Shown here one piece after another: positions 1 to 64,000 of a DNA stretch of 64,000 nt. The stretch covers positions 32,001 through 96,000 of the forward strand of contig JASLXV010000032.1 in NCBI GenBank assembly GCA_030740155.1, in the 5' to 3' direction. The position numbers and the translations under genes were made by a program. The DNA is from Dehalococcoidia bacterium. Lineage in GTDB: Bacteria; Chloroflexota; Dehalococcoidia; Lucifugimonadales; UBA3495. How positions within the stretch are numbered: the stretch's first letter is position 1; the number at the start of each line of letters is the position of its first letter. The notes beneath the pieces were generated by a model. The model saw only the letters and a program-made list of their open reading frames with translations. It searched no databases and had not been told where the DNA came from.

Positions 1-391
1 CTGCCCCGGGCTCGGATAGCCCCACCGAGATCCTCAGGTCACCGTTCAGAGTGGGGTACAGGTACTTTTCCTTGATGTAATCACTGGCACTGAAGAGCAT
101 CGCCGGAAAGACGATGGTGTCGAAAATCCGGCCGGTGAGCCAGGTCTTGTGGGTCTCGGTTTCAACCAGGAACATGCCCAGGGTGTCGAGCCCGCCACCT
201 CCGAACTTCTCGGGCACTCCCAGGTTCCACAGCCCCAGCTCTTTCACCTTTTCCCTTAGGGGCAGCCGAATCTCGTCGGGCAGCTCAAAGTCGTCATGGT
301 AATCCCGCTCGTAGGGGATGATCTCGGTTTCCACGAACTTGCGGACGGTGGTCTGCACCATCCGCAGTTCTTCGGGTATCTTTAGATCCAT
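1..391 (-). CDS. Acyl-CoA dehydrogenase, N-terminal part (runs off window start)
   Basis: Hand translation from ATG at 391 gives MDLKIPEELRMVQTTVRKFVETEIIPYERDYHDDFELPDEIRLPLREKVKELGLWNLG..., a close paralog of 632-1780; absent from the ORF track because it is truncated. Confidence 0.9.
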   Translation of the reverse strand, partial: MDLKIPEELRMVQTTVRKFVETEIIPYERDYHDDFELPDEIRLPLREKVKELGLWNLGVPEKFGGGGLDTLGMFLVETETHKTWLTGRIFDTIVFPAMLFSASDYIKEKYLYPTLNGDLRISVGLSEPGA

Positions 392-440
392 CACTTCCTC
401 TTCACAAATCTAGTTTCCAAGTATCCAAGCCAAGAGCTTG

Positions 441-536
441 AGTGCCGGCCCCAGCGGTCCTTCGACAGGCTCAGGACGAACGGATAAGGTGCTCCCGCTC
501 CGTTCGTGGTGAGCTTGTCGAACCACACTTTGGGAT
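441..536 (+). repeat. REP/MITE-like palindromic element, copy 1 of 3
   Basis: CCTTCGACAGGCTCAGGACGAACGG...CCGTTCGTGGTGAGCTTGTCGAACC inverted arms; near-identical reverse complement of 6350-6445 and 9171-9266. Confidence 0.85.
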
Positions 537-631
537 AGTTCCCAAGCCGTTATTTGGCACGCTGCAATATGATGTCCCCTAGGGACTCGGCAAAACCAAT
601 TTCATGAGACCACCGCCCTCCGGAGCGGGGC

Positions 632-1780
632 CTACTCCGTTACCTTGCGGTATCCCCTCAGGAGGTTGCGGGCCACGATCCAGCGGTGAATGTCGTTCGG
701 ACCCTCGATTATCTGTATCGCCCGCACGTCGCGGTACAGCCGCTCCAGGGGCAGGTCTTTGGAGTAACCCGCGGCCCCGAAGATCTGAATGGCCCGGTCG
801 ATGACTCGGGCCGCCATCTCGGAGACGTAGAACTTGCCCATGGATAGCTCTTGTCTGACGTCCTGGCCGTTGTCGATTTTCCAGGCCAGGTCGACCATCA
901 TCGTCCGTGAGGCGTGGATCTCCACCATCGATTCCGCCAGCTTGCATTGGACCATCTGGCGGTTGGCCAGGGGCTCGCCGAAGGTGGAGCGTTGGTTGGC
1001 GTAGTCCACGGCCATCTCCAGGGCCCGCTCCGCTGGGCCGATGGACCAGGCAAGGTTCCTGACCCGGGTCCGCGACAGGTGTACCTGAGAGTCTCCCCAT
1101 CCCTTGCCTTCCGAGGTAAGGCGGTTAACGGAGGGCACCACGCAGTCCTCGAAATGGGACTCGGATGTCTCGGAGAACCCCATCATGTAGAGGGGGCGGA
1201 CTACGAAGCCCGGGGTGTTCCGGTCGACGATGAATAGGTTGATTCCCTCCCGCCGCTGGGTGCCCTTCATCCGGGCCTGAACGATCATGTAGTCGCACTT
1301 GTGGCCCCACCCGTTCCACATCTTGGCGCCGTTGAGGACGTAGTTATCCCCATCAAGTTTTGCGTTGGTGGTGATGCCGGCCAGGTCTCCTCCGGCCCCG
1401 GGCTCGGTGAGACCCCAAGCGCCTCGCAGCTCCCCACGAAGGGTGGGATACAGGTACTTTTCCTTGAGATAGCCACTGGCCCCATAGAGCAGAGGATTGG
1501 CCCCGGACTCGAACAGCCTGGTGGAAAGCCAGGTCTTGCGGGTCTCGTTCTCCGCGAGGAGCACGCCCAAAGTGTTGAGGCCGCCACCTCCGAACTCGGT
1601 AGGCGTGCCCAGATTCCACAGCCCCAGTTCCTTCACTTTCTCCCTTAGCGGCAACCTGATCTCGTCGGGGAGCTCGAAATCGTCGTGGTAATCCCGCTCG
1701 TAAGGGATAATCTCGTTCTCCACGAACTTGCGGACGGTGGCCTGCACCATCCATAGTTCTTCAGGTATGGTCAAATCCAT
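632..1780 (-). CDS. Acyl-CoA dehydrogenase
   Basis: AWGLTEPGAGGD, LNGAKMW, YANQRSTFG, AIQIFGAAGY and IIEGPNDI motifs; start placed at MDLTIPEE by alignment with the neighbouring paralog. Confidence 0.95.
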   Translation of the reverse strand: MDLTIPEELWMVQATVRKFVENEIIPYERDYHDDFELPDEIRLPLREKVKELGLWNLGTPTEFGGGGLNTLGVLLAENETRKTWLSTRLFESGANPLLYGASGYLKEKYLYPTLRGELRGAWGLTEPGAGGDLAGITTNAKLDGDNYVLNGAKMWNGWGHKCDYMIVQARMKGTQRREGINLFIVDRNTPGFVVRPLYMMGFSETSESHFEDCVVPSVNRLTSEGKGWGDSQVHLSRTRVRNLAWSIGPAERALEMAVDYANQRSTFGEPLANRQMVQCKLAESMVEIHASRTMMVDLAWKIDNGQDVRQELSMGKFYVSEMAARVIDRAIQIFGAAGYSKDLPLERLYRDVRAIQIIEGPNDIHRWIVARNLLRGYRKVTE

Positions 1781-1872
1781 GATTCCCCGCCTCCCTGCGG
1801 CTTTTTCCGTGAGATCGGCCGACGCCGCGCAAAACCCCGCCACCCGCCGGTTTGGAGCTTCTTGGCAAGGGC

Positions 1873-1908
1873 CAGGGAAACCCTTTCTCGAAAGGGAGGG
1901 TTTCCCTG
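1873..1908. repeat. Intergenic inverted repeat (GGGAAACCCT...AGGGTTTCCC family)
   Basis: CAGGGAAACCCT...AGGGTTTCCCTG stem; resembles 37756-37793. Confidence 0.65.
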
Positions 1909-1941
1909 ACGTCCCGCTGCTAGGGATTGCCCGCCGAGGGC

Positions 1942-3147
1942 CTAGGCCACGGCCTGAGCCTCTTTCATACTGCTTATGTCGCCCGGAACGTAGCCCAGTT
2001 CCTTCAGAATCTCATCGGTTTGCGCGCCGGACTCGGGCGCGGGCGTAAAGTTGGTGAGTCCGGGCGTGTCCGAGAAGCCGATGGGCACGCCTATCTGGCG
2101 TATCTTGCCCAGCACCGGGTCGTCGAGTTCCCCTACCATTCCCCGTTGCACGATCTGGGGGTCATTCAAGGCTTCGTCGATGGTGTAAACCTTGCCGATG
2201 CAGATGTTGTGGTCCTTCAAAAGGTCCCACCATTCGTCCCTGGTCCGGGTCATGAAGATTCTCTCCAGCTCCCGGTGCACCTCGTCCCACTCCTCGGTGG
2301 GGGGAGCGTCCTGATGCTCGGGGGCTTGCTTCCAGGGGAGCAGGTCCTCCCGCTCGATGACGCGGCAGAAGTTCTCCCAGAAGTGGTGCTCGATGCACCC
2401 GATGGTGAACCACTTCCCATCCTTGGTCTCGTAGGCGCTGTAGTAAGGGTAGGAGCCGGCGGTGGCGGGCTCCCCCCGCTTGGGGCCTACACCTTCCAGG
2501 ATGTGGCTGTAGAGGGCACCGGAGCCGCTCATGATGCTGACCACCCCATAGACGTAGGACACATCGAGATGTTGGCCCTTTCCCGTTTGCTGCCGGGCCA
2601 TCAGCGCGGCCAGGACCGCGATGACTCCGTGCAGGGATGCCGACGAGAGGTCGGCGATCAGGTTGAGGGGCTCGACCGGCGGGCCGCCCCGGGTGCCGAG
2701 CATGTCCAGGACACCGGACATGGCCATGTAGTTCAGGTCGTGGCCGGGGAGGTGGCTGTAAGGCCCGGTCTGACCGTAGCCGCTGAGCGAGCAGTAGACG
2801 ATCCGGGGGTTGATGGCTCGGATCGTGTCGTAATCCACGCCCAGCCGCTTGGCGATCCCCGGCCTGTACCCTTCCACCACCACGTCGGCCGTGGCGGCCA
2901 GCTTTTGGAAAACCTCCTGGCTGGCGGCCTGCTTCAGGTCAAGGACGATGCTCTTCTTGTTGCGGTCGAGCCCCTGGCGTCGAATCCTTTGCTCCCGGTC
3001 GGTGCCCCGGGACCCTCGAACGGGGTCGTCGGGCCCATCGATCTTGATCACCTCGGCGCCCATGTCCGCCATCAGCCTGGTACAGAAGGCGCCGGGACCC
3101 ACCCGGGTCAACTCCAGGATTCGTATTCCATTCATTGGTGCAGTCAT
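1942..3147 (-). CDS. Class III CoA-transferase (CaiB/BaiF family)
   Basis: ADMGAEVIKID, RNKKSIVLDLK, ADVVVEGYRPG, SLSGYGQTGPY, GHDLNY; Asp at the catalytic position (LIADLSS). Confidence 0.95.
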   Translation of the reverse strand: MTAPMNGIRILELTRVGPGAFCTRLMADMGAEVIKIDGPDDPVRGSRGTDREQRIRRQGLDRNKKSIVLDLKQAASQEVFQKLAATADVVVEGYRPGIAKRLGVDYDTIRAINPRIVYCSLSGYGQTGPYSHLPGHDLNYMAMSGVLDMLGTRGGPPVEPLNLIADLSSASLHGVIAVLAALMARQQTGKGQHLDVSYVYGVVSIMSGSGALYSHILEGVGPKRGEPATAGSYPYYSAYETKDGKWFTIGCIEHHFWENFCRVIEREDLLPWKQAPEHQDAPPTEEWDEVHRELERIFMTRTRDEWWDLLKDHNICIGKVYTIDEALNDPQIVQRGMVGELDDPVLGKIRQIGVPIGFSDTPGLTNFTPAPESGAQTDEILKELGYVPGDISSMKEAQAVA

Positions 3148-3234
3148 ATTCCCCTCCTTCAGTATTTCCTTGGTGAAGAGCCCGGGGCCCTTTCGAGAAA
3201 CGACTCCCCTCGCCCCCGGCTTGCGGCTTCCGGG

Positions 3235-4719
3235 TTAGATTATAGCCTCCTGATTTCGGAGGGCGGTCTGTAGGACTTCCACGTCCAGGTCTCTGGGGGT
3301 CGTGCCCTCCTGAGCCGCCAGGGCCGCGGCGGCGCCCGCGGCGTGGCCGGTGGTCATGCACACGGACTGTTGCCGGACGGAAGCCTGAGCTATGTGATCG
3401 GCGGATATGCACCGGCCGGCGGTGAGCAGCCCCTCCACGTCTTTCGGCAGGAGGGCCCGGTATGGAATGTGGAACCAGCCCTTTTCGCCTCCGACCTCAC
3501 GCAGATCGGTGGGCTTTGTTCCGCCGTCCTCGTCGTGGATGTCAACGTAGGCCCCGCAGCGGCCAACGGCGTCCATGAACTCCCGCCCTTCCATCGCGTC
3601 CGCCTCGGTCAGGATGTAATCCCCGGTGATGCGCCGGCTCTCCCGGATTCCGAACATGGGCGCGGAGAGCAGCAGATAGCAGTTCTCGTAGCCGGGAATG
3701 TATTTGCGGTAGAAGGCGACCATCCCCAGAATGAACTTCCTGGAGGCCATGATGGCCTGGGCCAGCTCCTTTCGGTTGGTGGGCATGATGCCGAACGAGG
3801 TGTCCATGTTGTGGGCGGTGATGTAGGGGTCGGCCCGGCCGCCCCGCCAGATGGTGCGGAAGGGCCCCAGTTGAAAGACCGGACCCTTGGCGCCCAGGGC
3901 CACCGGGAAGTCGCCGTTTTCGATGGCCTGGTGATGCACCTTCTTGAACCCCTGGAACATCAGGGGCATGCCGGCCTTCAACCTTTGCTCCAGCACCTCG
4001 GGGGTGCTCTTGCTGGCGGAACTCTCCCGGCGAAGCTCGTCGGGGTTCTCCTTGAAGTAGTTCAGGACGCCCTGGATGTTCACGCCACCCACCAGGAAGT
4101 AGAGACTGGACGCCTGGGGACGGCCATCCGACGCGCGCCCCACCTCGAAGGGCGCCCCGGCCCGGTGGGCCACCGCGCCGTCGCCGGAGCAATCCACCAC
4201 CACCTTGGCCCAGATGACGTTCAGGCCGCCGTTGGTGGAAACCAGCACCCCGGCCACCCGGTTGCCGTCCATCACCACATCGACGAACTGGGCGCTGAAC
4301 CAGATGTCGACCCCGGCGTCGGTCATCATATCTTCCATGACCACCTTGGTCAGCTCATGGTCGAAATTCAGCTTGACGGTGGGATCGTCTTTCTTCCCCC
4401 AGGCGCCTCCCAATCCGATGAGCCGGTTGAGGAACTCCTGGGCCACGCCCCGGACCAGCGGGTCCCCTTCGTAGGATATCTCCTGGTCTTCGGTGGCAAT
4501 GCCCTGGTGGCGGAAGCCGGCGCTTCCCAGGACCATTGCCCCGGTCATGGTGCCGCCCAGGAACGGCAGGCTCTCCACGAGGGTGGTGCGTGCCCCTTTC
4601 CGGGCGGAGGCATAGGCCGCGGCCCATCCGGCGGTCCCGCCGCCGACCACCACCACATCGGTCTCTTCCTCTGATTCAATGGACGCGCTCAAGTGTTGCA
4701 TATTGGTCAGGGCAACCAT
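3235..4719 (-). CDS. FAD-dependent oxidoreductase (FAD_oxidored-like family)
   Basis: DVVVVGGGTAG Rossmann motif, VVDCSGDG, GIRESRRITGDY, IPYRALLP, AGRCIS; AGGAGG RBS before ATG 4719. Confidence 0.9.
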   Translation of the reverse strand: MVALTNMQHLSASIESEEETDVVVVGGGTAGWAAAYASARKGARTTLVESLPFLGGTMTGAMVLGSAGFRHQGIATEDQEISYEGDPLVRGVAQEFLNRLIGLGGAWGKKDDPTVKLNFDHELTKVVMEDMMTDAGVDIWFSAQFVDVVMDGNRVAGVLVSTNGGLNVIWAKVVVDCSGDGAVAHRAGAPFEVGRASDGRPQASSLYFLVGGVNIQGVLNYFKENPDELRRESSASKSTPEVLEQRLKAGMPLMFQGFKKVHHQAIENGDFPVALGAKGPVFQLGPFRTIWRGGRADPYITAHNMDTSFGIMPTNRKELAQAIMASRKFILGMVAFYRKYIPGYENCYLLLSAPMFGIRESRRITGDYILTEADAMEGREFMDAVGRCGAYVDIHDEDGGTKPTDLREVGGEKGWFHIPYRALLPKDVEGLLTAGRCISADHIAQASVRQQSVCMTTGHAAGAAAALAAQEGTTPRDLDVEVLQTALRNQEAII

Positions 4720-5005
4720 GGTTTCCTCCTGTGCCCAGCGGTTCTCTCCTTTGAGAGACACCGCGTTCGATGTCTATTAATCTCACCCGCCGCGACCGGC
4801 GACGGGCCACATGCGATACCATTTCGAACCGTTACGTCATTTCGCGACGTGAAAATCAGGCCCGCCCCCGCCCAAGGCCCCGCGAGCCGGCTGGGAAGCT
4901 CCTTTTGGCCCAAAGCAAACGGAGATATGGGAGATTCATCCTCGAGAGCCTTGACTGGGCCGGACCTGCCGAGGGACGGACGGAGTCTTCTGGAAGCGGT
5001 CCCGT

Positions 5006-6223
5006 TCACTCGATGACGCCCTCTTCCACCAGCCGGGCAATTTCCCCGTCGGAGAGGCCCAGGAGTTCGGAATAAACGTAGCCGTTGGCCTTGCCCAGGG
5101 ATGGCGCCGGGCGCCGGAAGCGGGCCGGGGTTTCGCTCAGGAAAGCGGGCGAGGCCTCGTAGGTGAAATCTCTAACCTCGGGGTCCTCCACGTCCCAGAA
5201 GTGCCCCCGGTGGCGTAGCTGGGGTTCAGCCCTCACTTGGGCGCTGTCGAGGGAGATACCGACCGGAACGCCGGCCGCCTGCAGCACGGTGGCGGTCTCC
5301 TCGGCATCTCTTTGCTCGGTCCAATTCTCGATCAGCCGGTCCAGTTCATCGGTGTGCCCGCGCCGATTTGATTCCGTGGAGAACCGCTCTTCACGGGTCC
5401 AGGCCGGGTTGCCCAACACCCGGCAAAATGCCAGCCATTGCTCCTCGTTGAAGACGGTGATGGCGCACCAGCGGTCATCGCCCTGGCAACGGTAGACGCC
5501 GTGGGGAGAGGCTTCGGGGTCGCTGTTCCCCCGGCGGGTCTGAACCCTGCCGTTGGCGCTGTAATCCATTATCGCGGTGCCCAGCAGGTCAATGGCGGCC
5601 TCGAAATCCGAGGCGTCGATGAACTGGCCCTTGCCCGTCCGGTTGCGGTACTCCAGGGCGGCCATGACCGCCGTAACCCAGACCGGGGGCAGGAAGTGGT
5701 CGGTCAGCGCTCCTCCGGGAGACATGGGTTCCCTCTCCGGCCAGCCGGTGACCTTGTAGAGCCCGGTCATCGCGGCCAGGACCGGGCCGTGGCCCCGGAA
5801 GTTCTGGTAGGGCCCGGACTGGCCGGCCAGAGACATTGCTATCATGATAATGTCCGGCTTGACCTTCTTCAACTCATCGTAGCCCAGCCCCAGATTGTCG
5901 ATGGCCCTCACGGTCCAATTCTCCGCGACGATGTCGGCAACCTTCACCAGGCCTTTGGCCAATTCCATCCCTTCCGGGCGTTTCAGGTTCAGCTGGATCC
6001 CCCTCTTGTTCTGGTTGTACCGGTGGAACATCACGGCCTTATCGGCGTCCGGAGGGCCGCCCACCCAGGGTCCGTGCCGGCGCATGACGTCCAAACGGGT
6101 GGATGTCTCCACTTTGATCACTTCGGCCCCGAAGTCGGCGAAGTGATGGGTGGTCAACGGGCCGACTCCTGCTATGGAGAAATCTATGACCCTGATGCCT
6201 TCCAACGCCTGCTTTGGGTTCAT
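5006..6223 (-). CDS. Class III CoA-transferase, probable catalytic subunit (BbsF-like)
   Basis: ADFGAEVIKVE, NQNKRGIQLNLK, ADIVAENW, GGALTDH with Asp; paralog of 7834-9051. Confidence 0.92.
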   Translation of the reverse strand: MNPKQALEGIRVIDFSIAGVGPLTTHHFADFGAEVIKVETSTRLDVMRRHGPWVGGPPDADKAVMFHRYNQNKRGIQLNLKRPEGMELAKGLVKVADIVAENWTVRAIDNLGLGYDELKKVKPDIIMIAMSLAGQSGPYQNFRGHGPVLAAMTGLYKVTGWPEREPMSPGGALTDHFLPPVWVTAVMAALEYRNRTGKGQFIDASDFEAAIDLLGTAIMDYSANGRVQTRRGNSDPEASPHGVYRCQGDDRWCAITVFNEEQWLAFCRVLGNPAWTREERFSTESNRRGHTDELDRLIENWTEQRDAEETATVLQAAGVPVGISLDSAQVRAEPQLRHRGHFWDVEDPEVRDFTYEASPAFLSETPARFRRPAPSLGKANGYVYSELLGLSDGEIARLVEEGVIE

Positions 6224-6349
6224 GGGACACCTCTGCTGCGTGATTTGCCGCGAGCATGCCTGCTTAACCCCTGCCGGTGGCCCAGCCCGCCGCCGGTGGC
6301 TGGTGGCCGGTGGTTGGCGCCGCCGCTTTGCCTGAACCACTGAATATCG

Positions 6350-6445
6350 ATCTCAAAAGGTGGTTCGACAAGCTCACCACGAACGGAGCAGGAGCGCGCT
6401 ATCCGTTCGTCCTGAGCCTGTCGAAGGACCGCTGGAGTCGGCACT
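6350..6445 (-). repeat. REP/MITE-like palindromic element, copy 2 of 3
   Basis: Core identical to 9171-9266; inverted relative to 441-536. Confidence 0.85.
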
Positions 6446-6473
6446 AAAGGTTTTGTGATAGTCGCTGAGGCCG

Positions 6474-7733
6474 CTATACGATCCCTTGTTTTCGCAGTTC
6501 CGTCAGCTCAGCTGGGGAGACCTCAAGCTCCCCAACCAGTATCTCCTCGTTGTGCTCGCCGATGAGCGGGGCCCTTCGCCAGATTCGCCAGGGGCTTTCT
6601 TCCATACGGAAGGGGGGACCCTGACAGGGCAGCTCGGTTTCCAACTCCGGGTGCTCCAAGTGGACGAAGTATTCGCGCTCCCGGAGGTGCTGGTCCTGGT
6701 ACACTTGGTCCGGCCCCTTGACCGCGCACACCTGGATGCCCCGGCCCTGGCCCGCCTCCACCAGCCGGTCCCGTTGATGGTTCAAGGCGAATGCCTCGAA
6801 CAGTTCGTACATTCGGGCGCGCTGCGAGTCGGTGAATTCGCCGCCCTCCTCGAATACGTCGTGCCACTCTTCCCCGTACAGCTCCTGCCCCACGCCTTCG
6901 CCAGACATCCACTCGCGCACCTGCCGGCGATCGGGCCAGTAGGTGACGTAGGAGGTGATGTAACCGTCCTGACAGGCGAATAGGCGCCGCTCGTACCGGA
7001 TACCGGGAAGATAGGGCCCCGAAGGGTCCCGTTTTCCCACGACGCCGTGGCTCTTGTAGACGACGGAGGTGGTCTGCGTGGCCGCCATCATGCTCTCCTG
7101 GGCCGACACGTCCACATACTGCCCTTCCCCGGTCTGCTGGCGATGGAAGTGGGCCATCATGGTGCCCACGCAGGCGTAGCTGCCGGTCATCAGCTCCGTC
7201 ACCGGCAGGCTCACTTGGACCGGCGGCAGGTCGGGAGAGCCGGTGCCCTGGAGGAAGCCGCTCATGGCGCTGGCCACCAGATGCCCGCCTTGCCAGGAAG
7301 CCCTGGGCCCCTGGCTCCCGAAGGGCGCGATGGCGGTCCACACCAGGGAGGGGTTCTCCTGCTTGAGGCTTTCATAGCCGATACCGAGGCTGTCCAGATA
7401 GCCGGGCGGGAAACACTCGAGAACGAAGTGGGCCGTTTGGACCAGCCGGCGGAAGAGCCGCCGGCCGGGCTCGGACTCAAGATCGAGGGTTACGCTGCGC
7501 TTGTTCACGTTGTACAGGAGCCAGAACAGGCTGCGCTCCGGGTGGGGCGAGTCATGGTAGAACGGGCCGCGGCGGCGCATGGCATCGCCCCCGGGCGGCT
7601 CGATCTTGATTACGTCGGCGCCCAGGCAACCCAGCATCCGGCCGCTGAAGACGCCCAACTCGTTGGTGAGGTCCAGGACCCGGTAGGGCCCTAGGGCGGT
7701 TTCGTCGCGGTTGACCACGTTCTCCTTTCCCAT
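6474..7733 (-). CDS. Class III CoA-transferase, partner subunit (BbsE-like)
   Basis: LGADVIKIEPPGGD, NVNKRSVTLDL, DVSAQE, RAPLIGEHN; Glu rather than Asp at the apparent catalytic position (PVTELMTG). Confidence 0.92.
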   Translation of the reverse strand: MGKENVVNRDETALGPYRVLDLTNELGVFSGRMLGCLGADVIKIEPPGGDAMRRRGPFYHDSPHPERSLFWLLYNVNKRSVTLDLESEPGRRLFRRLVQTAHFVLECFPPGYLDSLGIGYESLKQENPSLVWTAIAPFGSQGPRASWQGGHLVASAMSGFLQGTGSPDLPPVQVSLPVTELMTGSYACVGTMMAHFHRQQTGEGQYVDVSAQESMMAATQTTSVVYKSHGVVGKRDPSGPYLPGIRYERRLFACQDGYITSYVTYWPDRRQVREWMSGEGVGQELYGEEWHDVFEEGGEFTDSQRARMYELFEAFALNHQRDRLVEAGQGRGIQVCAVKGPDQVYQDQHLREREYFVHLEHPELETELPCQGPPFRMEESPWRIWRRAPLIGEHNEEILVGELEVSPAELTELRKQGIV

Positions 7734-7833
7734 TTGGGGGTCAGTTCCAACTGACCGGAAAATTCACCATCCGCTTTTGGACCGGCTCTGGGCCAGTTGA
7801 AGGTGGGGGTGGTGATCGCCAGGGTAGTATCTT

Positions 7834-9051
7834 TTACTCTACGACGCCCTCTTCCACCAGGCGGGCGAACTCCCCGTCCGACAGGCCCAGAAGCTCCGAG
7901 TAGACGTAGCCGTTGGCCTCGCCCAGGGTTGGCGCCGTGGACCGGTAGCGCGCGGGGGTTTCATCCAAAAGGCAAGGCGGGGACTCGTAGGTGAACCGGC
8001 TCGCCCGAGGATCGTCCAGGCCCCAGAAGTGCCCCCGGTAGGCTAGCTGGGGGTCATCCCACAGCTGAGCGCCGTCGAGGGAGACGCCGGCAGGCACGCC
8101 GGCTTCCTGTAGAACGGTTGCGGCGTCCTCGGCGCTTTTCTCCCGGGTCCAGAGTTCCACCAGAAGGTCCAGCTCATCGGCATGCTCGTGCCGCTGTGCT
8201 TCGGTGGAGAACCGCCCTTCTTGGGTCCAGGGCGGATTGCCCATCACGTGACAGAAGGCCAGCCATTGCTCCTCGTTGAACACCGTGATGGCGCACCAGC
8301 GGTCATCGCCCTGGCAGCGGTACACGCCATGGGGCGCGGCGTCGGGGTCCCGGTTTCCCCGGCGGGTTTGGACGTGGCCGTTGGCGCTGAAGTCAACAAT
8401 CGCGGTACCTAGTAAGTCCAGGGCGGACTCGAAGTCCGACGCGTCGATGAACTGGCCCTTGCCCGTCCGGTCCCGGTACTCCAGGGCGGCCATAACCGCC
8501 GTCACCCACACGGGGGGCAGGTAGTAGTCGGTCAGGGCGCCTCCGGGGGACATGGGCTCCCCATCCGGCCAGCCGGTGAATTCGTAGAGGCCGGTCATGG
8601 CGGCCAAGACCGGCCCGTGTCCCCGGAAGTTCTGGTAAGGCCCGGACTGGCCCGCCAGAGACATCGCGATCATGATGATGTCGGGTTTGACCTTCTTCAA
8701 CTCCGCGTAGCTCAGCCCCAGCTTGTTGATTGCCCTCACGGTCCAGTTCTCCGCCACCACGTCGGCAACACTGACCAGTCTTTTGGCCAGCTCCGCTCCT
8801 TCAGGCCGCTTCAGGTTCAGCTGGATACCCCTCTTGTTCTGGTTGAACCGGTGGAACATCACGGCCTTGTCGACATTCGCCGTGTCCCCCACCCAGGGAC
8901 CGTGCCTGCGCATGACGTCCAGCCGCGTGGAGGACTCCACTTTGATGACCTCGGCCCCGAAGTCGGCGAAATGGTGGGTAGTCAGAGTGCCGACCCCGGC
9001 GATGGAGAAGTCGATGACCCTAACACCTTCCAGCGCTTGCCTCGAGTCCAT
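7834..9051 (-). CDS. Class III CoA-transferase, probable catalytic subunit (BbsF-like)
   Basis: Paralog of 5006-6223 (GGALTDY); start at MDSRQALEG by paralog alignment. Confidence 0.92.
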   Translation of the reverse strand: MDSRQALEGVRVIDFSIAGVGTLTTHHFADFGAEVIKVESSTRLDVMRRHGPWVGDTANVDKAVMFHRFNQNKRGIQLNLKRPEGAELAKRLVSVADVVAENWTVRAINKLGLSYAELKKVKPDIIMIAMSLAGQSGPYQNFRGHGPVLAAMTGLYEFTGWPDGEPMSPGGALTDYYLPPVWVTAVMAALEYRDRTGKGQFIDASDFESALDLLGTAIVDFSANGHVQTRRGNRDPDAAPHGVYRCQGDDRWCAITVFNEEQWLAFCHVMGNPPWTQEGRFSTEAQRHEHADELDLLVELWTREKSAEDAATVLQEAGVPAGVSLDGAQLWDDPQLAYRGHFWGLDDPRASRFTYESPPCLLDETPARYRSTAPTLGEANGYVYSELLGLSDGEFARLVEEGVVE

Positions 9052-9170
9052 GGGACACCTCTGCTGCGTGATTTGGCGCGACAATGCCTGCTCAACCCCT
9101 GCCGGTGGCCCGGCCCGCCGCCGGTGGCAGGTGGTTGGCGCCACCAATTGCCCTGAACCACTGAATATCG

Positions 9171-9266
9171 ATCTCAAAAGGTGGTTCGACAAGCTCACCA
9201 CGAACGGAGCAGGAGCGCGCTATCCGTTCGTCCTGAGCCTGTCGAAGGACCGCTGGGGTCGGCACT
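9171..9266 (-). repeat. REP/MITE-like palindromic element, copy 3 of 3
   Basis: Core identical to 6350-6445. Confidence 0.85.
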
Positions 9267-9294
9267 AAAGTTTCTGTGATAGTCGCTGAGGCCG

Positions 9295-10566
9295 CTATAC
9301 CGCTCCCAACTGTTGTAGCCGGGCCATCTCTTCCGAGGAAAGGCCAAGCTCTTCCAGGTATATCTCCTCGTTGTGCTCGCCGATGAAGGGGGCTCTTTTC
9401 CCGATGTGCCAGGGGCTCTCCCCCATGCGGAAGGGCGGTCCCTGATACGAAAGCTCCGTCCCCAACTCCGGGTGCTCCAGACTGACGAAGTACTCCCGCT
9501 CCTGAAGGTGTAGGTCCGTGGATACCCCCTCCACCCCTTTGAACGGACACACCTGGATGCCCCGTCCCTGGCCCTTCTCCACCAGTTCGTCGCGTTCGTG
9601 ACGCAGGGCGAAGGCCTCGAACAGCTCATACATGTGGGCGCGCTGAACCTCGGTGAACTGGCCGCCCTCTTCGAACGGCTCGTTCCATTCGTCCCCATAT
9701 AGCTCCTGGCCTATGCCCTCGCCGGCCATCCACTCCCGTACCTCCCGGCGATCGGGCCAGTAGGTGACGTAGCAAGTGATGTACCCGTCTTTGCAGGCGA
9801 AAAGCCGCCGCTCGCTCTGGGAGCCGGGAACATAGGGGCCCGAAGGGTCCCGGCGCCCCACCAGGCCGTGGCTCCGGTAGAAGGACGGCGCGTTGATCGC
9901 CGCCCGCAACATGCTCTCCTGGGCTGAGACGTCCACGAACTGCCCTTTCCCAGTGCGCTGGCGATGAAAATGGGCCATGAGGCTGCCCACGCAGGCGTAG
10001 GAGCCGGTCAGAAGCTCGGTCACCGGCAGGCTCACCTGGACCGGGGGCAGGTCGGGGGAGCCGGTACCCTGCAGGAAACCGCTCGTGGCGCTGGTCACCA
10101 GATGCCCGCCCTTCCAGGAAGCCCGGGGCCCCTGGCTGCCGAAGGGCCTGATGGCGGTCCACACCAGGGAAGGGTTCTCCTCCTTGAGGCTCTCATAGCC
10201 GATACCCAGGCCGTCCAGATAGCCCGGCTCGAAACACTCGAGAACGAAGTGGGCCGTCTTGACCAGCCGGCGAAAGAGCTGCTGGCCCGCCGGGGACTCC
10301 AGGTCGATGGTTACGCTACGCTTGTTCACGTTGAAATGGAGCCAGAACAGGCTGCGCTCCGGGCCGGGCGAGTCGTGGTAGAAGGGCCCTCGGCGACGCA
10401 TTGGGTCGCCACCGGGAGGCTCTACCTTTATGACGTCGGCGCCCAGGCAGCCCAGCATCCTGGCGCCGAAGACGCCCAACTCGTTGGTAAGGTCCAGGAC
10501 TCGGTAGGGCCCCAGGGCGGTTTCGTCGCGCTTGACCACGCTCTCCTTCCCCACGGGAGTTTCCAT
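9295..10566 (-). CDS. Class III CoA-transferase, partner subunit (BbsE-like)
   Basis: Paralog of 6474-7733 (PVTELLTG). Confidence 0.92.
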   Translation of the reverse strand: METPVGKESVVKRDETALGPYRVLDLTNELGVFGARMLGCLGADVIKVEPPGGDPMRRRGPFYHDSPGPERSLFWLHFNVNKRSVTIDLESPAGQQLFRRLVKTAHFVLECFEPGYLDGLGIGYESLKEENPSLVWTAIRPFGSQGPRASWKGGHLVTSATSGFLQGTGSPDLPPVQVSLPVTELLTGSYACVGSLMAHFHRQRTGKGQFVDVSAQESMLRAAINAPSFYRSHGLVGRRDPSGPYVPGSQSERRLFACKDGYITCYVTYWPDRREVREWMAGEGIGQELYGDEWNEPFEEGGQFTEVQRAHMYELFEAFALRHERDELVEKGQGRGIQVCPFKGVEGVSTDLHLQEREYFVSLEHPELGTELSYQGPPFRMGESPWHIGKRAPFIGEHNEEIYLEELGLSSEEMARLQQLGAV

Positions 10567-10842
10567 CCAAACAGGAGAATCCTTTCAAACAGGGGAGTCC
10601 ATCCAAGTTTTCATAACAAACCCCTATCGCCCTTGAGCCAACCCGGATTTCGCGTCGGGCCTCTTCGAGGGTGACGGGGGGAATTCCCCTTTTCTCCCTG
10701 TACCGATGGGGGACTAAGGGGATTTTGAGCATCCTCACCAAACCGTGACCGGGGCGGCATTGGCTCTCGTCCGGCGTTGCCGCCCCAGCCAGGATCTGGC
10801 AGTACGAATATGTTGCCCGGTGAAAAAGAAGGGGGCCGAACT

Positions 10843-12126
10843 CTATACGACGGCCATCTCCTTGCGGTCGATGCACAGCTCGATGAACTCTTCGAGTTTC
10901 TCGTGCACCTCTTCCTCGTTGTAGAACTCTTCGTCCAGCATCCGCCCTTCCAGAAGGAGGCTGGGGATACCCAGCGCGTCCTCGGCCCGGTCCGCTATTA
11001 CCTGTGCCGAGCCCAGAGCCAAGGGACAACCGGATTGCTGGAAGTGAACGATGCCATCGATCTTGAAGCACTCAACCTGGTCCAGCACGAACTGGGTCCG
11101 GCGCTCGGTGTCGCCGCCCCAGGTGTTCCAGCCCATCCAGCGGGCCTCCTCCTCCAGCGGAGTCAGCTTGCGACCGAACTCCGGCTCGCCCAGACCGGGA
11201 GGGCTGTTCTTGTAGTCGGAAGAGCGGGAGGCGCCGCCGAACTCGAAGATGACCGTGGCAACGCCGCGATCCTCCAGGAACTTGAAGGGGTTGGCGTAGA
11301 AGGGCGCGCTGACCATCCAGTAGAAGCGCAGCCTCTCGTTCTCCAGGGCCCCCTTGCCGGAATCGGCCTTCACCTTCATCTCTTGGGCCAGCATCTGTGA
11401 ATACTCCACCGACCGCTCGCGGTCGGAGTGGTGGAACCGGGGCATGCGGATGACGTCCCGGCCGCTGATGGGGCAGGGGACGGTCGTCCGCAGCATGTAG
11501 GCCTCTTTCTGGTGGGCCATGAACTTCGCTTCCCACTCCTGGGCCTCGACCAGCTTGTCCATGTCGAACTTGACCCCGGGGACCTTAGCCTCGGCGAACT
11601 CGATAAGCTCCTCGAGTTGCTTCGCCATGTATTTCACGGTGTCTTCGTTGTAGTCGATTGGAATGTCAATCATGAAGTGGGGCGCCTTGTAGTGCCGGGC
11701 CACGGCGAGAACGGACAACTGGTGGGGGCTGCAGGAGAAGTTGCCGGTGGTGCAGAAGACCGGCTCCGGCAGGTCACCGTCAAACACCATGCCCATGCCC
11801 CCGATGATCCGGTCGCAGAGGCTGTCGTGGAGGCCCAAGGCCTTGGAGGTTTCGAAGTGCTTGGGGAACTCCGGCACCTCGCGGTCGGCGTCGGCGGCCA
11901 TACCTATGGTGTGGAAACCCATCGCGGTAAGGATCCGCTCGGCGCCAAGCCCGTCCAATACGGCGAAGGGCTTCCCCGCCTTCCAGGCGGCCAACTCATC
12001 CTTCCGATGGTGAATCCACATCTCGTAAAGCAGTTTGTTGCTGGCCAGCAGATTAGGATCCGGGTTCGCCTCGATCTTCTTGACCCGCCGCTCGTACTTG
12101 GCTATTTCCCTCTCGAAAAAGTTCAT
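10843..12126 (-). CDS. 2-hydroxyacyl-CoA dehydratase / benzoyl-CoA reductase-type Fe-S subunit (HgdA/BcrB/BzdO-like)
   Basis: 427 aa; three spaced Cys (SLCDR, FSCSP, SGCPL), IDGIVHF, LGIPSLLLEG, KLEEFIE C-terminus; adjacent to activator ATPases. Confidence 0.85.
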   Translation of the reverse strand: MNFFEREIAKYERRVKKIEANPDPNLLASNKLLYEMWIHHRKDELAAWKAGKPFAVLDGLGAERILTAMGFHTIGMAADADREVPEFPKHFETSKALGLHDSLCDRIIGGMGMVFDGDLPEPVFCTTGNFSCSPHQLSVLAVARHYKAPHFMIDIPIDYNEDTVKYMAKQLEELIEFAEAKVPGVKFDMDKLVEAQEWEAKFMAHQKEAYMLRTTVPCPISGRDVIRMPRFHHSDRERSVEYSQMLAQEMKVKADSGKGALENERLRFYWMVSAPFYANPFKFLEDRGVATVIFEFGGASRSSDYKNSPPGLGEPEFGRKLTPLEEEARWMGWNTWGGDTERRTQFVLDQVECFKIDGIVHFQQSGCPLALGSAQVIADRAEDALGIPSLLLEGRMLDEEFYNEEEVHEKLEEFIELCIDRKEMAVV

Positions 12127-12233
12127 CGGTTGCCCTCCCTTACAATTTAGTTGTTATGGGCCCGAAAATGGCTCTCCCAGCCCGCCCCGCCACGTCGCGC
12201 GCGCAGGCATTGGGCTGGTTGGACAGGGGCCAG

Positions 12234-13382
12234 CTAGGCATGGACCTTGAGCACCTCCAGGAATGCGCCGACCCTGGTGCGAAGCTGCCCCATGTTGGTC
12301 AACGCGTAGTCCCGCAGGATTGTCACCACCGGGATACCCGCCTGTTTCATCCGGGCCTCAAAGTAGACCACTCCATACAGGCGAGGCTGGCAATACATCT
12401 GGGGAAATTCAAGGACGCCGTCGATCCGCCAGTCGCGGGCCCAGCTTACCACCTGGTCCAACTGTTTTTCCCAGAAGTCGGCCCGGGCATTGGGCACGTC
12501 GGTCAGGTAGTGGCGGGCCAAGGCTTCCAGGGGCGGCAGGTTGGGGTCCACCTGGCCCCAGCAGGAGCCGGTACCGGTGTCCATGTCGTCCATCGCCACC
12601 ACACAGCCGGCGCTCTCGATCATCTCCATGTAGCCGGGGTGGTCCAGGTGGTCCGATGAGACCATTAGCCGCGGACGCATGCTCACGAAGGTGGCCTCTC
12701 GCTCCTTCAGGTAGGGCATCAACGCCTTCAGCTCCCGGTTGAGATCGTCGGGGGGCAGGCCGAAGGCCGCGGTGGTGATGGACAGGTACTCGGCGCCCGA
12801 TAGAGGGGGCACGTCCCGCTTGCGCAGCTCGTATAGCTCCTGGAAGAGCCTGCGGTTCTCGTTGTAGAGCCCAATCGCGTCCCCCAGGGTCTGTTCCGTT
12901 ATTTCCACTTTGAAGTGGTCTTCGATGGCCTTCCGCAGGTCCTGGAGTTCTTCCGTGAAGAAGTTGACGCTGGTGTCGATGTCTTTATGCGGGACGTGGA
13001 GGTATCGCAAGAACGGGACCTGCTTCTTGTGCTCTATCACCCCGTGCAAGCGGCGCATGTCATCGTCCTTGAAGGAGATGACGGCGCCCGCCAGGAAGTC
13101 CAGGTCTCCCGAGAACATGGACTCCAGCACGTGGGTACAGAACCCGCAGGCATTTTGAGGTCGGTACACGTCGGCCCTGGGGACGGCGGCGCGCCACGTG
13201 CCGCTGATGCGCCAGGATTGCAGGCCCCCAGCCCAAAAGAGTTCGTTAGCCATGAAGTGACAAACCGAGCCCACAATCTGCCGGCCCTGCTTTTTCAGCT
13301 CTCTCCCCCGGGCGATCCTTTCCTCTTCGCCGTTGGCCGCCAGCAGTTGCTGAAGCCTGGCCTCCATTTCAGTGTTTTGCAA
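12234..13382 (-). CDS. 2-hydroxyacyl-CoA dehydratase / benzoyl-CoA reductase-type Fe-S subunit (HgdB/BcrC/BzdN-like)
   Basis: ACGFC, IGLYNENRRL, VVAMDDMDTG, IDGVL...MYCQP, GQLRTRVGAFLE. Confidence 0.88.
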   Translation of the reverse strand: MQNTEMEARLQQLLAANGEEERIARGRELKKQGRQIVGSVCHFMANELFWAGGLQSWRISGTWRAAVPRADVYRPQNACGFCTHVLESMFSGDLDFLAGAVISFKDDDMRRLHGVIEHKKQVPFLRYLHVPHKDIDTSVNFFTEELQDLRKAIEDHFKVEITEQTLGDAIGLYNENRRLFQELYELRKRDVPPLSGAEYLSITTAAFGLPPDDLNRELKALMPYLKEREATFVSMRPRLMVSSDHLDHPGYMEMIESAGCVVAMDDMDTGTGSCWGQVDPNLPPLEALARHYLTDVPNARADFWEKQLDQVVSWARDWRIDGVLEFPQMYCQPRLYGVVYFEARMKQAGIPVVTILRDYALTNMGQLRTRVGAFLEVLKVHA

Positions 13383-13519
13383 AGTGGCACCCCTTTCTCT
13401 AGCTGAGTGCGCTACATCCTCCCGGCTCCGTGCTGGGCCCGAACCCTGGGCCCTCCCATCCCCGGAGTGGTAGAGTGGTGCAGGCGCTACCTACCCAATC
13501 CGTGGTTCGCCCGGGGTCT

Positions 13520-14365
13520 TCAGACCGGCTCTGCTCCCGCGGCCCCCATGCTTATCCCGACCGGCGCCGCCCCGACCACCGCGCCGGTCAAGGCCAGGTC
13601 TTTGGCGAAGACGGCAGCCCCAACGGCTCCGACGATTTGAGGCTCGAACGCCAACTGGGCCTTGACGCCCAGCACGGTTTCCACCCTCGATACGATGCCG
13701 ATGTTCTTAGCTACCCCGCCGCTGATGGCGAACTCTTCCTCTATTCCCCCGTTGCGGGCCAGCAGGCTCTTGATCCGCCGCACCAGGGCGTCGAAGGCCC
13801 CGGCAAGGATGGCCGAGCTTTCCACGCCCCGGCGGACCAGGCCCCACGCTTCCTGCTCGGCAAATACGGTGCAGTAGGCGCTGATCTTCACCGGTTCCGA
13901 GGTGGCGGTCAACGAGGTCGGCCCGATTTCCTCCAGAGGCATCTCCAACGCCCTGGCGACGCGCTCCAGGTATCTCCCGGTCCCCGCGGCGCACTTATCG
14001 TTCATGACAAATTTCAGGACTTGGCCCTTGTCATCACAGCTGATAGCCTTGCAGTCCTGGCCGCCCATGTCCAGAATGGTCCTCACCTCCGGGCGAAACC
14101 ACCAGGTGCCCTTGGCATGACAGGAAATCTCGGTCACGCTGGCCGAGGAGAAATCGACGTTCTCCCTACCGTAGCCGGTAGCCACGATGCTTTTCAGGTC
14201 ATTCATGTCGAGTGAGGCCGAGGCTCGGGCCTTGGCCAGGGCGTCCCGAGCGGCCTTCACGCTGTCGGGCCCGGTGGGAATGACCGCCCAAGAGACGATC
14301 TCTCCTTCGTTGAGTATCGCCGCCTTGGCGGTCAAACTGCCTACGTCGATTCCAGCAAACAACAT
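13520..14365 (-). CDS. CoA-substrate-specific enzyme activase, ASKHA ATPase (BadF/BadG/BcrA/BcrD family; BzdQ-like)
   Basis: GIDVGSLTAK, TGYGR, EISCHAKG, DMGGQDCK, MNDKCAAGTGR, CTVFAE, SGGVAKN; start at MLFAG. Confidence 0.95.
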   Translation of the reverse strand: MLFAGIDVGSLTAKAAILNEGEIVSWAVIPTGPDSVKAARDALAKARASASLDMNDLKSIVATGYGRENVDFSSASVTEISCHAKGTWWFRPEVRTILDMGGQDCKAISCDDKGQVLKFVMNDKCAAGTGRYLERVARALEMPLEEIGPTSLTATSEPVKISAYCTVFAEQEAWGLVRRGVESSAILAGAFDALVRRIKSLLARNGGIEEEFAISGGVAKNIGIVSRVETVLGVKAQLAFEPQIVGAVGAAVFAKDLALTGAVVGAAPVGISMGAAGAEPV

Positions 14366-14367
14366 AT

Positions 14368-15162
14368 CTAACTCCCCTCTGACGAAGCCCGAACTGAAGC
14401 CTGGGCGGTCACCGCGGCCCCGACGGCGCCCACGATTTCCGGGACTTCGGTGGTAAGCACGGAGAACCCGACCGTCTCCTCCAAAAACTTCTTGATGCCC
14501 TTGTTCTTGGCCACCCCGCCAACTATCACCACATCCTGCTCCATTCCGGCTTTCAACACCAGCGGGTAGAGCCGTTTGGCCATGCCGATCAGGACCCCCG
14601 CGACGATGTTCTCCTGCTTCTCGCGTTGGACGTGGATCAGGGAGATGATCTCGGACTCGGCGAAGACGGTGCAGACGTGGGCCACCTCTACCGGCGCCTC
14701 CGCGCTCAGCGCCAACTCCCCCATCTCCGCGATGTCGACGCCCAGGATGTCGCACACCACTTCCAGATACAGGCCGCTCCCCGAGGCGCACTTCTCATTC
14801 TTGGCCTGCTTCCGGACCCGGCTATCCACGCACCCGACCGCCAGGGCCTTTTGGGCGCCAATGTCCAGCACGGTTTTCGCCGAGGGAACGAAGTGCGGTA
14901 TGCCCCTGGCCAGAGCGGAGGGCTCGGGCACTTTCAGCCACCCCCCATTCACCTGCTCTCTGCCTATGCCGGTCACGCCGACGTGCTCTAGCTGATCCAA
15001 GGAGACACCGGCCTTCTGAGCCGCCTCGTTCAGCATCGATGCCGCCACGGTGGAGGCGGCATGCCTGCCCTGGTGCCCGATGGCATGGGCAATAACCCGG
15101 CCATCGTCCAGGATTATGGCTTTGGTCGTTTCCGCTCCAACATCAATTCCTGCGACTGCCAT
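14368..15162 (-). CDS. CoA-substrate-specific enzyme activase, ASKHA ATPase (BcrD/BzdP-like)
   Basis: GIDVGAETTK, TGIGR, DIGAQ, NEKCASGSG, CTVFAESEIISLIH, GGVAKN. Confidence 0.93.
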   Translation of the reverse strand: MAVAGIDVGAETTKAIILDDGRVIAHAIGHQGRHAASTVAASMLNEAAQKAGVSLDQLEHVGVTGIGREQVNGGWLKVPEPSALARGIPHFVPSAKTVLDIGAQKALAVGCVDSRVRKQAKNEKCASGSGLYLEVVCDILGVDIAEMGELALSAEAPVEVAHVCTVFAESEIISLIHVQREKQENIVAGVLIGMAKRLYPLVLKAGMEQDVVIVGGVAKNKGIKKFLEETVGFSVLTTEVPEIVGAVGAAVTAQASVRASSEGS

Positions 15163-15302
15163 AGGCCCACCTCTCCGCGTTGATTTGGGTACCATAATAC
15201 TTCGCGTGGGCGAATATTACAAATGCGAATACACATCGCTGCCGGCCGACCTTACCCAGTCTCACGACCGGGGGCGAATATTCCAACCAAGGCGACGAAC
15301 GC

Positions 15303-15331
15303 AGTATAAAGCCACAGTCAAATGCGCGCAA
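15303..15331 (-). promoter_or_regulatory. Putative sigma70 promoter of the activase/dehydratase operon
   Basis: Minus strand TTGCGC-N17-TATACT about 140 bp upstream of the first gene. Confidence 0.5.
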
Positions 15332-15483
15332 GACGTGCGAAACATCGAAAAGTGATAGGCAGCTACGCGCAAGGGCCTTATCCCTGGCTTATTAGTACGG
15401 TTTTCGTAAGCGCCCCGCCCGGGTCAGGCAATCCTGGCGGGAGGTGCGGGCAATATCGTCGGGCGGGCCGGGGTTAAGTTCCC

Positions 15484-16386
15484 TCACGGGTATATGGCCG
15501 AGCCCACCCGGTCCGTTTCCGCCCGGAACAGATGGCCGTGAACGCTGGTGACGTAAAGGGTGGTCATGCCGGGGCCGCCGAAGCAGCAGTTGGTGGGTTG
15601 CAGGCACGGTACCGGGTGGGTTTCCAGGACCCGGCCGGCCGGAGAGAAGACGTAGATCATGGGACCGGGGCCGGATCGATCCCAGCCGGCAGTGGCGATG
15701 ATATTGCCCTCCGCGTCCAGGCACATGCCGTCGATGCCCCGCTGCACCCCGGCCGAGTCCTTGCCAAAGGAATGCAGCACCAGGTAGGGGCCCAGAGTGC
15801 CGTCGTCGTTTATCGGGTAGGCCCGCAGCTCCCGGTCGATGTCAGCCCGTTCTGAGTTGCTCTCGGCCACGTACAGGGTGCGCTGGTCGCCGGACACGAG
15901 GATGCCGTTGGGCATGGTGGTGTCGAAGGTGACCCGGGTGACCAAGTAGCTGCCATCGGCCTGGGGGTCGGCCCGGAGCACCGAGCGGTGGTTCAGCACT
16001 TCGCGCTCGCTGGGGTCGATATTGACCGCGTTCCAGGGATTGGTGAACCAGATCCTTCCCCGCCGGTCAAAGGCCAGATCGTTGGGGGTGTTCAGTTTCT
16101 CGCCGTTCAGCCGGTCGGCCACTGTGGCGGTGGTCCCGTCGGGGTCGAACCGTACGATGGCGCGCCCTCCGGAGCAGCACCCGAACAATCGCCCCTGGGA
16201 ATCGTAGGCCAGCCCGTTGGTATGGTTGGTCTCGCCCCGCGACTGGGTGATCTCCCCGGTGTTAGGGTTGAGGCGCATGATGCGGTTGGCCGGAATGTGG
16301 GTAAAGTAGATGGCCTCCCCGTCCCAGACTGGGCCCTCGGTTATTCCGCCAAATGGTCTGTGGAGCAATTGGAACTGCCAGCTCAT
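15484..16386 (-). CDS. SMP-30/gluconolactonase family protein
   Basis: TEGPVW, TNGLAYD, LNTPNDL, PNGILVS, IDGMCLDAEGN, PTNCCFGG. Confidence 0.93.
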   Translation of the reverse strand: MSWQFQLLHRPFGGITEGPVWDGEAIYFTHIPANRIMRLNPNTGEITQSRGETNHTNGLAYDSQGRLFGCCSGGRAIVRFDPDGTTATVADRLNGEKLNTPNDLAFDRRGRIWFTNPWNAVNIDPSEREVLNHRSVLRADPQADGSYLVTRVTFDTTMPNGILVSGDQRTLYVAESNSERADIDRELRAYPINDDGTLGPYLVLHSFGKDSAGVQRGIDGMCLDAEGNIIATAGWDRSGPGPMIYVFSPAGRVLETHPVPCLQPTNCCFGGPGMTTLYVTSVHGHLFRAETDRVGSAIYP

Positions 16387-16639
16387 CGCGACGTCCTCCC
16401 GGCAAGATTGTTATTGTGCCCGGCCGGTGGCATCCGGAAGACCGGCCAGGGCAACGGGCCGCTCCGGCCCGGTTATTCCACCGCCATGGTGCGTGTTATA
16501 ATTCAACTGGGATGATCTTAACGTGATTTCATGTACCCGCGGGTACACCTGGGTTGCCGCCCAAGGCCACCCGGTGAAGCCAGATCCGAAGCTTGGCTAA
16601 ACCGGTTTCGCCAAACATTTACGCCAAGAAAACATTCCA

Positions 16640-17248
16640 ATGACACGCCTCATCAAAGAGATTGTGGAAGCCGCCATTCTGGCCCTTCTGGTGTTCATGG
16701 TGATCCAGAGCACCGTAAGAAACTTCAGGGTCGACGGTTCCAGCATGCACCCGACCCTGGAGGGGGGCCAGTATCTGCTGGTCAATAAGCTGGTCTATTT
16801 CCAGGTTGACCGGGAGCGCCTGTCCCGGATCATCCCCTTCTGGAAGGTGGACCGGCCCGACGGACGCTTCGCCATTCATCCACCCAAGCGGGGAGAAGTG
16901 ATCGTGTTCCATTTTCCCCAAAACCCCGCAAAAGATTTCGTCAAACGGGTAATCGCCCTTCCCGGTGAAGAGGTGTCGCTCCGGGAGGGCACAGTATACA
17001 TCAATGGAGAACCTCTGGAAGAGACGTGGCAGCCCGCCAAGGACAGATCAACGATGCCACCGGTACGGATCGCGGAAAAGGAGTACTACGTGCTGGGGGA
17101 TAACCGGAGGGCGAGCAACGATTCCCGCTCCTGGGGGGCGGTGCCGGAGGAAAACGTGGTGGGCAAAGTCTGGCTCGTCTATTGGCCCACCTCCGCAACC
17201 CAATGGCTGAACAGCACCGCTTCCGCCGTGGGTGGTCTGTTCCGGTAG
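16640..17248 (+). CDS. lepB: Signal peptidase I
   Basis: N-terminal TM segment, GSSMHPTL (Ser), FVKRVIALPG (Lys), LGDNRRASNDSR. Confidence 0.96.
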   Translation: MTRLIKEIVEAAILALLVFMVIQSTVRNFRVDGSSMHPTLEGGQYLLVNKLVYFQVDRERLSRIIPFWKVDRPDGRFAIHPPKRGEVIVFHFPQNPAKDFVKRVIALPGEEVSLREGTVYINGEPLEETWQPAKDRSTMPPVRIAEKEYYVLGDNRRASNDSRSWGAVPEENVVGKVWLVYWPTSATQWLNSTASAVGGLFR

Positions 17249-17455
17249 GCCCGCCCGGAGCGGGCGCCGCCGCAACTGACCGGCAAAATGCCACGCTCCG
17301 GGGCCTGTTGGGAGTCGCTTCCAGGTTTCCGGTGGACAGCCCCACCGGCCACCGACTATAATTACCTGCGGCGCCACATGGGATTCTAGACCCGAGGAAC
17401 GGCAGGCCCCGAATGGGTGCCGCCCTGGGTCCGGTTCTAAATGCCGCGCCGTGCT

Positions 17456-17543
17456 GGAGAGGTGCCGGAGCGGCCGAACGGGCGCGACTGGAAATCGCGT
17501 AGGGGTTAACCGCCTCTCGCGGGTTCGAATCCCGCCCTCTCCG
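17456..17543 (+). tRNA. tRNA-Ser(GGA)
   Basis: GGAGAGG/CCTCTCC acceptor stem, anticodon arm CGCGA-CTGGAAA-TCGCG, long variable arm, GGTTCGAATCC T-loop; CCA not fully encoded (CCG follows). Confidence 0.95.
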
Positions 17544-17757
17544 CCGTACCGCCTTTAACGTCTCATCCGGATTTCGAGCCCATAACCGCCCCCGGTCCCC
17601 CCGGATCCACGTCTTTGCGAAACCATCTCTAACCGTGGCTCGCCGCCGCCACCGCGTCGTGTAGTGGAATTCCAGGTCCCTTCTTCTTTCGAAAGCCTCA
17701 AGACGGCTTTGCCGGACCGGAAATCGAGGTTGCTGCCGGAAGGGAAGTCGCTCCGGG

Positions 17758-18750
17758 TCAGAGCCCCTTGGCCGGGTACAGCTCCGGATTCGCGCAGTGC
17801 TCCAGCCGCTCCCCCTTGAGCCCGGCGACCAGGTTGCGGGCGGCCACCAGGCACATCTCGCGTCGGGAGGCGATGGACGCACTCCCGATGTGAGGGGTGA
17901 TGATGATGTTGTCCAGGGTCAGCAGCGGGTCGTCGGGGGAAATCGGTTCCGGGTCGGTGACGTCCAGGGCCGCGGCCCGAATCCACCGCTCGCTGAGGGC
18001 GGTGTAGAGGGCTTTCGAGTCTACCACCGGGCCCCGGGCCATGTTGATGAGGATGGCGGTGGGCTTCATCATGCGTATTTCCCGCTCACTGATGAAATGC
18101 CGGGTTTCCGGCGTCAGCGGCACGTGCAACGAGATGAAGTCGGCCGTGCTCAGGACCGTGGGCGGATCGGCAAACACCAGGCCGTACCGCTCCTCTAGGT
18201 CTGGCTTGCGGGTGCGGGAGTAGTAGACCACCTTCATATCGAAGCCCCGGGCCCGTTTCGCCATTTCCAGGCCGATCTGGCCCAGGCCCACGATCCCCAG
18301 GGTGGAGTCGTGGACCTCGGCGCCCAACCAGTACATTGGATGAAACTGCATTTCCCAGCGGCCGGCCCGCACCCACCGGTCGGACTCGCCGATGCGGCGC
18401 GCGGCCGACAGCAGCAGCGCGAACCCAACGTCCGCCGTGGCCTTGGACAGGACCCCCGGGGTGTAGCCCACCAGGATGCGGTGCCGCGACGCCTCGACCA
18501 CGTCGATGTTGTCCAGTCCCACGGCCAGTTGGCTGATGACCTTGAGCTGGGGGGCCTGGTCCATCAATGAAGCGTCCACCCGGTCCATGATGTTGGTCAG
18601 CACTCCATCCACTTTCGATACCCGTTCGGCGAGGTCTTGCGGGCTGGGTGGAGACTCGCCGGGCCACACGTCCAACTGGGCCTCCCCGGCGATCAGCTCC
18701 AGGGCTTCCGGAAAGATCTGGCGAGTGACGAACGCCCGGAGATTGGGCAT
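17758..18750 (-). CDS. D-isomer-specific 2-hydroxyacid dehydrogenase (glyoxylate reductase/D-glycerate dehydrogenase)
   Basis: AVGLDNID, GIVGLGQIG, LINMARGPVVD, LDVTDPEP, TPHIGSA. Confidence 0.95.
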   Translation of the reverse strand: MPNLRAFVTRQIFPEALELIAGEAQLDVWPGESPPSPQDLAERVSKVDGVLTNIMDRVDASLMDQAPQLKVISQLAVGLDNIDVVEASRHRILVGYTPGVLSKATADVGFALLLSAARRIGESDRWVRAGRWEMQFHPMYWLGAEVHDSTLGIVGLGQIGLEMAKRARGFDMKVVYYSRTRKPDLEERYGLVFADPPTVLSTADFISLHVPLTPETRHFISEREIRMMKPTAILINMARGPVVDSKALYTALSERWIRAAALDVTDPEPISPDDPLLTLDNIIITPHIGSASIASRREMCLVAARNLVAGLKGERLEHCANPELYPAKGL

Positions 18751-18767
18751 GGTGGCCACCTTTCTCC

Positions 18768-18907
18768 TGGTGGTGGGATTCTCGATAGCAGCGGTTGGCG
18801 GCAGGTTTCGCCGACGCGGCGGGTGTTGGCAGGTGCCGCCATGCTACCGGATGGCAGTAGGTTTCGCAATTGTAGCTGATGGCAGCGGGTTTCGCCAACG
18901 TGGCGGC
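18768..18907. repeat. Degenerate tandem repeat, 5 x 28 bp
   Basis: Units start at 18768, 18796, 18824, 18852 and 18880; consensus about TGGYRGYRGGTTTCGCCRAYGYRGCGGN. Confidence 0.75.
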
Positions 18908-19178
18908 CGACGCTTTGGCCGACGTTTCGCTTTTGCAGCCGCCCGCCCGCCCGCCGTTTTCCAGTTGTGGGCATGATGATATACTTGGTGGCCGGTCCAA
19001 AAAGCGGCGGTTGCCCTTCTCTCCCACTCTTCAGTCGGTAATTCCGGGGGCGAGATGCGGGCGGACGGGGCCTCTTCGAGGGCGCTGATATCATAACCCC
19101 GGCGCTTGGCAGAGGGGAGCAGCCACCGCAATCTCCGCGGTGGGTGGCCGGAGCTAACCCTATTCTCTGGAGGACGGG

Positions 19179-20138
19179 ATGACCCTGTTTTTGAGCGAAA
19201 AAGAGGTGGTTCAACTGCTGCCCATGGGGGAGTGTATCCAGGCGCTCGACGAAGCCTTCGCCCACGCCGGAGCCGGCCAGACGGAGCTGAGGCCCCGCTC
19301 CCGCATTCGTATGCCCAACGGCTTCTTCCACTTCATGGCGGCGGCGGACGCCGGCCACCGGGTCTTCGGCTACAAGGCCTATCCCTCCTTCTCTGGGCCC
19401 AAGGGCAGCAAGAATATCGTTAACCTTTTCGACTTCGACACCGGCGAGCTGCTGGCCTGTATGGAAGGTGGGCGGCTGGGCCAGATTCGCACCGGGGCCG
19501 CCTCCGGCCTGGCTACCCAGTACATGGCCCGAGAGGGAGCCGCCAGCGTGGGCGTCATCGGCTCCGGCTTTCAGGCCCGTACTCAGCTGGAGGCGGTGTG
19601 CGCGGTCCGGACCATCCGCCAGGCGCGGGTCTTCAGCCGGCGCCAGGAGCGGCGGGAAGAGTTCGCGACCAAGATGAGCCAACAGTTGGGGCTAGAGGTG
19701 GTGGCGGTGGATAGCGCGGCGGCCTGCGTCGACGGCGTCGAGATCGTCGTGGCCGTCACCTCGGCCCGAGAACCGGTGTTGGAAGGCGAGTGGCTGGCTC
19801 CGGGCGCCCACGTCAACGCCGCCGGCGGCAACCACTGGATGCGCCGGGAAGTCGATGAGGCCGTGGTGACCCGGTCCGGGATAATCGTGGTGGACGACCT
19901 GGAACAGGCCAAGGCGGAGTGCGGCGACCTGATCTGGCCGGAGGCCAGGGGGAGACTCCGCTGGGACCAGGCCCACGAGCTTCAGGACGTGGTCGCGGGC
20001 CGGGTGCCGGGCCGGCCTTCCGAAGATGCCATTACCCTGTTCGAGTCCCAGGGAGTGGCCCTGGAGGACATAGCGGCGGCCCAGTTGGTCTACCGCAAGG
20101 CTAAAGAACAGGGCATCGGCCAGGAGTTGCCTTTCTAG
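19179..20138 (+). CDS. Ornithine cyclodeaminase/mu-crystallin family protein
   Basis: RTGAASGLAT, GVIGSGFQA, GAHVNAAG, TLFESQGVALED. Confidence 0.93.
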   Translation: MTLFLSEKEVVQLLPMGECIQALDEAFAHAGAGQTELRPRSRIRMPNGFFHFMAAADAGHRVFGYKAYPSFSGPKGSKNIVNLFDFDTGELLACMEGGRLGQIRTGAASGLATQYMAREGAASVGVIGSGFQARTQLEAVCAVRTIRQARVFSRRQERREEFATKMSQQLGLEVVAVDSAAACVDGVEIVVAVTSAREPVLEGEWLAPGAHVNAAGGNHWMRREVDEAVVTRSGIIVVDDLEQAKAECGDLIWPEARGRLRWDQAHELQDVVAGRVPGRPSEDAITLFESQGVALEDIAAAQLVYRKAKEQGIGQELPF

Positions 20139-20257
20139 GCGCGGCAAGCAACCGGGAGCGCAGGGTCAGTTCCCCCTCCCGAATTCACCCAATCAGACAT
20201 AATCAAGCGGCCCCGCGAACTTGGCCCCACTTTGGACGACAACGTTCCCCGGCCTGC

Positions 20258-21646
20258 CTACAGACCCAGCTTGCCGGGATTCATGATGTTGGCCGGGTCC
20301 AGGGTCTGCTTCAACGCCTTCAGGACATCGTGCCCCACGCCCATCTCCCGCGCCAGCAGGTGGTTGAGCTTCACCCCGACCCCGTGGCAGTACTCCATCA
20401 CGCCGCCCATGTCTTGAGCCAGGGACAAGACATGCTCCACCACCCGGGCCAGGTTGTCACGGAAGCCGCCGCCGGCGCCGGGTTCGGCCACCAGCAGCAT
20501 GGAAAACAGCTCCGGACGGCTCCAGATGGAGTACTCGGTGACCCTCACGCCGCTGCCGGCCATGATCTCGCCGCATCGCCTCCGGTATTCCAGCACCTTG
20601 GAGATGGGTAAGCTCAGGTGCAGGTAATCGAAGGCGTGCTGGCCCATCCGGTCCCAGCGGACCTGGCGCGGCAATCCCAGGGCGGTGCTCTTGTAGGTCA
20701 GCCCTGACTGGTGGCGGTCCTTCCAGTAGGCCAGCGTCGGCCCCGAGCCGGTGGCCCGGCCCTCGAAACCCAGGCAGACCTGCATCGACCGCTGCTCCTG
20801 GGCCGCTACTCCCTCCCGGAAGCCCTCGAAGAGAAGGAATAGTTGAATGCCATCGTCCTCCTCGGTCAGGTCGAACAGGGCCGGGCGAATCCCCAGGGCC
20901 AGCAGCTCGGCGGCGGCGGCGAACCCCTGGTCGAAGCTATCGAAAGAGGCGGAGACGAAGGCCTGGGCTTCCGGAACCCGGTAGACTTGGACCGTGGCCT
21001 TGGTGATGATGCCGAAGACGCCCTCGGCGCCGATAAACAGGTGGTTCAGGTTGGGGCCCGAGGAGTACTTGGGCACCGGCCGGGTGGCCATGACCCGGCC
21101 GTCGGGCAGCACCACCTCCAGCGCCACGACCTGTTGCCCCATTGGACCGTGGGCCGCCGCGCGGTAGCCCACCCCGTTGGTCGAGATGGCCCCGCCGACG
21201 GTGGCGATGGGAAGGCTGTACGGGTCGTGGCCGGGCATGAGGCCGCGTTCCGCCAGCTTCTCCTCCAGGTCTTGCAGCACCAGGCCCGCTTCGACCTCGG
21301 CGGTCAGGTCGGTGGGATTGATCGAGAGAACCCGGTTCATCCTTCCCAGGTCGACGATGATGCCGCCCCGCACCGGGATGGTGCCGCCCATGACACCGGT
21401 GCCACCCCCGTAGGGGACCAGCGGCGTCTGCTGCCGGACGGCCAGGGCCACGATCTCCGATACCTCTTTGGTCGAGTTGGGCCGGACCACGGCGTCGGCC
21501 AGCCGGTCGAAGGCCCCCTCGGCGCCAAAGGCCCGGAAGGGGGTCAAGGCGTCGGCGGAATACCGGTCGAGGTCGTAGGGGCCGGTCAGCAGGTTGGCCT
21601 GCCCGACGATATCGGCGAGGGATTGGGTGGTTAAGCTATCCAGCAC
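20258..21646 (-). CDS. FAD-linked oxidase (GlcD/D-lactate dehydrogenase-like)
   Basis: PYGGGTG, TVGGAISTNGVG, IGAEGVFGIIT, HGVG, DPANIMNPGK. Confidence 0.92.
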   Translation of the reverse strand: MLDSLTTQSLADIVGQANLLTGPYDLDRYSADALTPFRAFGAEGAFDRLADAVVRPNSTKEVSEIVALAVRQQTPLVPYGGGTGVMGGTIPVRGGIIVDLGRMNRVLSINPTDLTAEVEAGLVLQDLEEKLAERGLMPGHDPYSLPIATVGGAISTNGVGYRAAAHGPMGQQVVALEVVLPDGRVMATRPVPKYSSGPNLNHLFIGAEGVFGIITKATVQVYRVPEAQAFVSASFDSFDQGFAAAAELLALGIRPALFDLTEEDDGIQLFLLFEGFREGVAAQEQRSMQVCLGFEGRATGSGPTLAYWKDRHQSGLTYKSTALGLPRQVRWDRMGQHAFDYLHLSLPISKVLEYRRRCGEIMAGSGVRVTEYSIWSRPELFSMLLVAEPGAGGGFRDNLARVVEHVLSLAQDMGGVMEYCHGVGVKLNHLLAREMGVGHDVLKALKQTLDPANIMNPGKLGL

Positions 21647-21715
21647 GGGCTTCCCGGTTGCTCTTGAGCGGGCTGCTTATTGATCCTGGGTCTAAAACGA
21701 AGGGCCGGAACCTTG

Positions 21716-23086
21716 TTACTGGGGCCGGAACTGCCACTGGGCCCCCTCGGGGGTGTCCTCCACCGTCACTCCGTGGCGGTCCAGGCCTTCCCGAATCTGG
21801 TCGGCCAGGGCGTATTGCTTGGCCTTCCGCAGCTCGGCGCGGGTGTCCAGCAGAAGCTGGATGAAGGGCTCGGCCACCGGACGGTCTCCGTCTTCCGGGG
21901 CCAGGTCTTTGAAGGTCAGCCCCAAGAGGCCGCCCAGGTTGCGGAGGCAGTCCTGAGCGGCGGTGACGTCCTTCACGGCGCAGTAGCGGTTGATCTCCCG
22001 GGACAGGTCGAAGAGTGCGGCCACGGCCCGCGGCGTGTTCAGGTCGTCGTCCATCGCCTCGAAGAACCGCTGTTGAAAGGAGCTTGGGTCCAGGGGTTCG
22101 GCGCCCCCGCTGGGTCTGTCGAGGGCTTCTCGGAGGCGTCCCATGCCCCGTTGGGTGGCGGCACAGTCATCGTCGCTGTAGGATAGCCGGCTGCGGTAGT
22201 GGGAGCCGAGGAAGTAGAGGCGAATGGAATCGGGGTCGAAGCGATCCAGGGCTTCCTCCACCGATACCAGGTTGCCCAGGCTCTTGCTCATCTTGTCCCG
22301 GCCCAGTTGGAGCAGCCCGTTGTGGACCCAGTGGCGGGAGAAGGGCTCCCGGCCGGTGAAAGCTTCGCTCTGGGCGATCTCGTTCTCATGGTGGGGAAAG
22401 ATCAGGTCCGCGCCGCCGCCGTGGATGTCCAGCTCTTCGCCCAGATAAGTCAGCGACATGCTGGTGCACTCGATGTGCCAGCCGGGGCGTCCCAGACCCC
22501 AGGGGCTGTCCCACGCCGGCTCTCCCGGCTTGGCCCCCTTCCACAGCACGAAATCCATGGGGTTTTCTTTCTGCCGGTCCACTTCCACCCTGGCGCCGGC
22601 CATCATGCCGTCCAGGGTGCGGTGGCTCAGCTTGCCGTAGCCCTCGCCTCGGGCGACCCGAAAGTAGACGTCGCTCCCGGATTGGTAGGCGTAGTCCTTG
22701 TCCACCAGGCCCTCGATGGTGGCGATGATGGGCGTGATCTCCTGGGTGGCCCGAGGATAGACATGGGCGCGCTGAATGTTGAGGGCGTCCATGGTGTGGT
22801 AGAACTCGTCGATGTACTGGTCGGCCAGTTCCTCAACGCCCATGCCCCGTTCCTGGGCCCTCTGGATTATCTTGTCGTCCACGTCGGTGAAGTTCTGAAC
22901 GTGGCGCACCGAGTATCCCAGGTACTCCAGGTACCGGCGCAGCACGTCGAAGACAACGTAGCTGAGGGCGTGGCCCACGTGGGTGGACGAGTAGGGAGTA
23001 ACACCGCAGACGTACATCTTGACGTTCTTTCCGTCCGCGGGGGTGAATTCTTGGGCGGTACCGGCCAGGGTGTTGTAAAGCCTCAT
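21716..23086 (-). CDS. cysS: Cysteine--tRNA ligase
   Basis: MYVCGVTPY, HVGH, GRPGWHIEC, DIHGGGADLIFPHHENE, KMSKS; start MRLYNTL overlaps the ispF stop. Confidence 0.98.
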   Translation of the reverse strand: MRLYNTLAGTAQEFTPADGKNVKMYVCGVTPYSSTHVGHALSYVVFDVLRRYLEYLGYSVRHVQNFTDVDDKIIQRAQERGMGVEELADQYIDEFYHTMDALNIQRAHVYPRATQEITPIIATIEGLVDKDYAYQSGSDVYFRVARGEGYGKLSHRTLDGMMAGARVEVDRQKENPMDFVLWKGAKPGEPAWDSPWGLGRPGWHIECTSMSLTYLGEELDIHGGGADLIFPHHENEIAQSEAFTGREPFSRHWVHNGLLQLGRDKMSKSLGNLVSVEEALDRFDPDSIRLYFLGSHYRSRLSYSDDDCAATQRGMGRLREALDRPSGGAEPLDPSSFQQRFFEAMDDDLNTPRAVAALFDLSREINRYCAVKDVTAAQDCLRNLGGLLGLTFKDLAPEDGDRPVAEPFIQLLLDTRAELRKAKQYALADQIREGLDRHGVTVEDTPEGAQWQFRPQ

Positions 23087-23583
23087 AGCTCCGTTACTAG
23101 TGATGCTACCGCGCAAGCGGCGATGCCCTCTTCTCTGCCGATGAACCCCAGGTAATCGGTGGTGGTGGCCTTGATGCCGACGCGTGCCGGGGGTATCGAG
23201 AGGGCCGTGCCCGCCTGGTCTCGCATGGTCTGAACAAAGGTTCCAAGCCTGGGTTTTTGCGCCAGTATTGTAGCATCGACGTTGGATATGCGCCAACCAT
23301 CGGCCCGGACCATCTCCGCCACCGTGGACAGGAGGAGCAAGCTGGAAATGTCCTTGTACCGGGGGTCGGTGGACGGGAACTGGGAGCCCTTGTCCCTCAG
23401 GCCGGCGGCCCCCAGCAAGGCGTCCATCATGGCGTGCACCAGAACATCGCCGTCGCTGTGGCCGGCCAGTCCCAGGTGGTGGGGGATGTGGACCCCGCCC
23501 AGCACCAACCGGCGGCCGGACACCAGGGGGTGGGAGTCGAAGCCGATGCCCACCCGGAAGTCGAACGGTGTTCTTTCAGGCAT
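23083..23583 (-). CDS. ispF: 2-C-methyl-D-erythritol 2,4-cyclodiphosphate synthase
   Basis: RVGIGFDSH, GHSDGDVLVHA, KATTTDYLG, REEGIA. Confidence 0.97.
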   Translation of the reverse strand: MPERTPFDFRVGIGFDSHPLVSGRRLVLGGVHIPHHLGLAGHSDGDVLVHAMMDALLGAAGLRDKGSQFPSTDPRYKDISSLLLLSTVAEMVRADGWRISNVDATILAQKPRLGTFVQTMRDQAGTALSIPPARVGIKATTTDYLGFIGREEGIAACAVASLVTEL

Positions 23584-23675
23584 GTCGTGAGGCCCGGTGT
23601 GTCATGTCCGGGGTGTCATGTATTGAACGAATCGCAGATATTCTCGTGTCAAGTTTCTCATTGGGCCTTTATTCA

Positions 23676-23957
23676 TGTCATTCTGAGGCCAGGTGGAACT
23701 GGGGCGAGGAATCTCAGGCCGAGATTGTGAACCGGGCTCGGGCTCGCGCCGGCGGGAGGTCGCGTATCTGTAGCCCGTACCGGACAGGACCTGAGGCCCC
23801 TTGCTCTGCTCGGTGTGACGTGGAAGAGGCCGGCGCCGGCGGCCCCTCGCCTCGCTGGGGGTGACATCCTGTAACGATCAAGTTGACTGAGCACAAGCCT
23901 GGGGTGACGTTCAAGCAAATTGCACCTGAGACCCTTCGCTCTACACGGGGTGGCATT
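23676..23957. repeat. Degenerate REP-like elements between ispD and ispF
   Basis: TGTCATTCTGAG...GAATCTC left arm and decayed right arms (GAGACCCTTCGCT...GGGGTGGCA) resembling 31134-31217 and 38310-38376. Confidence 0.5.
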
Positions 23958-23977
23958 CAAGAAGCTTGCCCATCGGG

Positions 23978-24718
23978 TTAGATAGGGACGCCGGCCCGAG
24001 TTTGCAGGAACGTTGCGGCTATGGCCAAGTCTTCAGGGGTGGTCACTTTCAGGTTCTCGTAGGAGCCGCGAAACATCCTTACCGGGTGGCCCATGCTTTC
24101 CACCAGGGCCGCGTCGTCGGTCACCGTTTGGGCGCAGTTCTGGTGGGCTTCCAACAGCAGGTCATAGCGGAAAACCTGGGGGGTTTGAGCGGCCCAGAGG
24201 CGCGCCCTCGATGGGGTATCCGTCACCAAGCGCCGGGGTGACACCACCTTGATGGTGTCCTTGACCGGCACCCCGGCCGCCGAGGCCCCGGACTTTCGGG
24301 CCGCTTTCAGGCCCCGGCGCAGCATCGGCCGGTCCAGGCAGGGCCGGGCCCCGTCGTGGATGATGACCCAGTCGCAGGGGTTGAGGAACTCCAGGCCGCA
24401 CCGAACCGAGTCCTGGCGGCGGGGCCCGCCGGCGCAGACCCGGGAAACCTTGCGGTAGGCGCGCTCCCGCACCAGGCTGCTCCCTTGCTCCAGGGAACCT
24501 TGGTCCAGCACCAGGACTATCTCCGTCACCGGAGGGAAAGCCTCGAGGACATCCAGGGCGTAGGCAATCAGGGGCGCTCCCAGGACCGGGGCGAAGATCT
24601 TGTCGACACCGCCCATGCGGCTGCTGCTGCCGGCGGCCACCACCACCACTCCCATGGTATCGCCCTTCTCAAGGCCGGGGGGCTGTTCGTGAAACGCGGC
24701 CACGGACGGCTCAGCCAC
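23978..24718 (-). CDS. ispD: 2-C-methyl-D-erythritol 4-phosphate cytidylyltransferase
   Basis: AAGSSSRMG, GGPRRQDSV, IHDGARP, QTPQVF, TDDA, NLKVTTPEDL; exact start uncertain. Confidence 0.96.
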   Translation of the reverse strand: MAEPSVAAFHEQPPGLEKGDTMGVVVVAAGSSSRMGGVDKIFAPVLGAPLIAYALDVLEAFPPVTEIVLVLDQGSLEQGSSLVRERAYRKVSRVCAGGPRRQDSVRCGLEFLNPCDWVIIHDGARPCLDRPMLRRGLKAARKSGASAAGVPVKDTIKVVSPRRLVTDTPSRARLWAAQTPQVFRYDLLLEAHQNCAQTVTDDAALVESMGHPVRMFRGSYENLKVTTPEDLAIAATFLQTRAGVPI

Positions 24719-25760
24719 CCTTGGGCTGGGCGAAGATGATCCGCCCGGCGGCGGTCTGGAGCACCCGGGTCACCATCACGTCATGGTAGGCGTTGAGGTA
24801 GCGCCGGCCCCCTTCGACCACCACCATCGTCCCGTCGTCCAGATACGCTACTCCTTGGCCCACCTCTTTCCCTTCCTGGACGATGTTGACCCGCATCTCC
24901 TCGCCGGGCAGGACGATGGACTTGAGGGCGTTGGCCAGCTCGTTGACGTTCAACACCTGCACGCCCTGAAGCTCGGCCACGCGGTTGAGGTTGTAATCGG
25001 TGGTCAGGATGGGGGACTTCATCGTCCGGGCCAGTTGGACCAGCCGTGAGTCCACCTCGTCGCCGCCGCTGACCCCCACGTCCAGCACCTCCATGGGAAT
25101 GGTGTTGTCCTTGCGCAGGCGGCCCAAGACCTCGAGGCCCCGGCGGCCCCGGTTGCGCCGGAGGGGGTCACTGGAGTCGGCGATGTGGCGCAGTTCGTCC
25201 AAAATGAACCGGGGCACCACCAGGATGCCCTCCAGGAACCCGGTGATGCTCAGGTCGGCGATACGCCCGTCGATGATGGCGCTGGTATCGACCAGGATAC
25301 TCCCGTTACGGGATAGCCGGCCGGTCGTGTTGGTGGACTCCAGGGCGGGGAATATGGCTTGCAAATCCCGTCTACGGGCCACCCCGAGCCACAGGCCGCA
25401 TAGCCCCAGGATGAGGCTGACGATGACGGGCACGCCCCAGCCTTTCCAGCCATCCAGGCTGTACAGGGGGATGGATACCAGGGAAGCCACCACCAGACCC
25501 ACCAGCAATCCGACGGTGCCGGCGATCAGCGAGGACCCCGGAATGGAATCGAGGTAATCGGCGACCTTGCGCCAGGGTTTAATGGTCAGGTAGGGCGCCA
25601 GAAAGGCCCCTATGGGCAAGCCGGTGAGGGTTAGCGCCAACCCCCAGGGTAAGAACCGCTCTTCATCGTAGGATAATTCCGAAATAAATGCGCCAAGTCT
25701 CCAGCCAAGAACCCCGAATCCTCCGGCGCCCAGCGCTCTGAGCGTCAAAAGGGCAACCAC
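24711..25760 (-). CDS. Membrane-anchored PIN/TRAM domain protein (YacL-like)
   Basis: N-terminal TM helices, DTSAIIDGRI, ADSSDPLRRNRGRRGL, TTDYNLN, GVAYLDDGTMVVVE; usual position upstream of ispD. Confidence 0.93.
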   Translation of the reverse strand: MVALLTLRALGAGGFGVLGWRLGAFISELSYDEERFLPWGLALTLTGLPIGAFLAPYLTIKPWRKVADYLDSIPGSSLIAGTVGLLVGLVVASLVSIPLYSLDGWKGWGVPVIVSLILGLCGLWLGVARRRDLQAIFPALESTNTTGRLSRNGSILVDTSAIIDGRIADLSITGFLEGILVVPRFILDELRHIADSSDPLRRNRGRRGLEVLGRLRKDNTIPMEVLDVGVSGGDEVDSRLVQLARTMKSPILTTDYNLNRVAELQGVQVLNVNELANALKSIVLPGEEMRVNIVQEGKEVGQGVAYLDDGTMVVVEGGRRYLNAYHDVMVTRVLQTAAGRIIFAQPKGG

Positions 25761-26148
25761 GGGTCCTCACCTCCTTTCCAGCGGCCGTTTCGCGGAAAAA
25801 CGGCACCGGCCGTCGGGCGGGACATTCGCCCCCCTCGGGTGGATTAAGGCCCCTACCCGGGCCGTCCCCCAATTGGGCCGCGACGGAGCGGGGACACCCC
25901 CCGCCGGCCGGGTCCGGATTCTACCCTCCCACCGGCGGTTACGGGCACGAATTTGCCTTGCCGATGGGGCTACCCCACCACTCTGAGCATAACATAATCG
26001 GCAAAATTCCGGAAGATTGGGCCACGCCGGCGGAACCCGGCCGGATCCACCCCGTCTCTACCTTGTGACCGGCGGGGACCAGGTAGTGGATGGCCGGTTC
26101 CAAACCGCCCGGATTGGCGATAGCCGGGGCCGGCGGCCGGTTGGTCTG

Positions 26149-27363
26149 CTATCCCGGCACTTCGTCGTATTCGTCCCGGTCCCCGATGACCTGCTCCTCT
26201 TTGAACCGGGCCAGGTCCTCTTGGGAGTATCCCAGCAGGCCGCAGATCAGCTCCTCGTTGTGCTCGCCGACCCTGGGGGTCGAGCCGACGACGGCCGGCG
26301 TGCGGCTGAAGTGCCAGAAATCTCCGGACACGGCGATCTCGCCGGCCAGGAAGTCGGGCACGTCCACCATCGCCCGCCGCTCCCAAGGGTGGGGGTCTGC
26401 CTCCGCCAGGGGAATCGTGTTCACCGGCGCCGCCACCACGTCGTGCTTGGTGAAGTGAGCGATGGCCTCATCCATGGTCATGGTGGCCAGCAGGTCTTTG
26501 AGCGCCGCGTTCACGATGTCCCGGTTGGCGGCCCGCTCGGGGCGGGTGATGAACCGGGGGTCTTCCAGCCACTCGGGCTTGCCCAGGGCGTTGCAGACCC
26601 GGTGCCAGTGGTGCTGGTCGCCGGCCGAGAGGAGCACCCATCCCTCTTTGCAGGGGTAGATCCCGGTGGGCGGCGCGCCCGAGTCTCCCCGGGACGGCGG
26701 TTTCCGGTTCCCGTGGTAGGCGCTGACCGGAATCTCCGTGAGGCTGTAGCCGGTATCGGCCAGGCAGACGTCTATCGACTGTCCCTCCCCGGATACCTCT
26801 CTCTCGTGGAGGGCGGCCAGGGTTCCGATGGCGGAGTGGAGGGCGGTGATACGGTCGATGATGGGCACGCCGGTGCGGATGGGCGGCATGCCTTCTTCCC
26901 CGGTCACCATGGTGATTCCAGACATCGTCTGGCCGATGGGGTCGTAGCCGATCTTATCCCGGTAGGGGCCGAACTGGCCGTAGGCCGAGACGTTTACCAT
27001 GATGATCCTGCGGTTCAGCTCTTTGAGGACATCGTAGCTGAATCCCATCTTTTCGATGGTGCCGGGCCGGAAATTCTGTACAACTACGTCGGAGACCTTG
27101 ACCAGTCCGCGCAGGATCTCCTTGCCCTGCTCCTTTCGCAGGTCGATGCTCAGGCTCTTCTTGCCCGAGTTGTACTGGACCCAGTAGGAACTCTGCTTTT
27201 TTACCCAAGGGCCGTGGTAGCGAGTCTCCTCGCCCCCAAGGCGTTCCACCTTGATGACCTCGGCCCCCATCCGGGCCAGCACTTGGGCGCACCGGGGCCC
27301 GGCCTGGTGACGGCCCAGGTCCAGAACTCGGACGTTTTCCAATGGATGATTGAGGCTTGCCAT
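26149..27363 (-). CDS. Class III CoA-transferase (CaiB/BaiF family)
   Basis: AGPRC, MGAEVIKVE, NSGKKSLSIDL, DVVVQNFRPG, PIIDRITA. Confidence 0.95.
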   Translation of the reverse strand: MASLNHPLENVRVLDLGRHQAGPRCAQVLARMGAEVIKVERLGGEETRYHGPWVKKQSSYWVQYNSGKKSLSIDLRKEQGKEILRGLVKVSDVVVQNFRPGTIEKMGFSYDVLKELNRRIIMVNVSAYGQFGPYRDKIGYDPIGQTMSGITMVTGEEGMPPIRTGVPIIDRITALHSAIGTLAALHEREVSGEGQSIDVCLADTGYSLTEIPVSAYHGNRKPPSRGDSGAPPTGIYPCKEGWVLLSAGDQHHWHRVCNALGKPEWLEDPRFITRPERAANRDIVNAALKDLLATMTMDEAIAHFTKHDVVAAPVNTIPLAEADPHPWERRAMVDVPDFLAGEIAVSGDFWHFSRTPAVVGSTPRVGEHNEELICGLLGYSQEDLARFKEEQVIGDRDEYDEVPG

Positions 27364-27590
27364 AGCTGTCGAACCCCCCTTTTGCGGTCTCAGGCCATTT
27401 TACGACCGAGACGGCCAAAGAGCAAGGCGAGGCGAGATGCACCCGGAGATTGACGAATGGCCGCACGCCGGCCGGGCTGCCGGAAGAGTCGGTACTATCG
27501 CAATTCGAAACGGAAATTTGAAACCGCGATTTGAAACCGGTCGATGCGGGAGGCCCTAATTCAGGCGTCATACCTACCGGGTAACGGTTA

Positions 27591-27983
27591 CTAAGCCTCC
27601 GGCCTCTGTATCAGCTCCACGCTGACCTGGTCCGGAGCCACGATGAAAGCGACTTGGGAGCCCGAGGGCATGGTCCAGGGATCGCAGTTGAACTGGACGC
27701 CGTTGGCCCTCAGGCGGGCGGCAACCGCCGCCATGTCATCCACCTCGAAGCCGAAGTGGTCCAGACCGTAGCGGGGCTCGGTGGAACCCGGGACCGGGTT
27801 TTCACCCTCGGCTCTTCCCGAGATGGTCATCAACGGCCGGCCGTCCAGCTCCAGCTGAATCGACTTGGTGGTTGACAGGGGCCTCACCGAGGTGATCACC
27901 GCACCGAAATTGTCGCAGTAGAACTGGGCCGCCCCGTCCGGGTCCTCGCTTCGAAAATGCAGGTGGTTGCAGACAATTTTCAA
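27591..27983 (-). CDS. VOC (glyoxalase-like) family protein
   Basis: NHLHF, GLDHFGFEVDD, APDQVSVELIQ metal-ligand pattern. Confidence 0.88.
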   Translation of the reverse strand: MKIVCNHLHFRSEDPDGAAQFYCDNFGAVITSVRPLSTTKSIQLELDGRPLMTISGRAEGENPVPGSTEPRYGLDHFGFEVDDMAAVAARLRANGVQFNCDPWTMPSGSQVAFIVAPDQVSVELIQRPEA

Positions 27984-28015
27984 GGCACTTCACCTCAGCT
28001 ACGGAAAGATCGGCG

Positions 28016-28906
28016 CTACCGGGAAGTGGCTACTTGAGGGGTGATCACCAACACCGGGACACCGGAAGAGCGGATGATGGAGTCCGCCACGCTGCCGATT
28101 AGCAGCCGTCCCAGACCGGACCGTCCGTGGGAGCAGATGGCCACCAGGTTGTTCTGGGTATTCTTGACGTGGTCGATGATCGCCAGTGCCGGCGAGCCAC
28201 GCTCCACGGTGCAGGTCACGCTCAGGCCCTGCTCGCTGACGCTCTCGGCGATGCCGTTGAGGTACTGGGCCGCATCCTCCTCCAACTCCTGCTCAACGGG
28301 GGTGGTGTCCACCGGGCCGCCTTCCACGGCGTAGTAGGCCATGGTTCCCACCGAGACCACCCGCAGCAGCCGCAGTTCCAGGGCCAACTGTTGGGCGAGG
28401 TCTTGGGCGTATGACAGGGCCGCTTCCGCCACCGTCGAGCCGTCCAGGGGGACCGTAATGGTCTCCAAGCCGTAGCTGGGCTGGGAGCCGGCCTCCACGG
28501 CTTTGGGACTTAACGCCAGGACGGGAACGGTGGAAGAACGGACCACCCCGTCGGTCACGCTGCCCAGCAGACCGCGCCGTATGCCCGAGTGACCCCGGGT
28601 GCCCATGGCGATCAGGTCGTACCCGCCGCTCTGGCCCAGGGAGATGATTTGCTCCACCGGTTGGCCGGCCACCACCAGGACATCCGCCGCGACTCCGTCG
28701 GCGTCCAGGTGTTGGGCCTGCCGCCGGGCCTGGGCCTCCGCCTCGGCCCGCACCGCAGTTTCGGATTGGCGGGCGCGCGTTCCCGGCGCCACCACCGTAA
28801 ACAGCGTCACGCTGGCGCCCAAGCGCTTGGCGAAATTGCCCACGTAAGGCAACACGGAGTCTGCCACCTCGGAGCCATCAAGGGGGACCAGGATCTTCTT
28901 GTACAT
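28016..28906 (-). CDS. Universal stress protein, two tandem Usp domains
   Basis: Two VPLDGS starts and two G..G..R.L.GSV.D motifs. Confidence 0.94.
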   Translation of the reverse strand: MYKKILVPLDGSEVADSVLPYVGNFAKRLGASVTLFTVVAPGTRARQSETAVRAEAEAQARRQAQHLDADGVAADVLVVAGQPVEQIISLGQSGGYDLIAMGTRGHSGIRRGLLGSVTDGVVRSSTVPVLALSPKAVEAGSQPSYGLETITVPLDGSTVAEAALSYAQDLAQQLALELRLLRVVSVGTMAYYAVEGGPVDTTPVEQELEEDAAQYLNGIAESVSEQGLSVTCTVERGSPALAIIDHVKNTQNNLVAICSHGRSGLGRLLIGSVADSIIRSSGVPVLVITPQVATSR

Positions 28907-29022
28907 CTGAGCGAAATCCCTCCAGCATCAGTAAGCGGTCAGCTATCTGAGATCAGCCGCGGGCCGTCAATCCGAGGGCCCTGCCTGACCGCGCGGGTAT
29001 ATCCAAACCGGCCGGGCCGGTC

Positions 29023-29886
29023 TCAGCTCAGGAAATCCTCCGACCAACGGCTGTAGTCCGCCCGGCGGGTGACCCGGTCCATCAACTCTGCCGAAGCCAG
29101 TTGGGGGCCCAGGTCGGCGGGCGGCACCCCGTCGCGCAACGCCTTCAACGTATCGTGGACCGCCTTCACCGCAGCCTGGAAGGGCAGGTGTCCCTGCAAC
29201 GCCACGCGCACTCCGTTGGCCCCCAGGAACCGGAGGTCGGCCAGCTCGCCGCCGGCGCCCCCCAAGAGCAGGGGCACCTTGACCTCGGCGCGTACCGCCT
29301 TGACCTCCTCGCCGGTCCGGGCGCCGGCCAGGAATACGGCGTCAACCCCGGCCGCCTCGTAGGCCTTGGCCCGTTTAATCGTCTCGGCGACCCCCAGTGG
29401 CCGCAGGGCGCCGGTGCGGCCGGCGATCACCAGGTCCGGGTCTTGCCGTGCCGCCAGGGCGGCCTTCATCTTCCCGACGCCCTCTTCCAACGAGAGAAAC
29501 TGCTCCTGCCCGGCGGCGCCGAACGTTCGAGGCAGCACCGTATCCTCGATGGTCAGGGCCGAGACCCCGGCGCTTTCCAGCTCTTCCACGGTGCGCATGA
29601 CGCTGAGGGCGTTGCCGTAGCCGTGGTCGGCATCCACCAGGAGGCTCAGGTCACCGGCCCGGCAGATACGGTGGATCTGCTCGGCGAACTCGGTCAGCGT
29701 CAACACCACCAGGTCGGGCGCCCCCAGCACCGTGCCCGAGGCGATGGAGCCGGCGAACATCCCGATTTCGAATCCCAAGTCCTCGGCGATCCGGGCCGAG
29801 ATGGGGTCGAACACCGATGCGGGATGAACACACCGGTCACCGGCCAGGATGGACCGGAAGCGCTGGCGCCGTTGGGTCAAGTTCAT
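29023..29886 (-). CDS. Isocitrate lyase/PEP mutase family protein (oxaloacetate decarboxylase-like)
   Basis: SVFDPISAR, VDADHGYGNA, TIEDTVLP, AYEAAGVD. Confidence 0.9.
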   Translation of the reverse strand: MNLTQRRQRFRSILAGDRCVHPASVFDPISARIAEDLGFEIGMFAGSIASGTVLGAPDLVVLTLTEFAEQIHRICRAGDLSLLVDADHGYGNALSVMRTVEELESAGVSALTIEDTVLPRTFGAAGQEQFLSLEEGVGKMKAALAARQDPDLVIAGRTGALRPLGVAETIKRAKAYEAAGVDAVFLAGARTGEEVKAVRAEVKVPLLLGGAGGELADLRFLGANGVRVALQGHLPFQAAVKAVHDTLKALRDGVPPADLGPQLASAELMDRVTRRADYSRWSEDFLS

Positions 29887-30306
29887 GGGTCTCCTTTCAC
29901 GTCCCCGACCGAGGTTGCATTGCGCCGCTGGAGCCGCCAATCAGGCTAAGGTGACCCGCAGCTAGTGAGTTGTAACTGGTGACTATCATTGGTGACTATC
30001 AAACCGAGGTCCGAGCCCATTTTATCACAGTGGAGAAAGGGAGATTCCCCGGCGGAGGGCTAACGGGAACCTTCCTAAAAACCGGATGGAACCGATTCCG
30101 CCCGGCCCGGCGCCCGATTCAACGAGCCGGTCGCGAACCGGACGCACCGGCAAAGACTGGCCGGCAGCCACCGGGCCGCTGCCGCACTACCGGGATCAGA
30201 ATCCCGGCTAACCCCGCCGGCCGGGCACTCGGTTGCCTGCCGGTGCGGAAAGAGATAAGCTGGGGGCTGCCAACGGGCAAGAACCGTCACGGGAAGGGGT
30301 CAATAT

Positions 30307-30645
30307 ATGGGCGTCTACCGGTTATACACCGGCGGGGATGGCCAGTCGCATATCGAGGAGCTGGAACCGGTATCCCACCCGGGGCTGACTACCCCCCAGG
30401 CCGTCGCCAGCATCGTCTTCAGGGAGTGGCCGGCCCGCCACTTCATCGACTGGCATCCGGCGCCGCGGCGCCAGTGGGTGATAACCCTGTCCGGCCATAT
30501 CGAGATCGGGCTGGGCGACGGGAGCGTCGGCAGCTACGGCCCGGGGGACGCTCGCCTGGTGGAGGACACCACCGGGCAGGGCCACACCACCCGGGTCGTC
30601 GGGAGCCTGCCCAGCACCATGGCGGTCATCCCCCTAGCTGACTGA
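30307..30645 (+). CDS. Small cupin-like protein
   Basis: DGQSHIEE, WHPAPRRQ, EDTTGQGH; paralog of 30768-31106. Confidence 0.8.
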   Translation: MGVYRLYTGGDGQSHIEELEPVSHPGLTTPQAVASIVFREWPARHFIDWHPAPRRQWVITLSGHIEIGLGDGSVGSYGPGDARLVEDTTGQGHTTRVVGSLPSTMAVIPLAD

Positions 30646-30767
30646 GGACCCCGGCACCACCAAAGAGGACCCACCTTAATCCACGGCGCCGGCGGACTCG
30701 CCGCTTGCCCCCGGCTTGGGGACCGGTGGGGAGCCGGGGCCACCGATCAGGTTTAGGAGGCTGAAGG

Positions 30768-31106
30768 ATGCATATTGTCCGCGTTTTTGCCGGAGCCGAC
30801 GGCGAGTCCCATTTCGAAGACCTGACCCCCGACCAGCTCGAGGGGATAGTGAACCGGGTTGGTGAGGGAGAGATAATCCTCAACCGCCGCCCCTCGCCGT
30901 CCGTTCACGATTACCATAACGCTCCCCGGCGCCAGTATGTGGTGAACCTGGCCGGCGTTTCGGAGTACGAGACCGCCGACGGCACCGTGCGGCGCCTGAT
31001 GCCCGGAGACGTGCTGGTCGCCGAAGACCTGACGGGCCACGGCCACATCGCCCGCAACCTCGGGGATGAGCAGCGGCTCTCCCTGGCCGTTCCGCTGGCC
31101 GACTAG
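30768..31106 (+). CDS. Small cupin-like protein
   Basis: DGESHFED, YHNAPRRQ, EDLTGHGH; AGGAGG RBS. Confidence 0.8.
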   Translation: MHIVRVFAGADGESHFEDLTPDQLEGIVNRVGEGEIILNRRPSPSVHDYHNAPRRQYVVNLAGVSEYETADGTVRRLMPGDVLVAEDLTGHGHIARNLGDEQRLSLAVPLAD

Positions 31107-31133
31107 TACTCAGTCAACTTGGTTTTGGCAGGA

Positions 31134-31217
31134 TGTCATTCTGAGGAGTTCTTCCGCGGAAGGACGACGAAGAATCTCATTGTTACGCTGAGATTCTTCG
31201 CTTCGCTCAGAATGACA
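31134..31217. repeat. REP-like palindrome (TGTCATTCTGAG...CTCAGAATGACA family)
   Basis: Inverted arms TGTCATTCTGAG..GAAGAATCTC / GAGATTCTTCG..CTCAGAATGACA. Confidence 0.8.
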
Positions 31218-31600
31218 ATTCGCAGATTTAAGCTGACTGAGTACTGGGTTTCCCCAGGTGATCCCTCGGATCCGGAAATCCGGTGGTCCCCCGGAGCGGC
31301 TCCGCCCGAGTAGCTCGTGCCGGAAAACCGAGTCACTATAGCTGAAGCTGGGAACTACCCCAACAGAGACGAACCAGGCTAACGCCGATATAAGAGGGCG
31401 AGTACGAGTCTCGTGGACCCGCAGATGGCTTGATGGCCGGTTCGTCATCCCGGTGAAGAGCCTGCCCCGGCCCCGATGCAATCGGGGATGGTCGCGGGGA
31501 GTGATTGCAGCCCAGTTTCGCTGATGTAAAGCTTTTCACCAAACAGTACACTGGAGGTGGGCCGCCCGGCCTTGGCGGTGATCTGGGGCGGCGAAATTCT

Positions 31601-32867
31601 TCAGCGAGGGCCGCCCAGCAGGGAGTGGAGGTGGAGCAGGCCCTGCTGGCGCCGGGCGGTGGTCACGACGCCGCTCCAGGCCGGGTCCACCAATTGGCCG
31701 GCCATTTCTCGCGTCAGCTCGTTCTCCTGCAGATTCCCGAACCGTTGATAGAGAGCCAGGCAGTCCCGGCCGGAGGGCCCTCCCTCGGGACGGCCCCCCA
31801 GGGCGTGGAGAAAAGGCAGGACCACGTTCACCGCCAGGTCCCGGGCTCGTGCCTGGCCGACCCACGCGTTCTCCCCACCGGGAGTTCCCGCGACCTCCAG
31901 GGACAGGGTCAACTCCTTGGGGCTGCCGGCGCCGGCCACCCGGCCCACACCGGCCGCCAGCCCTTCCTCGATGAAGCGGTCCAGCAGGCGCGCCGCCCCG
32001 CCGATGCGTCGCCGGGGATGGTTTGCGGGCCGCACCCGGAAGCAGTGCCACTCTCCGGCGGACAGGGGAGGCCCGAAGCCGGACCGAGGCAGCGGATGCT
32101 CCTGGCTTCCGGCGGCGGGGGACAGCCCGGACAGTATTACAAGCCAGGACTCGAGGGCCGGAACCCGGTCTTCGACGGGCACCCGCCGGGCGGCCCGTTG
32201 CAACGCGGCGTAGGAAGCCCGCGCCGCCAGTTTCAGGAACGGCTGCTGGTTGTTCCGGTACCCCAGCCCCTCCAGTATCCCTTCGTACAGCGTCTGGTCC
32301 GGCTCCTGCTCCTTCAGGAAGGTCTGAAAACCGGCGCTCTTCAGGAGAAACCGATGGTCACCGGCCCGGTCCAGGAGTTCTCCCAACGCCGGTGGCGTGC
32401 CGGGCCGCGGGTACCCCTGGCTTTCGAGTAGCGGCCACAGGCTGGGGGCAGGCCGGGCGCCCGGGGTCCCCTCCCTCCAGCAGGGCTGCCAAACAGACCA
32501 CGGGGGCTTGCTGCCCGCTCTGCAGGCTGGTGACGGATGAGTCCACCTCGAGTGCGGCATGCAGGACGACCCCGTTGTAGTTGGGGTCCTTGCCGTGGCC
32601 GTGGCTATCCCAGTCCCGTTGGCGAAGGTGAATCTCCACGTCCCCCTGGACCAGGCCCAGGCCCTCGATCTCGAGCAGGGCGTTCCGGAAGTCGGGCCCG
32701 GCGGAATGGCCGGCGCGCCCGGGGTAGACCACCCGCACCCTGGCCCCGCCGCCGGTGCGGAGCCAGGCCTGCCGGGCGGCCCGTTTCCGCCAGAGGTCGG
32801 CCAGCAGGCGCTCCGGGATGGCGTCTTGGCGCTTCCTCTTCCCGGCCGGGACGCGGGACGACGGCAT
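31601..32867 (-). pseudogene. DUF2851-like gene split by a frameshift (pseudogene or sequence error)
   Basis: N-half (YPGR...GPDFRNA...GDVEIH...W..HGH..DPNYNGVVLH) lies in ORF 32358-32930 and C-half (LGYRNNQQPF, RVRPANHPRRR, NVVLPF, QQGLLHL) in ORF 31601-32560; the frame switches in a G/C-run region near 32440-32480. Confidence 0.8.
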
Positions 32868-33141
32868 CGTCCTCAAGGTTGAGTCACTGTTCACCGTTGG
32901 CGCCCTCGCCTCGCTCCGAGTTGATACCAAAATAGCACAGGCCCATAGTATTTGTCACCAAAACCCTCGGAAACGTCCCGGAGACGGCAATCCACGAGGA
33001 GGCACTTCCGGGAGACGAGGCTTTCCTGAAATGACGGCGCCCGTGACGGAGGCTGGGGCAAACCTGGCGCCGGGGCCGGCAAGCGGTTAGAATTCCAAGC
33101 GGGAAGATTGAACGGGAAGATTGAAAAGGAGGCCGGCCGCC

Positions 33142-33870
33142 GTGACGGAGCCGAAGCCCGCCGGAGGGTCCCTGACCCTGACCTACTACGGCCACTGCGC
33201 CTTTCTGTGGCAGACCGCCCAGGGGCTGCGGGTGCTGGCCGATCCCTACCGGAACCGCCACGACCGCTACTGGTTCACCCGCCGGTTCCCCCGGGTGGAA
33301 TGCGACCTGGCCCTGATAACCCACGCCCACTTCGATCACGATGCCGCCGATCGCCTGTCCGAGACCACCTCGGTGCTCCGGATGCCGGGGCATTTTCAAC
33401 ACCGGGATATGTCCATCCGGGGTATCCGGGACATCCACGCCGGCCGCTCCGGGCGGCTCAACATGCCCAACGTCATGTACCGGCTGGAGGCCAACGGCAT
33501 TAGCTTCCTCCACCTGGGGGACAACCGGGTTGACATGCTTCCCGCGGCGCGCCAGGCCATAGGACAAATCGACGTGCTGCTAGTCACCGTGGACGATTCC
33601 TGCCACCTTCTCAGCTACCAGCAGGTGGACTCTTTGATCGCTGAGCTGAACCCCCGAATCGTCGTTCCCATGCACTACCTGATCCCCGGGCTGATCCCCG
33701 AGTCTACTAGCCTACGGTCCCCCGACGGCTGGCTGGCCACCCAGTCCGAGGTCCGGCGGCTGAACTCCCACAGTATCACCCTGTCCCCCGGGGACCTGCC
33801 CGGAACCACCCAGGTCTGGGTCTTCGAGCCCTCTCCGGAGTCGCTGACCGCGCCGACGGTTCAGGCCTGA
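33142..33870 (+). CDS. Metallo-beta-lactamase-fold hydrolase
   Basis: YYGHCAF, THAHFDHD, HLGD, VVPMHY; AGGAGG before GTG 33142. Confidence 0.9.
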   Translation: MTEPKPAGGSLTLTYYGHCAFLWQTAQGLRVLADPYRNRHDRYWFTRRFPRVECDLALITHAHFDHDAADRLSETTSVLRMPGHFQHRDMSIRGIRDIHAGRSGRLNMPNVMYRLEANGISFLHLGDNRVDMLPAARQAIGQIDVLLVTVDDSCHLLSYQQVDSLIAELNPRIVVPMHYLIPGLIPESTSLRSPDGWLATQSEVRRLNSHSITLSPGDLPGTTQVWVFEPSPESLTAPTVQA

Positions 33871-34054
33871 GGAAATCGGCGCTCCCGGCAGGCGGTTTGG
33901 GCGTCCGGCGTGGGACCCGCATCAACCATATTCCCGTTTCTTGAGGTGGTATCGCTAACCCTCTGGCTGTGGCGGCAACCCCTGGCCTTCTTTGGCCGAG
34001 CTATCGCGTTAGCTCTACTTCCCCTCTCTAAGCCTGACGTTCGTCAGGAGACCT

Positions 34055-34915
34055 TCACCCCGAGTCCATACCGTAAAAGAAGTCGGCATCCACCTTCTCC
34101 CCGCCCCGGACCGGGGGGAAGGCCCGGATGTACTGTTCCTTACCCAGGATGCCGGCCGCGACCTCCCGGGGCACCCGGTTGTAGGGCCAGTCCGGGCCCG
34201 TCTGGGTGCGGTGGCAGAGGATGGAGGCGATCTTGGTCTCCAGGTGGCCGGCCAGGTCCAGCTCCACGTGGATCTCCTCCGGGGGGCTGCCGTGCTCCGC
34301 CTGCTCCGGCGGGGGCAGGGGTACGTCGAGCCCGGCTTCTCGCAGCTTCAGGGCCCATTGGGTGCGGAACCCCTGGGGCCGGGTGCAGTAGAAGAGACGA
34401 TCGGCCGCATGGTGCCCCTGGCCGCCCGTTAGGATGGAGGGGAAGGCCGCCGGGTCGGAGGCCAGCCGGAAGGCTTCGGTGGCGTGACGGCACACCGCGA
34501 TGTGGTCGGGGTGGCCAGACAGGCCCCCTGGCTCGAAGGTGAGCACCACCTGGGGCCGGAAGCGGCGAATCTCGGCGACGAGACGCTCCACCACCTCGGC
34601 GGCGGTGGCGTTGATGTAGGCGTTGGGGTGCCCGTTGGAGGGGGTACCGGGCATTCCCGAGTCGCGGTAGCCCAGGACCTGGTTGCTCGAAAGGCCCAGG
34701 ACCCGGACGGAGCAATCCAACTCCTGGCGCCGGACGGAGGCCAGGGTCTCCCGGGTGGCCGCGCCCTCCTCCCGGATCTCCCCTTCCTCACCCAGGGTGG
34801 CGGTAATCAGGCGGATATCCACGCCCCGGGCCGCGTGGGCGGCCAGGGCTCCCCCAACGGGGAAGGCCTCGTCGTCGGGGTGGGCGAAGCACACCAGCAG
34901 CCGAAAGCCGGGCAT
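34055..34915 (-). CDS. PIG-L family deacetylase (MshB/Mca-like)
   Basis: FAHPDDE, TLGEEGE, GYRDSGM, GHPDH, CHRTQ. Confidence 0.93.
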   Translation of the reverse strand: MPGFRLLVCFAHPDDEAFPVGGALAAHAARGVDIRLITATLGEEGEIREEGAATRETLASVRRQELDCSVRVLGLSSNQVLGYRDSGMPGTPSNGHPNAYINATAAEVVERLVAEIRRFRPQVVLTFEPGGLSGHPDHIAVCRHATEAFRLASDPAAFPSILTGGQGHHAADRLFYCTRPQGFRTQWALKLREAGLDVPLPPPEQAEHGSPPEEIHVELDLAGHLETKIASILCHRTQTGPDWPYNRVPREVAAGILGKEQYIRAFPPVRGGEKVDADFFYGMDSG

Positions 34916-35309
34916 AGAACCTCTCCTGCGAAGCCCCCGCCGCGCCTCTGGCGCCCTTGGCTGCCAGGCAACTCTCCCGGTTCCGGTCCCGGAGGGCCGC
35001 CGGGCCATGAACCTCCGGTTGGCGGTCACATTTCCCGGTCCCACCGGGCGGTCGGGCGGGATGGGGTACGGCCGGGTTTCTGATAGAGGACTTTTATTGG
35101 ACGGCGTCCGGGGACGGCGACCGGTGCTCCTCGCCCTCGGTTGACGGAATCGTCCCGCCGGCCCCTGACGCCAGTGTACGGGGAGCTACATGGGTAGTCA
35201 ACGGAGGTAGTCAACGGAGCCGGTTCCGGCGGCTACCCACTTCCCATCCGATGGCTATCGTACCCATATCGAGGCACGGGCGAAGTCGCGGGACCGGCCT
35301 CCACTCTTT

Positions 35310-35400
35310 CGTCTTTCCGGCGCAGGCCGGAATCCAGATAAGCTCCGCCTGGTTCCCGCCCCCGGATCCAGTCCGGGGCCGGCTCTTCGGCGGGATGACG
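35310..35400. repeat. REP-like palindrome (GTC.TTCCGGCGCAGGCCGGAATCC family), imperfect
   Basis: CGTCTTTCCGGCGCAGGCCGGAATCCAG ... CGGCGGGATGACG arms. Confidence 0.55.
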
Positions 35401-35855
35401 GGCCGGGTATCAAGCCGTTGGCGGAACACCGGCGCCCGGTCAACTTGATGCTGATACATGTCATCCCGAGCGAACCAAGGTAGGACATACCGCTAGAACC
35501 GAGTTACCTGAGTAACAGACCGGAGTTCACTGCGGAGCCGGGGAGTTCAACGGAGCATCGAGCGGCCAGAGAGATGAAACGAACGGTTTTCGCGGCCCGG
35601 AGTCCCGGGCAGCGAGAGTCGGCGGGCTGTGGTTTTAGGTGAGACGGCCCGGAACCCCGTTGGGAGATGGTGGTGGGGTCTTGGACGCCGGGGGGAGGCC
35701 GCCGCGCCGGCGGGTAGTGACACCCGGCCCCCGGATACTGCGGTCCCTCCGGAGATATCGGCCGGAGATATCGAGAGGTGGCGGTCCGCGGTTCTACCGG
35801 CGGGCTGTCGATGCAGCCTCCTGGTCGGGCGGGCCGGCCGGCCCGGTAAAGGGGC

Positions 35856-35999
35856 CTAGTCGGAGGATGGCAGCTTCCGGGGTTGCTGCAACTCCATCTC
35901 GGCTTCACAGCAGTGGATTACTCCCTCACCGTTCTTGGTGCACAGAACACTGCTGCCGCATTCGGCGCAGACGTACCGCTTGCCTAGCTGGTTGGCCAT
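35856..35999 (-). CDS. Desulforedoxin-like small protein (47 aa)
   Basis: Hand translation MANQLGKRYVCAECGSSVLCTKNGEGVIHCCEAEMELQQPRKLPSSD; CxxC-x15-CC; GGAGG RBS; below the ORF-track length cutoff. Confidence 0.88.
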   Translation of the reverse strand: MANQLGKRYVCAECGSSVLCTKNGEGVIHCCEAEMELQQPRKLPSSD

Positions 36000-36049
36000 G
36001 GGTCAGTCCTCCAAGGAAACGGGTCCGCGGCCGCCGAGGGGTCGGCGGA

Positions 36050-36169
36050 CTATTTCTTGATTTCCATAACCTGTTTGCAACAGGCGATTGCGCCTTCGCC
36101 ACCCTTGGTCACGATGAACTCCGCGCCGCACTGGGCGCATACGTAGCGCTTCCCGGTCTGGTTAGCCAA
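36050..36169 (-). CDS. Desulforedoxin-like small protein (39 aa, TTG start)
   Basis: Hand translation MANQTGKRYVCAQCGAEFIVTKGGEGAIACCKQVMEIKK; CxxC-x15-CC; AGGGGG RBS-like sequence upstream. Confidence 0.85.
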   Translation of the reverse strand: MANQTGKRYVCAQCGAEFIVTKGGEGAIACCKQVMEIKK

Positions 36170-36332
36170 GTAGTCAGCCCCCCTATCCGCGAGACACCTC
36201 GCACTTCGTCAGCCCATTATAGACAACAGGCCCTTGGGATTCAACTCACGCCCGCGGACCCCCTAGGAGCGGCTCCCCGGGCCCCTGCCTTTACCTTCAT
36301 GGAGACCGGAAATCGGGAACGTAGACCGGGAA

Positions 36333-37598
36333 TCAGGAACCGGCCGCGCCGCCGTGACCCGCAGTGTCCAGGTGGGGCATGGACATGACCGGGGTGCGGT
36401 TCTGAAGGTATTCTTCGGTGACGAAGGGCGAGCCGAACCCGAAACCCTCGGCGCACTCCCGCACCACCTCCAGGACTTCGGCGCGCAGGGTCAGCGGCGC
36501 CGGCTCCACTCCGCCCTGGATGATGCTGCGGATGAAGGTCCCGGAGAGGTCCTGTTTCAACTCGCGGTGGCCGCACAGCCCTTCGTAGGCGACCCCGGCG
36601 CACACCGGGCAGTACCACCATTCGAGGGTGAGCACCGACCTAATGCCCAGGTCGGGCAGGCTGTCGAATACCTGGTGGGCGGCGTAGGTGTCGTAGTAGC
36701 TGCCGACTCCCGCGTGGTCCCGGCCGAACATGTGGTGGGTGCAGCCCAGGTTCTTGCGAACCAGGGCGTGGAAGACGGCTTCACGGGGTCCCGCGTACCG
36801 CATATCCCACAGCAGGACCGAGGTCAGATGGACGTCGGGACGGAAGAAACCGGCTTCCCGCAGCCGGTCGTGGGCCAGGACGATGGCCTCGTCGATGAAG
36901 TCGCCCGTCTTCTTCTCGCCAACCACGGCGCTTACCAGGACCCCGTCGGCCTGGGCCGCCAGGAACGCCCCCTTCATCAGCCACTCGTGGCCTGAGTGGG
37001 GAACATTGCGGGTCTGGTGGGCCACGACCCGGTTCCAGTCCCGCTCGGCCAACGCCTGGCGGAGCTGGCGGGGCGTGTGCCAGAACCGGTCGAAGGGCGG
37101 GTTGATCACCGGCGGGTTGACCAGGGTCACCGGGCCGCCCAGGAACCGCTCCTGGTAGGCATAGGTGCGCTGGACCCCAGGGTGGGCCGTGTCGGTGGTC
37201 CCGTAGATCTGCCGGGCCAGGTACTCCAGGTCGAGGGTGAAAATCTCTTCCACGTCCAGCACCGCCAGGGGCTCTCCCTGGTAGGTCAAGAGCAAAGAAT
37301 CTCCCGTTTTCGTCCCCAGGCCGTCCAGCTCTTCCTGGGAGATGTCGAAGACGATCGGGATGCTCCAAACGTAGCCGCTGGCGAGGGTCATGTCCCGGGC
37401 CACCGCGTCCACGTCCGCCCGGCCCATGAAACCCTCGAGGGGCGAGAAGAACCCGTAGGCAAGGTTGAGCACCTCACGGGCCACCTGGTCTCGTACCGCC
37501 AACTGGGGCAGGCCGCGAATCCTCTCCCTCGCTTCCTCGGGCGCTATGACCCGGGCCACCAGGGTTCCTCCATGGGGCGACAGGGCGTTATCTACCAA
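36333..37598 (-). CDS. sat: Sulfate adenylyltransferase (ATP sulfurylase)
   Basis: PHGGTLV, FSPLEGFM, QTRNVPHSGHE, MRYAGPREA, HMFGRDHAG, Zn-site-like CPVC...CGH. Confidence 0.96.
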   Translation of the reverse strand: MVDNALSPHGGTLVARVIAPEEARERIRGLPQLAVRDQVAREVLNLAYGFFSPLEGFMGRADVDAVARDMTLASGYVWSIPIVFDISQEELDGLGTKTGDSLLLTYQGEPLAVLDVEEIFTLDLEYLARQIYGTTDTAHPGVQRTYAYQERFLGGPVTLVNPPVINPPFDRFWHTPRQLRQALAERDWNRVVAHQTRNVPHSGHEWLMKGAFLAAQADGVLVSAVVGEKKTGDFIDEAIVLAHDRLREAGFFRPDVHLTSVLLWDMRYAGPREAVFHALVRKNLGCTHHMFGRDHAGVGSYYDTYAAHQVFDSLPDLGIRSVLTLEWWYCPVCAGVAYEGLCGHRELKQDLSGTFIRSIIQGGVEPAPLTLRAEVLEVVRECAEGFGFGSPFVTEEYLQNRTPVMSMPHLDTAGHGGAAGS

Positions 37599-37643
37599 TT
37601 CTCAATCCTTTCCCGCAGTTGTGTGAAGTCTGGCCAAGGGCTA

Positions 37644-37672
37644 ATTTTGCCTTTGCGAGTCCAGCGTGTCAA
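37644..37672 (-). promoter_or_regulatory. Putative sigma70 promoter of sat
   Basis: Minus strand TTGACA-N17-CAAAAT about 45 bp upstream of the start. Confidence 0.5.
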
Positions 37673-37755
37673 CTGAGATAGCCGGGGGGGTATAATACAA
37701 GCCGCCCAAACGACCGGCCCGAATTGGGCCAAGGACGGGTTCTTTAGGAGGGGCT

Positions 37756-37793
37756 TCTGGGGAACCCTTTCTTGCAAGAAAGGGTTCCCCAGA
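37756..37793. repeat. Perfect 38-bp palindrome
   Basis: TCTGGGGAACCCTTTCTTGCAAGAAAGGGTTCCCCAGA; resembles 1873-1908. Confidence 0.8.
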
Positions 37794-37827
37794 CCCTTCC
37801 CAAAGAAACTCAGGCTGGAGGTTTAAG

Positions 37828-38292
37828 ATGCGGATCGAACAGAAGATAGCGGACATGGGACTGGAGTTGGCCGCGCCGAGCGCCCCCATCGCCAACTTTG
37901 TCCCCACGGTGCGGACCGGGAACCTGCTGTTTGTGTCGGGTCATATCCCCAGATTGCCCGACGGCTCGGTGCTTCATCCCGGCAAAGTGGGTCGGGAGCT
38001 GTCCGTCCAGCAGGGGTACGAGGCGGCCAAGCTGGCCATGGTGAACTGCCTGGCCAGCATCAAAGCGGCCCTGGGCGATCTGGACAAGGTGCGGCAGGTG
38101 GTCAAGCTGCTGGTGATGGTCAACGCGTCTTCCGAGTTCGACCGGCAATTCCTGGTGGGCAACGGGGCCTCCGACCTGCTGGTGGAGCTGTACGGAGACC
38201 AGGGGCGCCACGCCCGCTCCGCCGTGGGGATGGGCAGCCTGCCCCGGGGGGCCTGCGTGGAGATAGAGATGATCGTCGAGGTGGCGGATTAG
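37828..38292 (+). CDS. RidA/YjgF family protein
   Basis: GNLLFVSG, NGASDLL, HARSAVG...LP...VEIE. Confidence 0.93.
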   Translation: MRIEQKIADMGLELAAPSAPIANFVPTVRTGNLLFVSGHIPRLPDGSVLHPGKVGRELSVQQGYEAAKLAMVNCLASIKAALGDLDKVRQVVKLLVMVNASSEFDRQFLVGNGASDLLVELYGDQGRHARSAVGMGSLPRGACVEIEMIVEVAD

Positions 38293-38309
38293 GCGCCGGT
38301 TCAGTTGAT

Positions 38310-38376
38310 TGTCATTCCGAGCGAAGGGAGGAATCTCAACGTAAGCAAGAGATTCCTCCCTTCGCTCGGAATGACA
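38310..38376. repeat. REP-like palindrome between convergent genes
   Basis: Perfect 28-bp inverted arms TGTCATTCCGAGCGAAGGGAGGAATCTC / GAGATTCCTCCCTTCGCTCGGAATGACA. Confidence 0.88.
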
Positions 38377-38461
38377 GCCCTGGGGGAACCGGGCCGCCTG
38401 AGCACGGAGCTCTGGGCGCCAAGCCGGAGGCGGCACCCACACTTGACCGCTGACCGCTCGC

Positions 38462-40204
38462 CTACGACTGCCGGTAGCGGTTGACGATGGGCAGGCGGCG
38501 GTCTTTGCCGAAGGCCCGGGGGGTTATCTTGACCCCCGGCGGCGCCTGGCGGCGCTTGTACTCATTGCGGTCGACGAAGGCGATCACCTGGCTCACCACC
38601 CGGGGGTCGGCGCCCATGGCCACCATCTCCTGGTAGCTGCGGTCCTCCTCCACGTAGGCCTTGATCACCGGGTCCAGCACTTCGTAGGGGGGCAGCGTGT
38701 CCTCGTCCAGCTGGTTCTCCTTCAGTTCAGCGGAGGGCGGTTTATTGATTATGGCATCGGGAATCGCCGGAAGGGGCGTTCCATGCTGGTTGCGCCAGCG
38801 GCAAAGACGGTAGACCAGGGTCTTGGGTACGTCCTTGATGATCGCGAAGCCGCCGGCCATGTCCCCGTAGAGGGTGGCGTAGCCCATGGCCATCTCGCTC
38901 TTGTTGCCGGTGGCCAGCACGATCCAGCCGAACTTGTTGGAGATGGCCATGAGGATGTTGCCCCGGATTCGGGATTGGATGTTTTCTTCGGCCACGTTGG
39001 GATCGGTGCCCCGGAAATAGGGCTCGAGCATGCCCTCGAAGGCCAGGTGAGCCTGCTCAATGGGCACCGTCCAGAGGTCGATGCCCAGGTTGTCGGCCAG
39101 CTCCTTGGAATCGCTGATGCTGCCCTCCGAAGAGAACCGGGAGGGCATGGTGATACCGACCACGTTGCCCGGTCCCAGGGCGTCCACGGCGACAGTGGCG
39201 GTAAGGGCCGAGTCCACCCCACCCGACAGCCCAATCAGCGCCTTGGTGAAGCCGGATTTGCGCAGATAGTCCTTGGTTCCCAGCACCAGGGCGTTGTAGA
39301 CTCCCTCCACTTTGTCCATGGTCGGGGCCAGGGATGTTTCGGCCAGAGGCGGGCGCTCCCTGGGCTGGTGATCGGAAACGTGAATCACCTTGGAGTTGCC
39401 GATCTCCCGCAATATCGTCGGGTCTTCCTTGCGAGGGCGTGGGTCGCGCAGCCGGGAGCGGAAAACCGCATCGATGTCAAGGTCGGCGGTAATCAGCGAA
39501 TCCCGGAACGCGGGACCCCGGGCCACCGGCTCTCCGGCCATGTCGCAGACCAAGCTGGCTCCGTCGAAGACCAACTCGTCTTGGCCGCCGACGATATTCA
39601 GGTGGGCCACGAAGACCTCGTTGTCCGCGGCCCGAGTAGCGATCATCTTCTCCCGGTAATCGCGCTTCCCGGAGTAGAAAGGCGAGGCGTTGATATTCAC
39701 GATGAGTTCGGCGCCCGCCTCCCGCTGCACCGCGATGGGGCCTACCGGGTACCAGGCGTCCTCGCAGATGTTCACGCCGATGCCGACGCCGTTGATGATG
39801 TACACTGGGCAGGTATCACCCCGGCGGAAGTAGCGGTCCTCGTCGAACACGCCGTAGTTGGGGAGGTACATCTTCTGGTAGCTGTCGATCAGCTTGCCGT
39901 CGTAGCCCAGGGCCGCGGCGTTGGAGATGTCGGCGCCCACCTGGACGTATCCCACCACCACGGCGAGGCCCCGGGAGGCGGCAACCACCTTCTCCATGGC
40001 CGCCACGTTGTCTCGCAGGAAGGAAGTCTTGAACAGCAGGTCCTCCGGGGGATACCCGGTGGTGGCCAACTCCGGAAAGGCGACCATGTCGGCCTGGACT
40101 TCCCGGGCCCCTTCAAGGGCTTCCAGCATCAGCGCGGTGTTGCCGGGAATGTCTCCGACGGTGGGGTTGATCTGGGCCATGGCCAGCCGAAAAGTACGCG
40201 GCAT
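38462..40204 (-). CDS. nadE: Glutamine-dependent NAD+ synthetase
   Basis: Nitrilase domain (FPEL, LPNYGVFDE, ICED) plus GLSGGVDS, ENIQSRIRG, TGNKSE, PPSAEL, EYKRRQAPPG. Confidence 0.97.
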   Translation of the reverse strand: MPRTFRLAMAQINPTVGDIPGNTALMLEALEGAREVQADMVAFPELATTGYPPEDLLFKTSFLRDNVAAMEKVVAASRGLAVVVGYVQVGADISNAAALGYDGKLIDSYQKMYLPNYGVFDEDRYFRRGDTCPVYIINGVGIGVNICEDAWYPVGPIAVQREAGAELIVNINASPFYSGKRDYREKMIATRAADNEVFVAHLNIVGGQDELVFDGASLVCDMAGEPVARGPAFRDSLITADLDIDAVFRSRLRDPRPRKEDPTILREIGNSKVIHVSDHQPRERPPLAETSLAPTMDKVEGVYNALVLGTKDYLRKSGFTKALIGLSGGVDSALTATVAVDALGPGNVVGITMPSRFSSEGSISDSKELADNLGIDLWTVPIEQAHLAFEGMLEPYFRGTDPNVAEENIQSRIRGNILMAISNKFGWIVLATGNKSEMAMGYATLYGDMAGGFAIIKDVPKTLVYRLCRWRNQHGTPLPAIPDAIINKPPSAELKENQLDEDTLPPYEVLDPVIKAYVEEDRSYQEMVAMGADPRVVSQVIAFVDRNEYKRRQAPPGVKITPRAFGKDRRLPIVNRYRQS

Positions 40205-40364
40205 AAGCACCCCATGAAACGTTGTACGCGAGTATACATACTGCAACTGCAGTTTGCCAATGATTGTCCCGTCCCCGCCTTCAGGCCGGCCTCTTGACCG
40301 GCCGGCCCGGGAGCGACGGTTCGATGCCGGCCCCGAGTGGCTGTTTCCTGAAGCCGCGGCCCCG

Positions 40365-41672
40365 ATGACGGGCGCGCCGTTGGGGGGCCGGCTGGCCCGG
40401 ACATTACCCTTCTACTACGGGTGGATCGTCCTGGCAGCAACCGGAATTACGAGCCTCTCCACCAGGCCGCTGATGGCCGTGAGCACATTGTCCGTGTTCG
40501 TGGTGCCGATGACGGCCCACTTCGGCTGGTCCCGAGGCCTCTTTTCCGGTGCGGTCAGCCTGGGTGGCCTGGTCGCCGTGGCCATATCTCCCTTCGTGGG
40601 ACGGTGGATCGACCGGTACGGAGCCGGGCCGGTTCTGGCGGTGACCTCTCTGGTGGCGGGAGGTTGCGCCATCGGCCTGGCCCTAATCGGCCAGGTCTGG
40701 GCCTTCTACGCGCTGTATGTGCCGGGGCGGGCGGTCTTCGCCGGCCCGTTGGAGTTGAGCACCACGACGGCCGTCAGCAACTGGTTCCTGCGCCGCCGGC
40801 CCCTGGCCCTCGGCTTCTTTGGTGTGTCTCAAGGCACCGGGCTGGCGCTCATGCCGCTGGTTGCTCAGGCTATTATCGGCGGCTGGGACTGGCGGGTGGC
40901 CTGGGCTTCCCTCGGTATATACACGATCTTCGTCGGCGTGCTGCCGCCGCTCTTGCTCATCGGGAGGCGGCCCGAGGACATGGGGTTGGAAGTTGACCCC
41001 GCCTCGGCGGACGCCCCGGGACCGTCGGACCGCGCCTCCGTCGCCGGGAAGGAGGCGAGCGCCGCATCGGCCGAAGTCCACTTCACGGTGCGGGAGGCCA
41101 TCCACACCCGGGCCTTCTGGTTCTTGGCCGCCTTCTCCGCCGCCGGGTTCATGGCCCAGGCCGGGGTCGCCCTTCATCAGGTGCCCCATTACGTGGACCA
41201 GGGCGTGCCTCCTTCGTCGGCGGCCTTCCTGGCCAGCACCTTTGCCCTGTTCATAGTTCCGGCCGGACTGATCTGGTCCCCGTTGACGAGACGGGTCCCG
41301 GCCCGCTTCCTCCTGGCCTGCGCCGGGCTCAGCGTTGCCCTGGGAGCGCTGACAACCGGGCTGACCGGGACGATGGGTTGGGGACTGCTGGCTTCCGCCG
41401 CCCTGGGAAACGGGGTAGGAGGTATGCTCTTTCTGCTCCGGCTGACCTGGGCCGACTACTACGGACGGAGACACCTGGGCGCCATCCGGGGCTTGACGCT
41501 GCCGGTCCAGGTTGGAGGCCAGGCGTTCGGGCCGGTCCTGTCCGGGTTCATCTTCGACGCCACCGGCAGCTATCGAGCGGCATTCTTCCTGTTCGCCGCC
41601 GGCGCATTACTCGTGTCGTTGGCCGTGCTTGCCGGTACCCCGCCGAAGAGACCGGCCCCGTCGCCCCGGTGA
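40365..41672 (+). CDS. MFS transporter
   Basis: FYYGW, GRWIDRYG, NWFLRRR, ADYYGRRHLG, GFIFDATGSY; about 12 hydrophobic segments; start uncertain. Confidence 0.92.
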   Translation: MTGAPLGGRLARTLPFYYGWIVLAATGITSLSTRPLMAVSTLSVFVVPMTAHFGWSRGLFSGAVSLGGLVAVAISPFVGRWIDRYGAGPVLAVTSLVAGGCAIGLALIGQVWAFYALYVPGRAVFAGPLELSTTTAVSNWFLRRRPLALGFFGVSQGTGLALMPLVAQAIIGGWDWRVAWASLGIYTIFVGVLPPLLLIGRRPEDMGLEVDPASADAPGPSDRASVAGKEASAASAEVHFTVREAIHTRAFWFLAAFSAAGFMAQAGVALHQVPHYVDQGVPPSSAAFLASTFALFIVPAGLIWSPLTRRVPARFLLACAGLSVALGALTTGLTGTMGWGLLASAALGNGVGGMLFLLRLTWADYYGRRHLGAIRGLTLPVQVGGQAFGPVLSGFIFDATGSYRAAFFLFAAGALLVSLAVLAGTPPKRPAPSPR

Positions 41673-41899
41673 GGCTGAAACGGGGGTGATCCCGAGCGGG
41701 GTGTGCCCTGACCGGTTTCGGTCGGCCATTGTGTATACTAAGGCGTCTTGTTTCAGCCATTGCAACAAACCCCTCTGGCAACCGGCGGGTGGAAAGTGCA
41801 GTCCGGCTCGGGCAACGGCTCCGCTCGACTGAATTTCCGGCAGGCGGACGACGGGCTGGGACGTGGTGGGGGCGGCATCGCTCTGGCATTGAGGCTCAG

Positions 41900-43216
41900 G
41901 TGATAGGCGACCGGAGCCGCCGGAGGCTGGCCCAAGCGGTGCCTTTCTACTACGGCTGGATCGTCCTGACCGCGACTGCCCTCACCAGCTACTCTTCCAG
42001 GCCGCTGATGGCCGCCACCACGCTGTCGGTGTTCATGGTGCCGATGACCGAGCATTTTGGGTGGTCGCGGGGTCTCTTTGCTGGAGCGCTCAGCCTGGGC
42101 GGTCTGTGTGCCGTCGCCATTTCGCCGGTCGTGGGCAAGCTGATCGACCGTTACGGGTCCGGGGTGGTGCTGGCGGCCAGCGCGGCGGTGATTGGCTCCT
42201 GTTCCGTCGGTCTCTCCACCGTCAGCCACGTTTGGGCCTTCTACTCCCTGTACGTGCCGGCGCGAGCCCTGTTCGCCATACCGTTGGAGCTGGGCACGGC
42301 GACGGCGGTGAGCAACTGGTTCCTGCGCCGCCGGCCGTTAGCCTTGGCGGTTTTGAGCGTCACTCAGGGCACGGGGCTGGCGGCCATGCCCCTGATCGTT
42401 CAGGGCATCATCGGTGGCTGGAGCTGGCGGGTGGCCTGGGCGTCTCTGGGCCTGTTCACCATTACCGTAGCCGTGCTCCCGTCACTGTTGCTGATCGCCA
42501 GGAGGCCGGAGGATATGGGACTGGAGGCCGACCCCCGCCCGGCGAGGGCCGTCCTGCCGGTCGGAAGCCCTGCCGGCATTAGGCCGGCCGCCGGTGCGGC
42601 CCGCGCCGAGGCCGACTTCACGGTGGGCGAAGCCCTGCGCACCCGGGCGTTCTGGGCTTTGGCGGCCTTCGGCGCCGCCGCGTTCGTGGTGCAGGGAGGG
42701 GTTGTTCTGCACCAGGTGCCGCACTTCATCGACCAGGGTCTATCGGCGCCCGCGGCCGCCCTGACGTCCAGCACCTTCGCCTTCTCCCAGGTCCTGGGTG
42801 GGCTGGTATGGTCTATTTGGGCGAGACGCGTGCCGACCCGATTTCTTCTGTCTTTGACCGGCTTCTGCATCACTTTGGGGGCCATGGGGACCGCGGCAAG
42901 CGGGTCGTTGGGTTGGGGAATGGCGGCGGGCTCCGCTCTGGGGATTGGGATAGGCGGGGTCCACTTTCTACTCCGGCTGGTCTGGGCCGACTACTACGGC
43001 CGGACGAACCTGGCCAGCATCCGGGGCTTGACCCTTCCGGTCCAGATCGCGAGCCAGACGATCGGGCCGATCACCTCGGGGTACATTTTCGACACCACCG
43101 GCACCTATCGGTGGGCCTTCTTCGGATTCGGCTTCTTCGCATCCCTGGGCGCACTGCTGGTCCTGGCCGCCACTCCGCCAAAAAGGGTGCAACACAACGA
43201 TCCAAGGCTCCGCTAG
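41900..43216 (+). CDS. MFS transporter, tandem paralog
   Basis: Same motifs as 40365-41672; start uncertain. Confidence 0.92.
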   Translation: MIGDRSRRRLAQAVPFYYGWIVLTATALTSYSSRPLMAATTLSVFMVPMTEHFGWSRGLFAGALSLGGLCAVAISPVVGKLIDRYGSGVVLAASAAVIGSCSVGLSTVSHVWAFYSLYVPARALFAIPLELGTATAVSNWFLRRRPLALAVLSVTQGTGLAAMPLIVQGIIGGWSWRVAWASLGLFTITVAVLPSLLLIARRPEDMGLEADPRPARAVLPVGSPAGIRPAAGAARAEADFTVGEALRTRAFWALAAFGAAAFVVQGGVVLHQVPHFIDQGLSAPAAALTSSTFAFSQVLGGLVWSIWARRVPTRFLLSLTGFCITLGAMGTAASGSLGWGMAAGSALGIGIGGVHFLLRLVWADYYGRTNLASIRGLTLPVQIASQTIGPITSGYIFDTTGTYRWAFFGFGFFASLGALLVLAATPPKRVQHNDPRLR

Positions 43217-43341
43217 ATTTATCCGAAAGCGCGGGCCCGACGAATGCGTTGGCCCGTAAGATCGACCTTGCAGCCGGCGGTCATGAACCCCTGTTTGGAG
43301 CCACCCTCAATACCGTTTCGGTTAGGCCATTCCGTGATGGT

Positions 43342-44553
43342 TCAACCCTGCACCACTCCGGCACGGCCAAGCTGGCTGATCGCTTCTTCGCCGTAGCCAA
43401 GCTCCCGGAGCACCTCGCCGGTGTGTTCGCCGAGGAGAGGGGCATGGGTGCGGGCGGTCATTGGAGTCTTGCTGAGCTTGATGGGCAGCCCGAAGAAGGT
43501 GCTGGCGCCCATCTCCGGGTGCTCCAACTCGAACACCAGCCCGTTGTCCCGAAGATGGGTGTCTTCGGTGCATATCTCCTGGAAGTTGCGAGCGGGCACC
43601 ACCCACTGACCGTGCTCCCGGAGCAGCGGTATCCACTCGTCCCGGGTCTTCTGCAATAGAGCGTCCCGGACGATGGCCTTGAGTTCTACCCGGTGCTCCC
43701 AGCGCCGGTCCATGCCGTCAAACCTGGGGTCTTCGAGTAATTCGGGCTGGCCGATGGCTCCGCAGAACAGCTTCCAGGGCTCATCTCGCGAGGTCGAGAT
43801 GGCCATCTCCTTGCCGTCCTTGGTCTCCCACACGCCGTAAGGGGGCACGGAATGGGGTGACCCAGTCTCGGCTTTGGGGGGAATCACTTGGGTTCCCATG
43901 TAGAGGGAGACCTGCTGGGGAAACAAGGCCATGAGGGAGGCGAAAAGCGAGGTCTGCACCTCCTGGCCCTCGCCGGTCTTCTCCCTGGCGTGCAGGGCGG
44001 CCAGCACGCCAAAGGCGGTGATTATGCCGGTCACCGCGTCCGCGATGGCGTCGCCCGCGGGCACGGACACCCGGTCGGAGTATCCGGTGATGCTCATGAG
44101 GCCGGTCATGGCCTGAAGTTGGAGGTCTTGTCCGGGCAGGTCCTTGTAAGGCCCCTTGTCGCCAAACCCGGTAATGGAAGCGTGGACGAGCCTGGGGTTG
44201 ATCGGACTCAGCTGCTTATAGCTGAGGCCCAACTTTTCGACGGTCGTCGCCCGCAGGTTTACGAGCAAGACGTCGGCCCGCTCGACCAGCTTGTTGATGA
44301 TGAGGCGGCCTTCTTCGGTGGACAGGTCGACGGCGATGGCACGCTTGTTCCGGTTGACCGACATGAAGAGATAGTTTAGCTTGCCGTCCTTCATAATCGT
44401 CGGCGGGCCGGACCTCATCCGGTCTCCATGGCCGGTGGCTTCCACCTTGATGACCTCGGCGCCCATGTCGCTGAGCCACTGGGCGCAGTACGGACCAGCG
44501 TACATGTGGGTAATGTCCACCACCCTGATGCCGTCCAAGAGTCCTTCACTCAT
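43342..44553 (-). CDS. Class III CoA-transferase (CaiB/BaiF family)
   Basis: AGPYCAQWLSDMGAEVIKVE, NRNKRAIAVDL, ITGFGDKGPY, AIADAVTG, APLLGEHT. Confidence 0.95.
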   Translation of the reverse strand: MSEGLLDGIRVVDITHMYAGPYCAQWLSDMGAEVIKVEATGHGDRMRSGPPTIMKDGKLNYLFMSVNRNKRAIAVDLSTEEGRLIINKLVERADVLLVNLRATTVEKLGLSYKQLSPINPRLVHASITGFGDKGPYKDLPGQDLQLQAMTGLMSITGYSDRVSVPAGDAIADAVTGIITAFGVLAALHAREKTGEGQEVQTSLFASLMALFPQQVSLYMGTQVIPPKAETGSPHSVPPYGVWETKDGKEMAISTSRDEPWKLFCGAIGQPELLEDPRFDGMDRRWEHRVELKAIVRDALLQKTRDEWIPLLREHGQWVVPARNFQEICTEDTHLRDNGLVFELEHPEMGASTFFGLPIKLSKTPMTARTHAPLLGEHTGEVLRELGYGEEAISQLGRAGVVQG

Positions 44554-45115
44554 TATCAAAACACCTTGCCGTTGCGCCGGGATTCCCCCGATCGAATTGG
44601 GTGCAGAGAGGGTGCACCGGTTACTGGCTGACCATAACACCGGCCTTTTGCGCCGTCAATCTTGATTCGGCCCCGAGGCAATGTTGGCCGTGCGATCGCC
44701 CTACATCGCCGCCGTGCCGGCATCATAGGACCTCTGCGATAACGGGATGAATCTGGGGTCGTACTACCTGCGAGAGGGGAAGCGGCGTGAGCTATTGGCG
44801 TCGACCCCCGCCCGAAACCAACTGGTGAAGGTGTAAATCCGGGCTTGGACCGAACCACCGCCCGTCAGGCGCGGGACCGATGTCCGGCTATCTGCGCCGG
44901 TTTACAAGATTGGGGCCCTGATCTTGCGAGTATCAGAGCCTCGAGCGCCGGTAGGCGAGGCCCAGTCGCCAGGATCGGATTTGGCGGCACATCTAGAAGT
45001 GGCTAGGCAGGAAGCCGCCGGAGGTTGGGGTTAGAGTATACTGGCAACTGTTCGCGCATCATATCGCTGGGGCGGTGTCATACCGGATTCAGGGCAGCGC
45101 CCGGGAGGCTGAGTC

Positions 45116-46510
45116 ATGGCAACAGCATCAAAAACGCGCACCGACGAGGTGGTAGCTCTTTGTGGTTGCTCTTTGACACACGGGCCCGGTGGTTCTGAGG
45201 AACTTTTTCAGATGGGTTTGGATCTAGACCCGGACTTTGTTGCTCAGGACGCCGGTAGTTGCGACTGCGGTCCGGCGTTCCTTGGTTCCGGAGAGCCAAT
45301 GGGTACGCGCATTGGGCTCAAACAATCCTTGGACATCATGGTTCGTGGCACCCGGGCCAAGAACATACCTTTGATCATCGGATCGGTGGGGATTGCCGGG
45401 GCGTGGCCCCAGGTTCTCCTGTTTCGGGACATCATCGAAGAGGTGGCCCGGGAACAGGGCCTCCACTTCCGAATTGCTCTTATCAACTCCGATGTCGACA
45501 AGGGGTGGCTAAAAGGGAAGGTACGCGCCGGGAAGGTGAAACCGCTGGCGGTCGTGCCACCTCTGACTGAAGGCGAAGTGGAGCGCTCGTGCCGGATCGT
45601 AGCGATGATGGGAGTGGAGCCGATCATCCAGGCGTTGGAGGGTGGGGCCGACGTGATAGTTGCCGGCCGGTCCAGTGACTCGGCCCTATTCGCCGCCATT
45701 CCAATCATGCGAGGATTCGACCCCGGGTTTGCCTGGCACGCGGGTAAGATTATCGAGTGTGGCGCGTTGTGCACGCAGCCGGTGGAGGGCGTGACCACTT
45801 CTGTTTTGGCTCGTATCCGGAAAGACCACTTCGTTATCGAGCCCACCCACCCGGAGGGGCTGTGCACCGTGCCGCGGGTCGCCGCCCATACTCTCTATGA
45901 AAACCTCGACCCATATCTGATGCCGGAGCCGGGAGCAATCACGGACGCGTCGGAATCCGAGTTTGAGCAGGTACGCAACGGGGTCAAGGTAAGCGGAAGC
46001 CGGCACATCCCCCAACCCTACACCGTCAAGCTAGAGGGGGCAGAGATGGTCGGGTACCGAACGATCACCATCGCTTCGATAAGAGATCCCTACTTGCTGA
46101 GCCGGATAGATGAGTTCCTGGAGCGAGGAGAGGCGTACGTTCACCGTGGGGTGGCGGGACTGGGCATCTCCTCCGACGACTACAAGTTCTTCTACAGGGT
46201 CTACGGGAAAGGCGACGAAACCATGAGGCCATGGAACCTCAAGGAGGTGGCTACCTCACCCAGGGAGGTGTGCATCATCGGAGAGTGCATCGCCAAGACC
46301 CAGGAGATGGCCAAGACTGTGATGAATTTCGGGCACCTCAGTCTGCTCCATCAGCAATTTCCGGGGCAACTGTGCTCGGCGGGAAGCGCGGCTTTCCCTT
46401 TTTCTCCCCACGATATCGATATGGGTGCGGCGTACCGGTTCAATATATGGCACGTCGTGGAGCTGGACGATCCCTTGGAGACGTTCTCCATCGAGATGGT
46501 GGACGTGTAA
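45116..46510 (+). CDS. Acyclic terpene utilization AtuA-like (DUF1446) protein
   Basis: DAGSCDCGP..LG, IVAMMG.EP, GADVIVAGRSSD.ALFAA, WHAGKIIECGA, AHTLYE, VKLEGA..VGYR. Confidence 0.85.
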   Translation: MATASKTRTDEVVALCGCSLTHGPGGSEELFQMGLDLDPDFVAQDAGSCDCGPAFLGSGEPMGTRIGLKQSLDIMVRGTRAKNIPLIIGSVGIAGAWPQVLLFRDIIEEVAREQGLHFRIALINSDVDKGWLKGKVRAGKVKPLAVVPPLTEGEVERSCRIVAMMGVEPIIQALEGGADVIVAGRSSDSALFAAIPIMRGFDPGFAWHAGKIIECGALCTQPVEGVTTSVLARIRKDHFVIEPTHPEGLCTVPRVAAHTLYENLDPYLMPEPGAITDASESEFEQVRNGVKVSGSRHIPQPYTVKLEGAEMVGYRTITIASIRDPYLLSRIDEFLERGEAYVHRGVAGLGISSDDYKFFYRVYGKGDETMRPWNLKEVATSPREVCIIGECIAKTQEMAKTVMNFGHLSLLHQQFPGQLCSAGSAAFPFSPHDIDMGAAYRFNIWHVVELDDPLETFSIEMVDV

Positions 46511-46586
46511 GCTGCGGAGAAGCCCGTGAGCCTACGTGCCCACCCCGCGTATGTCGAAGCCGGGAAGGGCCGAAAAGGATGAAAAG

Positions 46587-46901
46587 ATGTCCAAGAAGCT
46601 AGGAGAGATCACCAGAATTCTACGCAGCAAGAACGCCGGAGCATTCTACGTGACCTTTGACATTATCTTCGACAACCGGGAGAGCTTCGACGAGGTAGAA
46701 GCCACCGGGGTCATCAACGAGGAGCTGTTTGCCCGTTTGTACGGCGTGCCCAAAGAGCAGTGCAAGCTGGTCACGTTTCCTCGCGCATCGGCCTTCAAAT
46801 GCAGTATGCCCCGTCCAATGCCCGCGGGAGACATCGGAGATACCGATGTCTACGGTTGTCAGTGGCACACCCCGCTGCTGGACGTCGAGATTCCCATCTA
46901 A
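46587..46901 (+). CDS. DUF4387-like protein
   Basis: LRSKNAGAF.VTFDIIF, DTDVYGCQWH.PL; recognised as the usual downstream partner of this AtuA-like subfamily. Confidence 0.85.
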   Translation: MSKKLGEITRILRSKNAGAFYVTFDIIFDNRESFDEVEATGVINEELFARLYGVPKEQCKLVTFPRASAFKCSMPRPMPAGDIGDTDVYGCQWHTPLLDVEIPI

Positions 46902-46916
46902 CGGCTGAAGGGCGCC

Positions 46917-47024
46917 TCAGGTAAACCGGTCCGGCCGGTACCCGCCCAGCATCTCCACCGTGGCGCCCTCGACGATCCCCAGGGTGGCCGGTTCCCCCAT
47001 CGGAGGGACCGGGGTGACGCCGCT
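46917..47024 (-). pseudogene. C-terminal relic of a DAO-type FAD oxidoreductase
   Basis: Hand translation SGVTPVPPMGEPATLGIVEGATVEMLGGYRPDRFT*, resembling the SGVTLAP...YRP.RF ending of that family; no upstream body. Confidence 0.5.
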
Positions 47025-47120
47025 GGCGTCTGGCAAAGCTTGAGGGTTTCCCCGGTGCGCACGTAGGCAAGGGCGTGGAATTGGCTTCGCTCTCGACCCC
47101 GGCGCACCGGGTTGTCTGGC

Positions 47121-47990
47121 TTAACCGAGGTGTCGATGGACGAACGCGCTCATCTGCTCGAGTGCCTGTTTGGCAACCGGCGAAGAGAGATCTCGCAGCA
47201 GACCCTCGCCCTCCCCCTCGAAGACGGTCACGTCGATCTGGCCGCCAGCCTTGCGGTACTGCCGGACGAACTCATCGCGATCTGGGGCCGGATGCGCCTC
47301 CTCGTAGCTGCGTGATACCCACAACGCGGGCGGCAGGGCCGTGCGTTCTCCACGGTCGAGGATGCGGGCCGGGGCCGCCTCGGCCATGGCCTCTTCCGTC
47401 TGCCAGTACTGGTCATGCATGGGCACCACCCGGTCGGCCAACCCCGCGGGCGGGGTGCAGTCCTGTCGCAGGCCTTTGGCATAGTGATAGCGCCCCAGCG
47501 GGTCGATCACGGGAGAGCACAGGATCACGCAGCCCAGGGCGCCATCCACCGCCGCGGCGCCTGCCGGGAGTGACAGCGCAGCGTAGCGTGGATCGTCCGG
47601 GCGCATGCCGATCAGCATAGCCTGGTGTCCACCACTGGAAGTGCCCATGGCGCCGATCCGGTCCGGGCGGCCGTTCCACGCGGCGGCCTGGGTCTTGCAC
47701 CAACGAATCCCGTAGTGGATGTCGGCCAGAGAGGCCGGGTACGATGCTTCCGGCGGCACTCGAAAATCCAGTGCCGCCACTATCACACCATTCTTGGCCA
47801 GCGCTTCGTTGGCCGCGTCGCCGTTCTGGCGATTTCCCCGGACCCAGGCCCCGCCATGCAACTCGACCATGATTGGGAACGGTCCGGTGCCGCGTGGTCT
47901 GAAGAGACGCGCCAGTAGGGGTGTAGCGCCATGACGGAGGTATTCTACGTCCAAGACGTCGATTTCATACGTTTGCGTGCTGGCAGTCAT
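47121..47990 (-). CDS. Alpha/beta hydrolase (acetyl esterase/lipase-like)
   Basis: HGGAW oxyanion motif and GTSSGG nucleophile elbow. Confidence 0.9.
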   Translation of the reverse strand: MTASTQTYEIDVLDVEYLRHGATPLLARLFRPRGTGPFPIMVELHGGAWVRGNRQNGDAANEALAKNGVIVAALDFRVPPEASYPASLADIHYGIRWCKTQAAAWNGRPDRIGAMGTSSGGHQAMLIGMRPDDPRYAALSLPAGAAAVDGALGCVILCSPVIDPLGRYHYAKGLRQDCTPPAGLADRVVPMHDQYWQTEEAMAEAAPARILDRGERTALPPALWVSRSYEEAHPAPDRDEFVRQYRKAGGQIDVTVFEGEGEGLLRDLSSPVAKQALEQMSAFVHRHLG

Positions 47991-48229
47991 ACGAAACTCC
48001 TCTTCTTAGTGGGTCATAGGTATTGGTGGCTTAGATTACAGGCTGCGGGCCTCTCCGTCAAGACGACGAGTTGACTCACGGTAGGTTGAAGATTGTAATC
48101 TCGGGCCATCGCTTCTTGACGGCCTCCAGGAGCCCTTCCACCCGGTGGGCATCGTCCAGCTCATTTCGTCGGATATGCGGATGTGGGTCACCGCTTGCCC
48201 CGCCTTGGGTGTGGACCGGCAACAATCCG

Positions 48230-49060
48230 CTAGCGGTTCTGGAAATTTGCCACCCGCTTCTCGGCGAAGGCCTTGGGTCCTTCCAGCGAATCTTCCATCC
48301 CCCGCAGGTTGTATTCCAGCGCGGCAGCGAAGGCTTGAGCTTCCGGCGTGCTCATGGAATAACAGCGGTGAACGAGTTCGTTGAAGTTACGCACCGAACG
48401 CGGCGCCATCCTTCCGATCGTCCGCGCCCAATCGATGGCCTCGTCCATGAGCCGCTCCTTCGGTACGACTTTATTCACCAGGCCGACCTCATAGGCCCGC
48501 TGAGCCGTGAACCTGCGATCAGCCATGATGCAGAACTCCAGCGCGGTCCCAATTCCCACCAGCCGCGTCAGTGTGGATACAAAGCCCGCTCCCTGGTTCC
48601 AGCGCGCCTCGGCTATGTTCATCTCGGCATGTTCCGCGGCGATCCGGAACGTGCAATGTTGGGCCACGGACCAACCTCCGGCAATCGCGTAGCCGTTGAT
48701 AGCAGCGATGGTCGGCTTCCAACAGCCAAGCTTCTCGCCGATGGGGACCACGGTTTGCCGGCGATGTCGATACGGGGCGTCTCCGCCCTCCTCCTCTAGC
48801 TCCGCGCGAATTTTCAGATCCTGCCCTGCGGAGAACGCCCGGTCGCCGGCCCCGGTCACGATAGCGACCCAGCAGTTATCGTCATCCGCGAAGGTCGTCC
48901 ACGCTTCCACCCAACGCTTCGCCATCCCCGGATCGCTGGAATTCAGGCGGTCCGGACGGTTCATGGTGATGATTGCGATTCTTCCGTCGTCTATGGTCTC
49001 GTACAATAGCTCCTGGTGCGGCCAACCGGCCAGTGGCGTCCTGACGACAGGCTCCGACAT
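48230..49060 (-). CDS. Enoyl-CoA hydratase/isomerase family protein
   Basis: MNRPDRLN, AFSAGQDL, KPTIAAINGYAIAGG, EGPKAFAEKR; GGAGG RBS before MSEP. Confidence 0.93.
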   Translation of the reverse strand: MSEPVVRTPLAGWPHQELLYETIDDGRIAIITMNRPDRLNSSDPGMAKRWVEAWTTFADDDNCWVAIVTGAGDRAFSAGQDLKIRAELEEEGGDAPYRHRRQTVVPIGEKLGCWKPTIAAINGYAIAGGWSVAQHCTFRIAAEHAEMNIAEARWNQGAGFVSTLTRLVGIGTALEFCIMADRRFTAQRAYEVGLVNKVVPKERLMDEAIDWARTIGRMAPRSVRNFNELVHRCYSMSTPEAQAFAAALEYNLRGMEDSLEGPKAFAEKRVANFQNR

Positions 49061-49144
49061 TCCTGCACCTCCATATTTGGCTTCTGTCACGAGGCGGCCG
49101 GGACTCCCGAGTCCGACGAGTTCCGGCCTGCCCGGATGCCGTGG

Positions 49145-49173
49145 ACTATAGAACGGCACACCGAGCGCGTCAA
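49145..49173 (-). promoter_or_regulatory. Sigma70 promoter, copy 1
   Basis: TTGACG-N17-TATAGT on the minus strand upstream of the enoyl-CoA hydratase. Confidence 0.7.
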
Positions 49174-49564
49174 CCGTCCTCACATTCAATCAATTGCCGA
49201 TTCTCACGGGATGTCCATCTCCCGGCCGAGCGCAAGAGCCCGGGGCCGCCTGCCACTGTCCAACGCTATCCGCGAATAGTGGTGGCGATTTACCAGCGGA
49301 ACACTCGGAGCACGGCGGGGTCCTCGCTGGGATTGGCCCCAGTCCCGTCCATCTGATGGGGTCCACCTCAGTCCCGGTTCGTCCGGCTCGGCTTCAAACC
49401 GTACATCCGGGAGGGTAGACCTGCGCCCGAATGACGTGCGCCGGGCCATCCGGGCGGCCAAGCTCGGCGACAGCCCGGAGGAGGTCGACCAGTTTGAGGG
49501 CGAGGTGCAAGAGATGACAGATGGCGATGACGGGTGTGGTGGTGGGAATCATCTCTAGGCAAAG

Positions 49565-50242
49565 CTAGCGCCTCTTGTTGATCATCAGCACCACTGGCTG
49601 ACCAGACTCTTGGGCGATCTCCCTGACTGCCGGGCGGCGCAACTCGGGTAACGCCTGCCGCACCACGTAGACCGCCGTCCTCATGAACACCACCGTGATC
49701 AGCAGGCCCACGGCCAGGTCTGGCCACATGGAGCCGGTGGCAAAGACAGCGGCGGCGGCCCCCAAGACTCCCAGGTTGGCTATGATGTCGTTGCGGGAAC
49801 ACAGCCAGGTAGAACGCATATTTAGGTCATCATTGCGGTGTCGCGTCAGCAGGAGCAAACAGGTGACATTGGCCGCCAAAGCCAGCGCTCCGGTAAGTCC
49901 CATCAACCGGAAATTTGGGACCTCTGGCGAGATGAGGTGATAGCCCGCCTGGGACAGCACCATCAAACCAAAACCCGCCATGATGACGCCTTTCATCAAG
50001 GCCGCGCCGGCCCGCCAGCGAGTGCTGCGGCCCACCACATACAGGCTGAACCCATAGACCAGGGCATCCCCCAGCATGTCCAGGGAGTCGGCCAGCAAGG
50101 CCGTGGAACCGGCCAGCAGCCCGAGAATCAGTTCCAGGCCAAACATGCCTCCGTTGATCCCCAGAACGATCCACAGAGTCCTGGATTGGCGGACCCGTAG
50201 CGCCTCCAGTTCACAAGCTTTGTCCTGACAGCAGCTATCCAT
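49565..50242 (-). CDS. Cation diffusion facilitator (CzcD-like) transporter, membrane domain only
   Basis: STALLADSLDMLGD, DLNMRSTWLCSRND, WPDL; N-terminal CC...C motif. Confidence 0.9.
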   Translation of the reverse strand: MDSCCQDKACELEALRVRQSRTLWIVLGINGGMFGLELILGLLAGSTALLADSLDMLGDALVYGFSLYVVGRSTRWRAGAALMKGVIMAGFGLMVLSQAGYHLISPEVPNFRLMGLTGALALAANVTCLLLLTRHRNDDLNMRSTWLCSRNDIIANLGVLGAAAAVFATGSMWPDLAVGLLITVVFMRTAVYVVRQALPELRRPAVREIAQESGQPVVLMINKRR

Positions 50243-50369
50243 CGGCTCCCGTCCCTTTACCGGCCTCCTGCGATCTTGAGATTCCCCAACAGCGGCGGCT
50301 CAATGCCTCAGCTTGTATTCCCCGAATCAACCTGATCAACCTGAACTTGCGCCCTCTTGGATGGCTCGG

Positions 50370-50398
50370 ACTATAGTACGGCGCACCGAGCGCGTCAA
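50370..50398 (-). promoter_or_regulatory. Sigma70 promoter, copy 2
   Basis: TTGACG-N17-TATAGT; 27 of 29 bases identical to copy 1. Confidence 0.7.
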
Positions 50399-51232
50399 CA
50401 GGCATCCGATTCGCCGAAGTGGCCGATTCTCCTGAGGTAGCTAGCTCCTGCCCCGCGCGAAGAATCCGGAATTGCTTGCCGCTGCCCAACACGACGGGCG
50501 AATGGAGTTGGCGAGAATCCTCATAATGCTCCGGCAGTCCTTCGCAAGTTATGCCCGAGGTCTCCGAGGACGAGCAAGCGGAACCCGTTCGATCCGGTGG
50601 TTCGATCCAAGATCATGAGGACCGGCGGTCGATGGGCAAGCGCCTCGCGTCCTGGCAGGTCGGCATCGGCAATCCAGTTGAAGTCCGGCGGTGCGGAAAC
50701 TCGAGCGGCTCCCGGTCAACGATCCTCTAATCGTGTTACCGAAACCCTTTACTTATTGCCGAGTGTCAAATGAAGATAACCGGAGGCGGCTCTACGCATT
50801 ACCGGAAACGAGGGTCCTATTCACTCGCGGCAAGTGGCCAAGAAAGACTGAAAAAGTACGAAGTTTGCCAAAGAAACCGGCAAGTCAGCCGCCCATCGCG
50901 GCGACGCTGGGACTTGACGACCGATGGGTCTTGGATTCAAAGTGATGCCGACACTCCCGCTCGCAATTCCGGCTAAGAGGGGCAAATGGGGGATTTGTTC
51001 CATGGACCAGCGTTAAGGGGGACATCGATGGCTGGCCGGGAGCCCGCGCCCCGGTTAGACTCGAAGAAGGGCCTGTAGCTTGGGAAATCAAAGGGATTCT
51101 TAACGGACGGTAACGCGCATGCCGAAGCGTCGGCGCCGGACCAAGCGGCCTAAGGGTTGAAGCAGCGGTAAGCACCTAGCTGGTGTCGCGACCACAAACC
51201 AAACACTTGTGAACCGGAAAGGGGGAAATACG

Positions 51233-52087
51233 ATGGCAACTCGGACCACCACAATTGACTCACAAGTACATGCTTTCGAACGGAATCGTCCCGAGCGTCC
51301 TTGGATCGGATTCTTAACGGGTCCGGATGAGGTCACCGGCGGCGACATGGTGGCGGCGATGGACGCGGTCGGCGTCGACGGGGCCGTGCTGGTTTCGCCA
51401 TTCAGTTTGTATCGCTACGATCCCAGCTACATACTCGAGGTATACGCGACACATCCGGGCCGCTTCGGCTTGATCAAACCATTCGATCCGCGGTCGAAAA
51501 CGGTCGCCGACGAAATTGCCGAGTGGGCGGGGACACCAGGGGTGGTCGGGGCCCGCATGATGCTCACGGCCCAGGAATTCGAAGCGGACGACCCGGGTCT
51601 CAATCGGATACTCGACGCCGTTGCCAAAGCCGGCATTCCGGTGAATGTCATGTGCTCGGGCAAACTGCCTCTCTTCCGTGAACTGGCACGCCGCCATCCG
51701 GACACCCGGATGGTGGTCGATCATGTGGGTCTGATCCAACCCTTCGAGCCACCGGTGCCGCCAGAACCGTTCGGCGATCTGGCCAATGTGCTCTCGCTGG
51801 CGGCATACGATAACGTGGCCATCAAGATATCCGGAGCCTGTACCCTGTCCCATCAGCCCTTCCCGTACCCGGACATCTGGGAGCCTCTGGGCAAGGTGTT
51901 CGACGCGTTCGGTCTCGACCGATGCATGTGGGGCACCGATTGGACCCGGGCGGTGGAGTTCTTGACCTACGAGCAGGGCGTTGAGGCGTTTCGGGTCACG
52001 GACCGGCTCTCGGAATCGGAGCGTTCCACGCTCATGGGCGGGACCCTCGCGAAGATTTACAACTGGTCGCCGGAGACGGGCGGGTAG
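51233..52087 (+). CDS. Amidohydrolase family protein (Amidohydro_2-like)
   Basis: IDSQVH, VVDHVG, NVAIKISG, RCMWGTDW. Confidence 0.9.
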   Translation: MATRTTTIDSQVHAFERNRPERPWIGFLTGPDEVTGGDMVAAMDAVGVDGAVLVSPFSLYRYDPSYILEVYATHPGRFGLIKPFDPRSKTVADEIAEWAGTPGVVGARMMLTAQEFEADDPGLNRILDAVAKAGIPVNVMCSGKLPLFRELARRHPDTRMVVDHVGLIQPFEPPVPPEPFGDLANVLSLAAYDNVAIKISGACTLSHQPFPYPDIWEPLGKVFDAFGLDRCMWGTDWTRAVEFLTYEQGVEAFRVTDRLSESERSTLMGGTLAKIYNWSPETGG

Positions 52088-52184
52088 TCTGGTATTCGAT
52101 GTCGCTCAGTTGATACCCTGTTTCGTGGGTCCAGACCGGATGGTCACGATATGCCGATCCCATTCGTCGCTACTGGAGGCAGTT

Positions 52185-52565
52185 ATGAATAAACGACAAT
52201 TGGCTGGGGTGATCGTCGCGCTGATGACACACTCTCGAACAGATCGAGGAATGAGATTGACCGAGTTTCGAACTCGGTGCATCCCTGCGGGCGAGATACA
52301 CGAACTCGTTACCACCGACCAGTCAGATGCGGTACTCGGAGACCGGATAGATCGCGTTGGCTACCTGGGTTTCGCGGAAATTGCCGTCGGGGGAGTTATG
52401 GAGGTTGGTGATCCGGTTCGTATTGCCGGCACTCAGATCGGCCGGTTGCTTGGATTTGATGATACGCACTACCCCAACCACTACAACGTACTTATTGCGA
52501 CAGACCGGCTTCTCACCGCGGAAGACATTCACTTGAAAGTAGAGAGCCCGATTACCTTCGGTTGA
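52185..52565 (+). CDS. Small conserved protein of unknown function (DUF6917-like)
   Basis: GGAGG RBS; RGMRL...RC..AGEIHEL, GFAE, GFDDTHYPNHYN. Confidence 0.7.
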   Translation: MNKRQLAGVIVALMTHSRTDRGMRLTEFRTRCIPAGEIHELVTTDQSDAVLGDRIDRVGYLGFAEIAVGGVMEVGDPVRIAGTQIGRLLGFDDTHYPNHYNVLIATDRLLTAEDIHLKVESPITFG

Positions 52566-52817
52566 GCTGCCTGCAAAACCAGCCGGCCGCGGAAAGCGGT
52601 GACGATTGGCCCGCGGCCATGATGGGTGCGAAGAGGGACTCCCGCTTGACTTGGTCCCCAACCCGGTCCAACCGATGGGGGCCATTTCAAGCTTCGGATA
52701 CAGTTAGCCGGTTTTCTGACACCGGTTCCAAGGTTGTCCGCCTTGCAAGCGGATGGCCCTGACCGGCAATTCCACCCGTTGTCTCAGCTTTCAGAGGCTT
52801 GGGAGCGTTGGTATCCA

Positions 52818-53408
52818 ATGAATGAGCCCGAGGTCACGATCATCCAACCCGGCTACTCCGAGCGGGTTGGCCCCTCTCAGCACCGCGCCGACGGCACCAT
52901 CACGCTTATCAAGGGTCCGACCAACATCATCGTGGATACCGGGGGACCGTGGGACAAACAGGCAATACTCGAAGCCCTGCGGCGGGAGAGCCTTCATGCC
53001 GCCGACATACAGTTAGTAGTCTGCACCCACGGGCACTCGGACCACACCGGCAACAACAACCTCTTCCCGAATGCAACGCTGATTCTGTCGTACGACGTGT
53101 GCAAGGACGGCCTGTACACGTTCCACGATTTCGCCCACGGCGACACCTACCCGGTGGATGAGCATACCGAGATCATCCCAACGCCCGGCCACACGACCCA
53201 GGATGTGAGCGTGATCGTCAGGACGAAGCAGGGGGTAATCGCCATCGTCGGGGACCTGTTCGAGTGTGCCGAAGACCTTCAGGATGAGAGCTTGTGGCGC
53301 TCGTTTAGTGAGATGCCCGAGACGCAAAGAGCCAACCGCGCCAGGGTCGCCGGTCTCGCCGACTTCATTGTGCCCGGGCATGGGGAGATGTTCCGGGTTC
53401 GAAGTTAG
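52818..53408 (+). CDS. Metallo-beta-lactamase-fold hydrolase
   Basis: VDTG, THGHSDHTG, TPGHT, VGDLF, IVPGHG. Confidence 0.92.
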   Translation: MNEPEVTIIQPGYSERVGPSQHRADGTITLIKGPTNIIVDTGGPWDKQAILEALRRESLHAADIQLVVCTHGHSDHTGNNNLFPNATLILSYDVCKDGLYTFHDFAHGDTYPVDEHTEIIPTPGHTTQDVSVIVRTKQGVIAIVGDLFECAEDLQDESLWRSFSEMPETQRANRARVAGLADFIVPGHGEMFRVRS

Positions 53409-53429
53409 TCTACCTTCGTGGGGGCCGCC

Positions 53430-53640
53430 GGCGCGCCCGCTAACCGCGGCTTGGCTTGCTCAGGACCAGGCCAGCACCAGCGTACCATCGTAGACCAAGA
53501 CGAAGCCATCCGCGTCGATCCTCAGTTTCCGCGGGTGTATTTCAACCGGGCCGACACCCGCATCCACCTGGGAGATCACGAACGGGCCATACAGGACTAC
53601 GACGAGACTGTCCGGCTCAATCCACAGTCCGACGCTTACA
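53430..53640 (+). pseudogene. Decayed TPR-repeat fragment
   Basis: ANRGLA...GQHQRTIVDQDEAIRVDPQ and YFNRA...LGDHERAIQDYDETVRLNPQ look like two TPR units; no convincing start or RBS; boundaries approximate. Confidence 0.6.
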
Positions 53641-53846
53641 CCGCCACGGGTCCTCCAATACAATCTGGGCCGGTCCCGGATTCAAGGCTCCGGCGCAAAG
53701 AGTCGGCGAAACCGGGGTTTGAAGGAGAAAGTAGTGCACATCGGGTTTGCGGAGGAGAACCTGGCCGCCAATATTCAGGCTTTTCGCAATCGGTCCAGGG
53801 TCAGTCCGGCCTTCTCAGAGCACCGGGGACGGATCGTAGGATCAGA

Positions 53847-55154
53847 ATGAGAAGCAGTTTTCTGTTTGCCGCGCTGGTGGCCGCCATGGCAGCAGCCTTG
53901 GCAGCCTGCGGCGTCTCGGCGACCCAGACCGCCATCCTGCCCACGTTGCCGCCGATCCAGTTGCAGGCTGCCCCGGCGGTGACCCAGGCGCCGGTTTCCA
54001 CTCTGGCGCCCATCTCGACCCCCACCCGGGAGCCGACCGCTACACCCAAACCAACCGCCACACCCGTGCCAACATCCACACCCAGACCAACGTCCACACC
54101 ATCGCCCACGAGGGTGGTTACGCCCGTGGAAAACCCAACCCCCACGGTCAACCGCGAGGGGTCATGGGCTACCCCAAATCTTGAGGTATCGGTGGTCCCC
54201 GCCGCGCTGAAAGTAGGTGAAACTGCGACCGTCACTGCCCGGGTAACTGGGCCGGGAGGCCTTCCCAATTACTACCTGAACTTGGACCCAAAATTCTTCA
54301 AGATCAAGACCGGCGACTCGTCTACGGAGTGGACCGTCGAGGCGGTTGCGATTGGGGCCACGTCGATTTCTGTGAGCATGACCTATGAAACCCAGGTCTG
54401 CCTCGACGGAAACTGTTTCTTCAATTTCACTGGTACCAGCTCTCCGTCCGTGACAGTCACCGTGTCAGCGGGGGAGAAGGTTACCGCTGGCGGCCCCGGC
54501 GAAAGGCCGAAAGATACTGCTGTCGTGGAGGAGTCGTGGCCCGCCCCGGTGCTCGAAATATCGGTGGTCCCCGCAACCTTGCGAATAGGAGAAACCGCGA
54601 CCGTTACGGTCAGGACGACCGGCCGCGGAGGCTTTGCCGAATACTACCTGGACTTGGACTCAACCTTTCTCAAAGCCAACTCTCCCAACCAGGTTCTCCA
54701 CAATACGTATGACGAAATTCCTCAATGGACCATCGAGGCGGTGAATATTGCGACCACATCTTTGTCGGTGAACCTGCACCACCGAACGAAAATATGCCTT
54801 GACGGGGATTGCTATTTCAATATCATCGATACCCGCTCGCCGTCCGTGGTAGTCAAGGTGGTGCCAGCTGAGTCCGCCACCTACACGCTGCAGACTTCTG
54901 TCGATCCATTTTTCTCGGGCGGCACGATCACCCAGGATCCGTTGCCGGCATCCGACGAAACCTACCTGGCCGGAACCGTGGTGACATTGACTGCCTCCCC
55001 GTCCGGCCATAAGGCCTGCAACAGCACGCCATACTGGAGCTTCGTGGGTTGGACCGGAGCCCTTCAGGGTTCCACGCCGGCGGTTGAAATCTCCATGGAT
55101 TCGAGCAAAACGGTGAGTGCGGTCTTCAGGGAATTCTTTCCGCCGAATTGTTAA
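53847..55154 (+). CDS. Putative surface lipoprotein with Pro/Thr linker, two repeated beta-rich domains and a C-terminal InlB B-repeat-like domain
   Basis: Signal peptide ending LAAC, PTATP repeats, two domains containing CLDGxC, then YTL...GTVVTLTA...FVGWTG...KTVSAVF. Confidence 0.75.
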   Translation: MRSSFLFAALVAAMAAALAACGVSATQTAILPTLPPIQLQAAPAVTQAPVSTLAPISTPTREPTATPKPTATPVPTSTPRPTSTPSPTRVVTPVENPTPTVNREGSWATPNLEVSVVPAALKVGETATVTARVTGPGGLPNYYLNLDPKFFKIKTGDSSTEWTVEAVAIGATSISVSMTYETQVCLDGNCFFNFTGTSSPSVTVTVSAGEKVTAGGPGERPKDTAVVEESWPAPVLEISVVPATLRIGETATVTVRTTGRGGFAEYYLDLDSTFLKANSPNQVLHNTYDEIPQWTIEAVNIATTSLSVNLHHRTKICLDGDCYFNIIDTRSPSVVVKVVPAESATYTLQTSVDPFFSGGTITQDPLPASDETYLAGTVVTLTASPSGHKACNSTPYWSFVGWTGALQGSTPAVEISMDSSKTVSAVFREFFPPNC

Positions 55155-55241
55155 TCGCGATCTTCTCGCCATCTCCGCGCTCTCCGCGGCAATTCGACGG
55201 GTTACCTGCATGACGCGGGTTGGGTTGCCCGCTAACGGTAG

Positions 55242-56453
55242 CTAGAGGGTGGCCACGCACCGGGCCGGGTCGGATTCCTCCAGTACCTGGGGACGGTGCC
55301 CGGTGTGGATGTAGTCGGCCACCAGCTTGCCCGCCATGGGGCCACGGCCAAAGCCCGAGGAGGCCAAGCCCCCCACGATATAAAGGTTGTCGATCTGGGG
55401 GACCTTACCGATTAAGGGCGTTCCATCCAGAGAAAAGGGCATCAGCCCGGCCCAGGTCTGCTCGATGGGAAGCCTTCGCAACATGGGGATCACTTCTCCG
55501 GCCTGCTCCCGGTTGACTTCGATTCCGGCGGCTTCCGGCACCCGCTTGAACCCGACCAGCTGCCTATCGCCACCGAAAATTACCTCGCCGCTCCTTGTTT
55601 GGCGTCCGTAAAGGTGTCTGGTCAGCCGGGTATCGGCCCCGTGGGTCAGGTCCGGGGGAGGCGCGCCGGCGTTCCCTTGGTCCCGCTGCTTGTGCTCGCC
55701 GTCCCAACAGAGGTCCGATTCGGTGGAGCTGATCGTATGGAACAGGCAGGGGGGTACGCTGGGCGTGGACCACATCTGACCCCGCACCGGGACTATCGGG
55801 ATGTGGAGGCCGAGCATGGCGCCCAGGGGCCCGCACCAGGCGCCCGCCGCCAGGACCAGGACTCCGGCTTGAAACTCCCGGCCCGACGCGGTTACACTCC
55901 AGCTTCTCGCCCCCAGACTCCGGAGGGCGGTTACCTCATGGCTGGTGAGAATGCGGGCGCCGCTCCTTTCGGCCAGGGAAGCAAAAGCCCGGGTCGCTTT
56001 CACCGGGTCCGCCTGCCCGCGATCCGGTGAGTACATGAAGCCCAGCAACGCCGGATTCGACTCGGGCTCCACCGCCAGGGCTTCCCTGGGGCTGAGCAGT
56101 TCAACCGTGCAACCCTGGGAACGGAGTCTCAGCACCTTGTCCCGGAGATACTCGTACTGCTCGTCGGTGTGAATGGCCTGCAGGCGCCCCGACTGCCGAA
56201 ACTCGATGGGGTAGCCCAGGTCTATCTGAATAGTCTTGAAAAGCTCGAAGCTTCCCATGGTCAGGAATGCTTGGAGGTCTGGGTAGTTGCCCCAACCGGC
56301 CCCGCCCAAGCCTCCGGCGTTGACCCCGGAAGCCTCGCAAGCGACCGCTCCCCGCTCCAGCAAGGTGACCTGGTGCCCCTGCTGGGCTAGGTAGTAGGCC
56401 GTGGAGGCGCCAGCGATACCGCCGCCTATGATCAGCACATCCGCTTCCGGCAT
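55242..56453 (-). CDS. FAD-dependent amine/amino-acid oxidoreductase (DAO family)
   Basis: DVLIIGGGIAG, ASGVNAG, VLAAGAW, PVRGQ, WAGLMPFSLDG.P.IG. Confidence 0.93.
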   Translation of the reverse strand: MPEADVLIIGGGIAGASTAYYLAQQGHQVTLLERGAVACEASGVNAGGLGGAGWGNYPDLQAFLTMGSFELFKTIQIDLGYPIEFRQSGRLQAIHTDEQYEYLRDKVLRLRSQGCTVELLSPREALAVEPESNPALLGFMYSPDRGQADPVKATRAFASLAERSGARILTSHEVTALRSLGARSWSVTASGREFQAGVLVLAAGAWCGPLGAMLGLHIPIVPVRGQMWSTPSVPPCLFHTISSTESDLCWDGEHKQRDQGNAGAPPPDLTHGADTRLTRHLYGRQTRSGEVIFGGDRQLVGFKRVPEAAGIEVNREQAGEVIPMLRRLPIEQTWAGLMPFSLDGTPLIGKVPQIDNLYIVGGLASSGFGRGPMAGKLVADYIHTGHRPQVLEESDPARCVATL

Positions 56454-56847
56454 GGACCCTCCTGCTGGGTTTGAATAAATATAAGGCCGCAAGCCTGCGT
56501 TGCACAACCCCATTTGAAGACAAAGAATGCCGGCGGTAGCGCCGGGAGCCTGAAGCATTGTACAGGTCTTCTGGGTGCTGGTTATGGCAAGGCGTCTGGT
56601 GCACCGCCGCCGGAAGCGATAGAATCTCTACCTACGTGGGGGGTGATGTGAGGCACCCAGCGGCCAGAGAGAGGATGAATCACCGGCTCTTTCAGACTCC
56701 CACCTGCTCGGGTGGGTGGGAAAAACCAGCGTTGGTTGGTAGACTGGGTAGTAATCGGATCCCGCTTGCCGCCCCTTGGCATGACTCGAAAGCCGTCCGC
56801 CGGCCGGCCTCTCCCGGAGACCGGCTCACGCACCATCCTGTCGTAAG

Positions 56848-57960
56848 GTGACCGCCATGACCCAGGAGCCAGGGCCCCGCCGAAAGCACCCGTACTTCAT
56901 GTATGACGCCATCCAGCGTCAGCCCGAGGCCATGGAAGAGATGTTGCGCATGCATGGCACTCGCGCCCAGGAGGTGGCGGCTGTGATCGCCGGGAAACGG
57001 CGCCTGTACCTGGTGGGCATCGGGACCTCCTGGAACGCGGCCCTGGTGGCCCAGCATTGGCTTCGCCGGTTCGTCGGGCGGTCGGTGGAAGTCGTGGCCT
57101 GGCACTCGTTCGAGTTCTGCTCTTATCCGCCGCCCTTGAACGACGAAGACGCCGTCATCGTCATCAGCCACCGGGGAGCGAAGACCTACTCCTTCCAGGC
57201 GTTGGAAATGGCCAAGGCCGGCGCCGCCTACACCGTCTCCATCACCTCTACCGACGCCGGGCCGCACATCCGGGTGGCCGACGCGGTGTTGCATACCGTG
57301 GAGCAGGAGCGCTCGGCCGACACCATAAGCTATACAGCGGCGTTGACGGTCCTGGCGCTGCTGGCCACTGCCCTGGGAAGCTGGAAGGATGGCGGTGAGG
57401 AGTTGCCGCTTCTCCGGGCCCAGCTCGAGGAATTGCCCCAGAAGATGACCCAGGTGCTGACCCGCCAGCGCGCCATGCAGCAGGCCGCACGGCGGTTCAG
57501 GAGCCGGAGCCGTTTTGTCTCCGTCGGCTGGGGGCCCAACACGGCCACCGCCTACGAGTCGGCGCTGAAGATGCAAGAGACCAGCGCCACCGACAGCGAG
57601 GGGATTCAGGTGGAGCAACTGCTGCACGGCCCGTTCTGCTCCGTTGACCAGAATTGCCTGGTTACCCTGATCGCGCCTCCGGGTCCCGGCTACGGGCGGG
57701 CCTTGAACATCGCCCGGGCCTCCCTGGAGGTGGGCGCACCCGTTTGGGCCTTGGTGCAGGACGGTGACGTGCTCCTATCCGATCTGGCCACCGAGTCCTG
57801 TAACCTGCCGTCAGTCCCCGAGTTCTGGAGCCCTCTGCTCTACGTGCTGCCCTTGCAGCTCTTCGCCTACAACCTGGCGCTGGTGAAGGGCACCCATCCC
57901 GACCTGTTCCAAGAGGACAACGCCAGGCAGGCCGCCGCTCGTCGGCACTACGAGCTGTAG
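56848..57960 (+). CDS. Double SIS-domain sugar-phosphate isomerase/deaminase (GlmS C-terminal-like, no glutaminase domain)
   Basis: GIGTSWNAA, ISHRG, ESALKMQE, EQLLHGP, LPLQLFAY..A..KG..PD. Confidence 0.88.
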   Translation: MTAMTQEPGPRRKHPYFMYDAIQRQPEAMEEMLRMHGTRAQEVAAVIAGKRRLYLVGIGTSWNAALVAQHWLRRFVGRSVEVVAWHSFEFCSYPPPLNDEDAVIVISHRGAKTYSFQALEMAKAGAAYTVSITSTDAGPHIRVADAVLHTVEQERSADTISYTAALTVLALLATALGSWKDGGEELPLLRAQLEELPQKMTQVLTRQRAMQQAARRFRSRSRFVSVGWGPNTATAYESALKMQETSATDSEGIQVEQLLHGPFCSVDQNCLVTLIAPPGPGYGRALNIARASLEVGAPVWALVQDGDVLLSDLATESCNLPSVPEFWSPLLYVLPLQLFAYNLALVKGTHPDLFQEDNARQAAARRHYEL

Positions 57961-58086
57961 GCCGAAACCCGGCCAACCAGCATTCAGCGGTGACCGGTCA
58001 GCCGGAATGGGCTCACCCGGATCCATGGCATTGAGATGATACCCGACGGTCGGCAGCTATCAGTTGCCGCAAAAGGAGTACCGAGA

Positions 58087-58464
58087 ATGGCGTCGACAGA
58101 AGAAGCCCAGACATTCCTCGACAAAACGGGACCGGGCCGGGGTTACATGCTGGAGATGCACCGGATCATGGCGGCAGCCGACCTGGAGTGGGCCCAGAAA
58201 TTCAATGCGTTCATCGAGACCACGTACACCGGCCAGCGGCTTCTGGACCGCAAGACCAAGGAACTGCTTCAGATCGTGGTGGAGGTAGCCTTGCGGGCCG
58301 ACGTGGAGCATATCCAGGCCCACATGAAAGTGGCGCTGCGGGAGGGAGCCACGCCCCGGGAAATCCTCGAAGCCATGGAGACGGTTGTCGCCCCCATGGG
58401 CGCCCTGGCCTTCCGCCGGGGTCTCCAGGCCTGGGCTGCGGAGACGGGCCTTCACGGGGAATAA
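58087..58464 (+). CDS. Carboxymuconolactone decarboxylase (AhpD-like) family protein
   Basis: LDRKTKEL, H...AL..GAT..EI.E; AAGGAG RBS. Confidence 0.85.
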   Translation: MASTEEAQTFLDKTGPGRGYMLEMHRIMAAADLEWAQKFNAFIETTYTGQRLLDRKTKELLQIVVEVALRADVEHIQAHMKVALREGATPREILEAMETVVAPMGALAFRRGLQAWAAETGLHGE

Positions 58465-58479
58465 CCGGAATAACGGCGG

Positions 58480-58688
58480 GTAGGGGCGCAATATATTGCG
58501 CCCCCACGAGTTTGATCCGGAGCGACCGATGCGTTGGGTGCCCACGGGTCCGTGGCAGGTGCGCGATGAATTGGTCTCCACCGGTGGGGAGCACGCGATT
58601 GATTGGTCCTCACCGGTGCGGGTAAGGGCGCAATATATTGCGCCCTTACGGGTCCAGGCAGGGTCGCCCGATACATTGCGCCCTTACA
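58480..58688. repeat. Cluster of GTAG-type REP palindromes
   Basis: GTAGGGGCGCAATATATTGCGCCCCCAC (58480), perfect GTAAGGGCGCAATATATTGCGCCCTTAC (58622) and degenerate units near 58551, 58584 and 58658; lies between convergent genes. Confidence 0.8.
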
Positions 58689-58689
58689 T

Positions 58690-59472
58690 TTATCGCTCCC
58701 GGACCACCGGGTTCCGCAGGACCCCGATTTCGCTGATCTCAACCTCGACGATGTCGCCGTCCTTCATGTTCTCGCCGGCCCCCTCGGTGCCCATCCAGAG
58801 GACGTCGCCGGGGTGCAGGGTGAGGTACCGGCTCATCGCACTGATGTAGGCTCGCACCCCGAAAATAGCGGTGCCCGCGACATACTCGATCGCCACCCGC
58901 CCGCTGAGAGTGACCTTGACGCGGAGGGCATCGGGGTTCAGGCCCGTGACGATCCAGGGGCCCATGGGCTTGAAGGTGTCGGTATTCTTGGCCCGCCACA
59001 GGGTCCGGTCGCCTCGCTGCCAGGTGCGCTCGCTGACGTCGTTGCCGATGGTGTAGCCGAGCACGTAGTCCAGGGCCTCTTCTTCGGTGACGTTCTTGCA
59101 CGTCTTGCCGATGACCGCCACCAACTCGCCTTCGTACTGCACCTTCTCCGTCGCGTCCTTGGGTATGATGATGGGCTCATCCTGGGCGATCAGCGCATTG
59201 GCCGCCCGGTAGCCTACGTCAGCTTGCTTGGGCAGGTTGGGTTGGGTGCCCACCTGCTGGGCCGCCCAGGTGACGTGCTCCGGGTAGTTGATCCCGGCGG
59301 CGTAGAACGTGGGAGGAATCACCGGGACCTCCAGCTTAACCGAGCTGAGGGGCTGGGAGTTGGAGGTCCGGGTGTAGCTATCAAAAGGGCTTCCTTCGAC
59401 CTCGATGACGGTATCGCCCTCGATGATGCCGTAGACCACCTTTTCCCCAGTCTTGAACCTGCACCATTTCAT
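58690..59472 (-). CDS. Fumarylacetoacetate hydrolase family protein
   Basis: YEGELVAVIGK, GYTIGNDVSER, AKNTDTF.PMGPW, TLHPGDVLWMGT. Confidence 0.95.
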   Translation of the reverse strand: MKWCRFKTGEKVVYGIIEGDTVIEVEGSPFDSYTRTSNSQPLSSVKLEVPVIPPTFYAAGINYPEHVTWAAQQVGTQPNLPKQADVGYRAANALIAQDEPIIIPKDATEKVQYEGELVAVIGKTCKNVTEEEALDYVLGYTIGNDVSERTWQRGDRTLWRAKNTDTFKPMGPWIVTGLNPDALRVKVTLSGRVAIEYVAGTAIFGVRAYISAMSRYLTLHPGDVLWMGTEGAGENMKDGDIVEVEISEIGVLRNPVVRER

Positions 59473-59760
59473 GGCCCATCCTCCTGAAACGACCTTTTCG
59501 GTCCCCGAGTCTGGCCTAGATTGTCACATCAAGCCTCCCAGGGGTCAAGCGGCCCGGCCACGGATAGCAGGACCGGTGGAGCATGCCCCGGCCAAGGCAG
59601 GTGAATACTGGCTAAGGTCGATGATGTTTACTGTGGGAAGGAAGTAATGGACGTGCTCTCCGGTTATCACGGAGAGCCCAGATAGCGGCCCTGGTTTGCC
59701 CGAACGCTTGGCGTATGCTAGGCTCCCCTGGCTGCTTCGATTACAGCTGGGGGAGACACG

Positions 59761-60528
59761 ATGAGACTGCAGGGGAAAACGGCCTTGATCACCGGGGCCA
59801 GCCGGAACATCGGCCGGGAGGTGGCCCTGACCTTTGCCCGGGAGGGCGCCAACCTGGTGCTGAACACCCGGAGCAGCCGGAACGAGTTGGAGGCGGTGGC
59901 CGCCGAGTGCCGCGAAATCGGCGTGAGTGTCCATACCGTCGTGGCCGACGTTTCCGACTCGGGCCAGGTCTCCCGCATGGTGGAGGAGGGCGTCGCCGCC
60001 CTGGGCAAGATCGATATCCTGGTCAGCAACGCCGCGGTCCGGCCCCACAAGCCGGTCCTGGAGGTCTCCGACGAAGAGTGGCGCCAGGTGTTGGGCGTGA
60101 ACCTCGACGCCACTTTCTATCTGTGCCGGGCCGTGTTGCCCGGCATGATCGACCGCCGGTCCGGGAGCATCATCGCCCTGGGCGGCCAGGCGGCCATCAC
60201 CGGCCGTCCGGGCACCGCCGCGGTGACGACGGCCAAGACCGGCCTGCTGGGGCTGATCCGGGCAATCGCGGCGGAGATGGCGCCCCATAATATCCGGGCC
60301 AACCTGGTGAACCCGGGCTCCACCGATACCGAAAGGCGGCATCCCGGCTGGTATCCGGAGTTTAGAGATGTGTCCCGGGGTTCGCCGGAGCACCTGAAGG
60401 CCCTGCCCATGGGAAGGCAGGGCACGGTCCAGGACATCGCCAACGCCTGCCTGTTCTTTGCTTCTGACGAGTCGGCCTACGTCACCGGCGACCGGCTCAA
60501 CGTGGTGGGAGGCCGGTACATCGTCTAG
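59761..60528 (+). CDS. Short-chain dehydrogenase/reductase
   Basis: TGASRNIG, DILVSNAA, NLVNPG; the YxxxK position reads VTTAK. Confidence 0.92.
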   Translation: MRLQGKTALITGASRNIGREVALTFAREGANLVLNTRSSRNELEAVAAECREIGVSVHTVVADVSDSGQVSRMVEEGVAALGKIDILVSNAAVRPHKPVLEVSDEEWRQVLGVNLDATFYLCRAVLPGMIDRRSGSIIALGGQAAITGRPGTAAVTTAKTGLLGLIRAIAAEMAPHNIRANLVNPGSTDTERRHPGWYPEFRDVSRGSPEHLKALPMGRQGTVQDIANACLFFASDESAYVTGDRLNVVGGRYIV

Positions 60529-61529
60529 CCGGCGGCCACCTGCTGCCAGACCAGCGTGGCCGCCCCCACCAGACCGACCGAGTCTCCCAACCGGCTGGCC
60601 ACCAGGCGGAAGTCTTTGTGCCGCTCGCTCATGGCCCGTTGCTCGATCAACGAGTGAATCCGGGGCAGAAGCTCCAGCTCAGTGAGACCCGCCGTCACGC
60701 CCCCGCCCAGGACCAACAGGTCCGGGTTGTACAGGTGCAGGGTGTTGGCGAGGCCCGCGGAGAGCGCCTGGACCATCTTTTCCAGTATGTCCTTGGCCAG
60801 CCCATCGCCCTGGGACGCCGCCCGGAATACGCCCTGGGAGTCGATTGACTCGAGGTCCCCGGTGGCCAGAACGGACCCCGCCGACCCGGGCTCGGCCAGG
60901 CGGGTCCGGGCCGCCAGGGCGATGGCGGTGCCCGACGCCAGGGATTCCAGGCATCCCCGGTTGCCGCACTGGCAGCGGGGCGCCTCACCGCTCAAGTCGA
61001 TTGCCATGTGGCCGATCTCGGCGGCTAGGCCATTGGCGCCCAGGAACATCTTGCCCCGGTCGACCACGCCGCCCCCGATGCCGGTGCTGACCGTCAGGTA
61101 CACCAGGGTCCGGGTCGGGGTCCCGTCAGCCGCCGGCTCCTGGCCCGCCCCGCAATGAAACTCCCCCAGTGCGGCCAGGTTGGCGTCGTTCCCAATCCAC
61201 ACCGGATGACCGAACATGGGCTCCCAAAGCGCTTTCAGGGAGATGCCGTCTAGCTCGGGCAGGTTGGGCGGGTCGTGCAGGGTCCCGGTCGCGGCGTCCA
61301 CCGGGCCGGCGGCGGCGATCCCCACCCCGGCGACCGGCCGGCCGGCGCACCACTCTATCGCCTCACGGAGCAGACCCTCAGCCGACTTCAACAGCCGGGC
61401 CTGGCTGGCCTTCTGGGGGCTGGCCACCCGCGACTGCCACCAGATCTTCCCGTCTCGAGCGATGGCTGCCGCCCGGGTCCAGGTGCCGCCCCAGTCCATC
61501 GCTACCGCCAGTTCCGGCGACTGCGTCAT
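60525..61529 (-). CDS. ROK family sugar kinase (glucokinase-like)
   Basis: DWGGT, NDANLAALGE, STGIGGG, EIGH, CQCGNRGCLE. Confidence 0.94.
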   Translation of the reverse strand: MTQSPELAVAMDWGGTWTRAAAIARDGKIWWQSRVASPQKASQARLLKSAEGLLREAIEWCAGRPVAGVGIAAAGPVDAATGTLHDPPNLPELDGISLKALWEPMFGHPVWIGNDANLAALGEFHCGAGQEPAADGTPTRTLVYLTVSTGIGGGVVDRGKMFLGANGLAAEIGHMAIDLSGEAPRCQCGNRGCLESLASGTAIALAARTRLAEPGSAGSVLATGDLESIDSQGVFRAASQGDGLAKDILEKMVQALSAGLANTLHLYNPDLLVLGGGVTAGLTELELLPRIHSLIEQRAMSERHKDFRLVASRLGDSVGLVGAATLVWQQVAAG

Positions 61530-61712
61530 ATTCTCCCCACTCTGGGCGCAAGATTGCTAGTTTTCATGATAGCAGTTCACCGCTTGGTTCGCGAAGCCGC
61601 CCAAGACGAGGTGATTCGAGGAGGTTTATCCTAACAGTTCCGAAAGGGCTGCTTCCAAGATTGCGCCACGATGTTTTGGCCGGGGGTGCCGGATGCGGAG
61701 GCCTCGCCGCCG

Positions 61713-62345
61713 TCAGTCCCGGCCGCCGCCGGAGCCGTCGCCGCCGCCAGTGCCGCCGCCGGAGCCGCTGCCGGTTCCACGGGCAGGCTCCGCGGCCAGC
61801 AATTCGTCCAGGGCCGCCCGCAACGAGGCGGCGTTCATCGGCCCCACGAATTTCTTCACCAAAAGCCCGCCGCCGTCGATGAGGAATTTCTCCGGAATAC
61901 CCCTGACGCCATAGTCGATGGCGATGGTCCCCCTGGCGTCGATGCCGTTGGGGTAGGTGACGCCGTAACGCTCCAGGTAGGCCTCGGCGTCATCCCTGCG
62001 GTCCCAGATGTCGACGCCGATGAATTCAACGCCTCGATTCCGGTATTCCAGGTATGCCTGGGCCAGGATTGGGGCCTCCTTGCGGCAAGGGGGGCACCAA
62101 GACGCCCAGAAATCAAAGAGCAGGACGTGGCCCCGCAGGCTGGACAGGGTCACCGTGGAGCCGTCGAGCAACTCCAGGGAGAACTCTGGGGCGGCGTCAC
62201 GATCGACCTGGATTTCGCCGTAAGCATTGTTGACTCCCAGGCCGCCCGGGCTGCCGCCCGACTCGACCAACGCCCAGGCCAGCAGCGCAATCAATCCCAA
62301 CACCGGGATTGAGGAGCCCAGCAATATCCAGCCTCGTTTGCTCAA
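61713..62345 (-). CDS. Membrane-anchored TlpA/ResA-like thiol-disulfide oxidoreductase
   Basis: N-terminal TM segment, FWASWCPPC, YGVRGIPE. Confidence 0.92.
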   Translation of the reverse strand: MSKRGWILLGSSIPVLGLIALLAWALVESGGSPGGLGVNNAYGEIQVDRDAAPEFSLELLDGSTVTLSSLRGHVLLFDFWASWCPPCRKEAPILAQAYLEYRNRGVEFIGVDIWDRRDDAEAYLERYGVTYPNGIDARGTIAIDYGVRGIPEKFLIDGGGLLVKKFVGPMNAASLRAALDELLAAEPARGTGSGSGGGTGGGDGSGGGRD

Positions 62346-63625
62346 CTCTCCAACTCACTCTCTTTGCCGTCTGGCCGCTCCCGTTCTCCCGGCGGCGCTT
62401 GATCCTCCCCGCCCTTGGGCTGAGGAGTCTCCAATATCCGGTTCTTCAGCCGGTCTCGCTGGGGCCGGTATTCCTCCTCCGGCAGGTCCCCTCGCTGGAA
62501 CCCCTCGTCGAGGGCCGCTATCTCGTGGATCAGGGAGGCTCGCTGTGGCGGCTCCCGGCCGATCCCCTCGGGGGCGGCTGCCACGGAGGGAACGGCCCTC
62601 CGCGAAGCGCCGGTTATCCCGAGCAGCAACAGGATGGCCAGGACCGCGCCGGCGGCCCCAGGCACGGCCGCCCGCCAGAGGGCGGCACTGCTGGCCGATT
62701 TGCCGAGACGCGTCGCCAGACCGGGCTCGGGAAGGTTCGACAGCTCCAGGACCAGGTCCTGGCCGATCTGGAAATCCCTACCCTGCCAGACCCGGTAGAA
62801 GGACCCTTCGATGTTTACCGTTGGGGCCGGTTCCAGAGGAGCGACCTGGATCGAAGCCATCTGCTCGGGCACCAGCACCTGGAATAGGGCCGATCCCTGG
62901 ATAAAGCTCTGCCGGTAGGAGGCCCGGTCACCCCGGTAGGAAAAGCGGAAAGAGAAGTCGACCGCGTGTTCTCCGGGGACCACGGCTGAATCGATGGCGA
63001 ATCCGGTGCCGGTGGGCAGGATATCTCCACCGGGCAGGTCCGACTGCACGCTGAGGTCCTCGGCCAGGGGCGGCAGCGAGAAGCCCAGGAAGCCCTCCCC
63101 CCCCACCTCCACGGGACCGGGCAGGAAGGTGCGGTCGCTCGGGTTTTTCAGTCTCACGAACTCGAAGGCCGATATCTCCCGGTTCTTCTCATCTACACCG
63201 GCGATCAGCAGGGCCTGGAGGCTCACCGTCAGGACTGACGGGTCCTGGGTCGTCTCGTACACGGTGAGCCGGACCTCATCAACCAGTTCATTCGGGCCCA
63301 GCTCCTCGGTATAGAACACTCCTTGGTAGTCTACGCTGAGGAGGTAGCGCCCTCCTTCCAGCAGGGGCACCTGGTCGAAACGAAAGCTGGCGCCATCGCC
63401 GATCGTCGTCTGGTCCGCCGTTCTCAGGTTTCCCGCCTGGTCGGAGGCCAGCAGGAATACCGGGAGGTCCGGAGGGGTTGCCGCGCCGCTGGTGCCGTTG
63501 GACACTGTTCCTTGGATCGTGATCGTTTCCTGGGCGTTGCTCGTGTCCGGACCTCCCGCCGCGAGGGCCAGGGTCAGAGCCGTGATCAGCACGGCCAGCC
63601 GTATGCCCAACCGCCGGCCCCTCAT
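62342..63625 (-). CDS. Exported membrane-anchored protein, possibly linked to cytochrome c maturation
   Basis: Signal peptide, beta-rich body, C-terminal TM and EIAALDE.FQRG...EEEYR helix; overlaps both neighbours by 4 bp. Confidence 0.65.
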   Translation of the reverse strand: MRGRRLGIRLAVLITALTLALAAGGPDTSNAQETITIQGTVSNGTSGAATPPDLPVFLLASDQAGNLRTADQTTIGDGASFRFDQVPLLEGGRYLLSVDYQGVFYTEELGPNELVDEVRLTVYETTQDPSVLTVSLQALLIAGVDEKNREISAFEFVRLKNPSDRTFLPGPVEVGGEGFLGFSLPPLAEDLSVQSDLPGGDILPTGTGFAIDSAVVPGEHAVDFSFRFSYRGDRASYRQSFIQGSALFQVLVPEQMASIQVAPLEPAPTVNIEGSFYRVWQGRDFQIGQDLVLELSNLPEPGLATRLGKSASSAALWRAAVPGAAGAVLAILLLLGITGASRRAVPSVAAAPEGIGREPPQRASLIHEIAALDEGFQRGDLPEEEYRPQRDRLKNRILETPQPKGGEDQAPPGERERPDGKESELES

Positions 63626-64000
63626 GCTGAAGCTGGATCCGAGGGGCCGGACTTTTCGCCGCACTCGGGGCAGGCGCCGCTGCCCGGCGCCGAAGCCGCT
63701 CCGCAGCCGGGACAAGGGCGTGAGATTCCACCGGATCCCCATAGTTCCGACCGGGCTGCCAGTACTTCCTGCTCCAACGCCCAGTCGGGATCGCTTTCCC
63801 GCTCCTTCACCACTTGCCGCAGCGCGGTGGCGGCCTGGAGGCGGTAACCCTGAAGCTGTTCCCGGTATAGCTGGTCCGGCACCTGCCCCAACTCGTGCTC
63901 CAGCCGCAGGATGCGAATGGCCTCGTAAATGGCCTCCAACTCCGGCGCTTCCTGATCCACTGCAACCACCGGACCCTCACCCCAATTCCTCGAACGAGAC
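63622..64000 (-). CDS. Zinc-ribbon protein, C-terminal part (possibly CcmI-like; continues past window end)
   Basis: AIRILRLEHELG...Y helix and CPGCG...CPECG double CxxC. Confidence 0.7.
   Translation of the reverse strand, partial: SRSRNWGEGPVVAVDQEAPELEAIYEAIRILRLEHELGQVPDQLYREQLQGYRLQAATALRQVVKERESDPDWALEQEVLAARSELWGSGGISRPCPGCGAASAPGSGACPECGEKSGPSDPASA

Follow-up and report, generated by a model that had tools for sequence, protein, structure and literature searches.

By its sequence, the beta subunit of a four-subunit enzyme of the BCR/HAD superfamily has lost the standard set of Fe-S cluster ligands in a clade that belongs mostly to Dehalococcoidia. One member is encoded in the window, the stretch of 64,000 nucleotides analysed here. 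Its host, a marine bacterium, carries an uncharacterised relative of the ATP-driven enzymes that cleave benzene rings or dehydrate 2-hydroxy acids. This relative probably conducts its high-energy electron along a different route and acts on a CoA-bound acid. In the textbook path of the family the electron passes from the activase to the beta cluster and from there to the alpha cluster, and BzdNO cysteine mutants designed to lose one of the clusters turned out to be unstable (PMC11971306). The clade offers natural versions, kept by purifying selection, with three to six of the cysteines gone next to basal members with all six, so that the role of the beta cluster becomes directly testable. It also prolongs by one more step the published series of losses that leads from DCCP via Bzd to HAD. 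Databases list some clade members as benzoyl-CoA reductase subunit C, a name that would overstate aromatic degradation by Dehalococcoidia. A search among open-licence papers found none describing the clade or a cysteine-poor beta subunit.

Gene cluster and family membership

Twelve co-directional genes on the minus strand occupy positions 1 to 15162 of the window, and every gene of the array given in the first-pass annotation was found in window and contig: two PF01869 activases, two PF06050 subunits, five PF02515 proteins, one PF12831 FAD protein and two acyl-CoA dehydrogenases. The array starts with activase subunit P (14368..15162), for which the PF01869 domain and motifs suggest a BzdP-like role, followed by activase subunit Q (13520..14365; PF01869; 240.6 bits with TIGR03192 at a cut-off of 380.2), the beta subunit of the BzdN/HadC type with an intact fold (12234..13382; PF06050) and the catalytic alpha subunit of the BzdO/HadB type (10843..12126; PF06050), all on the minus strand. 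A sigma-70-like promoter match (9/12; 15194..15222, minus strand) lies just upstream of the first gene; such matches occur in the region at chance level, with 3 found and 2.8 expected. RNA-library contigs of four studies match portions of each of the four subunit genes, a large share of them at 99-100% identity, and a few reach across from P to Q or from beta to alpha. As the runs were selected via this stretch and contigs by their nature do not show transcription, this is at most a weak hint of expression.

Two BbsE-like and two BbsF-like class III CoA-transferase subunits follow on the minus strand: BbsE-like copy 1 (9295..10566; Glu at the catalytic Asp position; best PDB match 9fn0_A, E 2e-69), BbsF-like copy 1 (7834..9051; catalytic Asp present), BbsE-like copy 2 (6474..7733) and BbsF-like copy 2 (5006..6223; best PDB match 9fn0_B, E 3e-80). 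With 78% identity between the BbsE-like and 80% between the BbsF-like copies, they represent a tandem duplication of one heterodimer. The fifth class III protein (1942..3147, minus strand) is similar to 2-methylacyl-CoA racemases (MCR/AMACR; best PDB match 1x74, E 2e-58). Its His-Asp motif, a downstream Asp and a later Glu align with the mycobacterial enzyme. Instead of the five CoA-transferases initially proposed, the cluster thus encodes a duplicated BbsEF-like heterodimer and one racemase-like protein. The number five is less striking because four of the proteins are one duplicated heterodimer and the genome holds 101 PF02515 matches.

The remaining genes, also on the minus strand, encode a PF12831 FAD-dependent oxidoreductase (3235..4719; domain match), for which the searches gave no informative match, acyl-CoA dehydrogenase 1 (632..1780; domain match) and the 5' part of acyl-CoA dehydrogenase 2 (1..394), which is 76% identical to dehydrogenase 1. 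The latter gene crosses base 1 of the window and is whole on the contig at G000:C32:31234-32394. Left of base 1, where a further look had been recommended, the same-strand gene run goes on for about 11.7 kb with more CoA-ester genes, and 32 kb in this direction contain no dch, had or oah. Neither these genes nor a ferredoxin or a CoA ligase were identified within positions 1 to 15162, which bears out the initial observation; ferredoxins and low-potential donors are encoded elsewhere in the genome, outside the cluster. In a survey of clade loci a racemase-like gene was found near 6/24 and class III genes near 15/24, compared with 1/81 and 5/81 other loci, which are taxonomically different from the clade loci and not independent. 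The neighbours vary widely across the clade and the survey found no shared neighbour that would define the substrate.

The HGD-D-fold subunits, the ASKHA activase with two cluster cysteines and the three-cysteine [4Fe-4S] motif of alpha assign the enzyme to the BCR/HAD superfamily. In trees whose references are over-cut-off genomic copies and not type enzymes, alpha forms a separate clade (100/100) that does not fall within the Bzd+Bcr+Had clade (95/87) of BzdO, BcrB and HadB, and the union of its clade with Bzd was rejected (p-AU 0.015). The careful tree comprised 36 of 73 rows; the duplicates and near-duplicates L014, L023, L029, L133, L148, L149 and L153 were excluded from the alpha tree, and the trees were inferred under LG+G4 without a mixture model. 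None of the four subunits reached the NCBIfam cut-offs for Bzd, Bcr or Had, with 109/454 bits for BzdN, 54/449 for BzdO, 241/380 for BzdQ, 33.5/750 for HadB and 91/700 for HadC; Fld and Hgd models were absent from the profile matches. The assembly (93.7% complete) contains no dch, had or oah over cut-off, the best scores for oah, dch and had being 89, 89 and 121 bits at cut-offs of 464, 293 and 339. The first-pass annotation had named nesting in the Bzd/Bcr clades, together with dch/had/oah just outside the window, as signs of an ordinary benzoyl-CoA pathway; both came out negative, no nesting among Bzd or Bcr catalytic subunits being seen in the alpha trees. Its view of an orphan, uncharacterised four-subunit BCR/HAD-family enzyme is supported by the trees and the whole-assembly search.

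Activase P keeps both cluster cysteines, while the Asp and the Lys of the GGQDxK ATPase motif are replaced. The same holds for the P proteins of the clade, 11/11 of which lack the Asp/Lys pair and keep both cysteines. In activase Q the ASKHA ATPase motifs are canonical and both cluster cysteines are present; the two cysteines are retained in 22/22 clade activases. Two adjacent genes thus have P-like and Q-like motifs as in the BZD-type layout, and throughout the clade the P-Q pairs are orthologs. A tree from which BcrA was left out places the activases, with weak support, nearer to BzdP/Q than to HadI. An activase persists beside beta subunits that retain a single proximal Cys or none (L032, L034, L138, L140, L141), and of the 24 clade loci with a length of 8 kb or more, 13 show no activase nearby. 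The two-activase architecture noted at the outset is indeed a trait of the whole clade. Yet, it does not by itself point to ring reduction because unrelated uncharacterised loci (L037, L038, L048, L092, L098) have two activases as well.

Ligand positions of beta and active site of alpha

The six double-cubane ligand positions of the window beta are C41, C79, D106, D268, N298 and C331, counted from TTG at 13382, although ATG at 13367 is the likely translation start. Two of the three proximal cysteines, C79 and C331, are thus kept, while D106 replaces the third. The column of BzdN Cys100 is Asp in 107/115 beta homologues and that of BzdN Cys263 in 110/115. The proximal three-cysteine set is complete in only 2/115 homologues; 46/115 have no proximal cysteine left and 20/115 lack Cys at all six sites. 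Asp is fixed at positions 106 and 268, whereas 41, 298 and 331 drift. Because Cys79 (kept in 69/115) and Cys331 (30/115) vary across the clade while the aspartates stay, the aspartates are independent of the cysteines.

As a control, 50%-cluster representatives with all six ligand columns filled were compared: the proximal triad was kept in 106/107 of those below 400 bits, but in 3/24 of those above. The triad is present in 13/13 published reference subunits, as taken from scrambled PDF text (PMC11971306, Suppl. Fig. 11), and the excerpts of PMC7317905 describe a three-cysteine motif for the accessory subunit of characterised BCR/HAD heterodimers. The window beta lacks this motif, and with C-C-D-D-N-C in place of the canonical ligands the original designation of both large subunits as Fe-S proteins is not supported as written. 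In a beta tree inferred after removal of the six ligand columns the window protein, with C41, C79 and C331 among the least degenerate of the clade, grouped with the triad-keeping P0101 (support 99), and the likewise triad-keeping P0244 sits beside it. The early-branching members P0220 and P0233 retain all six cysteines.

Trivial causes of the cysteine loss were rejected. The reading frames are intact, the beta model (pLDDT 95) superposes on BzdN with Z 48.7 and an rmsd of 1.8 A over 371 residues, and compared with a sister genome the two subunits have 74 synonymous to 35 non-synonymous and 66 to 17 codon differences, respectively. Judged from these codons both subunits are under purifying selection, which argues against pseudogene decay. 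An alignment artefact is contradicted by the profile alignment, in which the ligand columns align without gaps to BzdN, DCCP, HadC and MbdN. Selenocysteine does not occupy the substituted sites, the codons being GAC, GAC and AAT and not TGA.

In alpha the cluster cysteines C104, C132 and C367 are invariant in 79/79 homologues. The assignment of the active-site residues is based on alignments, in which the window alpha has A77 at the position of the catalytic Glu and R106 in place of the oxyanion Tyr. The catalytic column is Glu in 37/38 outside alphas compared with 8/32 clade alphas; the oxyanion column is Tyr or Phe in 32/38 outside alphas and Arg in 25/32 clade alphas. D81-R82 and D105 are specific to the clade. 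Glu65, His131 and Tyr97 of BZD-type O subunits correspond to Ala77, His135 and Arg106, i.e. only the His is kept, and His occupies this column in 5/79 homologues.

Electron route and substrate chemistry

We tentatively favor the view, at somewhat less than an even chance, that the four genes form a separate BCR/HAD branch in which the electron passes straight to alpha for a radical elimination on a C2-chiral acyl-CoA. The BbsEF-like transferases would put CoA on a 2-substituted acid and the racemase-like protein would set the configuration at C2. P and Q would form a heterodimer bridged by one [4Fe-4S] cluster, with the single intact ATPase site in Q. In view of the ligand loss in beta, this two-subunit ATPase would likely inject the electron directly into the alpha cluster. 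Beta would serve as a docking scaffold, whose conserved aspartates probably balance arginines that used to surround its cluster. The three-cysteine cluster of alpha would reduce the thioester to a ketyl, possibly stabilised by Arg106, whereupon the C2 substituent would leave and the electron be reused. Further processing of the enoyl-CoA would fall to the acyl-CoA dehydrogenases, the hydratase and the MaoC-type proteins that the cluster encodes. According to the excerpts of PMC9351452, the ATPase cluster in the complex between DCCP and DCCP-R sits on the two-fold axis, at a distance of about 17 A to the proximal clusters of both subunits, and the BzdO cluster occupies the place of a proximal cluster (PMC11971306). 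Therefore a direct route from activase to alpha exists geometrically.

On the other hand, the HAD beta cluster stores the recycled electron according to excerpts of PMC11574389 and PMC8473912, so that its loss poses the same difficulty to a dehydratase as to a reductase. Alpha also lacks the Glu that HAD uses. The resemblance of the activases to BzdP/Q, His135 at the BzdO column, the variable neighbours, the clade loci without activase and the lack of independence among the control loci likewise tell against the favored reading.

Because the window beta keeps two of the three proximal cysteines, an Asp-ligated cluster is a live rival. Beta would then still carry one [4Fe-4S] via Cys79, Asp106 and Cys331 in an ordinary HAD path with retuned potential, and only the more derived members would be cluster-free. 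Asp is a known Fe-S ligand in the excerpts of PMC11574389, positions 106 and 268 stay Asp while the others drift, and Asp106 may have several origins, given that the triad-keeping P0101 and P0244 adjoin the window protein. Yet, across the clade the aspartates stay while Cys79 and Cys331 are often lost, 46/115 homologues have no proximal cysteine, and we regard this reading as somewhat unlikely.

Alternatively, the enzyme would be a reductase that consumes ATP stoichiometrically and acts on an unusual CoA ester (aromatic, heteroaromatic or enoyl), or it would cleave off a C2 substituent reductively; two electrons would arrive in sequence without a store. The heterodimeric activase with a degenerate P as in Bzd and the ferredoxins and low-potential donors elsewhere in the genome are in line with it, and reduction might be facilitated by His135 and by the Arg106 of the oxyanion site. 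However, the double cubane, proposed to accumulate electrons for ring reduction (PMC11971306), has lost its ligands here, the proton-donating Glu65 is absent, the genome has no dch/had/oah over cut-off and the cluster no ferredoxin gene, which makes such a reductase rather unlikely.

It is improbable that alpha is a non-redox Lewis-acid hydro-lyase at an open-site [4Fe-4S], with an activase that serves just for its reactivation or that many members can do without. The loci without a nearby activase and TudS, cited as the family precedent for a lost radical function (PMC11971306), would agree with this. Yet, the orthologous P-Q pair keeps its cluster and Q-site motifs and heads the operon here, and several alpha-beta pairs per genome may share one activase in trans. 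Finally, the four-subunit layout and BzdN and BzdO as the nearest solved structures notwithstanding, an ordinary class I benzoyl-CoA reductase with ring-cleavage genes outside the window is exceedingly improbable, and the ordinary benzoyl-CoA pathway was rejected by the scores under cut-off, the trees and the genome and 32-kb searches for dch/had/oah.

Comparison with known systems

BZD-type BzdNOPQ (BzdNO of Aromatoleum sp. CIB, PDB 8S02; PMC11971306) shares the fold and likewise consists of four separate subunits with a degenerate P-type and a canonical Q-type activase and a three-cysteine alpha cluster. In contrast, the enzyme described here has about 26% identity and belongs to a separate clade. 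Three of the six [8Fe-9S] cysteines of BzdN are replaced in the window beta and more across the clade, BzdO Glu65 is absent, Tyr97 is Arg, and neither a ferredoxin nor a dch/had/oah gene lies alongside.

The had operon resembles the cluster in the company of a class III CoA-transferase and an acyl-CoA dehydrogenase; at L110 HadBC has a class III gene and a single activase as neighbours. HadBC/HadI, FldBC and HgdAB (PDB 3O3M; excerpts of PMC11574389 and PMC8473912) share the alpha-beta dimer with an open-site cluster, but three HAD features are absent from this clade: the homodimeric activase, a beta cluster with all three of its cysteines, and the Glu of alpha. BcrABCD and MbdONPQ (PDB 9G87/9GAI), compared by entry titles and alignments, have the four-subunit ATP-driven design and the same folds. 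Unlike the beta of this clade, BcrC and MbdN keep the proximal triad, and BcrB groups with HadB and not with this clade.

The paired class III proteins have their best solved-structure match in the benzylsuccinate CoA-transferase BbsEF (PDB 9FN0), while the cluster showed no context of a benzylsuccinate pathway; for the fifth it is mycobacterial 2-methylacyl-CoA racemase MCR (PDB 1X74). DCCP/DCCP-R (PDB 6ENO, 7YZM; excerpts of PMC7317905 and PMC9351452) shares the ancestral fold, and DCCP is the best NCBIfam match of beta (NF040772, 154 bits, below the cut-off of 350). Here, however, the dimer is a heterodimer whose beta has lost ligands and lacks the six/seven-cysteine motif. We see close to an even chance, though not quite that, that the enzyme represents a sixth BCR/HAD/DCCP type, an ATP-driven family of radical enzymes in Dehalococcoidia of the subsurface and the sea, with only one catalytic Fe-S cluster, a beta subunit that is cofactor-free or holds a non-Fe-S metal, a rebuilt Asp/Arg active site and an undescribed low-potential chemistry on C2-chiral CoA esters.

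Gene order and accessory genes

The window corresponds to G000:C32:32001-96000. The twelve genes listed in the first-pass annotation were all found in it, and all lie on the minus strand. In transcription order activase P (15162-14368) and activase Q (14365-13520) are followed by the beta subunit of BzdN/HadC-type (13382-12234) and the alpha subunit of BzdO/HadB-type (12126-10843). Next come two pairs of class III proteins, an FAD protein, another class III protein and finally two acyl-CoA dehydrogenases. Genes of the same strand continue to the left of window base 1; they encode a class III protein, an SdhA-like flavoprotein, a MaoC-type protein, an enoyl-CoA hydratase, a second protein that probably has a hot-dog fold although Pfam gave no hit at 1e-12, and two further class III proteins.

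The five proteins annotated as CoA-transferases do belong to class III, but four of them represent a tandem duplication of one BbsE/BbsF-like heterodimer (copies 78% and 80% identical) and the fifth is racemase-like, its best match being 2-methylacyl-CoA racemase. The best solved matches of the paired proteins were both chains of benzylsuccinate CoA-transferase. One partner of the heterodimer lacks the catalytic Asp. The same-genus genome has a single BbsEF-like pair on one contig; its locus L024:7107-10613 carries three tandem acyl-CoA dehydrogenases and one such pair, compared with two and two in the source assembly G000. Window alpha and beta belong to a separate branch of the BCR/HAD family, here called the clade. 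Racemase-like genes were seen near 6 of 24 clade loci vs 1 of 81 other family loci, these loci being not independent and of different taxa. Locus L015 shares much of the window set, i.e. both dehydrogenases, a BbsEF-like pair, the racemase-like gene and the SdhA-like flavoprotein. Together these observations point to an acid that is chiral at C2.

Further left of the cluster, G000:C32:310-20152 (loci L001 and L002) holds two aldehyde:ferredoxin oxidoreductases, two molybdopterin enzymes, of which one has Fe-S and NrfD partners, an FmdE-like protein, a DHDPS-like protein and a selenophosphate-synthetase-like gene. An intergenic repeat of ~100 nt occurs in both orientations at window positions 431-536, 6350-6455 and 9171-9270; it gave 32 BLAST hits across the genome, 18 spanning at least 80 nt, and has the look of a small dispersed repeat. 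In its 3.6 Mb G000 has 101 class III CoA-transferase domains as well as 41 matches to the crotonase family.

Phylogeny and distribution

Every subunit scored under the curated cut-offs of the Bzd, Bcr, Had and DCCP models. Window alpha fell into its own clade in a quick tree of 73 rows (support 100) and in a careful tree of 36 rows (100/100); in the latter BzdO, BcrB and HadB formed one group excluding this clade (95/87). The references BzdO (L047), HadB and BcrB were genomic copies over the model cut-offs. A topology uniting the alpha clade with Bzd was rejected with a p-AU of 0.015. In the whole assembly (3.6 Mb, completeness 93.7%, contamination 7.7%) the best scores for oah, dch and had were 89, 89 and 121 bits vs cut-offs of 464, 293 and 339. 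Taken together these data ruled out a benzoyl-CoA reductase identity, and the orphan status proposed earlier stands.

A second four-subunit cluster outside the window (G000:C81:7420-12075, also L025) encodes Bzd-like O, N, P and Q and a ferredoxin. It groups with BzdO. All six double-cubane cysteines are present, as is the Glu, but His131 is not. Because its O and N score under the Bzd cut-offs in a genome without dch, had and oah it is another orphan reductase candidate.

The homologue search returned 81 proteins of 29-94% identity, followed by a sharp drop in score; the named ones were mostly from Chloroflexota. Database proteins nearly identical to those of G000 carry the label Dehalococcoidia. 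Among 401 genomes of the class at least 16 matches, spread over 9 genomes including G000, exceeded 290 bits, the next match reaching 216; with four candidates scored per genome this number is a lower bound. No beta match at 1e-60 was found in 250 other genomes of the order, and alpha was found in 1 of 40 relatives, the same-genus genome. Thus the genus is an outlier within its order, consistent with acquisition of the enzyme, which also occurs in a few deltaproteobacterial-type MAGs. Next to the 46 clade betas in fetched loci the adjoining clade alpha was full in 33, truncated in 7 and absent in 6.

In the same-genus genome alpha is present twice, as near-identical genes on different contigs; this may reflect an assembly split. 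Five genomes of the class (G110, G133, G152, G170, G187) each gave 59-74 first-look candidates for the family, a hint that it is greatly expanded there. On a Rhizobium leguminosarum plasmid (L109:6631-12059) there is an uncharacterised alpha-beta pair together with two activases, which is surprising for an aerobe.

Cluster ligands, active site and activases

The [8Fe-9S] cluster of BzdN is ligated by Cys36/73/100/263/293/327, and the triad 73/100/327 is intact in 13/13 reference subunits (PMC11971306, Supplementary Fig. 11). HadC and BcrC keep this triad. The corresponding positions of window beta are C41, C79, D106, D268, N298 and C331. Hence, of the two Fe-S subunits annotated at first, alpha has its three cluster cysteines (invariant in 79/79 aligned), but beta lacks the canonical ligand set. 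In the 115 of 120 listed beta homologues that were aligned, position 268 was Asp in 110 and Cys in none, position 106 Asp in 107 and Cys in 2, while Cys occupied positions 41, 79 and 331 in 29, 69 and 30, respectively. The proximal triad was complete in 2/115 and wholly lost in 46/115; 20/115 had Cys at none of the six sites. For 50%-cluster representatives in which none of the six columns was empty, the triad was kept in 106/107 lower-scoring vs 3/24 high-scoring proteins, and the sole exception below 400 bits sits within the clade by tree. A beta tree omitting the ligand columns gave the clade a support of 100, with the six-cysteine proteins P0220 and P0233 branching first and the remainder grouped at 97. 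Outside the clade P0257 and P0289, which branch near HadC/BcrC, carry Asp in the column of Cys263 and one of them also in that of Cys100; this ligand loss is possibly independent.

The fold of beta is unchanged in the predicted model (pLDDT 95, TM 0.91, Z 48.7). Three Arg that line the cavity of the BzdN cluster are conserved in most clade betas (101, 91 and 73 of 115); window beta is without two of them. His84 is present in 104/115 and Asp108 in 110/115 homologues. The fixed aspartates may replace the charge of the cluster or bind another metal together with His84 and Asp108.

In alpha the Glu at the BzdO Glu65 column, present in 12/12 published reference alphas, was found in 37/38 outside alphas vs 8/32 clade alphas from loci, and in 3/79 of a larger clade set (from 81 close hits plus query, partial sequences left out); window alpha has Ala. 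The column of Tyr97, which binds the thioester oxygen, is Arg in 25/32 clade alphas, and Asp81, Arg82 and Asp105 are clade-specific. Judged by these alignments the putative catalytic subunit is rebuilt as well. Several pocket columns are highly variable inside the clade, which suggests that its members act on different substrates.

Of the clade activases examined, all 22 (P and Q together) have both cluster cysteines. The ATPase motif retains its Asp and Lys in 11/11 Q and in no P, and BzdP likewise lacks them. An activase lies inside 11/24 non-redundant clade loci of at least 8 kb, mostly as a P-then-Q pair orthologous across the clade; exceptions are a fused Bzd-like activase (L021) and one belonging to another pair (L146). 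In L021:5999-7750 the fused activase and then a ferredoxin directly follow the clade beta-alpha pair. A long fused activase-domain protein of 1303 aa, with a neighbour from the same system, is encoded at G000:C48:21728-27234. The P-Q pair adjoins betas that keep a single proximal cysteine (L032, L034, L140, L141) or none (L138), i.e. the electron injector is retained where the canonical acceptor cannot form.

Candidate mechanism and known enzymes

We tentatively favor, at somewhat less than even chances, the view that the P-Q activase would inject an electron directly into alpha, which would then carry out a radical elimination at C2. By analogy such delivery is geometrically possible, because the ATPase cluster of the DCCP complex lies ~17 A away from either subunit's proximal cluster (PMC9351452). 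On the other hand, window beta is among the least degenerate clade members, and HAD too stores the electron on its beta cluster (PMC11574389). An Asp-ligated cluster in the beta of this particular enzyme, bound by C79, D106 and C331, is a less likely alternative at perhaps one chance in four, and a stoichiometric reductase is slightly less probable still. We consider a non-redox hydro-lyase improbable. Ordinary benzoyl-CoA reduction is highly improbable in view of the scores and phylogeny.

In the open-licence papers searched, neither this clade nor a beta subunit poor in cysteines was found described; a 2020 review names a three-cysteine motif common to both subunit groups (PMC7317905).
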